64,000 bases of DNA, taken from assembly GCF_963853765.1 (NCBI RefSeq), contig NC_088858.1, forward strand, positions 9,176,001 through 9,240,000, given 5' to 3'. This document shows positions 1 through 64,000 of this stretch, one piece after another. The notes below the pieces were generated by a model. The model made no database searches. It was not told the DNA's origin and saw nothing but the letters and a program-made list of their open reading frames with translations. Both the position numbers and the translations under genes were made by a program. Source of the DNA: Magallana gigas. Taxonomy: Eukaryota. The first letter of the stretch is position 1. The number at the start of each line of letters is the position of its first letter.

Positions 1-2065
1 CAAATATAGATTTTGTTTTATGAATTAAATTTGGTGATGAATTGAGAAAAAACATAAATAACTCCTTCAGGGTTGATGAATTTAAAAATAAACCACTTTA
101 TCACAATTTTTGTTGACATTTAGCGTTTCCTACTCTTTCCTAGGTGGACAAAATCACGAGTAATTTATTCGCGGTAAATTTTTTTTTCTAAACCATATTT
201 CTTTGATTGCAATTTTCCTAAATTTTGTTGTTTCTGAAACCAGTTCATAAAGTCTGAAGATTAAAAATCAAATACAATACAATAGAGTCGATTTAAGAAA
301 AGAATCATTGCACTTGCATATACTCTACGCGTAAGCTGGGGGGGGGGGGTTGTTTATAATGAGTATATGTAAAATACATAAATTGAAACAGAATCATTTA
401 TAACATTAAACAAAATTCAACAACTTACGATGAACGTTAATATGACATTCATCTCCCATTTCATAGTTCTTTAACAAATTAATTATATTAATTACACATA
501 CTTGTTGGTAAGTAAACTTATTTAACATTTACGATTATTTAGGCTGTCCCCTTCCCAACACAGACACGTTTATAATTTTGAGATTAAAAGGGAATAAAAA
601 TGTGTGTTTTTTTAAATAATGCAAAAATAAATTCAATGTAGAGCAATTTCAACAAGGAAATATTCGGGATAAAACAAAAAAAAAATGTAACGAAAAGTAC
701 TAAATTAGAATTCAACGTTTTGTGGTTTGGTCATGAACATCAAAATTATAATTGATCTTCTTTAGTTTTAAAATAAAATTTGGGAGTTTCTCAGAAAATA
801 TCAAAAGACCACATACATTGCCATTTAGATTTCGATTAATATTTTGACCTCTTTCGGGCAATAAATAGATGAAAGGTGAAGGTCATAGAGACTGGGAGAA
901 TGTCATTGGGAGAAGGTCATTGGGAGTAAATGAATATATACATTTTCGCACGTAATGTAGCGATGATAGAGCTTATATATACCGTACGATCCTACACAGT
1001 TTGGGTTAAAATAGAGATTGTTTCAAAGTCAGCTCTATTGGGGTCAAGTCTTCGGCATGTAGGGAGCGATAACGACGCTATCAGCTACGTGTCTGCCGGC
1101 GAACCCTGCCCCTGTTTGTGCTCGGTGTCTGCGTGACTCCTGTGCACACCGACTATTACATTGTATAAGTACGCAAAACATCACGTGCACGTTGACAGGC
1201 AGTCTCCCGTAAAATGTCTGATGAGTCTACAGTTGGGAGTTTTATGACAATGAAAACTATTTCATGAATATCCTCTTTCTCTTTATTCAGCATGAAGTTA
1301 ATAGGTGCCGTTATTGATTACTGAGATTTTTGTTTAATTCTTCGATTATAATTGCGAGTAAAGATCCAAATTACCATGCAATGCTAAATGTTGAGTAATT
1401 TAAGAACGATCATAAATGATAAAAAATGAAACGAATACATGGTATCACTATGGATAAACAAACGTATACATGTAAAACGTTAAATCACTTCACCTATTAC
1501 TCCATCCTTCATTGAAGAAATGGGTTGAATATAAATTTAAAAAAACCCCGATGTCTGAAATGCACAACAGCAAGGGAAAAGTATCTTTTTAAGTTCACAT
1601 CATATATCATATATAATAAAATAACAAATCTTCAACTAAAAACCATATTCAGTGTTCGCCAGAGACAAAAAAGCAACGACAATTATGATTGCAATTCTAT
1701 ACATGTACTTTCATTATCAGTTTTAACTTCCTATTTTACAAACAGCAGAAGGGAAAAAAATTTCGTTTTTGCAAAGATCATACAGGGTTTTTCTTTGTTA
1801 TGTTAAACAAGTTGATTTGATAAGGACTGGTTATTTGTTAACCAGATATTCACCTGTACAATTTAGTTAGGTGCAATTCAGGTGTAAAGCCTAGATGGAT
1901 AATTCTATTCAGAAAAGGATACTTTTACAAAATAGACGGCATTGCCTGCATGAGACCCTGGAGTTGCTGTATGTCCCCTGACCGCGGATTATGATGTTCA
2001 TGGATAACATGTGACCTAATTGGAATCTGATATTTCTAAAAATGTTCAACAAATTGTAAACAGTT

Positions 2066-2070
2066 ATGAG
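2066..2070 (+). CDS. trh: Putative first coding exon (ATG AG) of the trh/NPAS gene
   Basis: ATGAG|GTAAGC at 2066-2076 is a strong phase-2 donor. Joined to the acceptor at 15884 it gives [10 protein letters not shown]. There is an in-frame TAA at 2057-2059 and a purine at -3. The total CDS of 2748 nt is divisible by 3. It implies a 13.8-kb first intron; no transcript evidence. Confidence 0.5.
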
Positions 2071-5000
2071 GTAAGCCGAACGCGATGTAAAGCGGTAATC
2101 TCGAATCTTTGTATAAATGGTTTAAATTTCAATGCCGGTCGGCGTCATTGGTGTTTTCCGGTTTTGGTACTGTACAGCGAGTGTAGTTCAGTGCTTATAA
2201 CCCGACGACAACCAGCGCCAGATAGTTCATTGTTAACAAGGTAAGCACTTATATATATAAGACTTACTATATAACAGACGTGTCAGTGAAAGACTAACCG
2301 GCAGATCCATACACCGTTATTCTTTTAATATATCCAAATTCCAATACCAAGATGCTGCAAGAGATCATATGGTTTAATAATTTATGAAAATCGTAACTAA
2401 ATAAAAGGGCAAATGTAATGCAGCAGTAGCATCACCATCGTTTTTATAAATCAAAGATGATGATATCTTGAACTTGTAAGGAAATGGCTGCTTTAGCACT
2501 ACGAGGTTTCGCTATTAATGAGATCTTGAGGCGCCATACAGTGCATTATAGATGTGAACGTGTTGCGAAGGACTCGAGAGATCTTCATTGACTTGAAAGA
2601 TTTCCACGTGTTTTGTTTTCTGTTGGTTTTTTTTTCGGGGTGGCTTGCACTGTTCCGGTGGCTCGGGATCAATACACTGCACTATTTTGGAGAGCGTCAC
2701 TGGAACGCTTATCTGATTGCACTATTGACAATGATGGCCGTGATTATTGTCTGATTAAATCCACGTTGTTTTCTCTCTCTTCTCTTTTTTTCTGAAAAAA
2801 AAAATGAAGTACACATAGAAAGTCAGAAAGGTGCAGGACTATACTTAATCATTTTATTAAGTCGACATTTAAATGGATGTGCACTTTTTTTCGTTAACGT
2901 TAAGGAAGAATATTTTTTCTTTAAAAAAACCATACAACAAGCCATCCACCTGTTAAATACGGTGAAAATGTGAAATTCAAAAAGAATATGATTTCTTTAC
3001 AAAGCAGACGAAAACAAACAACTTGTGTGATGTCAAGCAATTTGTTAAAGCGAAAGCAAAAACAGTGGAAGGATCCTAAGATTTTAATATTTTGTAGGTC
3101 GTGTCACATTTCATCTGAAGATAGATGGTAGCGGCTCTTCGTGTTCTGTCATCTGCACGCAGCTGCAGTTCCACGCGAATTTGCCACATTCATTGTGATA
3201 AATGAAGATTTCATATTTCCAGAATTTATAGTTTTAAGAAAGTCGTTTTTTGCCCTGCATCACATTGTATTCCAGGCGCACTGAGTAATGCTAAAAAAGC
3301 AAATTGCCTTTTTTAGAAAATAACTGGTTTCTGGTTGTCTTTATCAGAAACAAGCGAAAGGAGTCTATCATTTTTATATAAAACTTAAAAATAATATTTC
3401 TTTTATTATTTTATTTTTGCAACTGTTTTAAACAAATTACAACCAGAGGTTGTTGAACTCGGTAGATCACATTGCAGAGTGTAGACAGATAGATGGAAGA
3501 AATAAATTAAAAAAAAACCTGGCATAAAATGGTAAGGTATTTGTTTTTTTTAAATCAATTTCAAGTCAACTTGGTCATAGCACTTTTTTTTTCAAACAGA
3601 TTATGTCGTTTGAATGATAACCCCCCCCCCCCCCCCCTCCCTCGAAGGTCTGAAAAAACTCCCCATTAAACTTGTTATCCCAATTACACAGGTATGATCA
3701 TTAATCATGCACTTACACTGTTACACATAGTCTCCATATATGATGGTTTTACTCTTTTTTGGTAAAGCTAGTTTAAGCAGAATGCTTTGTCTTGAATGAT
3801 TCTCACATGCTAGTATTTGTAAAGAATGAGAGTATTAAGCGTTGTTAAGATATATTGTAAACGAGGGGAATTTTATTTTTCAGTGGGAATTCTTGTAGCA
3901 TCAGAGATAAATACAAATAACGGGTCATTAAAAAGAAAATTAAACAACACAACGCAGCACATGATGCATTTTCTCCTGCAATATCTACAAACGTTATACC
4001 GAAACAGAGAACGCGTTTCATATTGTTAAAATATTCAATTCGACATTTTGTTTACCAAAGAGTCAGTAATATAATGTAATTCTGATTTATTTAAAATCAT
4101 ATATCTAGTTAGATATCGAGCTTCTGTTCTATAGATCTTGTTATCAACCCCCTATCCGCTGGCCCAGCCTTTAGGATCTTGAACGTACCTTAGGTTCCTC
4201 AAATTTAAAATATATTAGTTATATATCAGCGACGTGCCTATATACTCTCAGCAAACTAAAGATGCTCGGAAGGATGTTAAACAACACAAACACAAAATCT
4301 GCTAATTCGATTTGAAGAAAATACATTAACAGAATGAAAAGGATTTCCTGATTTCCTTACCATGAAACAAAATTCAAACACGAACAGTTCATCTAATCAA
4401 CAATAACGACGAATCGTAAAGTCAGGGAAATATTAGAAGAGTCGTGTTCTATTCCTTACTTTTTCATGTTTATCGTAAAAAAAATCCTTAACAAAGTAAT
4501 TTAGTGCATTGTAAGTACATGTTATTAATTAGAGCTATGGATGGCCCCTGTTTCCTTGAGTATTTAAAAAAAAATGAAATTTTAGGATTATTTTTAAAGC
4601 GCTAAGCATAGCTCAGCGCTTTATTGTCTTTATACTTCTACTTCCGGTGCATCAAATAATCGCCCCCTATGAGCAGAAATATGCATCGTTTAAATTGGTT
4701 AGGGAACCAGATTCAGGGGGCTATTGTGAATCTAATGCGAGGAGCTTACAGGGGCTTACGTACATCTTACGTACAGGGGCTGCCACGCAGTGATGAGAAA
4801 ATATAGTGCATAATATAGAAGCTAAAATGGTGAAAAATCAAATCTATTCTTTTTAACTAAGATTGCACAAAGTAGATTTTCTTTAGAACTAAGTCTAGGT
4901 TAGCGCTTTTAGTACTATCAGTACTTTGATTGAGTGTATATCCTGGGAATTGGGGAGGGTTCCTGCTTTCGTCATCTATACGTCATCGTCTGACCCACGA

Positions 5001-6015
5001 CCCGGAGTCCGCATAGCTCTCTCATACATGGGACAGGATCGTACATTATTGGCCGTTGTTTCCAACAAAAATAACCACGAGGATATCGTTCTGTTAAAAC
5101 AGGGTGATGTTAATAATCTTCTAGAGATAGAAAAATAAAGTTTAATTTCTATAATAACGGCCGATATTACACAGAGAAATAAAAAAAGTTAAAATCGTAT
5201 ATAATAACAGCCGATATTACATATCACGAGCTGTGATGTACATGACTGTAAACCTTGCGTGTGACATGTGGAAGTATGGAAACACCTGGTTCCAGCTTCT
5301 AAATGAAACTTAATCGTACAGGACTGAAATCCAAATCATCCACTATAGATTATGTACACCGCATGGCGAATAGATATCAAATGACAATACCAAAGACATA
5401 TCTTGGAATAATAAATTGAAGCGTTCAGAATAATTTCTATGTTGGTTATGACGTGTAGCTGCAGGGATGTGTGATTTACTAGTTTAAGGGATGCGTGATT
5501 TACTAGCTGTAGCCGAAGTGATATATGACAGATAAAAATTGGGTCAGTCAGCGATCTGCGACAATAAATAACAAATTGGAAGCCCAAATAATGTATTGCG
5601 AGTTTAGTTAACCCGAATTCCAATACACACAATGACAGTTTGTGTCCTCTTGTATAAATATCACTGTTAAATAAAACAGTTTCGTCTATAAATTTTATAA
5701 TTGCGAACCCTATCTACATCAATACACCATATATCATAATCCTTCTGCGTATCAAGAGCTCTCATTTGGCTAATGAAAATTCATTTGTCATGATGAACGC
5801 AATGAGCATATCTGAAAAAGAAAAATACTCGGACATCTTTTTATACCAAGTTTTTCGTTTACCAAAGTTTGTTTTCTGATAGCGATAATGTTGTAGTTTC
5901 TGTAGATTTAAAAAATTCCCTACAAACTACATATGTAAACATGTTCTAGCATTACACATTATTCCTTCAAATAAATATTTGTAAATTATATATGCAAATT
6001 TTAATATCGATTCAA

Positions 6016-6795
6016 AACAAAATGCCCATATGTCATTTTGCTCACATGAATGGCAACTTTTAAAAACCCGTATGAATATTTTCTGAACTCGGATTCGTGG
6101 AGATTGTCATCACACTTGTAAAATATATTTGGATTTAGTTATATCTCATATCAAAATATCAAGAAAATGACTTTGTAAAAGTTTTCTATACATCTTCCTC
6201 TGTTTAACCTATCATCCATCTTGGTGCATCATAGTTGCTTAGGGGATCAAATTCTTTTAAAAAAAATATTTATATATACACATATCTTTATCAAAACGCT
6301 TTCATCAAAATTTTTAAAAAATTAAGTCATAGTATTATTCAGAAATTCGCGTCCATCCAGGGACCTGCTTTTAGTTGAGTATTCATAGCTACACAACCTT
6401 GAATTTACATTATATTAAAAGACCTTCGTGTAAATATTCGCGATTCTCGCTCAGTGGTTCTTATGAGGTTTTTCAAAGATACCACCAGATTTCCGGTCTC
6501 TTTTTTAATCTTAAAAAGGGCTAGACCTTTTAATTTTTCTTCACATAAGGTTATTTGTATCAACTACGGCTGTGAATGACCTCTTGGTGGTAGAGAAAAA
6601 TGACGTATTGTATATATTGAATTTACTGACAACTTGTCATATGATGAGTTTTGTATTTACAACCACCCAGAAAATTCAAAATTTACAATATGACAGAAAA
6701 AACCAAAAATTCGATCAGTTTACAGACAGACAGGCATACGCCGGTACGAGTAATAATGACAAGATCGCGTGAACGTTTTGCTCAGGTGAGCTAAA
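6016..6795 (-). mobile_element. Degenerate Helentron-type HINE remnant
   Basis: The minus strand begins TTTAGCTCACCTGAGC, followed by (CTGT)n. The far end on plus (AACAAAATGCCCATATG...GCTCACATGA) is a decayed complementary sub-terminal repeat. The interior is heavily diverged. Confidence 0.5.
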
Positions 6796-9700
6796 TCGTT
6801 GGTTCATAGTGCACGCAATATTCAGAGAGAACACAATCGAAAATCAGATACTCTGTATTGTCCGATTTGAAGTTTATGCGTTATCTCCTCTTAATTTGGA
6901 TGTAAAATGTGTACAAGTCAATGACCTTTTTATCTTGCAAGGGGATATTGTTTTCATATAAGTACTCGCTAGCTCTCTGCAAAGAAAAAAAATACGTCTA
7001 CTTGGATTTAAGTCTTTGCTTGCTTGATGGTTTAATATCCCTAATTATGGTCCCAATAAGTTTTTTTCTTAAAATTAGAAGTGTGTTTTGAATTTTTGGA
7101 ATGTTGATTTTGCTTTAGAGAGTGTACAGTACTTCAGTTATATTGTACAAGTACTTATCTTTTGTCACGTAAACACTTTGAATCGGTTCATGCCTTCTTT
7201 GGGTGTCTTTAAGATTTATACCAAGCACTCTTGAGGGAATACACATAAAAAGTATTGACAACTTTTTTGGCTTAAGTATGACTTTCATTTTGTATTTATG
7301 ACAAATTTGAGACAATGTCAAAACAACACCTTGGCACGTGAAGGTTCCCGCTATTGCTGATGAATGAGCTATAATTTGGTATTCAGCGAGTAGGCGGCAC
7401 CGGAATCTGTATGTAAGGCGCTCGTTCATATATGTAAACGATAAAGTATAGCAGAACATATAGAGCAAAGAACGCGCACAAAGTCCTTTAATTTTATTCA
7501 TTAATGTTTTTTAAAATTCGATTTGTTATTGTGCTGGAAGTTCGATATTTTTGAATGATAACGGCGTAAAAAGTCACAGTTCTGTTAACTCATTGGAATG
7601 CCAGGAGTCAAAAGCATGGTGACATTTTTATTATGGATGCGTGAATAATACATTCTCAATTAGATTCACTTAACCTCAGAGGAGTAGTAAGAGTTAAAGA
7701 AGAGACAAAAATATTTGTATTTTTTTCCATTCCATATTTCATGTAAATGCGCTTGTCAACCTGAACACCCCCAATACACACAAATGATTTTTTGGGGGAA
7801 TTAGAAATAGCATGTTAATCTAAACAACACTAAAGGCTTGTAAAGCTGTTAATGAAATGCGTAGCATCTCGGGGTTTGATTGATCGACATATCACCGAAC
7901 CTGAAGTGTAACTCCTGCACGTGATTCCACGGGATCATGTATTTATTCCAAATAATCATTTCGATTGTCAATTTGTTTTGAGAAAATACACTTTTCCCGT
8001 AAGTATGATACTACACACGATGTTCCGACTGAACCCATTTTAAGAAACTAAAGTTTATCATTTATATCTTTGATGTGTCATTTCTTCGTACTGTAAAGTG
8101 ACGCCAAGTAGACAGTCATGCTACGTACACCCAAAAAACTAAACAGTACCTCCAGACAGATTGTTTTTAAAATGCCTTACTACGTACATTTTTTCATAAA
8201 ACTGTCTAATGAAGTAGGGGTAAAGGGAAGCGGGATCTAATGGTTAGCTTTTCCTAAGAAACTGAGACTTTAGACTGACTTCTTATGTGGCGATTCGCCT
8301 TCTCTCGCTTTGTTTGCAAGATACAGACAATGCCATTTCCGCCAAGATGACCAAACTTGGAACAAAACATACTTAAGAATCCATTCAATTTTTAAGTTAA
8401 TCGATAAAAAGTCAAGGTCATCGTAGAAAGTTGACTGGCTTTAAAATTTTGAAGCAAGATACTAAGAGAAAACATCCTTTGATTTAGGATAATCATACAT
8501 GTACTTGATTTATATACACAAACAGATTGCTTATACCTAAAGAGGAGCCGTACACAAGACCTTTCGAGAGAATATTTGGTCTTTACGTAGCTTTTCCTAA
8601 ATCTCCCCTGAAATAACCTTTAAAAAGCCTTTGGTTAAAATAGATGTATGTTTAAGGAACCGTGTGTGAAGTACTGAATAGCCACAAATAGCATCGCATT
8701 GAAAATTATGAAAGAAAGAAGAAATGTTAACTATTATTCAGAAAAAAAATAAATTGCTTTAAACCACTTGTGTTCTGCAAAATCTGCATCGCTCTGAAAT
8801 TGCGTTTTAACACACATCATTTCATCTCCCATTTCTCCAAGTAAATATATGCCCCTTTGATAATAACTAATTACATCATTAAAAAGAGAATAATGCAAAT
8901 TGAAAAATTAAAGTACATTCAAAATACAGTAATACAGTAATTAAAACCAAACTAAGAAGTCAATTGCAACAATTTTAATTGAATCTAAGAGTTGACATAA
9001 CTATTGCAGAAAAGTTCCGTCATCCAGCTTAATAAAGGAATCGAATTGTGTATCGGTTTTCATAAAATCTTTGACAAGGGATAGTGCCTTGGATGTGCCC
9101 TGGAAGGCACAGGCAGTTCGCCAAAGACTTCCTGGTGGAGTTAATATTTAGTCTGGGGAATGTCAGTTCTGTTAAAACACCAGACGAGTTTGATGATTTT
9201 ATTCTGGAATCATTAAAATGCAAAATATTGGATTGATCACTTTCACATCAATCAAATACTCTGCAGTACTTTCTACAAGCTGCACCTGTTTAAGTCAGTA
9301 AATCTATTCACCTTTAATCTATTCTGGGGGTTCGAATTCTCACAAATTATTTTTTTTCATTATTTTAGAAAGTGAACCCGTTAACAGCCAATCGCAATAA
9401 TTTTGACAAACGGTCGCTATTAATAACCCAAATTTAAATATGCATAAAGATGGCAAGGTAATCATTAGAGTGTTATAGTTGATTTAGTTCTGACAATCTG
9501 AAAGCGGCTACCTGCCTGGGTCCATCGATGATAGTACAGGAGGGAAGCCGGTTAGCGATGGAGGGAGCAGTGATTTTCTCCAACTGTTTTCAGTACTCTG
9601 ACGTGGATTACGAGGCTTTTGGGAGGTACAGTTAGAATTCAGCGGCAAACGAAATCCATCTGTCATAAAAAAATTATCAAATCTATATATCTATCATGTT

Positions 9701-11779
9701 ATCATGGGAGGTTTTACACAACAAATTATTTCCAAATAATTTTCTTTCTTTCACCATTGGTTTTTATCGTATTTATCTTTGAAAGAAAATATTTGAAATG
9801 CTTTAACTATGCAGTGATGAATAAGTTGTTTATGCTTTCATCTGGAGTTTATCAGTTTGAAGAAATGCACCAGTGAATTAGAACTTCGATAAACTTTAAG
9901 CTTATACAGTTGCACATGCTGATTAATGTGTGGTTTTTGTTCACTGATAGAACAGACAAGCCCATGCAGCTTCTGTCGAAGGCTTGTGACAATTATGACT
10001 ATACGACTATTAATAGGGGGAAAACTTAAAATTATTTTAGACTCAAATTTTACTCTTCAATGTCAATACAACAATTAACTGTCGTATCATATCAAAATCA
10101 TATTGTCTTAATTAAGAATGGTAAACATTAGTAAAATGATGAAGCATCCATTGGATAAAGCCCTTATAAACAAACTTTAATTATACCTTGTCATCTGATT
10201 GTATATTTAGTATTTGTTTATTATTTTATTCACAAATGGTGTGCTTGTCTTTGGTGTGGTTTCTAGCTATCTCTGAACACAAAACCAATGTGTCAATCTC
10301 TTAAAGAAAACCATTTGTTTGCTTTTTTTTCAAAATTAATGATTTAGCAATTCTACAAATTACCTTTGCTGAATTTTCAGCAAGAGACTTATTTTTTAAT
10401 TAAGTATTTTTCACATTAAAAAAAATAAAACTAATTCCCTCAGTCAAAATAAACTTAACTGTATATGAAACAGGGTTTCTACCTATATTACAAACTCACT
10501 GTTATATGGTTATAAAAAAAAAAGGATGATGGAGTTAAATGAGATGGATGACATCCTTAGGCTTGCTTTTTTCCAATTCATCATCATTTCTACTCCCCAT
10601 AAATTTGTATAAACAAGACACTAAATTACAAAACTCTATAGTAAAGATAAATTAAGTAGTACAGAGGAGATGTAAATTGTATATTCAGAAATCAAGTTTC
10701 TTATATAGAGCAATTTAAAAAAATATATAAATTTATATTTAGAAGTGAAACGTTTAATCTTTTAAAAAGTAGTACAGAAGAAAAAATTGTATATTCAGAA
10801 GTGAAGTTTCCTTGTAAAGTGGTACAGAAGAAATATACATTGTATATTCCGAAAATAATTGTTTAAATGTCAAAGTTAATATTTTTCATCTTTAACATTT
10901 TTATAATTTTGATATTGTTTATACACAATCTAGGTTTTTTTGGCAGATATAAGGAAGGAAACTTTTGTGGTGAGAGATTTAGGCATCTGTATTCATCAAT
11001 TTATTTTTTTTAAAATACTTCCATTAGCAATCAAATAGATTTGAAAGACTTTATTGTGAAAAAAATTAACATTTACACTTTTAAGAATGATTTTATCATT
11101 TTATCAAACTTGTTAAAAAAATTCAATGTAAATTAATTGTTCAAACATGAGAACATTTGTAAAATGCAGCAAAAATACTGGATATATTAAATAATCCCCC
11201 AAATTAAACCTATCCCCTTGTTAGAGAAACTTGTGTCGAAGCCCCCTGCATTCTCTAGAGGACAATCAAAATTAAATGTTGTGACAACTGCTACATTTTC
11301 CAAGCAGTGATAGTAACACATAAATGAAGGCAACTACAAATGATGGCCATTGTGTAACACTGTTCTTCAGCAGTGGGTCTCTAATGAGATTTGGTGTCAT
11401 TTATTAGTTCTTACAAATTGTTTCTCTGCAGTTTGTCTCTTAATTCACTGGTATGACATGAAGGACTTGGACAGGTGAACAAGACTTAATGCAGGCCTGA
11501 CAAGTGTCCCACTAGATTGACTAATCTACTGTATATAAATTATACTTCTATAATTTTTATAAACCTTCTACTTAATATAACATATTCCAACCTAGTATCT
11601 TAAAATTACATTTTCTTTATAATAAATCAAACATATATCAGAAAAACACTGCTCCTTTCCATGGGCTAAAAGTTAGTTGCTGGTGTGTTTGCAATGAACA
11701 AATGGTATGCATTTAACCACAATTTTCTTTTCATTTACCGGTAACTGAACCAGAAATAATTTTAATTATGATAAATTGA

Positions 11780-12190
11780 TTCATTTCATTTCATTTCATT
11801 TTATTTATTCTCATATTGTATAAAACAACATAGAGAAAATATACAATACATACAATATTATACATAAAGGAAGAGTGTATATACTGTACACATCGACCTG
11901 GAGAGTTGACTCTCTTATTTTTAATATTGATAAATTTACATAAGTTATTAATAACAGCTAATTTGTTACATGCAAATAATTCAAAATTTTTTAAAGCATT
12001 TGGTCGTCTAAAATACATTGGTGGTAAATAAGCTTTTCTATATTCTTTCAATTCTGGACATATTATAATATAATGATATTCGTCGCCAATGTTATTTTTA
12101 CATATTCAATTACAAAATCGTTGATTTCTAGGTACATTGTTCCAACTGCCTGTCTCAATTGGCAGTTTATGATTGCTTGTTCTAAATCTA
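11780..12190 (-). mobile_element. 5'-truncated LINE (CR1/L2-group-like) 3' end: degenerate ORF2 C-terminus plus (TGAAA)n tail
   Basis: The minus strand translates FRTSNHKLPIETGSWNNVPRNQRFCN*ICKNNIGDEYHY, then after a frameshift IICPELKEYRKAYLPPMYFRRPNALK..F...NNLCKFI. This is the typical non-LTR ORF2 C-terminal Cys/His motif. (CATTT)n at 11780-11800. Confidence 0.8.
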
Positions 12191-26900: not shown

Positions 26901-29534
26901 ACTTACAAGTTAATAGATTAGGATTAACGTTTCTGATTCCTTTAACATCAGGTGGTATACATCACGGGGCACATCCGACCTCAGCCATGTTTTGGTGTCA
27001 ACAGGAAGTTGCCGTCCCATGTTTTGGGACTGGTTGGAATGGCTGTGGCTCTGCCTCCTCCCACCATCACAGAACTACGCATAGAAAGCGACACTTTCAT
27101 AATGAGGCTCAATCCCGACTTCAGTATTATCTACTGTGATACTCTGTAAGTTTTCTTTTCTTGTATTTCATTGCATTATAGTCAAAATCATAATGTTGAT
27201 AATAAATAATTATAGGTAATTATTAAGACTTAAATTGTATCAAGATTGATCTAATTTTATGATATTGCAATTAATGTGATATTTTACCTTACCTGGATAC
27301 TTAATCGTTTATGCCTTTGAATGGAAAAAATAATTTGACCTCTCTTTGCTTGTTGATGTTAGGATCTCCCAGCTTTGTGATTGGTCCTCTGATGATGTCA
27401 TTGGGAAACCAATCTACGATCTCTGTCACCCAGCTGACCTAAACACAATGAAGAGAACCCACAAAGATTGTAAGAAAATAATCTTCTTGCAAAGACTCTT
27501 CCAAATATTTCATATAAATATCCTTAATTGTAGTTTTAAAAAACCTAAAATATTCAAGTAACTATAATAGATGCTGGATAATTTCAAGATGCACCTTTGG
27601 AAAATATTAATTAATTTCAGTGTAAATATTCCAAGTACATGTTTATATCTTCTTTTTCAGTATTAACGAAGGGTCAAGTTTTGTCCGACTACTTCAGAAT
27701 GATTAACAAGAATGGTGGCCATGTGTGGGCCCAGATATGTGCAAGTACTCTGTACAGTTCCAAGACATCTGACACTCACACAGTCCTGACCATCATCTAC
27801 ATCCTCAGGTAAAATTAGGGTGAAACAATCAGTACTCAACGAGTCTAGATTTGTTTCAGTAACTATTCTAAAACTCATGTCTTAATGCTCACAACAAAAT
27901 TCTGAGGTAAAATTATTTTTCTCATCTCTAAACTTTTTGTTTTTAGTGGAATAGAGTATGAAAACTGTGTTATGGACATATGTCAACTTCCTACATCAAT
28001 AAAAAAGGAGTTAGACAAGGAATCTTCAAGCAAGGATCTTGTCAGTCCCAGAGGTAAAATCAAAAAAGAAAATACCTTCAATATCGACAATCTTTTATGT
28101 GAAGAGCTGAAAGAATTACTAAATGATGGATTGCTTGATTTTGCAGACGAATCAAAAGATGGTGAAGAAAGTCGTCACAGTAAAAGTCCTGATAATGCCC
28201 AAGTGGATTCACATCCCCAAAGTGATGCATTACCTGGTGAACCTCCAAAAAAGAAGAGGCTTTCTAGCAATGGTTCAGAGCATTCAGAGGTGGAAGAGAT
28301 GCAAGCTTCTCCAAGAATGGATCACAGTTCTCCTCCAGTTTTTATATCACATGATGATGAGGAAGACACATCAAATTCAACAACTACCTTAAAGTTGAAC
28401 TGCAGCAAAGTTCTTTACAAAAACTCGAGGAGGAAAATGGACAGGCCTAGAAAAAGACAAAGGGGGAGTTTGGATAGTGATAGTTTGATTTTCAGTGACA
28501 GTTATGGAGCAGAAGTATCAAGCCCTGGCCACATCATACAAAGACAGTTATCCTGTTCGAGCCTCATGCACAACCATAATAACGTTTCGTCGCCTGTGGA
28601 CGACTACCATTCTCACTCAGCATCACCAAAGTGTTTGGAGGATTACAGCATGCCTGCACCAGAGGATCTCTCTCTGAGGTCACTGGGAGCAAGGCAGGAG
28701 AACATGACAAACACAAACAGAAAGAACTGTTGGAATTCTCCTTGTGGCGCTGACCAGAATGGCAACCGCAACATGCCATCTGTGAAATTTCTGGAAGATG
28801 TGATGAATAAACATTTGCCAAATCTGTCTCAACTATCTAACCATGATGTCAAGCAATCTTCTGCAAGCTTGAGTGATGACATTACAAATGGTGGTATTGT
28901 TTCAAATTCTATGAACAAACAGCAGTCACCTATTCAATGGACAGGCACAGAATCTGAAACACACCCTGCATCTAATCTGTTAAGGACACTATATGCAAAA
29001 CGAGAATCGGTCATTCGAAGCAGCAACAATTCGAGAAGTCTTTCTATGGAAAGTTCAGCCCTTAACATGCTGACACCTCCAGGAAACGAGGGCTTCAAGG
29101 AACAACTGACTCTAAATATACCACAGATATCAGTGAATGCCAAAGGATCAGTTCTCCCTTCCTATACTTCTGCTAGTCATCAAACTGTCACCACAGTGAA
29201 TGAAAGTTTCAACATGACCCCTCCTTCATCTGTATCACCCACAGAGAAATTAGTCTCCCCGTTTGGAATGGAAGGGAACTTTGATCATGTGTCTGCTGTG
29301 TGCGGCAGTCTGACCCATGTCACGAGTCCTCCCGTGACTCTGAAATCTCATACTTTTCCGCTCACTGTAGCCGCAGGAGTGACAGACTTTAACTGTGTCA
29401 AAAATACCAGCTACAATAACGTCTCCCCAGCATACCACATTAATGAATACCCCCATCTCACTCATGCACAGAACTCTTTCTTGTCTTACGATGTGAGGCC
29501 AGACTCTTGGTATTCCGTCTCTTATCAGTCATGA
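15884..29534 (+). CDS. trh: bHLH-PAS transcription factor, trachealess/NPAS1/NPAS3 orthologue (spliced; about 915 aa if exon 2066-2070 is included)
   Basis: Exons 15884-16122, 19680-19756, 22696-22785, 24077-24167, 26017-26115, 26322-26431, 26952-27145, 27363-27469, 27661-27808, 27947-29534, all AG/GT-bounded with matching phases. b[70 protein letters not shown]; [55 protein letters not shown]; [12 protein letters not shown]; PAS-B; long Ser/Pro-rich tail with NLS-like PPKKKR. These motifs match Trh/NPAS1/3 as I recall them. Confidence 0.95.
23716..24010. repeat. Compound (CT)n/(CA)n/(CTGT)n microsatellite in a trh intron
   Basis: Long CT runs at 23716-23740, 23817-23840 and 23897-23930, with a CA run and a CTGT run. 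Confidence 0.95.
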
Positions 29535-30230
29535 GAAGAGAGCTTTATGATACAACTACGAGAATAATTCAGTATTCAATTTCAAAACTCTGTATGAAAA
29601 TTTGTTGTTATATATGATATTTTCTTGTTGATAATTTTTGAATTTGTTATACAGTTAAACCTTGATATCTTGATCTGGATAGAACCTAGAAAAAATATAA
29701 AGGTAAAGATATGTAAAGAAATGATGGTTGGGACCTCCAGCTCACTTTGACATTACATGTATCCATGAAATTCTTATCTAGGTCTGTCAGTGTTTCAGAT
29801 ATGAAGGTTCAACTGTACTTAATCATCTGATCACTTGTTAGAAATGTAAACACGGGCAGAAATTCCCGATATGAAAAATGGTGTGCTCCATGATAATTAT
29901 TGTGTCTAATTTTTAAATAATGTTATATTTTGCAAAATCTTTGTAATATTGAATGGTAAAAGAACTAGATAAGCGATCAGATTACCCAAAAGCATTTTGG
30001 TATATGTACAGTTTTATTAGATTGTATTTTGATTTTTCTGTCAATTGAAAAAATAGGCAAAATTATATATCTTAGGTGGAGGTGATAGAATTAAAATGAG
30101 TTTATCAGTAAAATATTACCCAGTTAAGTCATCTCTGAAGAAATTGAAAACTTTCCAGATAAATTTCTTAATTCAGTAAAAATTATCTGCATGATAATGT
30201 CTTAAAAGTTAAAATGTGTTCTCTTATTGT

Positions 30231-30347
30231 AATAAAATATTGTAATGTGTTCAAGAAAAAAAATGGCTGTTTATTATCAATGTTTCAATTTTTTCTTACT
30301 TTGATTGATTGTGATATTTGTTTTTGATATTACAGTACTGTAATAAA
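30231..30347 (+). other. Candidate polyadenylation signals of the trh transcript
   Basis: AATAAA at 30231-30236 and 30342-30347, 0.7-0.8 kb after the stop codon and before the MITE cluster. Confidence 0.3.
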
Positions 30348-30645
30348 CAACAAAATGTCATTAAATGAAACAATTATTTGTTTGTATATCATCAGAGCCT
30401 TCTTATACGGTATCCATCAAGAAAGCTACAGCTGAAGAGTACATTCCTGAATAAAATTTTAAGTTAGAAAATAGATTTAAATAAATACATGTATTCCCAT
30501 GCACATATATGTGTACAAGTATTCATCAAATAATATGATGGATGTAAAAATTGTTGTGATTGTATCGAACATTTAAAGCTTAGCAAAAGCAAGGGCAATG
30601 CCTATATATCCACTTTTCTGGTAAAAATATCCATCGTGTACATGA

Positions 30646-30810
30646 CACGAGCGGATCCTGAAAAATTTTCTACAAGGTTCAAGGAATAATATTTTTTTCC
30701 AGGGTGTCCAGGGCTTATATTCAGGAATTTTACTACGAGAATTTAATCATATGAATTTTCCAAGAAGTCCGACCCCCCCCCCCCCCCCCCCCCGCGGAAG
30801 ATCCGGTGTG
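30646..30810. mobile_element. Short MITE with 5-bp TSD
   Basis: Imperfect TIRs CACGAGCGGATC / GATCCGGTGTG; CATGA flanks both sides (30641-30645, 30811-30815); internal poly-C. Confidence 0.6.
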
Positions 30811-30840
30811 CATGAGATCAGTCTCTCTCTCTCTCTCTCA

Positions 30841-31865
30841 ATAGAATTATAGCGAGCGCAGCTCGCCGGCGCGCAGCGCCGGCGCGAAGCGAGCTCTACC
30901 GGCAAGGCGTGTGTGAATAGAAAATTCGGACTAGTTGCACATTCATTCAACGGATTTTTTTGGCGTCAGTAAATCGGACCAGTAATTCATCGTTTTAATC
31001 GTCCCAGTAGTTCCCTGTAATCATGGCAATTTTTATCACTTCACACTCTCACGAGAATCAGCAAGACAAAACAATAACGATGTAAGCGACATACAGTCAA
31101 TGTTACACTTTCAATCAAAAATAATCGTGTGACGTCACAAACGTTTACACATTCACCCCTGCGAATGTGTTCGGAATGTTTTCTTTATCGTTGCTAAGTT
31201 TGTAATAAATCCAGAGGTGCTCGAATGAAAGTTCACGAGACTTCACCTAGATTTGTTCAGTTCCTGTGGAATTTCGAGCGGAAGTATAAGTGTTCGGATA
31301 ATATTCTCAAAATACGTAGGTACTGGTCGTTTTTCATATCGTATCCTACTTTGGGTTTTATTAAAACATGAAACTCTTTTAATATGTTTGTCTTATTTCA
31401 CCATTTAGCGGTTTTTATATTAAACGATAATATTCAGAACAGAGTTATCGTTCGTGTTCAACCACGTGTTGAGTGGTTGGAAATATAAACATTGCGTGGC
31501 TTAATAAAATGATATCCATGTTTGATGCTTGTGGTGTGCAATACCATGTTTTAAAAAAAATAATGGATGTCTGTTTTGCATAAAAACTTAGTATATCGAG
31601 TCATTTTCAAAGAACATTTTGCAGAAAATAGTATAGTCTTTTTCACTATTGATGCTATTACTAGGTCAGGCGAGGATCGAAAACTAATCCTCAGGGGGGA
31701 TCTTCACTTAGCATGTTAATTGTTGCAACAGCAGACAAAAGTTTTTTTTTTGTATTTTTACATTTATTTCTAGAACACATTTTATCCACCGATTAATGAA
31801 GATAAAGTTTAAAATCAATAAACCTCTAGATTTAATAATTGACTACTATAGTACCTAGATTCTAT
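30841..31865. mobile_element. Probable non-autonomous DNA element with a GC-rich hairpin terminus; family not assigned
   Basis: Abrupt GC-rich nested palindrome at 30852-30896; short ATAGAAT/ATTCTAT ends; CpG-rich interior unlike the flanks. The right boundary is uncertain. Confidence 0.4.
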
Positions 31866-32069
31866 GAACTGAACTATAAACACGAGGCACGATTTTTACT
31901 GCGAAACTAAAAGGGTCAAATAAAACCACGTGGTCTAAAATTTAAATGACAATAACATTCGCAGGGGTGACATTGATCCGATATATTTTTTCGGAGTCAG
32001 TAAATTTTGACCCACAATTCATAGTACCAATGGTTTCCAACCTCACGTTCCAACATCACGTTCTCCCGA

Positions 32070-33492
32070 CAGTGGCGTAGCTAGAGCTAGAACGAAGTAT
32101 AGGCACCAAATACGGCGAGGGGTCGGGTCCAGGGCAGCGCCCTGGTAGGGGGTTCAGGGGGGCGAAGCCCCCCCCCCCCCCGACGGAAAACGGATTTCAT
32201 GTTTTATAGAACACACAGGAACAAATTTTAGGCACTTTTCGTACATAAAATTTTGAGTTTTTTTAAAGATTTTTTTCGTAGTAAAAAAGCAAAAAACATT
32301 TATTAATACAATCCAACATTGTTTTCACCAGCAGTCTTTTTTTAAGCATTATCAAAGTGAATGGCGGGAAGAAACGGGGAAATAAGATAAGGCAAATGCC
32401 CATTCGGTTTCATCGTAAAATACAATTTTGAATTTATTTTATCAATTAAATCAATTCAAATTTATCATAATACAAGTTTGCAAAAGCACAATTTCTAAAT
32501 AAATTAAGTTTTTATTATGTTTAACAAGCGATAGAGAAAATATATTGCCTTAAATTTTGGTGGAATCGAACCCACAACATAAAAACCCTACTTATAGAAG
32601 GTTAGCTAATGTCTGGTGCTCTAACTTCTGAGCCATTTCATACACAACAAAGTAGATTGTTTAAATATCATTTTTTCAAAACGTTCAATTGATGAGATAC
32701 AAAATGAAATTTTTATTGTATAGTGGGTCATCTCTCCACGTTTTTGTTGATTGAAATCGGTTTGTTTTTTCATAAAACTTTAATTAGTCTATGAGAAAAA
32801 TATGGAGCAGAGACTCACTATATAATAAAAAAGACCTTGAAGTTGTAAAAAAAAATGACACTATTGGAAGTTTTGATATACGTATACGCCTGTTTGAGTC
32901 AACATATTCCAAATTTTTTGGTATCTTTTCCGTCCGTGCATAGATATTTTACACGCCTTATCCACCCATCTTCTTACACTAAAGCTATTATCTGTCTCTA
33001 TAGTTAAGTTTACTATTAAAGGGAAAACATAAAGACTTTGAAATTGAATGTCATGATTCAAAAACAGTTGTAATGGTTACTTTAAATTTTGATAATACTT
33101 AGAAAACAGATATATTGCTTTGTTTTTTTTAAAGTCTTACATTATGTTACACGAAGTTAATTTAAGGCGTCGATTTTTATTAGCCGCAAATTTGTAAATG
33201 ATAGTTGAGATCGCAATATGCCTCGATCTATGAATATGATTTTAAACATTTCATCCAGTGTTCTTACTATTGCCCGACATGTTTTTCACTGCCAGATTGA
33301 CTGCGCAATAATTAGCATCATCGATGTCACATATTTGTGACCTCAAACAATCAGAGTTTTAAAATAGGAAAAAGAAAGATATTTGCTGTCTGCTTTTTTT
33401 TTTCTAATGTGACATTTTAACATTTTTAATTTTGGGTCTTAAAATCATGTGTAGGCACGTGCCTTAAGTGCCTAACGGCAGCTACGCCACTG
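32070..33492. mobile_element. 1.4-kb non-autonomous DNA transposon with hAT-like CAGTGGCG termini and 5-bp TSD
   Basis: Perfect 13-bp TIRs CAGTGGCGTAGCT (32070-32082) / AGCTACGCCACTG (33480-33492); CCCGA duplicated at 32065-32069 and 33493-33497; no transposase ORF. Confidence 0.85.
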
Positions 33493-33879
33493 CCCGAGAA
33501 TCAAAGTAAAACCTTTGAAAAGCTTATAAGATGTGTAATTTTAAGAACATCATGCTTTTTAAGTAAATAAAACAGTATACTTCGCATACTTTTATTTCTC
33601 AGGGGAGTTTTAAAGAGTAAGACGACACTTAACCAACGTCAGCTTTGACATCACAATAAGCACTGATAAGGGGAAATTACTCTAATTGAAGTTATTGTAA
33701 ATCTGCTGAAATGACCAAAATCCTCTTAAAATCTTGCAAAGGCTAAGATAAAGAACAGCTGACGAATAAGGACATTTCTTCAGATACAGGAAACAGTTGT
33801 AAATTGCACTAATTTGGATGAATGCTCACAAATATTTTATTCACTATAATTACGGTAATTTCCTGAAACGTAACGTTAT

Positions 33880-34290
33880 ACGTAGCAGCGCCTTTTTTTA
33901 AAGGGGGTGGGTGGGTGGATGGCAGCCTCATCCAAAAAATCTTTGCAAGCAAAAAGAAATATAAATCATGAAAATTCTAATCCTTTAGCTCTTTAGCAGT
34001 TCAATGGTTTCTTTATTTTCACTTCCATTTATTACATGCGGGGGGGGGGGGGGGGGGGGGGACAATACCATATTCTTTTAACATGATAAGCAAATATTTT
34101 TAAGCGTAAATTAAAAATAAAATTAAACATTAATTATTTTTTTTTAAGTGGAGGGGCAAATGCATGATATGTCGATTTTCTATGTATAAATTGACAAAAA
34201 TGAAAAAAATTTTAGCATGGGGGGAGCTCTATGATGAGTCAAGTTTTATATGTAAGTTTAAGAAAAAATGTCTACTGCAAAAAAAAGGGG
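33880..34290 (+). mobile_element. MITE fragment related to 49780-50061
   Basis: Shares ACGTAGCA...AAAGGGGG...ATCCAAAAAATCTT..CAAGCAA...AAATCATGAAAATTCTAATCC and poly-G with the 49780 element; no intact right TIR. Confidence 0.5.
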
Positions 34291-35851
34291 GAAATATATA
34301 TAATCACAATCACTTTAAAAGAGGAGATGCAGTGCAATGAATATTTATATATTAAAATCTTTATTATTTAACAACATTGTATCTGAGATTAAACTATTGT
34401 TCTACATATAAATAAATTATAACAAATCTTATAAACTATGAATAATGAAAATTTACTGAAAAATAGGTATGTTTTATTTTTTGGCATTCAAATTTCACAT
34501 TGTTAATTTTATTTTATTAATTTATTATAATTAATTGTTTGATCACATGCTGTGCTCGCCCCAACGGTCGCACCGTAAAACATATTATCATATTGAACAA
34601 ATAAGTTTTACAAATGTTTCTGTATTTTAAAACGGTTAATTAACAGAAAATATACTCCCTTTCTTCCAATATAGCCAGAGCATCGTCGAAATTACGACCT
34701 ATCTCGCAGTCCAAGGGTAACAACTCTAGCATTATTTCTGCATGTGAATATTAACTCTCGGTAGAAACTCTACACTTCACTCCAGACATGGTTTTTGTGT
34801 AAAACTAGCCAAGAGAGACATTTCTTGCTTATTAATTATCTAAACTGTATATATCGTTTAACATTTAGGATCATAATTCCTCGGAATTTCTTTTTGTGAT
34901 CAACGGACTCTAAATTATGAAGGTTTTGATGATTCGGATAAACAAGAATTTCTTTACTGATATTTTAAATATATTCTCACGGTACTTGCAATAGTTCATC
35001 CTATAAAAATTGAAAAATTGGGTGTAAAATTGAATGCTGGGAAGTAAATATTGATTTCACTTGTACATGTGTTTGCACACTGATTAGCTATAGTAACCGC
35101 CCAAATGTGGTAAGGCGTTTACAATATAAAATCTCATGTAGAATTACACCCAAACCTTATTTATAACCTTTGACCGAGTACACGTATTTTTTTTCACCAG
35201 TTTTAAATGTGGCAGTTGTACATTAAGTGTCGGAATACGGCAAATAATAGCTAAAAGCGAGTACAATATTTATTCGGTGAATAAAATACACAATATAGGC
35301 ATTTCTCATAATAAAAAATATATACCCCCTACCTAATAATACACAAGAATGTATGATTAGGTAGAGGTAACAATGTATTATTAGATAGAGGGTATATATT
35401 TTTATTAAGAAAAAAATATATATAACCTCAGGAGCCTGTGGGTTAAAATATAATATGGTAAATATTATTAATATTATTAATATGAAAGTCAACAAATATT
35501 TTAGCAATCTGATTTTAAAAAAAATACATATCTCTACAACAGCGCATTAAAATACTTACATCCTGAAAAATAAAGGTGTGAAGTTTATAGAATATTTATA
35601 CATCGATTCTCAATGGAAGTTTCTCTAAATTAAAAATCCACACACATCTTTTAATCTTTTTAACTTTCAAAACTTAAAAAAAAAATCTTTTAACCACTTT
35701 AACCTTCAATTTGTCTAGTATCTTCATAGAAATAGATCTGAAGTGAACTGGCCTTTTTTCGGTCGGTGTAAAAATATGACATCAATATGTACACTGGATA
35801 TATCGATAAAATTTTAACGGTGTATCAGATAACAAGGCAACGCCCCCATCT

Positions 35852-36177
35852 CATAGGCGTCGGAACCGGGTTTTTTTTGTTGTTGCAAAGTTAGACCATT
35901 AGGCACATAGCATCATGGAGGGTTCAGCCCCCCCCCCCCCACTTTTTTTCGCAGCAAAGATAATAGTTCCAATATTTACCTTGAAGAGATTGAAATATTA
36001 AGAAGTTGGAGTCATAGGTACACTAGCCCCCCCCCCCCCCCCCCCCTACGGATTAGGATTTTCATGATTTTGGGAATAAGGTGTTATTTTTTTTTTTTCT
36101 TGTGAAGATTTCTGAGGATTAGTCTAGCCCCACCCCCCCCCACCCCCCCCACTTTCAATTTGCTTCCGACGCCACTG
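35852..36177. mobile_element. 326-bp MITE with 5-bp TSD, about 310 bp upstream of the YeeE-like start codon
   Basis: TIRs CATAGGCGTCGGAA / TTCCGACGCCACTG (12/14); CATCT duplicated at 35847-35851 and 36178-36182; internal poly-C tracts. Confidence 0.8.
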
Positions 36178-36488
36178 CATCTCCACCCTCGCGGATTAGA
36201 AATATTAGAGGTTAATCAAGTTAGTTAGTTTGGGTAAGTCTGTCCCATAAAAATGCTGATACGTTCCCGTACAATATTTCCAAAAAAGAACTTTACAGCC
36301 AAACTTATTTTTTTCCGGAGAAAAACCCGTTCAGGGTACCGTATTTTATAACGTTGTTGACATTCCGTTGTAATGCATGGGCCCACATGTAGTATTTTCA
36401 TCAATGATTTAGCATAATTTCTGACGCTTTGTGATATATATTTTTGAAAATAATGAGTTAATGCACTGTGTTGTTGAGTGATCCGAAC

Positions 36489-39400
36489 ATGACGAGCCGG
36501 CGAAATCTACAGGAGGTGCCGATGGGGGATGACAATCGCCCAACCCCCACCAGAACCGTTACATCCCTGGCAGTATCTGCAGCTTGCGGCCTCATGTTTG
36601 GGTTTGCAATTGAAAAAGGAAAAGGTTCAAAAGAACACATTATTTTTTTTTCTATTAATGAAATTGCACAGTGGTACTGTATGTATATACAGTTCCCAAG
36701 CATGCCGACTTAATTGTACATGTGTACTGAGTATTGTATAATGAAAGTAAACAAACTGCATGCATGAGAAGGTTACGTATTTGTACAATACATGTAGATA
36801 CAATGCAAGGACTTCTTTATTATAGTCTAAGTAAAATTGAACCCTGACTTTCCTATTCCTATAATAACTATAATTGATGATCATGAGAAATTGTACATTA
36901 AAATCTGTTAAATTTTCATTTCAGTTTATGAACCTGCTGTAGTAAAAAATCAGATGTTACTTTCACAATTTGTTATGATGAAAATGTTCCTTTCTGGAAT
37001 AATATCAGGTAACAAAAAATTAGCACATGCTTAACCATCTTCAGAATGTCAAAGTTTTGTGGTTTGTGTGAAGTTCTGTAATCACAAAACCTTAATTGAC
37101 ATTTGCTGAGCTGTGAAATGCATTATAAACATTACCTTGTATGTACATGTAAAAAAGGGTGATGCTGGTGAATGGATGATAACTGGTGCAGCTGAATGTT
37201 TTTGCAGGGATGTTTGTATTGGCCGTGATGTCTATGCTGCCGTTCACCAGACGTCAGTACCTGGGGGCTAAGTCCGTCTTCGTGCGGGGTCTCCGTGAGA
37301 AGGGATTCCTGACCACCCTCTCAGGGGGAGCCTTGTTAGGATCAGGGATGGCCATAGCTGGAAGTGTAGGGATACATTTGCGTTTTAAATATTCATAAAT
37401 TTCCATAAAAAAGGAAAATGAAACATGAAACTACATGGACTAGAACAATATTTAGGTTCACACCTGTAACAAGTGTTCACAAGTGTAAAGAGTTGATATA
37501 CTTGTGTGTCATAAATATTTCATATACATGTACTTACTGTCCTTTTGATAACATATATTTATTCTTTAGGGAATAATGCAAGGTAGGATTGTATTCCTCT
37601 AGTGATGTAGGTGCAAGGCACAGGTTTGTCACCTATTCTTGCTTTCTTTTCTTTCCTTCAGTGTCCAGGAGTAATTCTTGCACAGCTTGGATCAGGAACA
37701 CAGAATTCAAGTACATTTTTTCTATCAAATCAAAATATCTAATATGAAAAGTTGTGAAATTCAGATTTGCAGAAACATGCAAGACTGACTTATATATCAC
37801 ATACTTTTTTCACCCTGTTATCTATGACTAGAAAACAGTGCACATTCTTCTATAAAAAAGATACACCTTATGAGGTGCCATTGTAGTATTTTCAAGTTAC
37901 ATGTATTTTCAAATGTACATGTGTGATATCAAAAATGATTATTGTTATCATTGACCATAATTTCATAACCAGTATTTATTATTAAAAAAATAAGCAGAGT
38001 ATCAGATGTACAATTTTTTTTTTTTTTTTATGTGTATTGTGAAATGACTTGAACAGTTATAATCATGTTGTCTTTAGAATCCATAAAAATTTGAAAAAAT
38101 GCCTTGCAAAAGGATAACTCTGATGTTAACTGCATAAAAATTTTGTGGTTAACATGCTATTTGTGATTAAATTACAGTGTACACATTACTGGGAGCATTA
38201 TTCGGGACCCTGCTCTATGGGATCCTAGAACCAGTCGTCACAGACCTGACCAAACCAGCACAAACGATACGATTCCAATTGTAAGGATCACTTAACCCAT
38301 CGTTAAAAACAGCTAAATTAAATTATTAAATTCAAAACTGCTCTCTGGAGTACATCTATTATAAACATTGATTTTATGCTGATTGCATGATGCTGATTTT
38401 GATTGCAGTTTGTACAATGTGTATGGATCTCCCTTCTTTGTGATGGCCTTGCCATCTGCTGCAGTTCTTTCCTTAGTTGTGTTCACTTTGGAGTTAGCTT
38501 ATCCCTGGGAAGAAGAAATAAATGTAAAGTATTTTATAGTTAATCAGTAGCTATAACTGCATACGAACAGTTCAATATATCACATTTTGCTAGTACAACG
38601 TGTGTACTGATTTTAATATTCTAAATGCATACCTTGTATTTTATTGACAGATTACAGACTCTGTCTACCAATCTAGCAGCTGGATTACCTCCCCTGCATG
38701 GCCACCATTTGTATCTGGAATTGCTGTTGGCAGTTTGCAAATACCTGTTGTATTAGTCATTGGAGACACCTTAGGTATAAAGTATATTCTAATAAGCTGA
38801 ATTACTAACAAATGTATTGTGAATTGATGGAATTCTATGGTACATGTACTAGTATGCCATTATTTACCTGAATGTTTAAATGCACGATGAAAGATAGTTC
38901 AGTGTATGTAATATTCCCTTGTGATTTATTTCATTGACAGGAGCCAGCAGTAGCTTCTGTACCATCACGTCTCAGTTTTTTCTTCACAAGTCCTCTAAGA
39001 GATTATCACCTTATCTCCTGAAATTCCAATCAGGCATTGAAAATTGGTGGCAGGTACAGAATCTTGTCAATGTCATCATAGTACATATGTTCAATTTTTC
39101 TCTAAATTACTGAAAAAGAAAAAAATGGTTTGTTTTCCTATCCATTGACAGGTTGCATTTGTTTTGAGCTCTATATTTGGGGCTTTCTTGTCCTCTATCC
39201 TGTCTGGGACGTACGGTTCTGTGGCAGGAGTCTCCATTGTTCAGTCATTTGTTGGAGGAGCTCTGATACTGTTTGGAGCCCGAATGGCTGGAGGATGTAC
39301 CAGGTATACACCATAATACATGTACACTCTGAAATACACTGTATCTCTGGAGGATGTACCAGGTATACACCATAATACAGGTACACTCTGAAATACACTG

Positions 39401-42400
39401 TATCTCTGGAGGATGTACCAGGTATACACCATAATACAGGTACACTCTGAAATACACTGTATCTTTGGAGGATGTACCAGGTATACACCATAATACACGC
39501 TCACTCTGAAATACACTGTATCTCTGGAGGATGTACCAGGTATACACCATAATACACGTACACTCTGTAATACACTGTATCTCTGGAGGATGTACCAGGT
39601 ATACACCATAATACACGTACACTCTGAAATACACTGTATCTCTGGAGGATGTACCAGGTATACACCATAATACACGTACACTCTGTAATACAATGTATCT
39701 CTGGAGGATGTACCAGGTATACACCATAATACACGTACACTCTGAAATACACTGTATCTCTGGAGGATGTACCAGGTATACACCATAATACAGGTACACT
39801 CTGAAATACACTGTATCTCTGGAGGATGTACCAGGTATACACCATAATACATGTACACTCTGAAATACACTGTATCTCTGGAGGATGTACCAGGTATACA
39901 CCATAATACATGTACACTCTGAAATACACTGTATCTCTGGAGGATGTACCAGGTATACACCATAATACAGGTACACTCTGAAATACACTGTATCTCTGGA
40001 GGATGTACCAGGTATACACCATAATACACGTACACTCTGTAATACACTGTATCTCTGGAGGATGTACCAGGTATACACCATAATACACGTACACTCTGTA
40101 ATACAATGTATCTCTGGAGGATGTACCAGGTATACACCATAATACACGCTCACTCTGAAATACACTGTATCTCTGGAGGATGTACCAGGTATACACCATA
40201 ATACAGGTACACTCTGAAATACACTGTATCTCTGGAGGATGTACCAGGTATACACCATAATACACGTACACTCTGAAATACACTGTATCTCTGGAGGATG
40301 TACCAGGTATACACCACAATACACGTACACTCTGAAATACACTGTATCTCTGGAGGATGTACCAGGTATACACCACAATACACGTACACTCTGAAATACA
40401 CTGTATCTCTGGAGGATGTACCAGGTATACACCATAATACACGTACACTCTGAAATACACTGTATCTCTGGAGGATGTACCAGGTATACACCATAATACA
40501 CGTACACTCTGAAATACACTGTATCTCTGGACGATGTACCAGGTATACACCATAATACACGTACACTCTGTAATACAATGTATCTCTGGAGGATGTACCA
40601 GGTATACACCATAATACACGTACACTCTGAAATACACTGTATCTCTGGAGGATGTACCAGGTATACACCATAATACACGTACACTCTGTAATACAATGTA
40701 TCTCTGGAGGATGTATCAGGTATACCATAATACACGTACACTCTGAAATACACTGTATCTCTGGAGGATGTACCAGGTATACACCACAATACACGTACAC
40801 TCTGCAATACAATGCATCTCTGGAGGATGTATCAGGTATACCATAATACACGTACACTCTGAAATACACTGTATCTCTGGAGGATGTACCAGGTATACAC
40901 CATAATACACGTACACTCTGCAATACACTGTATCTCTGGAGGATGTACCAGGTATACACCATAATACACGTACACTCTGAAATACACTGTATCTCTGGAG
41001 GATGTACCAGGTATACACCATAATACACGTACACTCTGGAATACACCGTATCTCTGGAGGATGTACCAGGTATACACCATAATACACGTACACTCTGAAA
41101 TACACCGTATCTCTGGAGGATGTACCAGGTATACACCATAATACACGCTCACTCTGAAATACACCGTATCTCTGGAGGATGTACCAGGTATACACCATAA
41201 TACACGTACACTCTGAAATACACTGTATCTCTGGAGCATGTACCAGGTATACACCATAATACACGCTCACTCTGAAATACACTGTATCTCTGGAGGATGT
41301 ACCAGGTATACACCATAATACACGTACACTCTGAAATACACTGTATCTCTGGAGGATGTACCAGGTATACACCACAATACACGTACACTCTGAAATACAC
41401 TGTATCTCTGGAGGATGTACCAGGTATACACCACAATACACGTACACTCTGTAATACACTGTATCTCTGGAGGATGTACCAGGTATACACCACAATACAC
41501 GTACACTCTGAAATACACTGTATCTCTGGAGGATGTACCAGGTATACACCATAATACACGTACGCTCTGAAATACACTGTATCTCTGGAGGATGTACCAG
41601 GTATACACCACAATACACGTACGCTCTGAAATACACTATCTCTGGAGGATGTACCAGGTATACACCAGAATACACGTACGCTCTGAAATACACTATCTCT
41701 GGAGGATGTACCAGGTATACACCATAATACATGTACGCTCTGAAATACACTGTATCTCTGGAGGATGTACCAGGTATACACCATAATACACGTACACTCT
41801 GAAATACACTGTATCTCTGGAGGATGTACCAGGTATACACCATAATACACGTACACTCTGAAATACAATGTATCTCTGGAGGATGTACCAGGTATACACC
41901 ATAATACACGTACACTCTGCAATACAATGTATCTCTGGAGGATGTACCAGGTATACACCATAATACACGTACACTCTGAAATACACTGTATCTTTGGAGG
42001 ATGTACCAGGTATACACCATAATACACGTACACTCTGAAATACACCGTATCTCTGGAGGATGTACCAGGTATACACCATAATACACGTACACTCTGAAAT
42101 TACTGTATCTCTGACACTTTGTCAACAATACAAGTGCATGTATGGAAACAAAATGTACATGTACACAAAACTTCCCAAGTTTAACCTTGTAGAATAATTT
42201 TATTGTAAAGAATATACTATTTAAACTTTTAAGATTGACCTTAGGATTGCGAGTAATTTTATGTGACCCTGACTACATTTTGTAAGATCATATGTAGTTC
42301 CACATTTATGCACGGAAAATTAAGATTGAATATAAAAGGCTTAAAAGGAAAAAAGAATTCAGACCGACCCAAATAATAACATTTATACATGCATACAATT

Positions 42401-42705
42401 CTTAGGTATTCAGGAGAGCATGAAATATTATGGGTAATATCAGAATACCTCATACTCTCAAAAAGTAAAAATCTCACAAATAAATTTTTAAAAAATATGG
42501 TAAAAGTTATCTGGAAAAAGCATTTATTTACAAGTGATTCTTTTGTAAATCCTTTTAAATAACAAATCTTTAATGAATGTTTCCTCTTTATAGTGGGCAT
42601 GGACTCTCTGGAATAGGTTTATTAAACCTTCTGTCCATCAGCACCATGGCTGCAATGTTTGTTGGGGGAGTTTTAACAGCCATGATCCTGCAGTGGATCA
42701 GTTAG
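36489..42705 (+). CDS. YeeE/YedE family (Sulf_transp, thiosulfate transporter TsuA-like) multi-pass membrane protein, 381 aa, 10 exons
   Basis: Exons 36489-36624, 36925-37008, 37208-37365, 37662-37710, 38178-38280, 38409-38523, 38651-38774, 38941-39053, 39152-39303, 42594-42705 (1146 nt, phases consistent). Family motifs: FGFAIEKGKVYEP..NQM...FVMMKMFLS; GGALLGSGMAIAGSCPGVILAQLG; WPPFVSGIAVGSLQ; LGASSSFCT; FVGGALILFGARMAGGCTSGHGLSG. Many hydrophobic Gly-rich segments. Confidence 0.88.
39288..42110 (+). repeat. 59-bp minisatellite, 48 units, spanning the exon 9/intron 9 boundary of the YeeE-like gene
   Basis: Consensus CTGGAGGATGTACCAGGTATACACCATAATACACGTACACTCTGAAATACACTGTATCT. I counted 48 units (four of 57 bp, the last of 58 bp). 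The first 16 nt of unit 1 are coding. Confidence 0.97.
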
Positions 42706-45567
42706 AGAACTGTATACATGTAACAGACCAAAGACAATGTACATTCACTGCTTATATTTTGTATTTTCACAATTTATCATTTACATTTTATTTTACATAC
42801 ATTTCTGTTAAAAAGAATTTGTTAATAAAAATTCCAAGCAAAGAAGTTTTGTTTTTACTAAGGAAGATAATAATCTTGCACCATTTTTAGCAGATATGTT
42901 TGTGAAAATGGAAGGGCTTTTGTTTAGATGAAAATTCATTGGATATGTTGTGTCATCAAGGTGACAATATTAACATACTACCCTTTCCTCAACAATAGAA
43001 AATAAGACACAAATGTAACACATCATAAATATTTATTATGCTATCTATAATCTAAGAAACTAACAATTACATGAAATTACAACACTAAAGCCTAAAATAC
43101 CTTATAAAGGTCGTCTTACTTCAATGCAGCTCTTCAGGAGTTATCATTATAATAACAACACTGAACCCTAAAATACCTTAAAGGCCATCTCAGTTTAATG
43201 CAGTTCTTATGAAGTAGTTTAGTTCTAATTTTTAAGGTACATTATATTGCTATGATTTTAATTTGAAATAAGTCGTATCTTTTCATCAAAAGTTACATTT
43301 TAATAGCAAAAATTCTTACTACCCTACTTGTGTTTTAAATTTTCTGACAGAAAATGTACAATTATTTTTTATCTTTTAGATGTCAACCTAAAAAATTATG
43401 CACTAATTAATTATTCCTGAAACTGCATTAATCAAATTAATTCAACGGCTTTTATAATAAATCAAGTGAAAAAAAAATAAATCACACCTTCTGCCCTTCA
43501 AGATGTACAAAAACTTCTTATTTATAGAATGTGGCCTCATTTGTCTTTTTTAAATAATCATTCAAATAATTTAGGAGAGGTTAGGTTATTTGCTCTTGTA
43601 TACAGACAGACAGGTTCCGTTACTGGCAATTTACATCAGTGACTCTAATGAGTTTAGCAAAGAGAATACTTATAATCTGTAAATTATTAGAATCAAAATC
43701 TGTACATTTTTTTCTTTTGGGGGAAAAATTCCCAGTGCAAGTCATATAAACTTGAAAAATTAAGCTGCATTTTAAGGGATGTTGTCAAAAACCGCTCATT
43801 TTTCAATTAAGAACTGTGCTATACTGATCAGTAGCATAAACAGTCAAACTTAAAGTTCTTGAACTGATTTTAATACACATGTACATATGTATGAATATAT
43901 TGAATAATTTTGTATGTCTTACATCAAAATATTCAGAAAACCTAAGTGCCAATAATTCCGATACACTTTGTTTTTCATCCAACAACATAATTCTATAAAC
44001 TTATTTTATATAATGAGCACTTTAAAATATTGAATATTCAAATTCTTTCATTTAACGGTATACAACAACAAAAACAGACAAAATTGTCTTTTATCTGATA
44101 ACAGAAATAAAATACATGTGTATAACTTAAAATGTATAACTTTCATTAGAAATGCTAAATCAAGAAAAGGGGTTTTAATCATATAAAACCATTTGCTTTT
44201 TTTTTTAATTTTAGATTCAAATTATTGATTTGTTCCTTGCTTAAATGAAAATGTTATACAATTGTTTTCATGTTATTCAATTTTGCAATTTCCATACAAA
44301 TAACAAATATAAAGTGCATGTACTGATAAATGGGAAAGAATTCATATAGCTATAGGGAAAAGCTTGGGAGAAATAGGACTTGTGTTTTATCAATAATAAA
44401 AGTCTTCACAAACTTTTTTAGGTTTTAAAAATTACAAATTAGATCTTTCTGAGCATTTTATATTCTGAATACACAATATTATAATGTGTCCTAATAACAC
44501 CATATTTTAACATTATGTACCCCCATTTTTTTTCTGATGTGAATAACCGCAGAGCTGATTTTACACAGATTAAAATTAAAATTTTTCTAAATGTATACTA
44601 GTATTAAAGCATAAAACTGTACAAGTTGCATGAAAAAAACCCCAAACAAAATAAAATCATGTGATTTTTTTCAATGTTAGAAACATTATAAGCAGTTTTC
44701 ATATACTCCCACGGGCATGCAGTCTACATTTCTAATATTTGTTAGATCATGATATCAAAACGTTAAATAAATCATGTTCATTATAATGATAAAAGAAACT
44801 TGTAGTATAATAAAATATTTTTTAAAGTTCCCTCCTCCCAGCAAATATTGTTTTTTTTTTAAAAATTCCTAATTTGCTAAATCTTATTCATCTAAAACAA
44901 TAATTTGTCCAAAATACAACAGAAACTGTCAACAAAGATGAAAAAAAAAATGAAAAGTGACTCCAAAACTGAAAGATGTACAATTTACATGAATGTAAAG
45001 AAAATGTAAAATATTGTAATAAAAGAAATGCTAAGTTCCTGTAGTAGTACATGTGTATACAAGCCTCAGGATTCATACAGGTGCAAAAAGATTACCTGTT
45101 TACCATTAACTACTAAGTATCAGAAGCCAAATTTTATTACCAGTACATGTACTAAGTACTATCCAAGGAATTCAACCTTCTAGTATTTGGCATGTACATT
45201 ACATCACACAACAAGTTTGCGAGGATAAATATCTGCAAGTTTGGTGGTAAATCTCCAGGATTTTTTTTTTCATTCCTGTATAATAGTATAAGCTTAAAAG
45301 TTTAAAATAAAATGATTGCTGGATTCATTCAAAATAGTTCTGTCATATGTCATGATAAAATCTGCTGCCATTCAGATATGTTGTTTTAAAATGGAATTAC
45401 AAAAGGGATACTCTTTAAAATTGTCAACATGCTATATATATATTAATATCATATCTATAAAAAACAATTTTCAGTGCTCTATAAAAATATAGTAACTAGT
45501 GTGTTTAAAGCATCATTGATCCCTATTCTAAACATGACAATCTTTGGCCAGCTTTTGTTGAGAAGAC

Positions 45568-48500
45568 CTAGGAGTCCTGGTTTCTTGAGTATGGATGTGG
45601 ATTACAGCTAAGTCCCTGTCTCTTCGAGCGTCGGTAGGCAAGCATTGGGACCTGAACGCCACTGGCCTCCGACCCCAATTTATTCCCAGGGATCCAATTC
45701 ATGCCATGCATCATTTGGTTCCCCATGCTACTCTCTGGAACAAGTTTAGTACATCTATCATTAATAGTTGGTCCAGTTTCAATGGACAAACAGGTACATA
45801 AGACCAATTATCAGTACGAGGGTTGTTCGGAAATTATTGAGACATTTACTCTTATTTCCTTAGGGAAAAAGATAAACCCTTCAAATTTCCCCAAAATGTA
45901 AACCAGGATAGGGTTCATCACTGCGAAAAGTTTTGTGTCCATAGCCTGATTAGATCATTCCTGGTAAACTGACCAACTTGCCTTCGTCCAGTGGACCGGC
46001 GCAACCGCAAACTTACCGCAATGGCATTTTAACGCAGCTCATTGGTCCTATGTTTTAAACACCTTACAAACAAAATTAAATAGAATTAATTTTTCATTTC
46101 TCATCTTTTGTTTACATTTTAAGATGTCAACATTCGCACATTCTCTCCATTCTAGATTTTTGTGGAAAAAATCGGGTTATTTCTAAGCAAAAGTCAAATT
46201 ACTGTAAGATGTCTCCTACAGTCATTCTGTGTACATATTTTAGAACTGTTGACATTTGTAAGTGTGTAAAAAGTACTTGATATTTAGTCACTTTGTCTGA
46301 ATTCTAGTTAATCAATTAGTGAACAAAGACGATAAACTGAAGCTCTTTATCCCTTGCCATCGTAATTTTTTTGTTAAAGCAATTGGGTGCCCTGAAAAAG
46401 GTTTTTTCCGAAATTTCCACCAATTTGATGATATTCGCTGCGCCGCATTGACGTCAAAATTCAATATACCGTCGCTGTCAGATTTCTATTGCTTGGTAAA
46501 TATACCTGTACCATATCCGTATTTCAACTCGAACAGTAGTGAAACTTGATCAAAAGTTAGTCACAAAAAATAGCAAAATGAAAATATATAATCTGATTTC
46601 TTTTATTATAAACGGTAAGTTTGCGGACACTTAGATAGATGAAGTTGTAGTTTTATTATTCTCCGAGTTTATGCTTGCGCCGGGTACCCCGACCACCGAT
46701 TTGTTAACTACCGTTGTAAACAAAATATCAAACATTTTCTAAATATTACTTTCTTTAATTATTTGTTAAGGTTTCTTCAATGTTCATGCCAATTTTCACC
46801 CTAATTCGTCACTTAGAAAGGGAAATATCCGAGTTGTCTCAATAATTTCAGAACAACCCTCGTATATGTAACACCATAAGAAAGGTTAAAATGAATGCAG
46901 ATTTTTTTTCATCTCAACAGCAAGCACTCCACCCCACCCTTCAAAATAAATTAAATAAAAATCTACAAGTATTACCAGTGTACATATATATTCTATAAAA
47001 GGGGTATGAGGCTTTAAGAAGAAAGCTCTTTCAGTTATCAGTGTACACAAACAAAGAGAAAGTTAAGTTAATAAATTTACTATTTATCCAAATGTTATAG
47101 AAAGTTGAAGATTATTATCACATGTGTACATGAAGTTTTACAAAGCCAAATGATATCTACCCTCTTCTGATGGACTTTGGAGTGGTGGTGTCTTGCGGAA
47201 TCTCTTCTGATCCCCATTCCCACCAGACTTGAAGCTTGATGGTAGATTTTCTTGTATATCATGCCACCTCTGTCTCTCTTTCAGAAAGCGAGACAAAGTG
47301 TAACCGGGTCCCTGTAATATAATGATATTACCGGTGTCTAACAATCTATGTGTATCATCGCCTAAATTCAAAGCAAAGATGCACATGTACAATAAAAAGT
47401 TTGATCTACAGGAAAATCTATTCAAACTCATCTTATGACATGTTGCTTTTATTCACAATACATGTAGTTGTACATGTAAACTATATATATCAATTCATCA
47501 TATTTTAATCAATTACCGGTACTGAAAACTCACCTTTTCTTTTAATTTTCTTCTTCCAAATCTGATTGGTCTTCCAGACTGTAAAAAATTTTGTTCGTGA
47601 AACTTTACTTATATGCCTGGTTCTTTATATACCTGATAGACTATTACACATTCTTTGCCAATCCTTGTTTTACCAATTGAAAGTAAACTACAGTAGAAAA
47701 TCAGTTAACATCTTTAAGATTCGTTCTTATAACGTAATCATACCTTGGCCATCATTCTAGTCACCCTAGCCCTGAACGCCAGCTGTGAAGACTTTGGTAC
47801 ATACTGGTCCAGTGAGCTGGACAGAATCTGCTGGAACTGACGGTCAGACTCCGACTCAATGTCCCCAGAATCATTCTCCCACCATCGGATTATTCCTGGA
47901 TTTCCACAAGCTGGTCCCGACTCATAATAAAAATCACTGTGCTCATCATCAGCTGAAGAAGAAAGTAAAAAATATTCTCTTGCAGTTTTCTAAGTCAATC
48001 TGTAAATGCAATGTAATTTTTGCAAACAGTTTTTTTTCTTCAAAATAAGATAAATGTGCGTTGAAATATACATATCTACATGCACTTTACATCAAACTAT
48101 CATTTTTAAAACAAAGATTAAAGTGTTGGGTTCATTACAAGTACAGGTATATCTATATGAGTCTATCAAGCTACTTTTGGACAAAAACAAATTTCTCATA
48201 TTTAAAATGAAATAACTAATTATTTTTCATTATTTTCTTCTTGGTATGTCACATTGATTTAAAAAAAAATATACTACAGCCATAAAACTGACCTTCTCTT
48301 GCTTCATCATTGGTCAGCAAACCATCACTCTCACTGCTGCTGAGACCAGAACTACTCTCCCTGTAAGATGTACATAGTAAATATATATTAAAAGGAACAT
48401 TTACTATTTAAAAATAAGAAACAGTCTTTTGGTATCTAATATGTACAAGACAAAAAAATCCCTCAAATTCAATATGAAAAGAAAAAAATAATGTCTGTAA

Positions 48501-49195
48501 AATTACACTTACATATTGCTCGCTGTATCCATGCCATTTTCATCTTTACCACCCTTCGATTGATCAAAACTAGAGTACTCTCCCCTGGACTTAGAACTCC
48601 TCTTCCTTTTCCCAGGATACACCTCTTCTTCCTTTCCAAACACTATGTCTCTATCATTATTTGATGTCATATCAGACATGCAAGACCTGGGTTTTTGTGG
48701 TCTGGATTTGAGATCAGTAGTTCCAGTAGGAGGTTTCATACAATTAGTTTCTGAATCTATGGCCATCGATTTGTACTTCTTTCTTCGTCTCTGAGGTCTA
48801 AGAGGGGAAATAGTGCTCTCGTTCACAGAATCTGACTCAACTGATGGTATAAAGCTTGAAGTGATAGGCATTGATAGTCTTGTTATTTTTTCAATGTCAT
48901 CTGAGTCACTATTGCGGGTAAGATTCCCAAAATAATCTCTCAGGGCTTCGTCATAGCTACTTTCCGAAGCCTCGCTAATATTCCCACAATCCAAGAGAAG
49001 GGGTCTCCGTTTTTTTCCTTTCTTTTTTTTATACTGACGCTTGTTTGAGATTGAATGACTTGTGCTTTTGACATTTGAAGCTGACTCTTCCAAAGCATTA
49101 GCGAGATCTTGCACCAACTCATCCATACTTACTAGGCGTGAGTTTGAGTACACTCGAAGATTTTGAAACTGACGAACAATATTATGATGATCCAT
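45568..49195 (-). CDS. GPATCH2: G-patch domain-containing protein 2 (about 440 aa)
   Basis: Exons (minus) 49195-48513, 48360-48293, 47952-47744, 47578-47534, 47311-47161, 45734-45568. The last acceptor is uncertain; this choice keeps the frame, total 1323 nt. Motifs MDELVQDLANALEES, KRQYKKKKGKKRR, RRRKKYKSMAID, SSSESDGLLTNDEAREADDEHSDFYYE..CG..GIIRWWE, and a C-terminal G-patch SSMGNQMMHGMNWIPGNKLG...GL resemble human GPATCH2. Confidence 0.85.
45817..46862. mobile_element. Tc1/mariner-type non-autonomous element in the last intron of GPATCH2
   Basis: 28-bp TIRs CGAGGGTTGTTCGGAAATTATTGAGACA (45817-45844) and 46835-46862 (27/28 match); TA duplication at 45815-45816 and 46863-46864; no transposase ORF. 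Confidence 0.9.
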
Positions 49196-49587
49196 TTGGA
49201 ACGTCTTTCGGCATCTACAAAGATGTTAATAATTTAATAAATTAATGACTTGGGCAATGTCAATGGCTGAAATTTGTAACATTACATAACTTATAACATT
49301 ATACTCAAAGGCAACAGGAACTAAGGTTAGTTTCGGAACTCAATAGTCCACATATCTTAATAATAGATCTATATATCCAATCAAAATCAGAAATCATTGT
49401 CAACATAGATTATTTTTCATGCCTGAGCACAAATATTACTGAAATTATATGGAAAATTGGAATCTACAATCTGTGGCATCATACGGCCATAACTTGCGCT
49501 ACAACTATTGATCTGTAATCAAATTTTTGTACTCAAAAAGTACAAATATAATTTTGAAAACTTATTTGCTAAAAACTGTAATCATAC

Positions 49588-49760
49588 CTGTAAACAACAA
49601 TATTTTAACAATGATTTAAGATGTCAAATGGAATTCTTCCTCCTTATCGATCGCCATTTTCTCCAGCTGATGCATTCAACTTCCTGTTTCGCTTTGGGGT
49701 TGCACGCTCGCATCAGCAGAGTTCTACCTATTTGCGCACTAGGCGCGCGTTCTAGGGCAT
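49588..49760 (-). promoter_or_regulatory. Putative GPATCH2 promoter and non-coding first exon
   Basis: CpG-rich patch; YY1-type AAAATGGCG at 49660-49652; donor CAG|GTATGA at 49588|49587; acceptor TTTGTAG before 49214. Inference only. Confidence 0.4.
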
Positions 49761-49779
49761 TTATCAATGGATACCCGTA

Positions 49780-50061
49780 CATGCACGTAGCATCGTTTTG
49801 AAAGGGGGAGGGTAAACTAATCCAAAAATCTTGACAAGCAATATTATAAAAGCAACTTCTCAAAATTATAAAAATCATAATCCGTCGGAGGGGGGGGGGG
49901 GGGGGGTTTCCTTCCTTTTAATTCATTTTTTTTACATGCTCCAAAAACAAGTGGGGGAGCACTCCATCTTAATATACCTTTTTATATGTAAATTATATTG
50001 TTGTAATAGGCCCAGGGGCAACCCCCCTCCCCCCACTGGACCCCCTGATGCTACGTACCTG
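49780..50061. mobile_element. MITE just upstream of the GPATCH2 promoter
   Basis: TIRs CATGCACGTAGCATC / GATGCTACGTACCTG (13/15); internal poly-G and poly-C; TSD decayed (CCGTA/GAGTA). Confidence 0.7.
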
Positions 50062-50397
50062 GAGTATTTACAGAAATAAATTTCTTTTGATTTATTTCAT
50101 ATTGTACGTAATTCCAATCCGAATTAAAAAATTACGTACGGTTATTCTTGTGGATTCCGGTGGTGATTAACGTTACATTTCTGATTAAAAATAAATCAAC
50201 TATTAAAGATTTTTTATTTTGATTATTGTGTCCAATCTAATTAAAATTAGACGTTCTGATTCCGCTACCTTAATTAGATTGCATTGTGTCATGCACCCTC
50301 TATAGTTTGATTATGCTGCTTAGTAATAGATATGCTATGGTGTCCGGATAAGGCCATTTACAAAAAACCCCGTGCAGTGCTTTGTGAAAAACCAGTA

Positions 50398-50545
50398 CCA
50401 GGGGCGTAACTTGAGTCAATATTCTAGTGAGGCAAATTTATTGCGGCAGGGGGTCTGGGGGCCGCCTGAGGCCCCCAGCGGGTCCCCCCAGGGCTCTCCT
50501 TTGGTGGGAGGTTCAGGAGGCGAAGCCCCCCCTACGAAAAATGAA
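50398..50545 (+). mobile_element. Left end of a hAT-like non-autonomous element
   Basis: Starts CAGGGGCGTAAC and shares GGGGGTCTGGGGG...GGTTCAGGAGGCGAAGCCCCC with the left end of 32070-33492. No right TIR found. Confidence 0.45.
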
Positions 50546-51742
50546 TTTGGAAGTTTTAAAATGAAAAAAAAAAACCTTGTCCGCAACGAAGTTATTTTAC
50601 ATTTCAGTATTCACAGTATTGTCGTATACAAATTTTTGAATTATAAGCAGTTCAAAAATTGAGAATACGATTGTCGTATGCTCAATTTTTGAATTCTTTG
50701 TAATTCAAAAATGTGAATACGATAGTACTGTACGTCGTTGCGTTGTCCCAAAACACGCTATTGCACTATCCCGATTTTGAACAACACGCCGTCGCGCTAT
50801 ACCGCAATTTCATTGAACTCATCGTCGCACAGCACGGTTTTGAGTCCACAAGTTTCCTCAAACTCATGATGGTGAGAATCGATGTGAATCATACGTAGCC
50901 CGGACGGTCACCGACGATGTTTCCCATCTCGCTAACCAACTTCGCTCAACTCGCCATGGTCTGGTGATCGCACTGTCACGTATATGTTTACAACACGCCG
51001 TCAAGCTATCACACAACACGCGTGCTCGGAACTGTGACAGCGTGACGGCGAGTTATGTAAACAGTTGTGTAACTATAGCACGTCATACTACTGAGCCGGA
51101 CACGCCGAATTTGCCCTATATTTTGCTGTATTCATAAGAAATATTTGTTATTTTGTAAGTCATTATCTTTTGTGTATTTCATTACGTGTTTTAAACATTT
51201 TTTTTTCAAAATCAATTCAATTTACTCCCCTACCCCGCAAAACAATAAAAAGGCTTAATATTGCGACAAAGGAAAATGGACTGATATATGTCATCAATTC
51301 ATAATGGAGAATATGAGGATTGCTCGATGGCATAATGTGCAAATATACGTTGTGTTAGAGCGACAGTGCGGCGTGCAAAAGTGTGTTAGTGCGTCGACGA
51401 GTTGTTTTGGCGGCACTCATGCTGAATACACTTTTTGGTTTTAGAACCCCCCCCCCCCCTTTCATGAAAGGGGGCCAAATACACACTCCCCCTTTCCCCC
51501 GACTATAATCAAGATTTTATCACTTAATTGAGTATTGATTTTCACAGTTAGGAACAAGTTTTTAAATGGGCATTTATAATCACTTTTTATTTATCATTTT
51601 ATTATCAAGATTTATTTTGATCCTACTTTGCACATACTTCTGTCCTCGGATCCGGGTTCTTGTTCGGTTTTGACTCGGACCTTATTAAACTGGTTCCCCA
51701 ATACCAGTTACTAGTTTACAATAGACGAATCAAGACCACAGA

Positions 51743-53516
51743 ATGGCTGCACCACCAAAAGGCAAGGGTTTTATGGCAAAAGGGCCAAATACAATTGACC
51801 AAAGGTTTGCTGAAAGGCTTTTCAAGCATAGCCAAGAAAGGTAATATAGGAATAAAAACATATTTGAAAAATACCTTTTGAATAACTGGTAATTTTAGCA
51901 ATGAATTTATCGTTGCTAAGGAAAACACAGTGGAAAATGTGAATAGTGCACCACTGTATTTTTAAAGATGGGTGGTATTTTCATGCACAGATCTTGCCTG
52001 TATACGCATAGTCCATTAAGAAAGAGACAAAACAGCAATGTGTATATTATTAGTGACAATGAATGTTCAAAATCATGTCTTGGATGTAAATTTTTTGCAT
52101 TTTTAAGATTAAAATGCAATTATTTTTGCTTTTAACGCAATTATGTAGTGAGAAAATGTCATTTAAATAGTAGAAACCAACTATTATACATTTCCTTTAT
52201 CTATCAGTCAAAGAAATCATAACTTTTTACAGATAGGGTATAGACTCTAATATTAATTGTTACAGTACTGCAGTAGAGTATTTTTAAGTATCTGCAGTAT
52301 CAATGTAAACATACTTTTTATTGTTTTAATGTAATATATTGTAAACAGCCTAGATGACTATAAGAACATCTGGCAAAAAAACTCCTGTATCCCTGTAGCT
52401 TTTTCTTTTTACATTCATGTATGTATACTATAGAACTTGTGATAATGTTAACAATTTTAATGATAATCCAATTTAGAAGAATGGTATAATTTAATGATTT
52501 ATGATACTTTTGCAGGGTACCAGAATACTCGCGCCTACACCCAGTTGTCCCACGTCTGTATACACAGGAATGGAAAACAGATATGAAAAACAGAAATCTC
52601 ATTACCAAGGTACATGTAATATATACAAATAATTTATACCTAGCATTATAAAAATCATCTTCACTAGCTAGAGGGTTTACAATCCACTTCGCTCCTCTAC
52701 AAACCTTGGCAGATTTAGCCAATGTTTTTTAGAAATAACACAGCACCCTCTAGCGATTGAGTTAAATTGGAGCAGCTAAAATACATATTTTCATATTTGA
52801 TGTATATACAAAATAGAATATAGATCAAAAAACCCATATATTTGTAAAAATAAATTGTATGGTATTCATTAATCATGTAAACATTGTAATAATGATTGTT
52901 TTTAAATTTTATTCTTGTATGAAAATACAATGAACACAGTCAATTAGTAGATTCCCTGCAATCACCCTTATTCACAGCCAATCAAATTCCGTTGTGCAAG
53001 TTTTGATTTTTTCGGCTAAATCTGTAAGGGGTTGTAGAGGAGCAGAGTGGATTGTAAACCCTTAATTGGCTATCGAAAATAAATAACAATATATATTTCA
53101 CAACCCAGTACATGCATTTTATTCAGATACGGGTACCCATTCAATGCACATCATAATTGCTTTATTTTCAATGCGAGTTCAGTTTGAATACCTTCAAATA
53201 AAACTTTAATTTCAATTGATCTTAAATGTACCCTAATTATCAAATTCACTACTGTTATAATAGGTATATGAAATAATTCTTTTTGGAACAGAATGCAGAG
53301 CTTGGAGGTATTCCTCATTATGAACATGATGAAAATCTCTTCCTGGACAAGCGGGAACAAATGCATTACAATGTTGAGGATCGCACAAGGATAGAATCCA
53401 AATATCCTCACATGGACAGGGCTACTCTTCTCCGTCCGAATTTCCATCATGAGACCTCTAAATATCAGAGTGAGCTAATGTTCAGAAGAGATGAAGATTA
53501 TGTAGAGTCTGTTTAA
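51743..53516 (+). CDS. TEX43: TEX43/SPMIP10-like sperm flagellar microtubule inner protein, 138 aa, 3 exons
   Basis: Exons 51743-51840, 52516-52609, 53292-53516 (417 nt, phases 2 and 0). The protein segment VPEYSRLHPVVPRLYTQEWKTDMKNRNLITKNAELGGIPHYEHDENLFLDKREQMHYNVEDR...SKYQS aligns by eye with human TEX43 as I recall it (PR.Y...WK..M..RN...K.AE..GI......LFL...E......EDR...S.YQS). The gene model is solid; the identity needs BLAST confirmation. Confidence 0.72.
52672..53062. mobile_element. MITE with ~49-bp TIRs (PIF/Harbinger-like) in TEX43 intron 2
   Basis: AGGGTTTACAATCCACTTCGCTCCTCTACAAACCTTGGCAGATTTAGCC (52672-52720) versus its imperfect inverse at 53014-53062; flanks TAG/TAA. Confidence 0.75.
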
Positions 53517-55027
53517 AGAGAAAACTTTGTTGTACATATGTTCCTGTGGCTGATTTTCAAAACTACTTCACACCTTGATGTTTTAAAGGTTTATTTGTTT
53601 AAAAATATCATCACATCTCAAAATTTCCCTCTCATAACATATATTTGCAGTCTTAGATATTGTAATTATTGTATTTATTTATTAATGCAATATATTTGGT
53701 TAATGGGATTTTTTGTTACCAACACTGGTTTGGTGCTAGTCTAGTCTAGAGTCACAGCAGCAGCACATCAGATGGAAAGCTGCTGCAGATGATTAGATTA
53801 CAGTAGGAGAGAAAACATTTTGGATTAAATTCAGAAGCTCTATTCATTGATTAGTGTGTATGAACAAAGCCTATTTGCACATAACAGTATTTTTTATTAT
53901 CGATGTATTCTTTAACAAAACATGATAGTGTCTATCAGTATTCCATTTTGTATTTTGAAGTGCTCAATGTATTACTTTTATTTTTAAATGTTTTATGACA
54001 AATATATTTTTACTTCATAATACAAATGTACCATAAATGGATTTATGGAGGTAAATTTTCTATGGGGAAAATTATAAGTTGATTAAACCCTTAATTGTTT
54101 TTATGCTTGTTATTGCTGTGATAGTTTCATTATTTTTTTTTAACATTTTCAGTATTATCTGTTGAATCTTTACTTTTACATTATATTTATTGCTGTGAAT
54201 TGTTAAAACTGGAGAAAATATTGTTTTACACCTATTTTGGTGTAATTTTATCGTTTTCAGAAATATTCAATAGTTTTTGTTTACAAATGTCTGGAACAAA
54301 TTTTAATGGTCTGAGTGCCATCTTTTTTAAAATTTTGATTTAATAACCATAAAATATATGCTGTAAAAAGTTTGTGTGTGTTTGTAAGCTTATTGCTTTC
54401 TTCGAACAGACAAACATCTCACAAAATGTCTTTCATTTTTTGGCTCTTTTGATTTTATCTTTCATTTTGATTTGTTTTGAAAAAATTAATGCTCTTTTTA
54501 AAACATTTACATTTGTTGTTATATGTCAATCATGCAAGAGTGCTTAGTGACAATAAATGTTTATGCACATGTATCATTGCTTTTCTCTTTTGTTTTAGCT
54601 ACTTAAAACTGATAGGGATTTATAAATACATTCATTTTTCTTATATTTCTACAATGTGTTGTTCATACATTTAGAAGTCTGTGCAATTTAAAAGCCTTGA
54701 TCACAAAGCAACCGACCCTAACTTTATCGACAATATACCCCAGTTGCAGTTGAGGAGCAATCGAAACTACCGTAATATGGCGACCAAATAAATTAAGAAT
54801 TCATGTCAGCTTTAAGGAATAAAGCACTAAATTAAAATATTAACATAAACAATGAATAGATCTCTTTGCTTTGTGAAAAATTATTTTTACTAATAAACTT
54901 CATGAAATTATCTAAATTCTTAATGCCCATATAAATTTGATGAACTGCACGTTAGAAAGCATCAACACATTTCTTGGGCACTTGAAATCTCACAATGTTA
55001 ATTAAACAAAACATACTATAAATCATA

Positions 55028-55226
55028 TACTATATGCAGAGTTATTTTTGCCCTATGTTAATTTTGCCCTTTTACATTTGTAAAAGGTTTCATTTCATCT
55101 TGAATTTGACAAGACACAATTGTGCTAAAAGAAAAATAATTTGAGAAGTTGAATACACCCAGTCTTAATTCGCTTGCCAACTAAGGCGAAAATACAATGG
55201 GGGCAAATATTTCCCTGTATACAGTA
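55028..55226. mobile_element. Degenerate TA-flanked MITE
   Basis: Ends TACTATATGCAGAGTTATTTTTGCCC / GGGCAAATATTTCCCTGTATACAGTA, about 20/26 complementary. Confidence 0.5.
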
Positions 55227-55392
55227 CTGCAGAAGATGTAATATGAAACTAAATGATAAAAAGACAAATTATGAATGCAATACATGTACATGTGTTATAT
55301 AATTATTACTTATAAGTAATAATTAAAAACAAAACAAAAACATGGCACCAACATACTTTAATTGTTAAGATAACATGTGTACGTTAATTCTT

Positions 55393-58300
55393 TCAAGATT
55401 TGGCCCCCTCAAGCATACTTAATTTCCATTTAATGTCTTTGTGTAAAGATGGTGCATTTTTAATGATGGGATCTGAAAATAAAAAACAAAATAATTTAGA
55501 TATTGATACATGTACATGTAAATTTACATGCATCAGGGGTAGAAACTCTCTATATATACAACTCAAAAATAATTGCAAGTACCAAAAAAAAAATGAACTC
55601 GCAATTTCACCAGGGTACTTGCAATTTTAAAATGATTTTATTCATTTTTGTTAATGTTAAGGGTTCCACATCACCATCATCAAACTTCTCAATGTGCAAT
55701 GTGTGGTTGACCTCTACACAACACACAGGTACATAAATAAATGTGCTACCAATCATCTTTACATACTACACACATGAAGACATTCAGAATTTCATATAAA
55801 TCTAAAACCATTTACTAATACACATTATGTTGTATTCATAGTCCAATATGTACATGTACTGACAGAGTGAGCACGTGTATAAAATCTCACATAATAATCA
55901 TTGATACCCTTTTAGTGGATTGCTCACTGTCTTAAGTGGACTTGTTCAGAAAAATAAAGTAATAGGAATTTACCTAGTTTTTCTTTAGTCGTTAGATTCT
56001 GTCCTCTCTGTACTGCTTGAGCTATGGTGTTTGCTGTAGCATGCGGGCCAAGCACCTGGTTAACAGATTTAACAGAAAGTCAACTCCTTTAATAAATTGA
56101 TTCATTACTTTAGCCAAACTCTAAACAGTCAATGTAAATGTTACAGAATACACTTGTACACTGTACAATTCTATTTTAAGTAAATGATATAGGTGGGATG
56201 TTAAACCTGGAGATGACCATTATGATCCAAAATAATTTCTATATGTGAAACTTAACTGCAACTTCAACATAACAAACATTGATGATTATAATATTGATCA
56301 ACCAAGTGTACAGAACAATATACACGAAGCTCACCACTGACTCCTCCCCCTCCTCTGAATCATCCATCCATATTGAAGGAATAGAAGTGTCAATCAAACT
56401 CAAAAAGCCTCCAAATGTCTCTTGCAATTTGCTCGCCTCTTTATCACTATTAAACTGAATCATAACTTTTACAAGTCCACGAACTTCATCTGAAAGCAAA
56501 GATTTAAATAAAATGGTACACCTAAATAAGCCCTAGCTAGCACAAGATAATGCAATTTAATTTGTTATTACACATCTGTTTAGTCTTAACATGATAAAAA
56601 TAATTGTAATTCATAAAAGAAGGTTGATGTATACACTATATCTGTATTAAAACCTTGCTGATTGTTAATTTTGAAATAAAAACCAAAGTTACCATTTAGA
56701 TAGATAGATAAATCTAGCATCTGACAGGAAAATGACAAGAATCAAAACAGCTGGCTGAGTGATGCATAAATGTTCCCTCGACAGTTACAAGTTCTGAACA
56801 CATTACCTCTCATAATATCAACTGCAGTGATTATCTTGGACAATGCTGCGATCAGAGCGAAGTCCTCGTAGGGGCTGCCCTCCTTCAGCTTCCACTTTTT
56901 CTGCTCTGCTTTCCTTCTATTTCTTGATGTTCGACTGTAAAAAGCAACCATTTTTGTTACAGAGAACAAAAACAAGTGACCAGTTGAAGCTGTTGATCAA
57001 ATAAACCATTGTTATATTTTCTTTTCTTGAAAATTATAAATAAATGTAATGGTGTACCTCAAGAGACAAGAAATATCAACAATAAAATGTTGTCCATAAG
57101 TTCTATAATCAAAAACAAATATGAACTCTATAAAGGAAGGTTTCAAGTTAAGGGAAGAAGAGATTCAGGCACAAATCAAAAAAGAGAGATAGACCAAACC
57201 TTACATCTCTGTGGCTTAAGAAATAAGACAAGTTTGTTTGCGTTACAGAGTCATAGCAATGTTCAAAAACTTGCAAACACAATGTTCAATGACAAGGTTA
57301 GTCTTCTGACTCGACAATCAGATGTTCTTGAACAAAATATTTATCTAACAAGATATTCATATGACTCAACTATCAGTTGTTCTGAGACAATAAAGTAGTC
57401 AGCTGACTGCCTGGTGTTTGAGACAATAGAGCAGACACCTGACTCAACTACCGTGCTGGGACAAGAGATACTTAGTCATCTCATCTGCCATATATTCTGA
57501 GATGAGAGAAAAGTTAGCTGACTCAACTGCCTGATGTTTGAGACAATAGAGCAGACACATGACTCAACTACCAGATGTTCTGGGACAAGAGAATAGTTAG
57601 TCAACTCCACTGCCATATGTTCTGAGACAAGAGAGAAGTTAGTTGACACAGATAAGAGAGCAGACAGGTGACTTAAATGCTTAATCTTCTAAGACAAAAG
57701 AGAAGTCATTTGACTTGACTAACAGATGTTTTAAGAAATGAGAATAGTCAGCTGACTCGACTTATAGATGTTCTGTGACGAAGTGGTTAGCTTATTCACT
57801 GAAAGAAAGACAAGAGAGTACAGCAGATTCCTTATTTGACACAAGTTCTTAATTCACCGATTAAATTGTTTTGCATCAAATTGCGAGAATATAAAAATGC
57901 CACATTTTTTCATAATATGGTAGTTTCATTATTGAAAGTTTGCATTTGTCCGAAAAATAAAATAAATATTTTAAAATTTGCAAGATGTTCTTACAATTGT
58001 ATGCGAATCTTAATTCCTTGTACATGTATTTAATTAGGAATCTACTGTAATCGGCTAAACAGAAAGCCAAAATTCTTAGATAAAGAGTGGTTTACCCTGT
58101 GGAGCGGCTATAGGCAGAGGACTGGGAGCTGGAGTGCTTGGAGGACTGGATGCTCTCCCCTGTGGCACTGCTGGCATCAGAAAACAGGTCAGCGTCGGCA
58201 TCATTAATGCCACCACTCTCTGCAATAAACAAAAGATATCAACACTTCATTTCTATGTATATAAAAGCTGATAACAATTTTGATTGAATACTTGGCAAAA

Positions 58301-61300
58301 AGATATCGCAGGACATACAAGTGAATGTGCAAAGATTTATTTCAGATGCTGAAGCAATGTTTTACCTTGAAACTCCAGCCTTTCTCTTTCTTTCTCCTCC
58401 CTTACAACCTTTAACCTTTTTCTGTATTTATCAAAATCTACCCGCATTGTCTCCAAAGATTCCATTAGACTTTCATAATTCTCCACCATTGCTGGCTTTA
58501 GGTTTGTTTCAATGAAGTCCATTCTAGTGTGTTTGTACATCTGGAAAAAAAATCCATTCAAAACAATGTGAAATATGTAACTGTTACCTGAATTGTCATC
58601 TCTAGTAAAAAAGATTATGGCTATATGGATAGGAATGCAAGGCAGGTATCAGTGCCAGTTCTGAATGAATAATCTATGCCAGGACATCATTTTACCAAGT
58701 AATCTTACACAACACCTGACTACTGTAGATTCCTAATTAAACGTGAGGAATCTGCAATATCCGCTTAAAATCGAGAGAAGTAAATCTCATGAATTCTTAA
58801 ATCTTGCTTTTGTTTTTTCAGACAGATGTAAACTATATGAAACTATTAGAAAAATTCGGCATTCGCGATTTTATGTTCTTGCAATTTTATAGAAAACAGC
58901 TGAATCACCGAATTAAGTACTGGTACTCCCGTAAAATAAGGAATCTACAGTATGTAGATGAAAACTGAACATAAAAAGAAGTTATTTAATGTTTTTTTTT
59001 TTTATGATGAAAAACCAGCTGATATCATATCACAGGGCGTACCCTTCTGAGGGCCTCCTCCCAGTGGCACCCCTCAATAAGACAAACAATGGCTTCCTCA
59101 GTATCATTGGCATACTCCTCTAAAACAATGGCTGCATCCATATATCTCTTGTTGTTCCTCAATTGATCTGAAATACATGTACATTCGTGTATATGTAGTT
59201 CATTTTATCTGAAGCTTGATGAGTGGTGACTTTTTAAAACCATTTTGCTAATATAAAGAAGCATAAGTACCAAACTTTTTTCAAAAATTGTAAGCATCTA
59301 ACAGTTTAACTACTATATTTCGTATAACCCTTTCTACTTACTGGCTAACTTTTGTCCTAAATCCACCTCATTCTCCCTATTGTACTTTAATTTTGCAGCC
59401 ATACAGAAGGCCTGCCTCCAGTTGCTGCAGGACTTGAATGCATCCAAAGCTAGCTGCCATTCTTCAGCCTTCACATACACTAGACCTGCTTCCTCTGGTT
59501 TCTTTTTCTCAATCAAATATTTTCCATAAAGTTTTGCAATCTCCTAAAAATAATTTTGAATTTTTCTTTGTCATCAAATTGTTTGCAAAAATTGACTGTT
59601 TCATCATAATTTTTATATAAATACATTTTCATCTAAATACTTCAGAGATTTTCATAGATTTATTAATACGAAGAAATATTAAACTAAGGCAGAAGATAGA
59701 CTATGGTTTGCAGGTTTTACCATTGCAGGACTACTTGTACAGAGTTGCTGAAGCCAGGAAAACTTAATGTGGGACACTTACCTTGTATTTGTCTGATCCG
59801 AGAGTGAACAGGGGAAGAGCTTCCTTATACAGATAATGATCGCTGATTAAAGTCAGACATTCATCAAAATGATCAGGACCTATGCAAAAATAAATCGTGT
59901 ACATGTGTACATGTATATTGTGTATCAAACAATATGAACACTAAAATTTCTTTTTGTGCTTCAGTTGAGTTATGATCCTACAGCAAGCTTAGAAGAGGTT
60001 GCTTACATTTGCTGATATTCTGAAGGGCTCTTGAGTATCTCTTTAAATATTTGTCTATTGTGTAGTGTTGATAGGATCCCTCCAATCTCCTCAGACTGTT
60101 CAGGAATGGGATGTACTCCTTTGGATCCTAAAATATTTAAAATCATACAATTTAAAATCACTTCAAAACCCGTATCTGTACTAACATACAAACAGTGAAC
60201 TCCATTTCCTGCTGAAAAATGATTTTGGTAAAAATACTGGTACATTTTGATTACTGTAGTATTAATATAAATCCACAAAATCCCAATATTCACCTTCTGT
60301 GATTTTTCAGCCACCATAAGCACCAAATCAAAATCATAAGTTCCTAGTGCCACGTCAAACATTTCATTGACATCCACCAAGAATAGGAGGTACTTCAATG
60401 CATCCGCGGGGCTTATCACAGCATTCTTATTGGGGTTATCTGAATAAAGAGGACACAATGAGCAAATAGACGAAATAATCTGAACTACATTTGTACATGT
60501 ACAGGTATTTGTACAGTAGATGACAAATCAAAATATCAATACATCATTTGATGTACATGTACCTCTGAGAGATCTGACTAGCAGTAAGGCCTCTTCCAGT
60601 TCAGGTGTTGATTTCTTCACATAGGAGGTCAGGATGCACAATATGTACCTGTAAATATGATTTCATCTAGTTTTTCACTTTACAATCAAAATGTCACATC
60701 ATTTATCAGTGCATTTATGTACATAAATATAAACATCTTAAAATTTATAAGCACTTTGATAGAGATCTTCTCTAAAAATAATCCAATATCAATACATAAA
60801 GGTATTCATGAGGCTTCAGTCTTTTTACCGGGAATATCTCAACATATAATTTGTAAATGCATATTTAAATTGCAGTACTTCCTGGCTTATCATATCTCTC
60901 ACTTGTTTTCATCCTCCTGAAGGAGGGCCTTTCTCAAGGCATCACACACTGTGTCCACTTTGTTTGTCTGCTCCGAATCTTCAGTCACGGGTGACCGATT
61001 ATAGGCTGCTGTGTACATTGTACATGTTACGTCTTCTTCCCTTAAAAAAAAGTATTCAATTTACACATAAGCCAAAAATGTTAAGTTTTGTTTCTTTGGC
61101 ACCATTGTGCTTTGACATTCTATTGCCATATTGAAAAGAGGAATGACTCAACATCTTATTAAGTCAGAAAGAAAGCAAACAGAAAGAAGATTTAATATAT
61201 ACAACTGCATATTAAATTTGGTAAAATATGGTAAATGCATAATCTGCTACATCGCTTTTCTTTTTTCCCCCAAAAAAATTCTAATGGACACTAATCATGC

Positions 61301-64000
61301 TTTGATCTTGTTGGATCAATGCTGTGAATGTACTTACTGCAAGTCTGTCAGGAAGAGATTAATATGGCTGAATGTACTTACTGCAAGTCCATCAGGAAGA
61401 GATTAATATGGCTGAATGTACTTACTGCAAGTCCGTCAGGAAGAGATTAATATGGCTGACATTGTTTATCTGCTGCACAAAGAGTTGGACATTGGTCAGG
61501 AACTTATCGGGATTGTGGTCATAAATCAGGTTCATGTTGATTCGGTGTCTCCTCATTGCTGTCATGGCCTCTAAAAATCTCAGCCTAGGAAAGTCCAGAG
61601 TTAAAAATACAGTTTTATCTCAAATTAGATGGGATTAATTTCATATTTTAATTCAAAATCACATAAAAGTTAAATTTCCAAATTAGAAAGGTTGCACAAC
61701 AATTTGCTACAACTGGATGTACCGATCGATATTGTGAATTTAAAATGTTTAATTTACGCTAATTTACTCAATTATATTTTAAAAATGCTTCAGATATACA
61801 TGGACAACTTTAAGGAAGCATACAAATCAAATCATATCAGATTTCAAAGTCAAATATCATTAATACTCGTCTAAATTTCTCCTGACAGCCGACAGCACAA
61901 GGGCGCGGGGATGAATTGTCTCAAGGTTTCCTCGAGGCATTTGGAGGACAAGTTTGGTGTCATCTGGAACCACTGTGACGATTCTGGAACCACGCTCTAC
62001 ACGCCGAATACTCTCATCAAAAGGGTGGGCCTTCCCATCCGACAATGTAGGTAAAACTAAAAGTCACATCGTAAAATATCAAACCAAACGAAAAGCTATG
62101 GAAAATACAAATTGCTGACAAAATTAATTTGCAAGGCATTGAGTCATAATGAAAATTTACAGGAATTGTCTCTCTGCAAGGTTTGCCTAAAGAGCTTGCT
62201 CTGTTAAATCTTCACTTTACCTTCCACTTTGGTTTTCCTACAAATACACCGCACTGTGTGAGTCAAAGTTGTTAACAGCAAATACTCTTTGTGTACACAG
62301 AAGGAGGTACAGTTTGAAGCAATCTGAAAAAAAAAGGATCAAATACTGTAAACTCCTGATTAAACGCGAGGAATTTATATCCGCATAAAATCGCGAAAAG
62401 CACCTCTTGCAGATTTTTAAACCTCTTCATTATATTTTGAGAGTTGGGAACTATAGGAAATATGAATAAATGTTCCACGTTTGTCATTTTATATTATTGC
62501 GATTTGATACAAAACAGCGGGACCGCGGATTTAAGTACTCGCATATTATAAGATCTTTTACAGTAACAAATATCATTTATTTATGATAAAAACGTTCACA
62601 AAAAAATTGTGGACTGTTCCTCCATGAAGTTTATTGTTGCTGACTGGGTTTAAGCTTACCTCTGTGTTGTTGACATAAAACCTGTATCGACTAGTAAGCC
62701 CCAGCACAACTCTCTGAAATAGACCAGTCCAATTGAATTTTACGTATAAACACATCCTCAACCAAAGTTTAAATTAAGAGCAAAAAATCTTCATTTCAAT
62801 TTTTTAAAAATACATTTGTATAGAGTATTCACATATAACAGCTTGAAAAATACATATCACCCAACTACGTCTATCTTAAACTTCATAATTTACAAACATA
62901 AGACCAAGTAGAAAACAAATTAGCATTAGCATTTATTAATCAGGAAAATTTATAAAATCATCCTTATTATATAGCCTGTGTGTCTTTATAATAGAATGGT
63001 AGTTAGATTAATAAATACTGGCTGCCGGTATATTACTTGTTCTCCAATAGTACATAGGGCCATCTGTTGACATGGTATAGGGAAGGACAACTCCTCTCCA
63101 GAACTCAATTCCCAAGGCATAATCAAATCAGATCCTAGTACAAAATAGATTGTCATTCATTAAAGTGTTTGTCAAGATCTTTTATTTGTAACAATGCATC
63201 ATGATATATTTAGATATTTTTTAAAGAAAAAATGTGATATCTACCGAAAAAATGGTGATATATGTACACACATGTACCAATATTGAGTAATGTATCATAA
63301 AAGAATTCCATACAGGTACAAGGTATAACAAATTAATAATTATAAAGGATTCAGTCTTTATTGACTGAAAATCATCTGCTAGTTGTATGGGTATCTTATC
63401 TAATTAAGATTACACCTACCAATATCAAACTTCAGAACAAAGCCATCACTGAGTTGTACAGCTAAAACAGAATCCTCAGATTCAGGGTCACAACTCATCG
63501 TGTAGACTGAACCGTCCACCAGTGTCTGCGATCTGTATCAAATCAACAACCAAAATACTGTCAATTGGAAAATAATCACGATGGTTTTCATTTTTCTATG
63601 TCCACGATTTATCGTTTTCCAGCGAAATTAAACCCATTGTGAATACTATCATTGGTTTTCAAATACGTTTCAATGCTTATATTCTGATCAATTGATTTTC
63701 TAGCAGCATGAAATTAAAATCATTGCAATTAGTACTTTATTAGAAATCGTGAAATATTAACACCATGGAATTAAAACGACTTACAGTATCTCAGTCATTA
63801 CTCTTCAAAGTTGAATTGCTCAGTAATTCAAAATCCCAAAACTAACAATGACCCTGTAAGAGATTTTAATGACAACATTCCAGAAGGCTGATAAAGTGAA
63901 GTTACCTGACAACTAAACTTTCTCCATCGAATTTACAGGAGTACAGAGTGGAATGCTGGGATCTTTGGGGATCGACGCAACAAAGGAGAACCTGCTCAGG
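55393..64000 (-). CDS. ELP1: Elongator complex protein 1 (IKBKAP), 3' portion, 20 exons in window; 5' end beyond 64000
   Basis: Exons (minus) >64000-63906, 63532-63420, 63134-63037, 62713-62660, 62323-62221, 62056-61867, 61584-61426, 61040-60903, 60648-60563, 60439-60294, 60127-60007, 59879-59782, 59543-59342, 59167-59043, 58540-58366, 58219-58096, 56934-56807, 56489-56335, 56055-55974, 55472-55393. Motifs [107 protein letters not shown]. Confidence 0.97.
57340..57800. repeat. Degenerate ~40-bp minisatellite in an ELP1 intron
   Basis: Recurring TGTTCTGAGACAAGAGAG..GTTAGCTGACTCAACT-like units; the block GTTTGAGACAATAGAGCAGACAC.TGACTCAACTACC recurs about 120 bp apart. Confidence 0.75.
58721..58952. 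mobile_element. ~230-bp TA-flanked MITE (Tc1/mariner/pogo-like) in an ELP1 intron
   Basis: Perfect 14-bp IR TACTGTAGATTCCT / AGGAATCTACAGTA; related copies at 62344-62565 and about 57830-58050. Confidence 0.8.
61327..61458 (-). repeat. 3 x 44-bp tandem repeat spanning an ELP1 exon/intron junction
   Basis: Minus-strand unit CAGCCATATTAATCTCTTCCTGACGGACTTGCA|GTAAGTACATT at 61458-61415, 61414-61371 and 61370-61327, with 1 substitution per copy. Confidence 0.95.
62344..62565. mobile_element. Second copy of the TA-flanked MITE family in an ELP1 intron
   Basis: TACTGTAAACTCCTGATTAAACGCGAGGAA...TTTTACAGTA; its start resembles that of 58721-58952 (TACTGTAGATTCCTAATTAAACGTGAGGAA). Confidence 0.7.

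What the first reader, a model, noticed from the sequence alone, without database searches (positions are those of the whole stretch)
36489..42705. Intron-rich animal member of the YeeE/YedE thiosulfate-transporter family
Seen: a complete 381-aa, 10-exon gene with YeeE/YedE motifs, including Cys in AGSCPG, SFCT and GGCTSG. Established: bacterial YeeE (TsuA) takes up thiosulfate using conserved cysteines and works with the small sulfurtransferase YeeD; thiosulfate is a main end product of mitochondrial sulfide oxidation in marine invertebrates. I know of no functionally characterised animal member and no vertebrate orthologue, but cannot verify that here. Nine spliceosomal introns argue for long residence in the host genome. 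Inference: a sulfur-compound transport route for a sulfide- and hypoxia-exposed animal, with an unknown partner in place of YeeD (none lies in the window).
Basis: partly seen in the sequence, partly recalled or inferred. Interest (0 to 1): 0.75.

Follow-up and report, generated by a model that had tools for sequence, protein, structure and literature searches.

The report
Oyster YeeE/YedE-family sulfur transporter gene
This is a real, expressed, intron-rich Pacific oyster gene for a membrane protein of the bacterial YeeE/YedE sulfur-transporter family; databases already list it (auto-named "TsuA"), but it belongs to an unstudied eukaryotic branch that lacks one key cysteine and probably sits in the membrane the other way round.

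Summary
A 10-exon, 381-aa, all GT-AG gene lies at 36489-42705 (+). RNA contigs from three studies confirm introns 1-8. The protein is identical to RefSeq XP_011432323.3, "thiosulfate transporter TsuA [Magallana gigas]", so the gene is already annotated.

Family and fold are solid: Pfam PF04143 scores 128 bits, and an AlphaFold model (pLDDT 94) matches only the YeeE structures in the PDB.

It is not a TsuA orthologue:
- NCBIfam TsuA and YedE models score far below their cut-offs.
- The loop-A cysteine essential in TsuA is Tyr47 here and is never Cys in 44 named eukaryotes.
- No TusA/YeeD domain was found in the genome.

Only C127 and C343 match TsuA cysteines. C263 (SFCT) is specific to animals.

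The nearest prokaryotic relatives are split two-gene pairs, mostly alphaproteobacterial, with one cysteine each. Homologues occur across eukaryotes. No vertebrate, arthropod, nematode or cnidarian appeared among the named hits.

New here: the lysine/arginine distribution predicts a membrane orientation opposite to TsuA in 26 of 27 eukaryotic members.

My best reading is a YeeD-independent, gradient-driven conduit for thiosulfate or another sulfane-sulfur anion, probably outward. The function is untested, and I found no paper on any animal member.

The parts
36400..36488 (+). 5' UTR (minimum extent)
   Evidence: RNA contigs of runs X2 and X3 cover the stretch from 36400. The X2 contig continues 42 nt beyond the laid stretch.
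36489..36624 (+). Exon 1 (ATG; aa 1-45): hydrophilic N-tail and start of TM1, with C33
   Evidence: Model. The 36624/36925 junction is seen in three RNA runs.
36925..37008 (+). Exon 2 (loop A with Tyr47, and H2/H3)
   Evidence: Tyr47 aligns to StYeeE C22 and EcTsuA C25.
37208..37365 (+). Exon 3 (basic H3-H4 loop RRQYLGAKSVFVRGLREKG; ends ..IAGS)
   Evidence: The loop holds 6 K+R.
37662..37710 (+). Exon 4 (starts C127-PG, the loop B cysteine)
   Evidence: C127 aligns to StYeeE C91. This position is Cys in 43 of 44 named eukaryotes.
38178..38280 (+). Exon 5
38409..38523 (+). Exon 6 (central helix H7 and acidic loop PWEEEIN)
38651..38774 (+). Exon 7 (H8, start of loop C)
38941..39053 (+). Exon 8 (GASSSFC263T; the animal-specific cysteine)
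   Evidence: This position is Cys in 26 of 31 animals and 0 of 13 other eukaryotes.
39152..39303 (+). Exon 9 (H10-H11, GARMAGGC343T; loop D)
   Evidence: This exon alone passes the Pfam PF04143 cut-off (30.6 bits). C343 aligns to StYeeE C293 and the position is invariant in 44 of 44.
39288..42113 (+). 59-bp x 48 tandem array filling most of intron 9. Each unit repeats the last 16 nt of exon 9 plus the splice donor.
   Evidence: Tandem Repeats Finder: period 59, 48.1 copies, 96% matches. The subject of a separate finding, s1-403202.
42594..42705 (+). Exon 10 (SGHGLSG..., last TM helix, stop TAG at 42703-42705)
   Evidence: The whole model is identical to RefSeq XP_011432323.3. The X2 transcript contig runs 471 nt past exon 9, which is 112 nt of CDS plus about 359 nt of 3' UTR.

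Best explanation
The locus is a functional, vertically inherited Pacific oyster gene for a single-chain YeeE/YedE-family (PF04143) membrane protein with the hourglass YeeE fold.

It belongs to a eukaryote-wide subfamily that keeps only the two central cysteines. These are loop B C127 (StYeeE C91) and loop D C343 (StYeeE C293). Its nearest prokaryotic relatives are split two-gene heterodimers with one cysteine each. It is not an orthologue of the bacterial thiosulfate importer TsuA. It lacks the loop-A cysteine that faces YeeD, and no YeeD/TusA was detected in the genome.

Charge distribution predicts that it is inserted in the membrane upside-down relative to TsuA. In that orientation the N-terminus faces the cytosol, as does the vestibule that is periplasmic in TsuA.

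Inferred mechanism: a small sulfur anion with an exposed sulfane sulfur passes down its gradient through the central constriction, handed between C343 and C127, with no sulfurtransferase partner. Thiosulfate is the likeliest substrate; hydropersulfide or polysulfide is the alternative. Given the flipped orientation and the fact that animals make thiosulfate rather than assimilate it, net flux is probably from the cytosol outward or into a lumen. The animal-specific C263 on the predicted cytosolic face may act as a third relay cysteine.

Shown: gene structure, expression, family, fold, cysteine pattern and phylogenetic spread. Inferred: topology, substrate and direction.
For: - Gene and expression.
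- Family and fold: PF04143 at 128.1 bits, E 6.7e-37, covering profile positions 2-309 of 310. AlphaFold2 model with pLDDT 94 and pTM 0.91. In Foldseek against the PDB only YeeE entries 6leo, 6lep, 8k1r and 8j4c pass E 0.001 (TM up to 0.78, E 1.7e-8). A profile of the clade hits 6leo at E 6.5e-23.
- Not TsuA or YedE: NCBIfam scores of 25.5 (cut-off 400), 15.3 (645), 20.6 (350) and 15.9 (200). EcTsuA and EcYedE sit on branches of about 5 and 7 changes per site.
- Cysteines.
- No PF01206 (TusA) hit in the 564-Mb genome, while the same search rings in 10 of 14 control genomes.
- Split relatives: the upstream gene equals the oyster C-half and the downstream gene equals the N-half, each with one Cys.
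- Topology: EcTsuA has 2 K+R on the side bearing loops C and D and 14 on the side bearing loops A and B. That matches its known orientation (PMC7449682, PMC11073785). The oyster protein has 14 versus 2, the reverse. 26 of 27 eukaryotes share the oyster's sign, and 10 of 12 prokaryote rows share TsuA's. Echinoderm members carry 100-180-aa hydrophilic N-terminal extensions without a signal peptide.
- Precedent for two-cysteine members moving sulfur: YedE1E2 imports zero-valent sulfur and both cysteines are essential (PMC10812762). PmpB and PmpA cysteines match C91 and C293 (PMC11582611).
- YeeE alone can conduct thiosulfate and may act as a channel (PMC7449682, PMC11073785).
Against: - No transport, localisation or topology experiment exists for any eukaryotic member.
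- The positive-inside rule is statistical. The same basic residues could instead form an anion-attracting vestibule.
It sits about 5 residues into helix H9, not at the position pseudo-symmetric to TsuA C22, and sequence alignment of the two halves could not pair loops A and C.
- In E. coli TsuA the loop-A cysteine is essential (PMC7449682), so conduction of thiosulfate without it is not guaranteed.
- Bacterial neighbourhoods of the closest relatives gave no functional clue.
- The characterised two-cysteine system YedE1E2 imported zero-valent sulfur and did not export it (PMC10812762).
- The arginine of loop C at the TsuA entrance aligns to Asp254 in the oyster (the alignment is uncertain there).
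Confidence: 0.55

Rival explanations
1. It is a TsuA-like thiosulfate importer. It takes up thiosulfate as bacterial YeeE does, with an unknown cytosolic sulfurtransferase in place of YeeD.
For: It has the same fold and two of the three relay cysteines, and RefSeq names it TsuA. If the protein is flipped, C127, C343 and C263 would run from outside to cytosol with the same polarity as TsuA's C293, C91 and C22 (inference).
Against: TsuA equivalog models score far below their cut-offs. The loop-A Cys is absent in 44 of 44 eukaryotes. No TusA domain was found. From general knowledge, animals produce thiosulfate from sulfide oxidation and are not known to assimilate it into cysteine.
Confidence: 0.1
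2. It is a sulfane-sulfur (persulfide, polysulfide or zero-valent sulfur) transporter like the two-cysteine YedE1E2/PmpAB heterodimers or SoxT. It moves reactive sulfur species for redox homeostasis or signalling rather than thiosulfate.
For: Its cysteine pattern (one in loop B, one in loop D) is that of PmpAB/YedE1E2 (PMC11582611, PMC10812762), and its nearest prokaryotic relatives are split one-cysteine pairs. Its wide spread in aerobic eukaryotes, including fungi and diatoms, fits a housekeeping redox role better than a sulfide-habitat adaptation.
Against: The relatives found here are 172-209 aa per half, not about 130-140 aa. tblastn of the oyster protein found no match in the plasmid collection; S. 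meliloti YedE1E2 (Sma1053/1052) should be on pSymA there, though I did not check that. So the link to the tested proteins is by family only.
Confidence: 0.2
3. It is a selenium-compound transporter related to YedE/FdhT, supplying selenoprotein synthesis.
For: There are weak matches to the YedE models. YedE-like proteins are linked to selenium in prokaryotes (PMC11582611, PMC9312934). From general knowledge, oysters have many selenoproteins.
Against: The scores of 20.6 and 15.9 bits are far below the cut-offs of 350 and 200. EcYedE is the most distant branch in the tree. The family is present in ascomycete fungi, which from general knowledge lack selenoproteins, and it is missing from the vertebrates among named hits, which have them.
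Confidence: 0.07
4. It is bacterial contamination, a recent horizontal transfer, or a dead gene.
For: The family is mainly prokaryotic, and the best prokaryotic matches reach 46% identity in segments.
Against: The gene has nine GT-AG introns confirmed by RNA and lies on a chromosome-scale contig. Orthologues in other oysters are 79-80% identical, and scallops group with oysters in the tree. Two diverged paralogues share intron positions with it. The reading frame is intact and the key residues are conserved.
Confidence: 0.01

Closest known systems
TsuA/YeeE thiosulfate transporter (E. coli b2013; Spirochaeta thermophila, PDB 6LEO, 8K1R)
   Same: Same Pfam family and same hourglass fold, with two inverted halves and four re-entrant loops. 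The loop B and loop D cysteines are conserved in the motifs GxCPG and GGCTSGH. The N-half-like part comes first in the single chain, followed by the C-half-like part.
   Different: About 17-18% identity. The loop A cysteine (C22/C25), essential in TsuA and adjacent to YeeD, is Tyr. The loop C arginine is not conserved. No YeeD/TsuB partner was detected. NCBIfam equivalog scores are far below their cut-offs. The predicted membrane orientation is opposite. There is an extra animal-specific Cys in loop C/H9.
Split YeeE/YedE heterodimers: PmpA/PmpB (Serratia), YedE1/YedE2 (Cupriavidus, Sinorhizobium), and the uncharacterised 172-209-aa pairs found here (mostly Alphaproteobacteria)
   Same: There is one conserved cysteine per half, at the loop B and loop D positions. 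The pairs found here share 32-46% identity with the oyster protein, including near-identical motifs (FGFxxEKxRVFEP, NWWQV, GARxAxGCTSGHG).
   Different: They are two genes, with the C-half gene upstream, rather than one chain. The charge bias predicts the TsuA-like orientation. The experimentally tested YedE1E2 proteins are shorter (about 14 kDa each). tblastn with the oyster protein found no match in the plasmid collection.
SoxT1A/SoxT1B (Hyphomicrobium denitrificans), YeeE-like sulfane-sulfur importers
   Same: Same family, and a full-length single chain that moves sulfur species other than free thiosulfate.
   Different: SoxT proteins have the three TsuA-type cysteines and work with periplasmic SoxYZ and cytoplasmic TusA or rhodanese. 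None of that context exists here.
YedE/FdhT putative selenium transporter (E. coli b1929)
   Same: Same superfamily, and it shares the GxRxAxGC motif.
   Different: Its halves are in the opposite order: its N-half aligns to the oyster C-half. It is the most distant branch in the tree, and its models score far below their cut-offs.

Membership tests
YeeE/YedE family (Pfam PF04143 Sulf_transp) | Profile match above the curated gathering score over the whole domain | tested here: met
   128.1 bits against a cut-off of 27, E 6.7e-37, profile positions 2-309 of 310. Both halves pass on their own.
YeeE/YedE family (Pfam PF04143 Sulf_transp) | YeeE fold: two inverted halves, nine TM helices, four re-entrant loop and short-helix elements | tested here: met
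   AlphaFold2 model with pLDDT 94 has the expected helix pattern. Foldseek finds only YeeE entries below E 0.001, with TM 0.78 to 6leo.
YeeE/YedE family (Pfam PF04143 Sulf_transp) | Conserved cysteines in loops B and D | tested here: met
   C127 aligns to St C91 and C343 to St C293. These positions are Cys in 43 of 44 and 44 of 44 eukaryotes.
TsuA/YeeE thiosulfate importer (orthologue level) | Score above the NCBIfam TsuA model cut-offs | tested here: not met
   NF052577 scores 25.5 against 400, and NF041049 scores 15.3 against 645.
TsuA/YeeE thiosulfate importer (orthologue level) | Third essential cysteine in loop A (St C22, Ec C25) | tested here: not met
   It aligns to Tyr47. The position is never Cys in 44 named eukaryotes or in the nearest prokaryotes.
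TsuA/YeeE thiosulfate importer (orthologue level) | TusA-family partner YeeD/TsuB | tested here: not met
   No PF01206 match in the whole genome at E 0.01, while controls ring in 10 of 14 genomes. Caveat: a 70-residue domain split by introns could escape a six-frame search.
TsuA/YeeE thiosulfate importer (orthologue level) | Thiosulfate uptake activity | not testable with these tools
   Needs complementation or flux assays.
YedE/FdhT selenium transporter | Score above the NCBIfam/TIGRFAM cut-offs | tested here: not met
   NF033796 scores 20.6 against 350, and TIGR04112 scores 15.9 against 200.
PmpAB / YedE1E2 split zero-valent-sulfur transporter | Two four-TM subunits of about 130-140 aa, each with one essential Cys | tested here: not met
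   The oyster protein is a single 381-aa chain. The cysteine pattern is shared (PMC11582611). tblastn found no match in the plasmid collection.

The most novel reading that the evidence does not exclude
Eukaryotic YeeE/YedE proteins form a distinct two-cysteine subfamily inserted upside-down relative to bacterial TsuA. They would act as partner-independent exporters of thiosulfate or sulfane sulfur: the missing exit route for the end product of sulfide detoxification. Animals would have added a third relay cysteine (C263) on the cytosolic face. The family would have been overlooked because vertebrates, arthropods and nematodes appear to lack it.
Probability: 0.3. Interest if true: 0.7.

Novelty: new member of a known kind. 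Interest (0 to 1): 0.5.

Why it matters
How animals move thiosulfate and reactive sulfane sulfur across membranes is largely unknown, although sulfide oxidation to thiosulfate is central to sulfide tolerance in benthic invertebrates. This gene family is a concrete, testable candidate. It is retained from sponges to echinoderms and hemichordates, and in fungi and protists. It is missing from the standard animal models among the hits seen here, which would explain why nobody has studied it.

The analysis also warns that the RefSeq name 'thiosulfate transporter TsuA' over-states what is known. The protein lacks a residue essential in TsuA, lacks the partner, and is predicted to face the other way. 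A family whose orientation flips between lineages would also be a useful case for studying how inverted-repeat transporters evolve.

Tried and rejected
- Exon-by-exon Pfam scan: only exon 9 passed. It was useful only as a first check.
- phmmer of exon 9 against the PDB found nothing. The full protein gave only marginal hits (E 0.097). A family profile was needed.
- Gene neighbourhoods of the closest prokaryotic homologues showed no conserved context. I examined five places carrying one Bacteroidota protein, one further bacterial locus, and 36 flanking ORFs from 12 loci, mostly alphaproteobacterial. There was no enrichment of TusA, rhodanese, SQR or persulfide dioxygenase; one Lactamase_B hit appeared among the 36 ORFs. 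This gave no functional clue.
- tblastn of the oyster protein against 72,556 plasmids found no match. I could not tie it to the tested YedE1E2 proteins.
- Profile-profile alignment of the N-half against the C-half recovered the loop B to loop D correspondence but not loop A to loop C. The pseudo-symmetric equivalent of C263 stays undetermined.
- N-glycosylation sequons in the predicted outer loop are not conserved, so they give no support for the topology.
- One literature search was badly framed and returned only irrelevant papers. The oyster-Vibrio and vent-snail hits concern bacterial genes.
- Contamination, recent transfer and pseudogene readings were rejected, as set out under the rival explanations.
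- A mitochondrial presequence is not evident. The N-tails are acidic and hydrophilic, so a mitochondrial inner-membrane location is not supported by sequence. It is not excluded.

Full report
**1. The observation**

I rebuilt the gene from the raw sequence. Ten exons lie on the + strand between 36489 and 42705. All nine introns are GT..AG, and the 1146-nt reading frame ends in TAG. The 381-aa product has just four cysteines: C33, C127 (AGSCPG), C263 (SSSFCT) and C343 (AGGCTSG).

RNA contigs from three runs of three different studies contain all eight exon junctions between exons 1 and 9 at exactly these positions. One 1636-nt contig spans exon 1 to exon 9 and runs 471 nt further, which fits exon 10 plus a 3' UTR.

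I could not lay reads on intron 9. It holds a 59-bp x 48-copy tandem array that begins with the last 16 nt of exon 9 and its donor, which is the subject of another finding of this scan. The junction is still supported. The model is identical, residue for residue, to RefSeq XP_011432323.3. Full-length variants of the protein were also called on transcript contigs of about 1.3-1.5 kb, too short to contain the intron.

The window therefore comes from the Pacific oyster, Magallana (Crassostrea) gigas. NCBI already annotates the gene as 'thiosulfate transporter TsuA', earlier 'UPF0394 inner membrane protein YeeE'. UniProt K1PMH0 is an older, mis-spliced model of the same gene.

**2. Family and fold**

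- The whole protein matches Pfam PF04143 (Sulf_transp) at 128 bits, E 6.7e-37, over positions 2-309 of 310.
- An AlphaFold2 model built on a 58-sequence alignment has mean pLDDT 94 and pTM 0.91. It shows the expected pattern of long helices alternating with short re-entrant helices.
- Foldseek against the PDB returns only the four YeeE entries (6leo, 6lep, 8k1r, 8j4c) below E 0.001. The TM-score reaches 0.78, and the next hits are noise with TM below 0.2.
- A profile of the clade finds 6leo at E 6.5e-23.

Membership of the YeeE/YedE family is secure.

**3. It is not a TsuA orthologue**

NCBIfam's TsuA models score 25.5 and 15.3 bits against cut-offs of 400 and 645. The YedE models score 20.6 and 15.9 against 350 and 200. 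In a tree of 101 sequences, E. coli TsuA and YedE sit on branches of about 5 and 7 changes per site.

In StYeeE three cysteines form the relay: C22 in loop A, C91 in loop B and C293 in loop D. All three are essential in E. coli (PMC7449682). C22 lies next to the active cysteine of YeeD in the complex (PMC11073785).

Sequence and profile alignments place oyster C127 on C91 and C343 on C293. C22 (Ec C25) aligns to Tyr47. Among 44 named eukaryotic homologues:
- position 343 is Cys in all 44;
- position 127 is Cys in 43;
- position 47 is never Cys;
- position 263 is Cys in 26 of 31 animals, from sponge to echinoderms, and in none of 13 other eukaryotes.

The third is an animal-specific addition in a different loop. 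A six-frame search of the 564-Mb genome found no TusA/YeeD domain. A short domain split by introns could have been missed.

**4. Relatives**

Two large protein searches list homologues in the following groups:
- oysters, scallops, an ark clam, a freshwater mussel and gastropods, including freshwater Lymnaea and Pomacea;
- a brachiopod, a bryozoan, an annelid and a priapulid;
- all five echinoderm classes and a hemichordate;
- a freshwater sponge and rotifers;
- holozoan protists, chytrids and ascomycetes;
- an oomycete, diatoms, a green alga, a cryptist, an amoebozoan, a cercozoan and a heterolobosean.

No vertebrate, arthropod, nematode or cnidarian appears among the named hits. This is absence within the reach of those searches, not proof of absence.

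Within animals the tree roughly follows the species tree: oysters with scallops at 98, echinoderms together, holozoan protists nearby.

The oyster genome has two further multi-exon paralogous loci on contig C1, about 40-55% identical. They share intron positions with the window gene just before the CPG motif and inside GCT|SGH. Together with the nine introns, this shows long residence in animal genomes.

**5. Nearest prokaryotes**

A scan of 185,579 species genomes ranks Alphaproteobacteria first (Hyphomicrobiaceae, Rhodospirillales, Acetobacteraceae, Xanthobacter and others), at 32-46% identity.

In 75 of 78 loci the homologue is split into two adjacent genes. The upstream gene (about 172-182 aa) corresponds to the oyster C-half, with loops C and D and one Cys in GCTSGH. 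The downstream gene (about 206 aa) corresponds to the N-half, with loops A and B and one Cys in CPG.

This is the architecture described for PmpA/PmpB and YedE1/YedE2. Their single cysteines match C293 and C91 (PMC11582611). YedE1E2 was shown to import zero-valent sulfur, and both cysteines were needed (PMC10812762). The pairs found here are longer than those proteins. I could not link them directly, and their gene neighbourhoods are not conserved.

Whether the eukaryotic gene descends from the mitochondrial ancestor is unresolved. The tree is rooted on very long branches, and fungi rather than animals sit next to the prokaryotes.

**6. Predicted topology**

In the YeeE fold the following lie on one side, which I call X:
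- the N-terminus;
- the H3-H4 and H6-H7 loops;
- the mouths of loops C and D.

The following lie on the other side, Y:
- the mouths of loops A and B;
- the H7-H8 and H10-H11 loops;
- the C-terminus.

In StYeeE, Y is the cytoplasm. YeeD binds there, next to loop A, and is fused to the C-terminus in some species. X carries the periplasmic thiosulfate site at C293 (PMC7449682, PMC11073785).

Counting Lys+Arg in aligned loops gives these results:

| Sequences | K+R on X | K+R on Y |
|---|---|---|
| EcTsuA | 2 | 14 |
| Oyster protein | 14 | 2 |

- The EcTsuA count agrees with the positive-inside rule and its known orientation.
- 26 of 27 eukaryotes have X greater than Y. The exception is Willaertia.
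- 10 of 12 prokaryote rows have Y greater than X. The two exceptions are methanogen pairs.

The switch is visible in single motifs. The H7-H8 loop reads ERWRPWRAE in Alphaproteobacteria and ELAYPWEEE in the oyster. The H3-H4 loop of the oyster is RRQYLGAKSVFVRGLREKG. Echinoderm members add 100-180 hydrophilic residues at the N-terminus without a signal peptide, which also argues for a cytosolic N-terminus.

I therefore predict that eukaryotic members are inserted in the opposite orientation to TsuA. This is an inference from sequence statistics and has not been shown.

**7. Mechanism**

The most economical reading is a partner-independent, gradient-driven conduit for a small anion carrying an exposed sulfane sulfur. 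The anion would be relayed by C343 and C127 through the hourglass constriction.

Thiosulfate is the best-documented substrate of the fold. YeeE alone conducts it in liposomes, and the authors consider a channel mode (PMC7449682, PMC11073785). Persulfide or polysulfide is the documented substrate class of the two-cysteine relatives.

Two things suggest net outward flux. Established physiology says animals produce thiosulfate by mitochondrial sulfide oxidation and do not assimilate it. The vestibule that is external in TsuA is predicted to face the cytosol here.

If the protein is flipped, C127, C343 and C263 run from outside to cytosol in the same order as C293, C91 and C22 in TsuA. So C263 may be a convergent third relay cysteine. 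I could not measure this, because no model coordinates were available and loops A and C could not be aligned.

The N-tails do not look like mitochondrial presequences.

**8. Novelty and verdict**

The gene's existence and family are already in RefSeq and UniProt, and the literature notes eukaryotic YeeE-like proteins (PMC11073785). I found no paper on an animal or other eukaryotic member.

- the demonstration that the 'TsuA' name is not earned at orthologue level;
- the two-cysteine subfamily and its split relatives, mostly alphaproteobacterial;
- the animal-specific cysteine;
- the three oyster paralogues;
- the predicted inversion of topology.

Noticed in passing
window 39288-42113: A 59-bp unit repeated 48 times (96% matches) fills most of intron 9. 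Each unit starts with the last 16 nt of exon 9 plus the GT donor, giving about 44 exact copies of the splice-donor context. 59 is not a multiple of 3, so use of a later donor would shift the frame.
   Followed up: partly
G000:C1:46828979-46833807 (-) and G000:C1:42331148-42337118 (-); loci L090-L093: Two further multi-exon YeeE/YedE paralogues in the oyster genome, 40-55% identical to the window gene and closer to the Lingula and Potamilus proteins. They keep the GCT|SGH and ..GA|CP.. intron positions. Neither has Cys at the position equivalent to C263 (SSSYITV and SSCYATV). I did not build full gene models or check expression.
   Followed up: partly
loci L010-L070, e.g. L023:3992-4507 and L023:4530-5156: The closest prokaryotic relatives, mostly Alphaproteobacteria, are split gene pairs with the C-half gene upstream of the N-half gene. 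The eukaryotic single chain joins them in the opposite order to the operon, as TsuA does relative to PmpAB.
   Followed up: yes
L082, L087 (Methanoregula, Methanogenium split pairs): These archaeal pairs show the eukaryote-like Lys/Arg bias (X greater than Y), unlike the bacterial pairs. This hints that orientation has flipped more than once in this family.
   Followed up: no
P0288 (Willaertia magna): This is the only eukaryotic homologue with the bacterial-type charge bias (X 3, Y 11). It may be a separate transfer from bacteria or contamination.
   Followed up: no
P0244 (Acanthaster planci, 817 aa): The homologue is annotated as fused to an amidase domain (PF01425). This is probably two neighbouring genes merged by the gene predictor.
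   Followed up: no
window 27972-29534 (+): A 520-aa intronless open reading frame about 7 kb upstream of the gene has no Pfam match. Three other ORFs downstream (47138-47431, 48509-49195, 52318-52722, all -) also have none.
   Followed up: partly
window 36030-36050 and 36125-36150: A run of about 20 C, and interrupted C-runs (cccacccccccccaccccccccc), lie about 340-460 bp upstream of the start codon, near the likely promoter.
   Followed up: no
P0095 (UniProt K1PMH0, 359 aa): This older oyster gene model is the same gene with mis-called exons. It is 85% identical over a gapped alignment, whereas the current RefSeq model is 100% identical.
   Followed up: yes

What the first reader, a model, noticed from the sequence alone, without database searches (positions are those of the whole stretch)
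39288..42110. 48-copy minisatellite built from a splice junction: an array of seamless GT...CAG mini-introns / recursive-splice sites in the YeeE-like gene
Seen: the 59-bp unit is the last 16 coding nt of exon 9 (encoding the conserved A-G-G-C-T-S motif) plus the donor GTATAC and the rest of the first 43 intron nt. All 48 units keep CAG|GTATAC. The stretch from one GT to the next CAG is 59 nt, starts GT and ends CAG, so excising any whole number of units regenerates the identical donor. The array inflates intron 9 to 3290 nt, whereas the other eight introns are 98-467 nt. Read-through past donor 1 hits an in-frame TAA at 39314-39316, so using a downstream donor without excising the units between gives a truncated or NMD product. 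Established: AG|GT junctions are recursive ('ratchet') splice sites, and tandem duplication of AGGT is a proposed route to intron gain. Inference: the array may be removed stepwise, act as a set of decoy donors, or work as a copy-number rheostat on transporter expression. The units have only a weak pyrimidine tract and no clear branch point.
Basis: partly seen in the sequence, partly recalled or inferred. Interest (0 to 1): 0.82.

Follow-up and report, generated by a model that had tools for sequence, protein, structure and literature searches.

The report
Splice-donor minisatellite in oyster TsuA intron
The last intron of the Pacific oyster's thiosulfate-transporter (YeeE/TsuA-like) gene holds 48 tandem copies of its own exon-end-plus-splice-donor, but assembled mRNAs join the first copy straight to the last exon; repeats of this kind are already known from human F7 and amphioxus "mirages", so it is real but ordinary.

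Summary
A 59-bp minisatellite lies at 39288-42113 (48.1 copies, 96% matches). Its first unit is the last 16 nt of exon 9 plus the first 43 nt of intron 9. All 48 units keep CAGGTATAC. Small corrections: 4 of the 47 spacings are 57 nt, not 59, and unit 48 carries an indel.

The host is Magallana gigas "thiosulfate transporter TsuA" (XP_011432323.3, 381 aa). It has 10 exons, and intron 9 (3290 nt) is the last intron.

- Ten RNA-seq contigs from ten runs all join 39303 directly to 42594.
- A genomic contig from a second oyster breaks exactly 30 nt into unit 1. That is what a repeated unit predicts, so an assembly artefact is unlikely.
- Three other oyster species and two in-genome paralogues have the same intron position and phase, with introns of 159-1257 nt and no array. 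The array is therefore young and lineage-specific.
- The units' internal CAG sits in a poorer acceptor context than all nine real acceptors of the gene.
- No variation in the 9-mer is what chance would give for so young an array.

The architecture is known: human F7 IVS7, IFI6, CBS, LMNB2 and PDGF, and amphioxus "mirages". There the first donor, or the first few, are used. This scan has noted the same kind at other genes of this genome. Stepwise, decoy or rheostat roles remain untested.

The parts
36489..42705 (+). CDS span of the host gene, M. gigas thiosulfate transporter TsuA / YeeE-like. Exons: 36489-36624, 36925-37008, 37208-37365, 37662-37710, 38178-38280, 38409-38523, 38651-38774, 38941-39053, 39152-39303, 42594-42705.
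   Evidence: Hand model; each exon's translation found in order in P0167 = XP_011432323.3; the same junctions in 10 cDNA contigs; exon 9 hits Pfam PF04143 at 30.6 bits against a cut-off of 27.
39152..39303 (+). Exon 9, ending ...GARMAGGCT + AG (split Ser codon).
39288..42113 (+). 59-bp minisatellite: 48 units plus a terminal CTG. Unit 1 spans the exon 9/intron 9 boundary.
   Evidence: The unit is found only at this locus in the 564-Mb genome.
39301..39309 (+). Authentic 5' splice site CAG|GTATAC (cleavage after 39303), the site seen in mRNA.
   Evidence: 10 of 10 cDNA contigs end exon 9 at 39303.
39360..42074 (+). 47 reiterated pseudo-donors CAG|GTATAC. The first 9-mer starts at 39360 and the last at 42066.
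39314..39316 (+). In-frame TAA reached if donor 1 is read through. The product would end ...GGCTRYTP and lose the last 37 residues.
   Evidence: the genomic ORF P0001 ends the same way.
42114..42593 (+). Unique 3' part of intron 9 (480 nt), with the real pyrimidine tract and the TAG acceptor.
42594..42705 (+). Exon 10, the last coding exon including the stop. The 3' UTR runs on to at least 45735.
   Evidence: L017 aligns from 42592 to 45735.

Best explanation
This is a young, lineage-specific minisatellite of the 'mirage' / F7-IVS7 type. A 59-bp segment straddling the exon 9/intron 9 boundary of the oyster TsuA gene was duplicated in tandem. The segment is bounded by a 3-nt CTG microhomology. 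Ordinary minisatellite turnover (slippage, unequal exchange) then expanded it to 48 copies. The first copy is still the true exon end and donor. The other 47 are intronic pseudo-donors, and the mature mRNA joins 39303 to 42594. The first donor is probably chosen by position: 5'-to-3' co-transcriptional or scanning-type selection together with definition of the 152-nt exon 9, as shown experimentally for human F7. The array most likely has no selected function. Shown: the anatomy, the junction used in mRNA, absence in relatives, and presence of a repeated unit in a second individual. Inferred: the mode of origin, why donor 1 wins, and neutrality.
For: Anatomy. mRNA: ten Logan RNA-seq contigs from ten runs carry an uninterrupted CDS and align 39303|42594, with all nine introns removed. 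Only the gene and two diverged paralogues match exon 9 in the genome, so the contigs do not come from a retrocopy. The RefSeq protein equals the model. Full-length homologues across animals read GGCTSGHG over this junction. Youth and lineage specificity: intron 9 sits at the same position and phase with no array in C. virginica (159 nt), S. cucullata (445 nt), O. edulis (1257 nt) and two paralogues of about 270 and 665 nt. Without the 47 extra units the intron would be about 520 nt. Turnover signature: variants cluster regionally (G34/T34 in units 1-16, G39 in 39-42, C53 in 30-32) and the edge unit 48 is the most divergent. Not an artefact: genomic contig L015 from another M. gigas run shares common exon 9 SNPs with the cDNAs. 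It ends at window 39317, exactly 30 nt into unit 1, where a k=31 graph must branch if the unit is repeated (k=31 for Logan is from my own knowledge). Precedent: F7, IFI6, CBS, LMNB2 and PDGF minisatellites span the boundary, and the first donor or the first two or three are used (PMC1557585). Amphioxus mirages do not disturb splicing (PMC3087553).
Against: None of the ten cDNA contigs has exactly the window's exon 9 haplotype. Canonical splicing of the 48-copy allele itself is therefore inferred, though RefSeq models it so. Assembled contigs hide rare isoforms and nuclear intermediates. Copy number in other individuals is unknown. Neutrality is an inference. The scan's notes of several such arrays in this genome (unchecked here) could point to a mechanism that seeds them at donors.
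Confidence: 0.8

Rival explanations
1. Stepwise (recursive) removal: donor 1 is spliced to an internal CAG, which regenerates CAG|GTATAC, or single 59-nt units are excised as mini-introns. The array would then be removed in several steps before the final join to exon 10.
For: Every unit boundary is formally AG|GT, and excising whole units regenerates the donor. Mature mRNA cannot tell this apart from direct splicing. Length alone is no bar: a 56-nt human intron is used as a splicing model (abstract of 10.1101/784868, listed).
Against: The 22 nt upstream of the internal CAG are 50% pyrimidine and 32% T, with no yTnAy motif. That is lower than all nine real acceptors of the gene (55-95% pyrimidine, 41-68% T). 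The smallest real intron here is 98 nt. The intron is only 3.3 kb, far below those where recursion is documented (my own knowledge). The sites are absent from orthologues. In the published junction minisatellites the upstream-most donor is simply selected (PMC1557585).
Confidence: 0.1
2. Functional decoy or rheostat: the 47 pseudo-donors bind U1 or are used at some rate, giving truncated or NMD-targeted transcripts. Array length would then tune transporter output and would be under selection.
For: The pseudo-donors are identical to the real one. It matches 6 of 9 consensus positions, among the better donors of this gene. Using donor 3 or any later donor places the TAA more than 100 nt before the last junction. 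In IFI6 and CBS the two proximal pseudo-sites are used alongside the authentic one (PMC1557585).
Against: 10 of 10 mRNA contigs run straight through the canonical junction. No separate truncated ...GGCTRYTP isoform cluster turned up among close relatives. Only 13 unit positions carry substitutions, so zero hits in the 9-mer has a probability of about 0.1 by my hand estimate, not a tool result (itself gave 0.007, using a count of 23 positions inflated by misaligned indel units). The array is absent in sister oysters, whose orthologues are otherwise intact.
Confidence: 0.07
3. Assembly artefact: the array, or its length, is an error of the assembly.
For: Long tandem arrays can be mis-sized, and only one assembly was available here.
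Against: The units carry 25 distinct GT-to-CAG sequence variants with regional structure. At 2.8 kb the array is shorter than typical long reads. An independent short-read contig from another oyster breaks exactly at the k-1 boundary of unit 1.
Confidence: 0.02

Closest known systems
Human F7 intron 7 VNTR (37 bp, 5-9 copies), with the IFI6 (6-16), CBS IVS13, LMNB2 and PDGF junction minisatellites (Borensztajn et al. 2006, PMC1557585)
   Same: The first monomer spans the exon-intron boundary, so the authentic donor is followed by identical pseudo-donors. mRNA uses the most upstream site, or the first two or three in IFI6 and CBS. The array is removed with the intron.
   Different: Here the host is a mollusc and there are 48 copies, more than any copy number quoted in that paper (up to 26 donors in IFI6). 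The unit carries 16 exonic nt against 4 in F7. No mutational or minigene data exist for this array.
Amphioxus 'mirage' minisatellites (Adh3, globins BflGb6/BflGb9; Ebner et al. 2010, PMC3087553)
   Same: An invertebrate tandem repeat spanning an exon-intron boundary that carries AG/GT signals. Regular splicing is undisturbed. Evolution is concerted, with the edge units diverging.
   Different: The globin mirages have 150-160-bp units in 2-6 copies and can involve the acceptor side. Copy-number and somatic instability were shown there and not tested here.
Recursive (ratchet) splice sites of long Drosophila and vertebrate introns
   Same: A juxtaposed AG|GT that would regenerate a donor after splicing.
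   Different: Those sites have strong pyrimidine tracts, lie in very long introns and are conserved (my own knowledge). Here the tract is weak, the intron is 3.3 kb and the sites are lineage-specific.
Other junction minisatellites noted by this scan in the same genome (THOC2/ALKBH8, ERCC6L, ADAMTS9, Vps34, an EF-hand gene)
   Same: The same architecture in the same oyster genome. Follow-ups there also report first-donor use.
   Different: Different genes and units. Those notes were not checked here.

Membership tests
Exon-intron-boundary minisatellite (F7-IVS7 / 'mirage' type) | Tandem array whose first monomer spans an exon-intron boundary | tested here: met
   Unit 1 is 39288-39346, made of 16 nt of exon 9 and 43 nt of intron 9.
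Exon-intron-boundary minisatellite (F7-IVS7 / 'mirage' type) | [quoted passage not shown] | tested here: met
   48 copies of CAGGTATAC, none elsewhere in the window.
Exon-intron-boundary minisatellite (F7-IVS7 / 'mirage' type) | Mature mRNA uses the most upstream donor, or the first few | tested here: met
   10 of 10 RNA-seq contigs join 39303 to 42594. Caveat: none carries the window's exact haplotype, and rare isoforms cannot be seen.
Exon-intron-boundary minisatellite (F7-IVS7 / 'mirage' type) | Lineage-specific and length-variable (VNTR behaviour) | tested here: inconclusive
   Absent in three oyster orthologues and two paralogues. A repeated unit is present in a second individual. Copy-number variation could not be measured.
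Recursive splice site | Juxtaposed 3' and 5' splice-site motifs, (Y)nNCAG|GTRAGT, with a strong pyrimidine tract | tested here: not met
   AG|GT is present, but the tract is 50% pyrimidine and 32% T with no yTnAy, below all nine real acceptors. The donor is GTATAC.
Recursive splice site | Evolutionary conservation of the site within a long intron | tested here: not met
   The orthologous introns are 159-1257 nt and hold no such sites.
Recursive splice site | RNA evidence: intermediate junctions, lariats, saw-tooth nascent profile | not testable with these tools
   Only assembled mature transcripts were available.
YeeE/YedE/TsuA sulphur-transport family (Pfam PF04143), host gene | Match to the family profile above the curated cut-off | tested here: met
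   Exon 9 alone scores 30.6 bits against a cut-off of 27 and 37.1 bits in the genome scan. Full-length relatives carry PF04143 and are named TsuA or YeeE-like.

The most novel reading that the evidence does not exclude
The array is not inert. Either its 47 U1-binding pseudo-donors and AG|GT joints are used in the nucleus (stepwise removal, transient decoy pairing), so that copy number tunes TsuA output. Or, more broadly, the oyster genome has a process that seeds minisatellites preferentially at 5' splice sites; several other cases were noted by this scan in the same genome, unchecked here.
Probability: 0.1. Interest if true: 0.6.

Novelty: new member of a known kind. Interest (0 to 1): 0.25.

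Why it matters
As it stands this is one more example of a known curiosity, although a large one and the first noted for this gene: 48 identical donors competing for one acceptor. Its practical value is as a natural test bed for 5' splice-site choice in a mollusc. It is also a caution for gene prediction: an older oyster model, K1PMH0, mis-joins exactly here. It may also serve as a polymorphic marker. It would matter more if copy number were shown to affect expression, or if such arrays proved to be enriched at donors across the oyster genome.

Tried and rejected
- Word search with the 55-aa exon 9 open stretch found nothing, because of the tool's length window.
- Pfam on the other eight exons searched one by one gave no hits, as they are too short. 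Exon 4 (16 aa) is below the tool's minimum and was not searched.
- RNA folding of exon 9 plus five units was uninformative: z = -2.1, expected for repeated sequence.
- Test for selection on the junction: the raw count of 23 polymorphic positions, and its P of 0.007, were inflated by misaligned indel units. After correction there are 13 substituted positions and none in the 9-mer, which my hand estimate puts at a chance of about 0.1. I do not claim constraint.
- Looking for a truncated ...GGCTRYTP isoform among close relatives found no separate cluster. Only 15 of the 103 members of the main cluster could be listed, so a rare isoform is not excluded.
- The RefSeq protein could not be traced to a second M. 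gigas assembly, because records of the window's own genome are withheld.
- Literature searches for oyster minimum intron length and for F7 repeat number against expression gave nothing citable.
- The joined spliced model was never submitted to any search. Exons were searched one by one by reference, and full-length comparisons used database proteins returned by the tools.
Full report
**Observation.** TRF reports a single array at 39288-42113: period 59, 48.1 copies, 96% matches, no indels at that resolution, score 5176. It is the only large minisatellite in the 64-kb window; the others have 2-4.5 copies. Printing the array in register and anchoring on the junction shows CAGGTATAC 48 times inside the array and nowhere else in the window. 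Spacing is 59 nt in 43 cases and 57 nt in 4. Units 25 and 27 lost an AC just after GTATAC, and units 40 and 41 lost a GT. Unit 48 has a 1-nt indel. After the 48th unit comes CTG and then unique intron, so the duplicated segment is flanked by a CTG microhomology (CTGGAGG... at the start, CTGACAC... after the end). The unit matches only this locus in the 564-Mb genome.

**Host gene.** I placed ten exons by reading frames and splice signals. They give a 1146-nt CDS (381 codons plus stop), with introns of 300, 199, 296, 467, 128, 127, 166, 98 and 3290 nt. Exon 9 (39152-39303) ends ...GARMAGGCT plus AG. Exon 10 starts at 42594 and supplies the T of the Ser codon, then GHGLSG... and the stop. Intron 9 is therefore the last intron. 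Exon 9 alone passes the Pfam Sulf_transp (PF04143) cut-off.

The joined model was not submitted to any search. Exons were searched singly by reference. An exhaustive search with exon 9 led through scallop P0050 to the cluster that holds Magallana gigas XP_011432323.3, "thiosulfate transporter TsuA", 381 aa (P0167). Every exon translation occurs in that protein in order, separated only by the split-codon residues.

**What the mRNA looks like.** P0170 is the same protein from Met12 with one residue different. It is encoded without interruption on ten Logan contigs from ten different sequencing runs. Aligned to the window, each contig shows all nine introns removed at exactly the modelled junctions, and exon 9 ends at 39303 joined to 42594. 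One contig continues as 3' UTR to 45735. Exon 9 matches only the gene itself and two diverged paralogues in the genome. The contigs therefore come from spliced RNA and not from a retrocopy. Full-length homologues from molluscs, echinoderms, brachiopods and protists all read GGCTSGHG across this junction.

The caveat is that the contigs come from other individuals. Each differs from the window by at least one synonymous SNP in exon 9. Assembled contigs also cannot show rare isoforms or nuclear intermediates. A word search with the full protein found no separate cluster of a truncated ...GGCTRYTP form.

**Is the array real, and how old is it?** The best exon 9 hit, P0001, is a genomic open stretch running through exon 8, intron 8 and exon 9 and ending ...GGCTRYTP. 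Its contig (L015, run SRR32147187) aligns to window 38168-39317 at 97.8%. It shares the common exon 9 SNPs seen in the cDNAs, so it comes from another M. gigas. It stops exactly 30 nt into unit 1. In a k=31 de Bruijn graph (Logan's k, from my own knowledge) that is where the path must branch if the unit is preceded both by exon sequence and by another unit. So at least two copies exist in an independent animal.

The orthologous intron sits at the same position and phase in three other oysters and has no array:

- Crassostrea virginica: 159 nt
- Saccostrea cucullata: 445 nt
- Ostrea edulis: 1257 nt

The two in-genome paralogues on contig 1 also share the position (TGTACAAG|GTACGTG), with introns of about 270 and 665 nt and no array there. 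Without the 47 extra units the M. gigas intron would be about 520 nt. The junction is ancient; the array is a recent derivative in the M. gigas lineage.

**Internal variation.** Only 13 of the 59 unit positions carry substitutions, plus three indels. Variants are clustered along the array (G34/T34 in units 1-16, C27 in 18-19 and 36-40, G39 in 39-42, C53 in 30-32), and the last unit is the most divergent. This is the usual signature of unequal exchange with edge units escaping homogenisation. None of the 13 variable positions falls in the 9-mer CAGGTATAC. By my hand estimate, not a tool result, that has a chance probability of roughly 0.1. The figure of 0.007 printed used a count inflated by misaligned indel units. 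The perfect retention of the junction therefore needs no selection.

**Can the units act as mini-introns or recursive sites?** Formally yes. Any tandem copy of an AG|GT junction yields periods that start GT and end AG, so the "seamless" property is automatic. Functionally the signals are poor. The 22 nt before the internal CAG are 50% pyrimidine and 32% T with no yTnAy motif. The nine real acceptors have 55-95% pyrimidine and 41-68% T. The shortest real intron in the gene is 98 nt. The donor CAG|GTATAC matches 6 of 9 consensus positions, among the better donors of this gene, so the pseudo-donors are plausible U1 sites.

If a downstream donor were used, translation would stop at 39314-39316 and the last 37 residues would be lost. 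From donor 3 onward the stop lies more than 100 nt before the last junction, which would make the transcript an NMD target if the usual rule holds in molluscs (inference).

**What is known.** My first literature search returned Borensztajn et al. 2006 (PMC1557585). Human F7 intron 7 holds a 37-bp VNTR whose first monomer spans the exon 7 boundary. The identical pseudo-donors are functional but silent, because the most upstream site is chosen by a 5'-to-3' scanning-type process. The paper lists four further cases:

- IFI6: 25 pseudo-sites; the authentic donor and the two proximal pseudo-sites are used.
- CBS: 15-20 repeats; the authentic donor and two pseudo-sites are used.
- LMNB2: only the authentic donor is used.
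- PDGF: only the authentic donor is used.

In amphioxus, such boundary-spanning repeats are called "mirages". They do not disturb splicing and show concerted evolution and length instability (PMC3087553). The present array meets the defining features of this class that could be tested. It fails the tested features of recursive splice sites.

The scan's own notes list the same architecture at several other genes of this genome: THOC2/ALKBH8, ERCC6L, ADAMTS9, Vps34 130 kb upstream of this window, and an EF-hand gene. The scan has therefore found this kind before on other DNA of the same genome. I did not check those notes.

**Verdict.** The array is a real, lineage-specific junction minisatellite of a known kind. 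It is notable only for its 48 copies. The most likely mechanism is passive: the whole array is excised as part of intron 9 from the first donor (confidence about 0.8). Stepwise removal (about 0.1), a selected decoy or rheostat role (about 0.07) and assembly artefact (about 0.02) remain as rivals. RNA from genotyped animals would decide between them.

Noticed in passing
window 37366-37385; locus L030: One RNA-seq contig (L030, protein P0211, 218 aa) extends exon 3 by about 19-20 nt past its weak AGT|GTAGGG donor before joining exon 4. This shifts the frame. The junction is not an obvious GT donor in the window's haplotype. It may be a minor mis-spliced isoform or an assembly chimera.
   Followed up: partly
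L014:2381-2841 (paralogue on G000 contig 1, gene on the minus strand): A 42-bp minisatellite of about 11 copies at 72% identity lies in the paralogue, upstream of its exon 7/8. On the gene strand its units contain GGGGTGTAAGT, which looks like a donor. I did not establish whether it also derives from an exon-intron junction.
   Followed up: no
L013:1825-2001 and L014:1742-1918, against window 38651-39053: In both paralogues the stretches matching exons 7 and 8 are contiguous (…DTLGSS…). The window's gene has a 166-nt phase-1 intron 7 there. This is an intron presence/absence difference within the family.
   Followed up: no
window 39265-39303 / protein P0095 (UniProt K1PMH0): The older M. gigas gene model K1PMH0 (359 aa) lacks exon 2 and jumps from ...GGALIL straight to GHGLSG, dropping FGARMAGGCTS. 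This is a likely misprediction right at the array-bearing junction.
   Followed up: no
window 30646-30849, 32011-32253, 35911-36225: Open stretches rich in proline or glycine runs (PPPPPP / GGGGGG) recur upstream of the gene. They suggest copies of a repeated element with C/G homopolymer tracts.
   Followed up: no
window 39304-39346 and 42114-42200: The unit is itself loosely built from sub-repeats of about 18 nt (AATACAC..GTA..CTCTG; TRF period 18 at about 60% matches). The unique intron after the array is rich in the same TGTAC/ATACA motifs. Pre-existing low complexity may have favoured slippage.
   Followed up: partly
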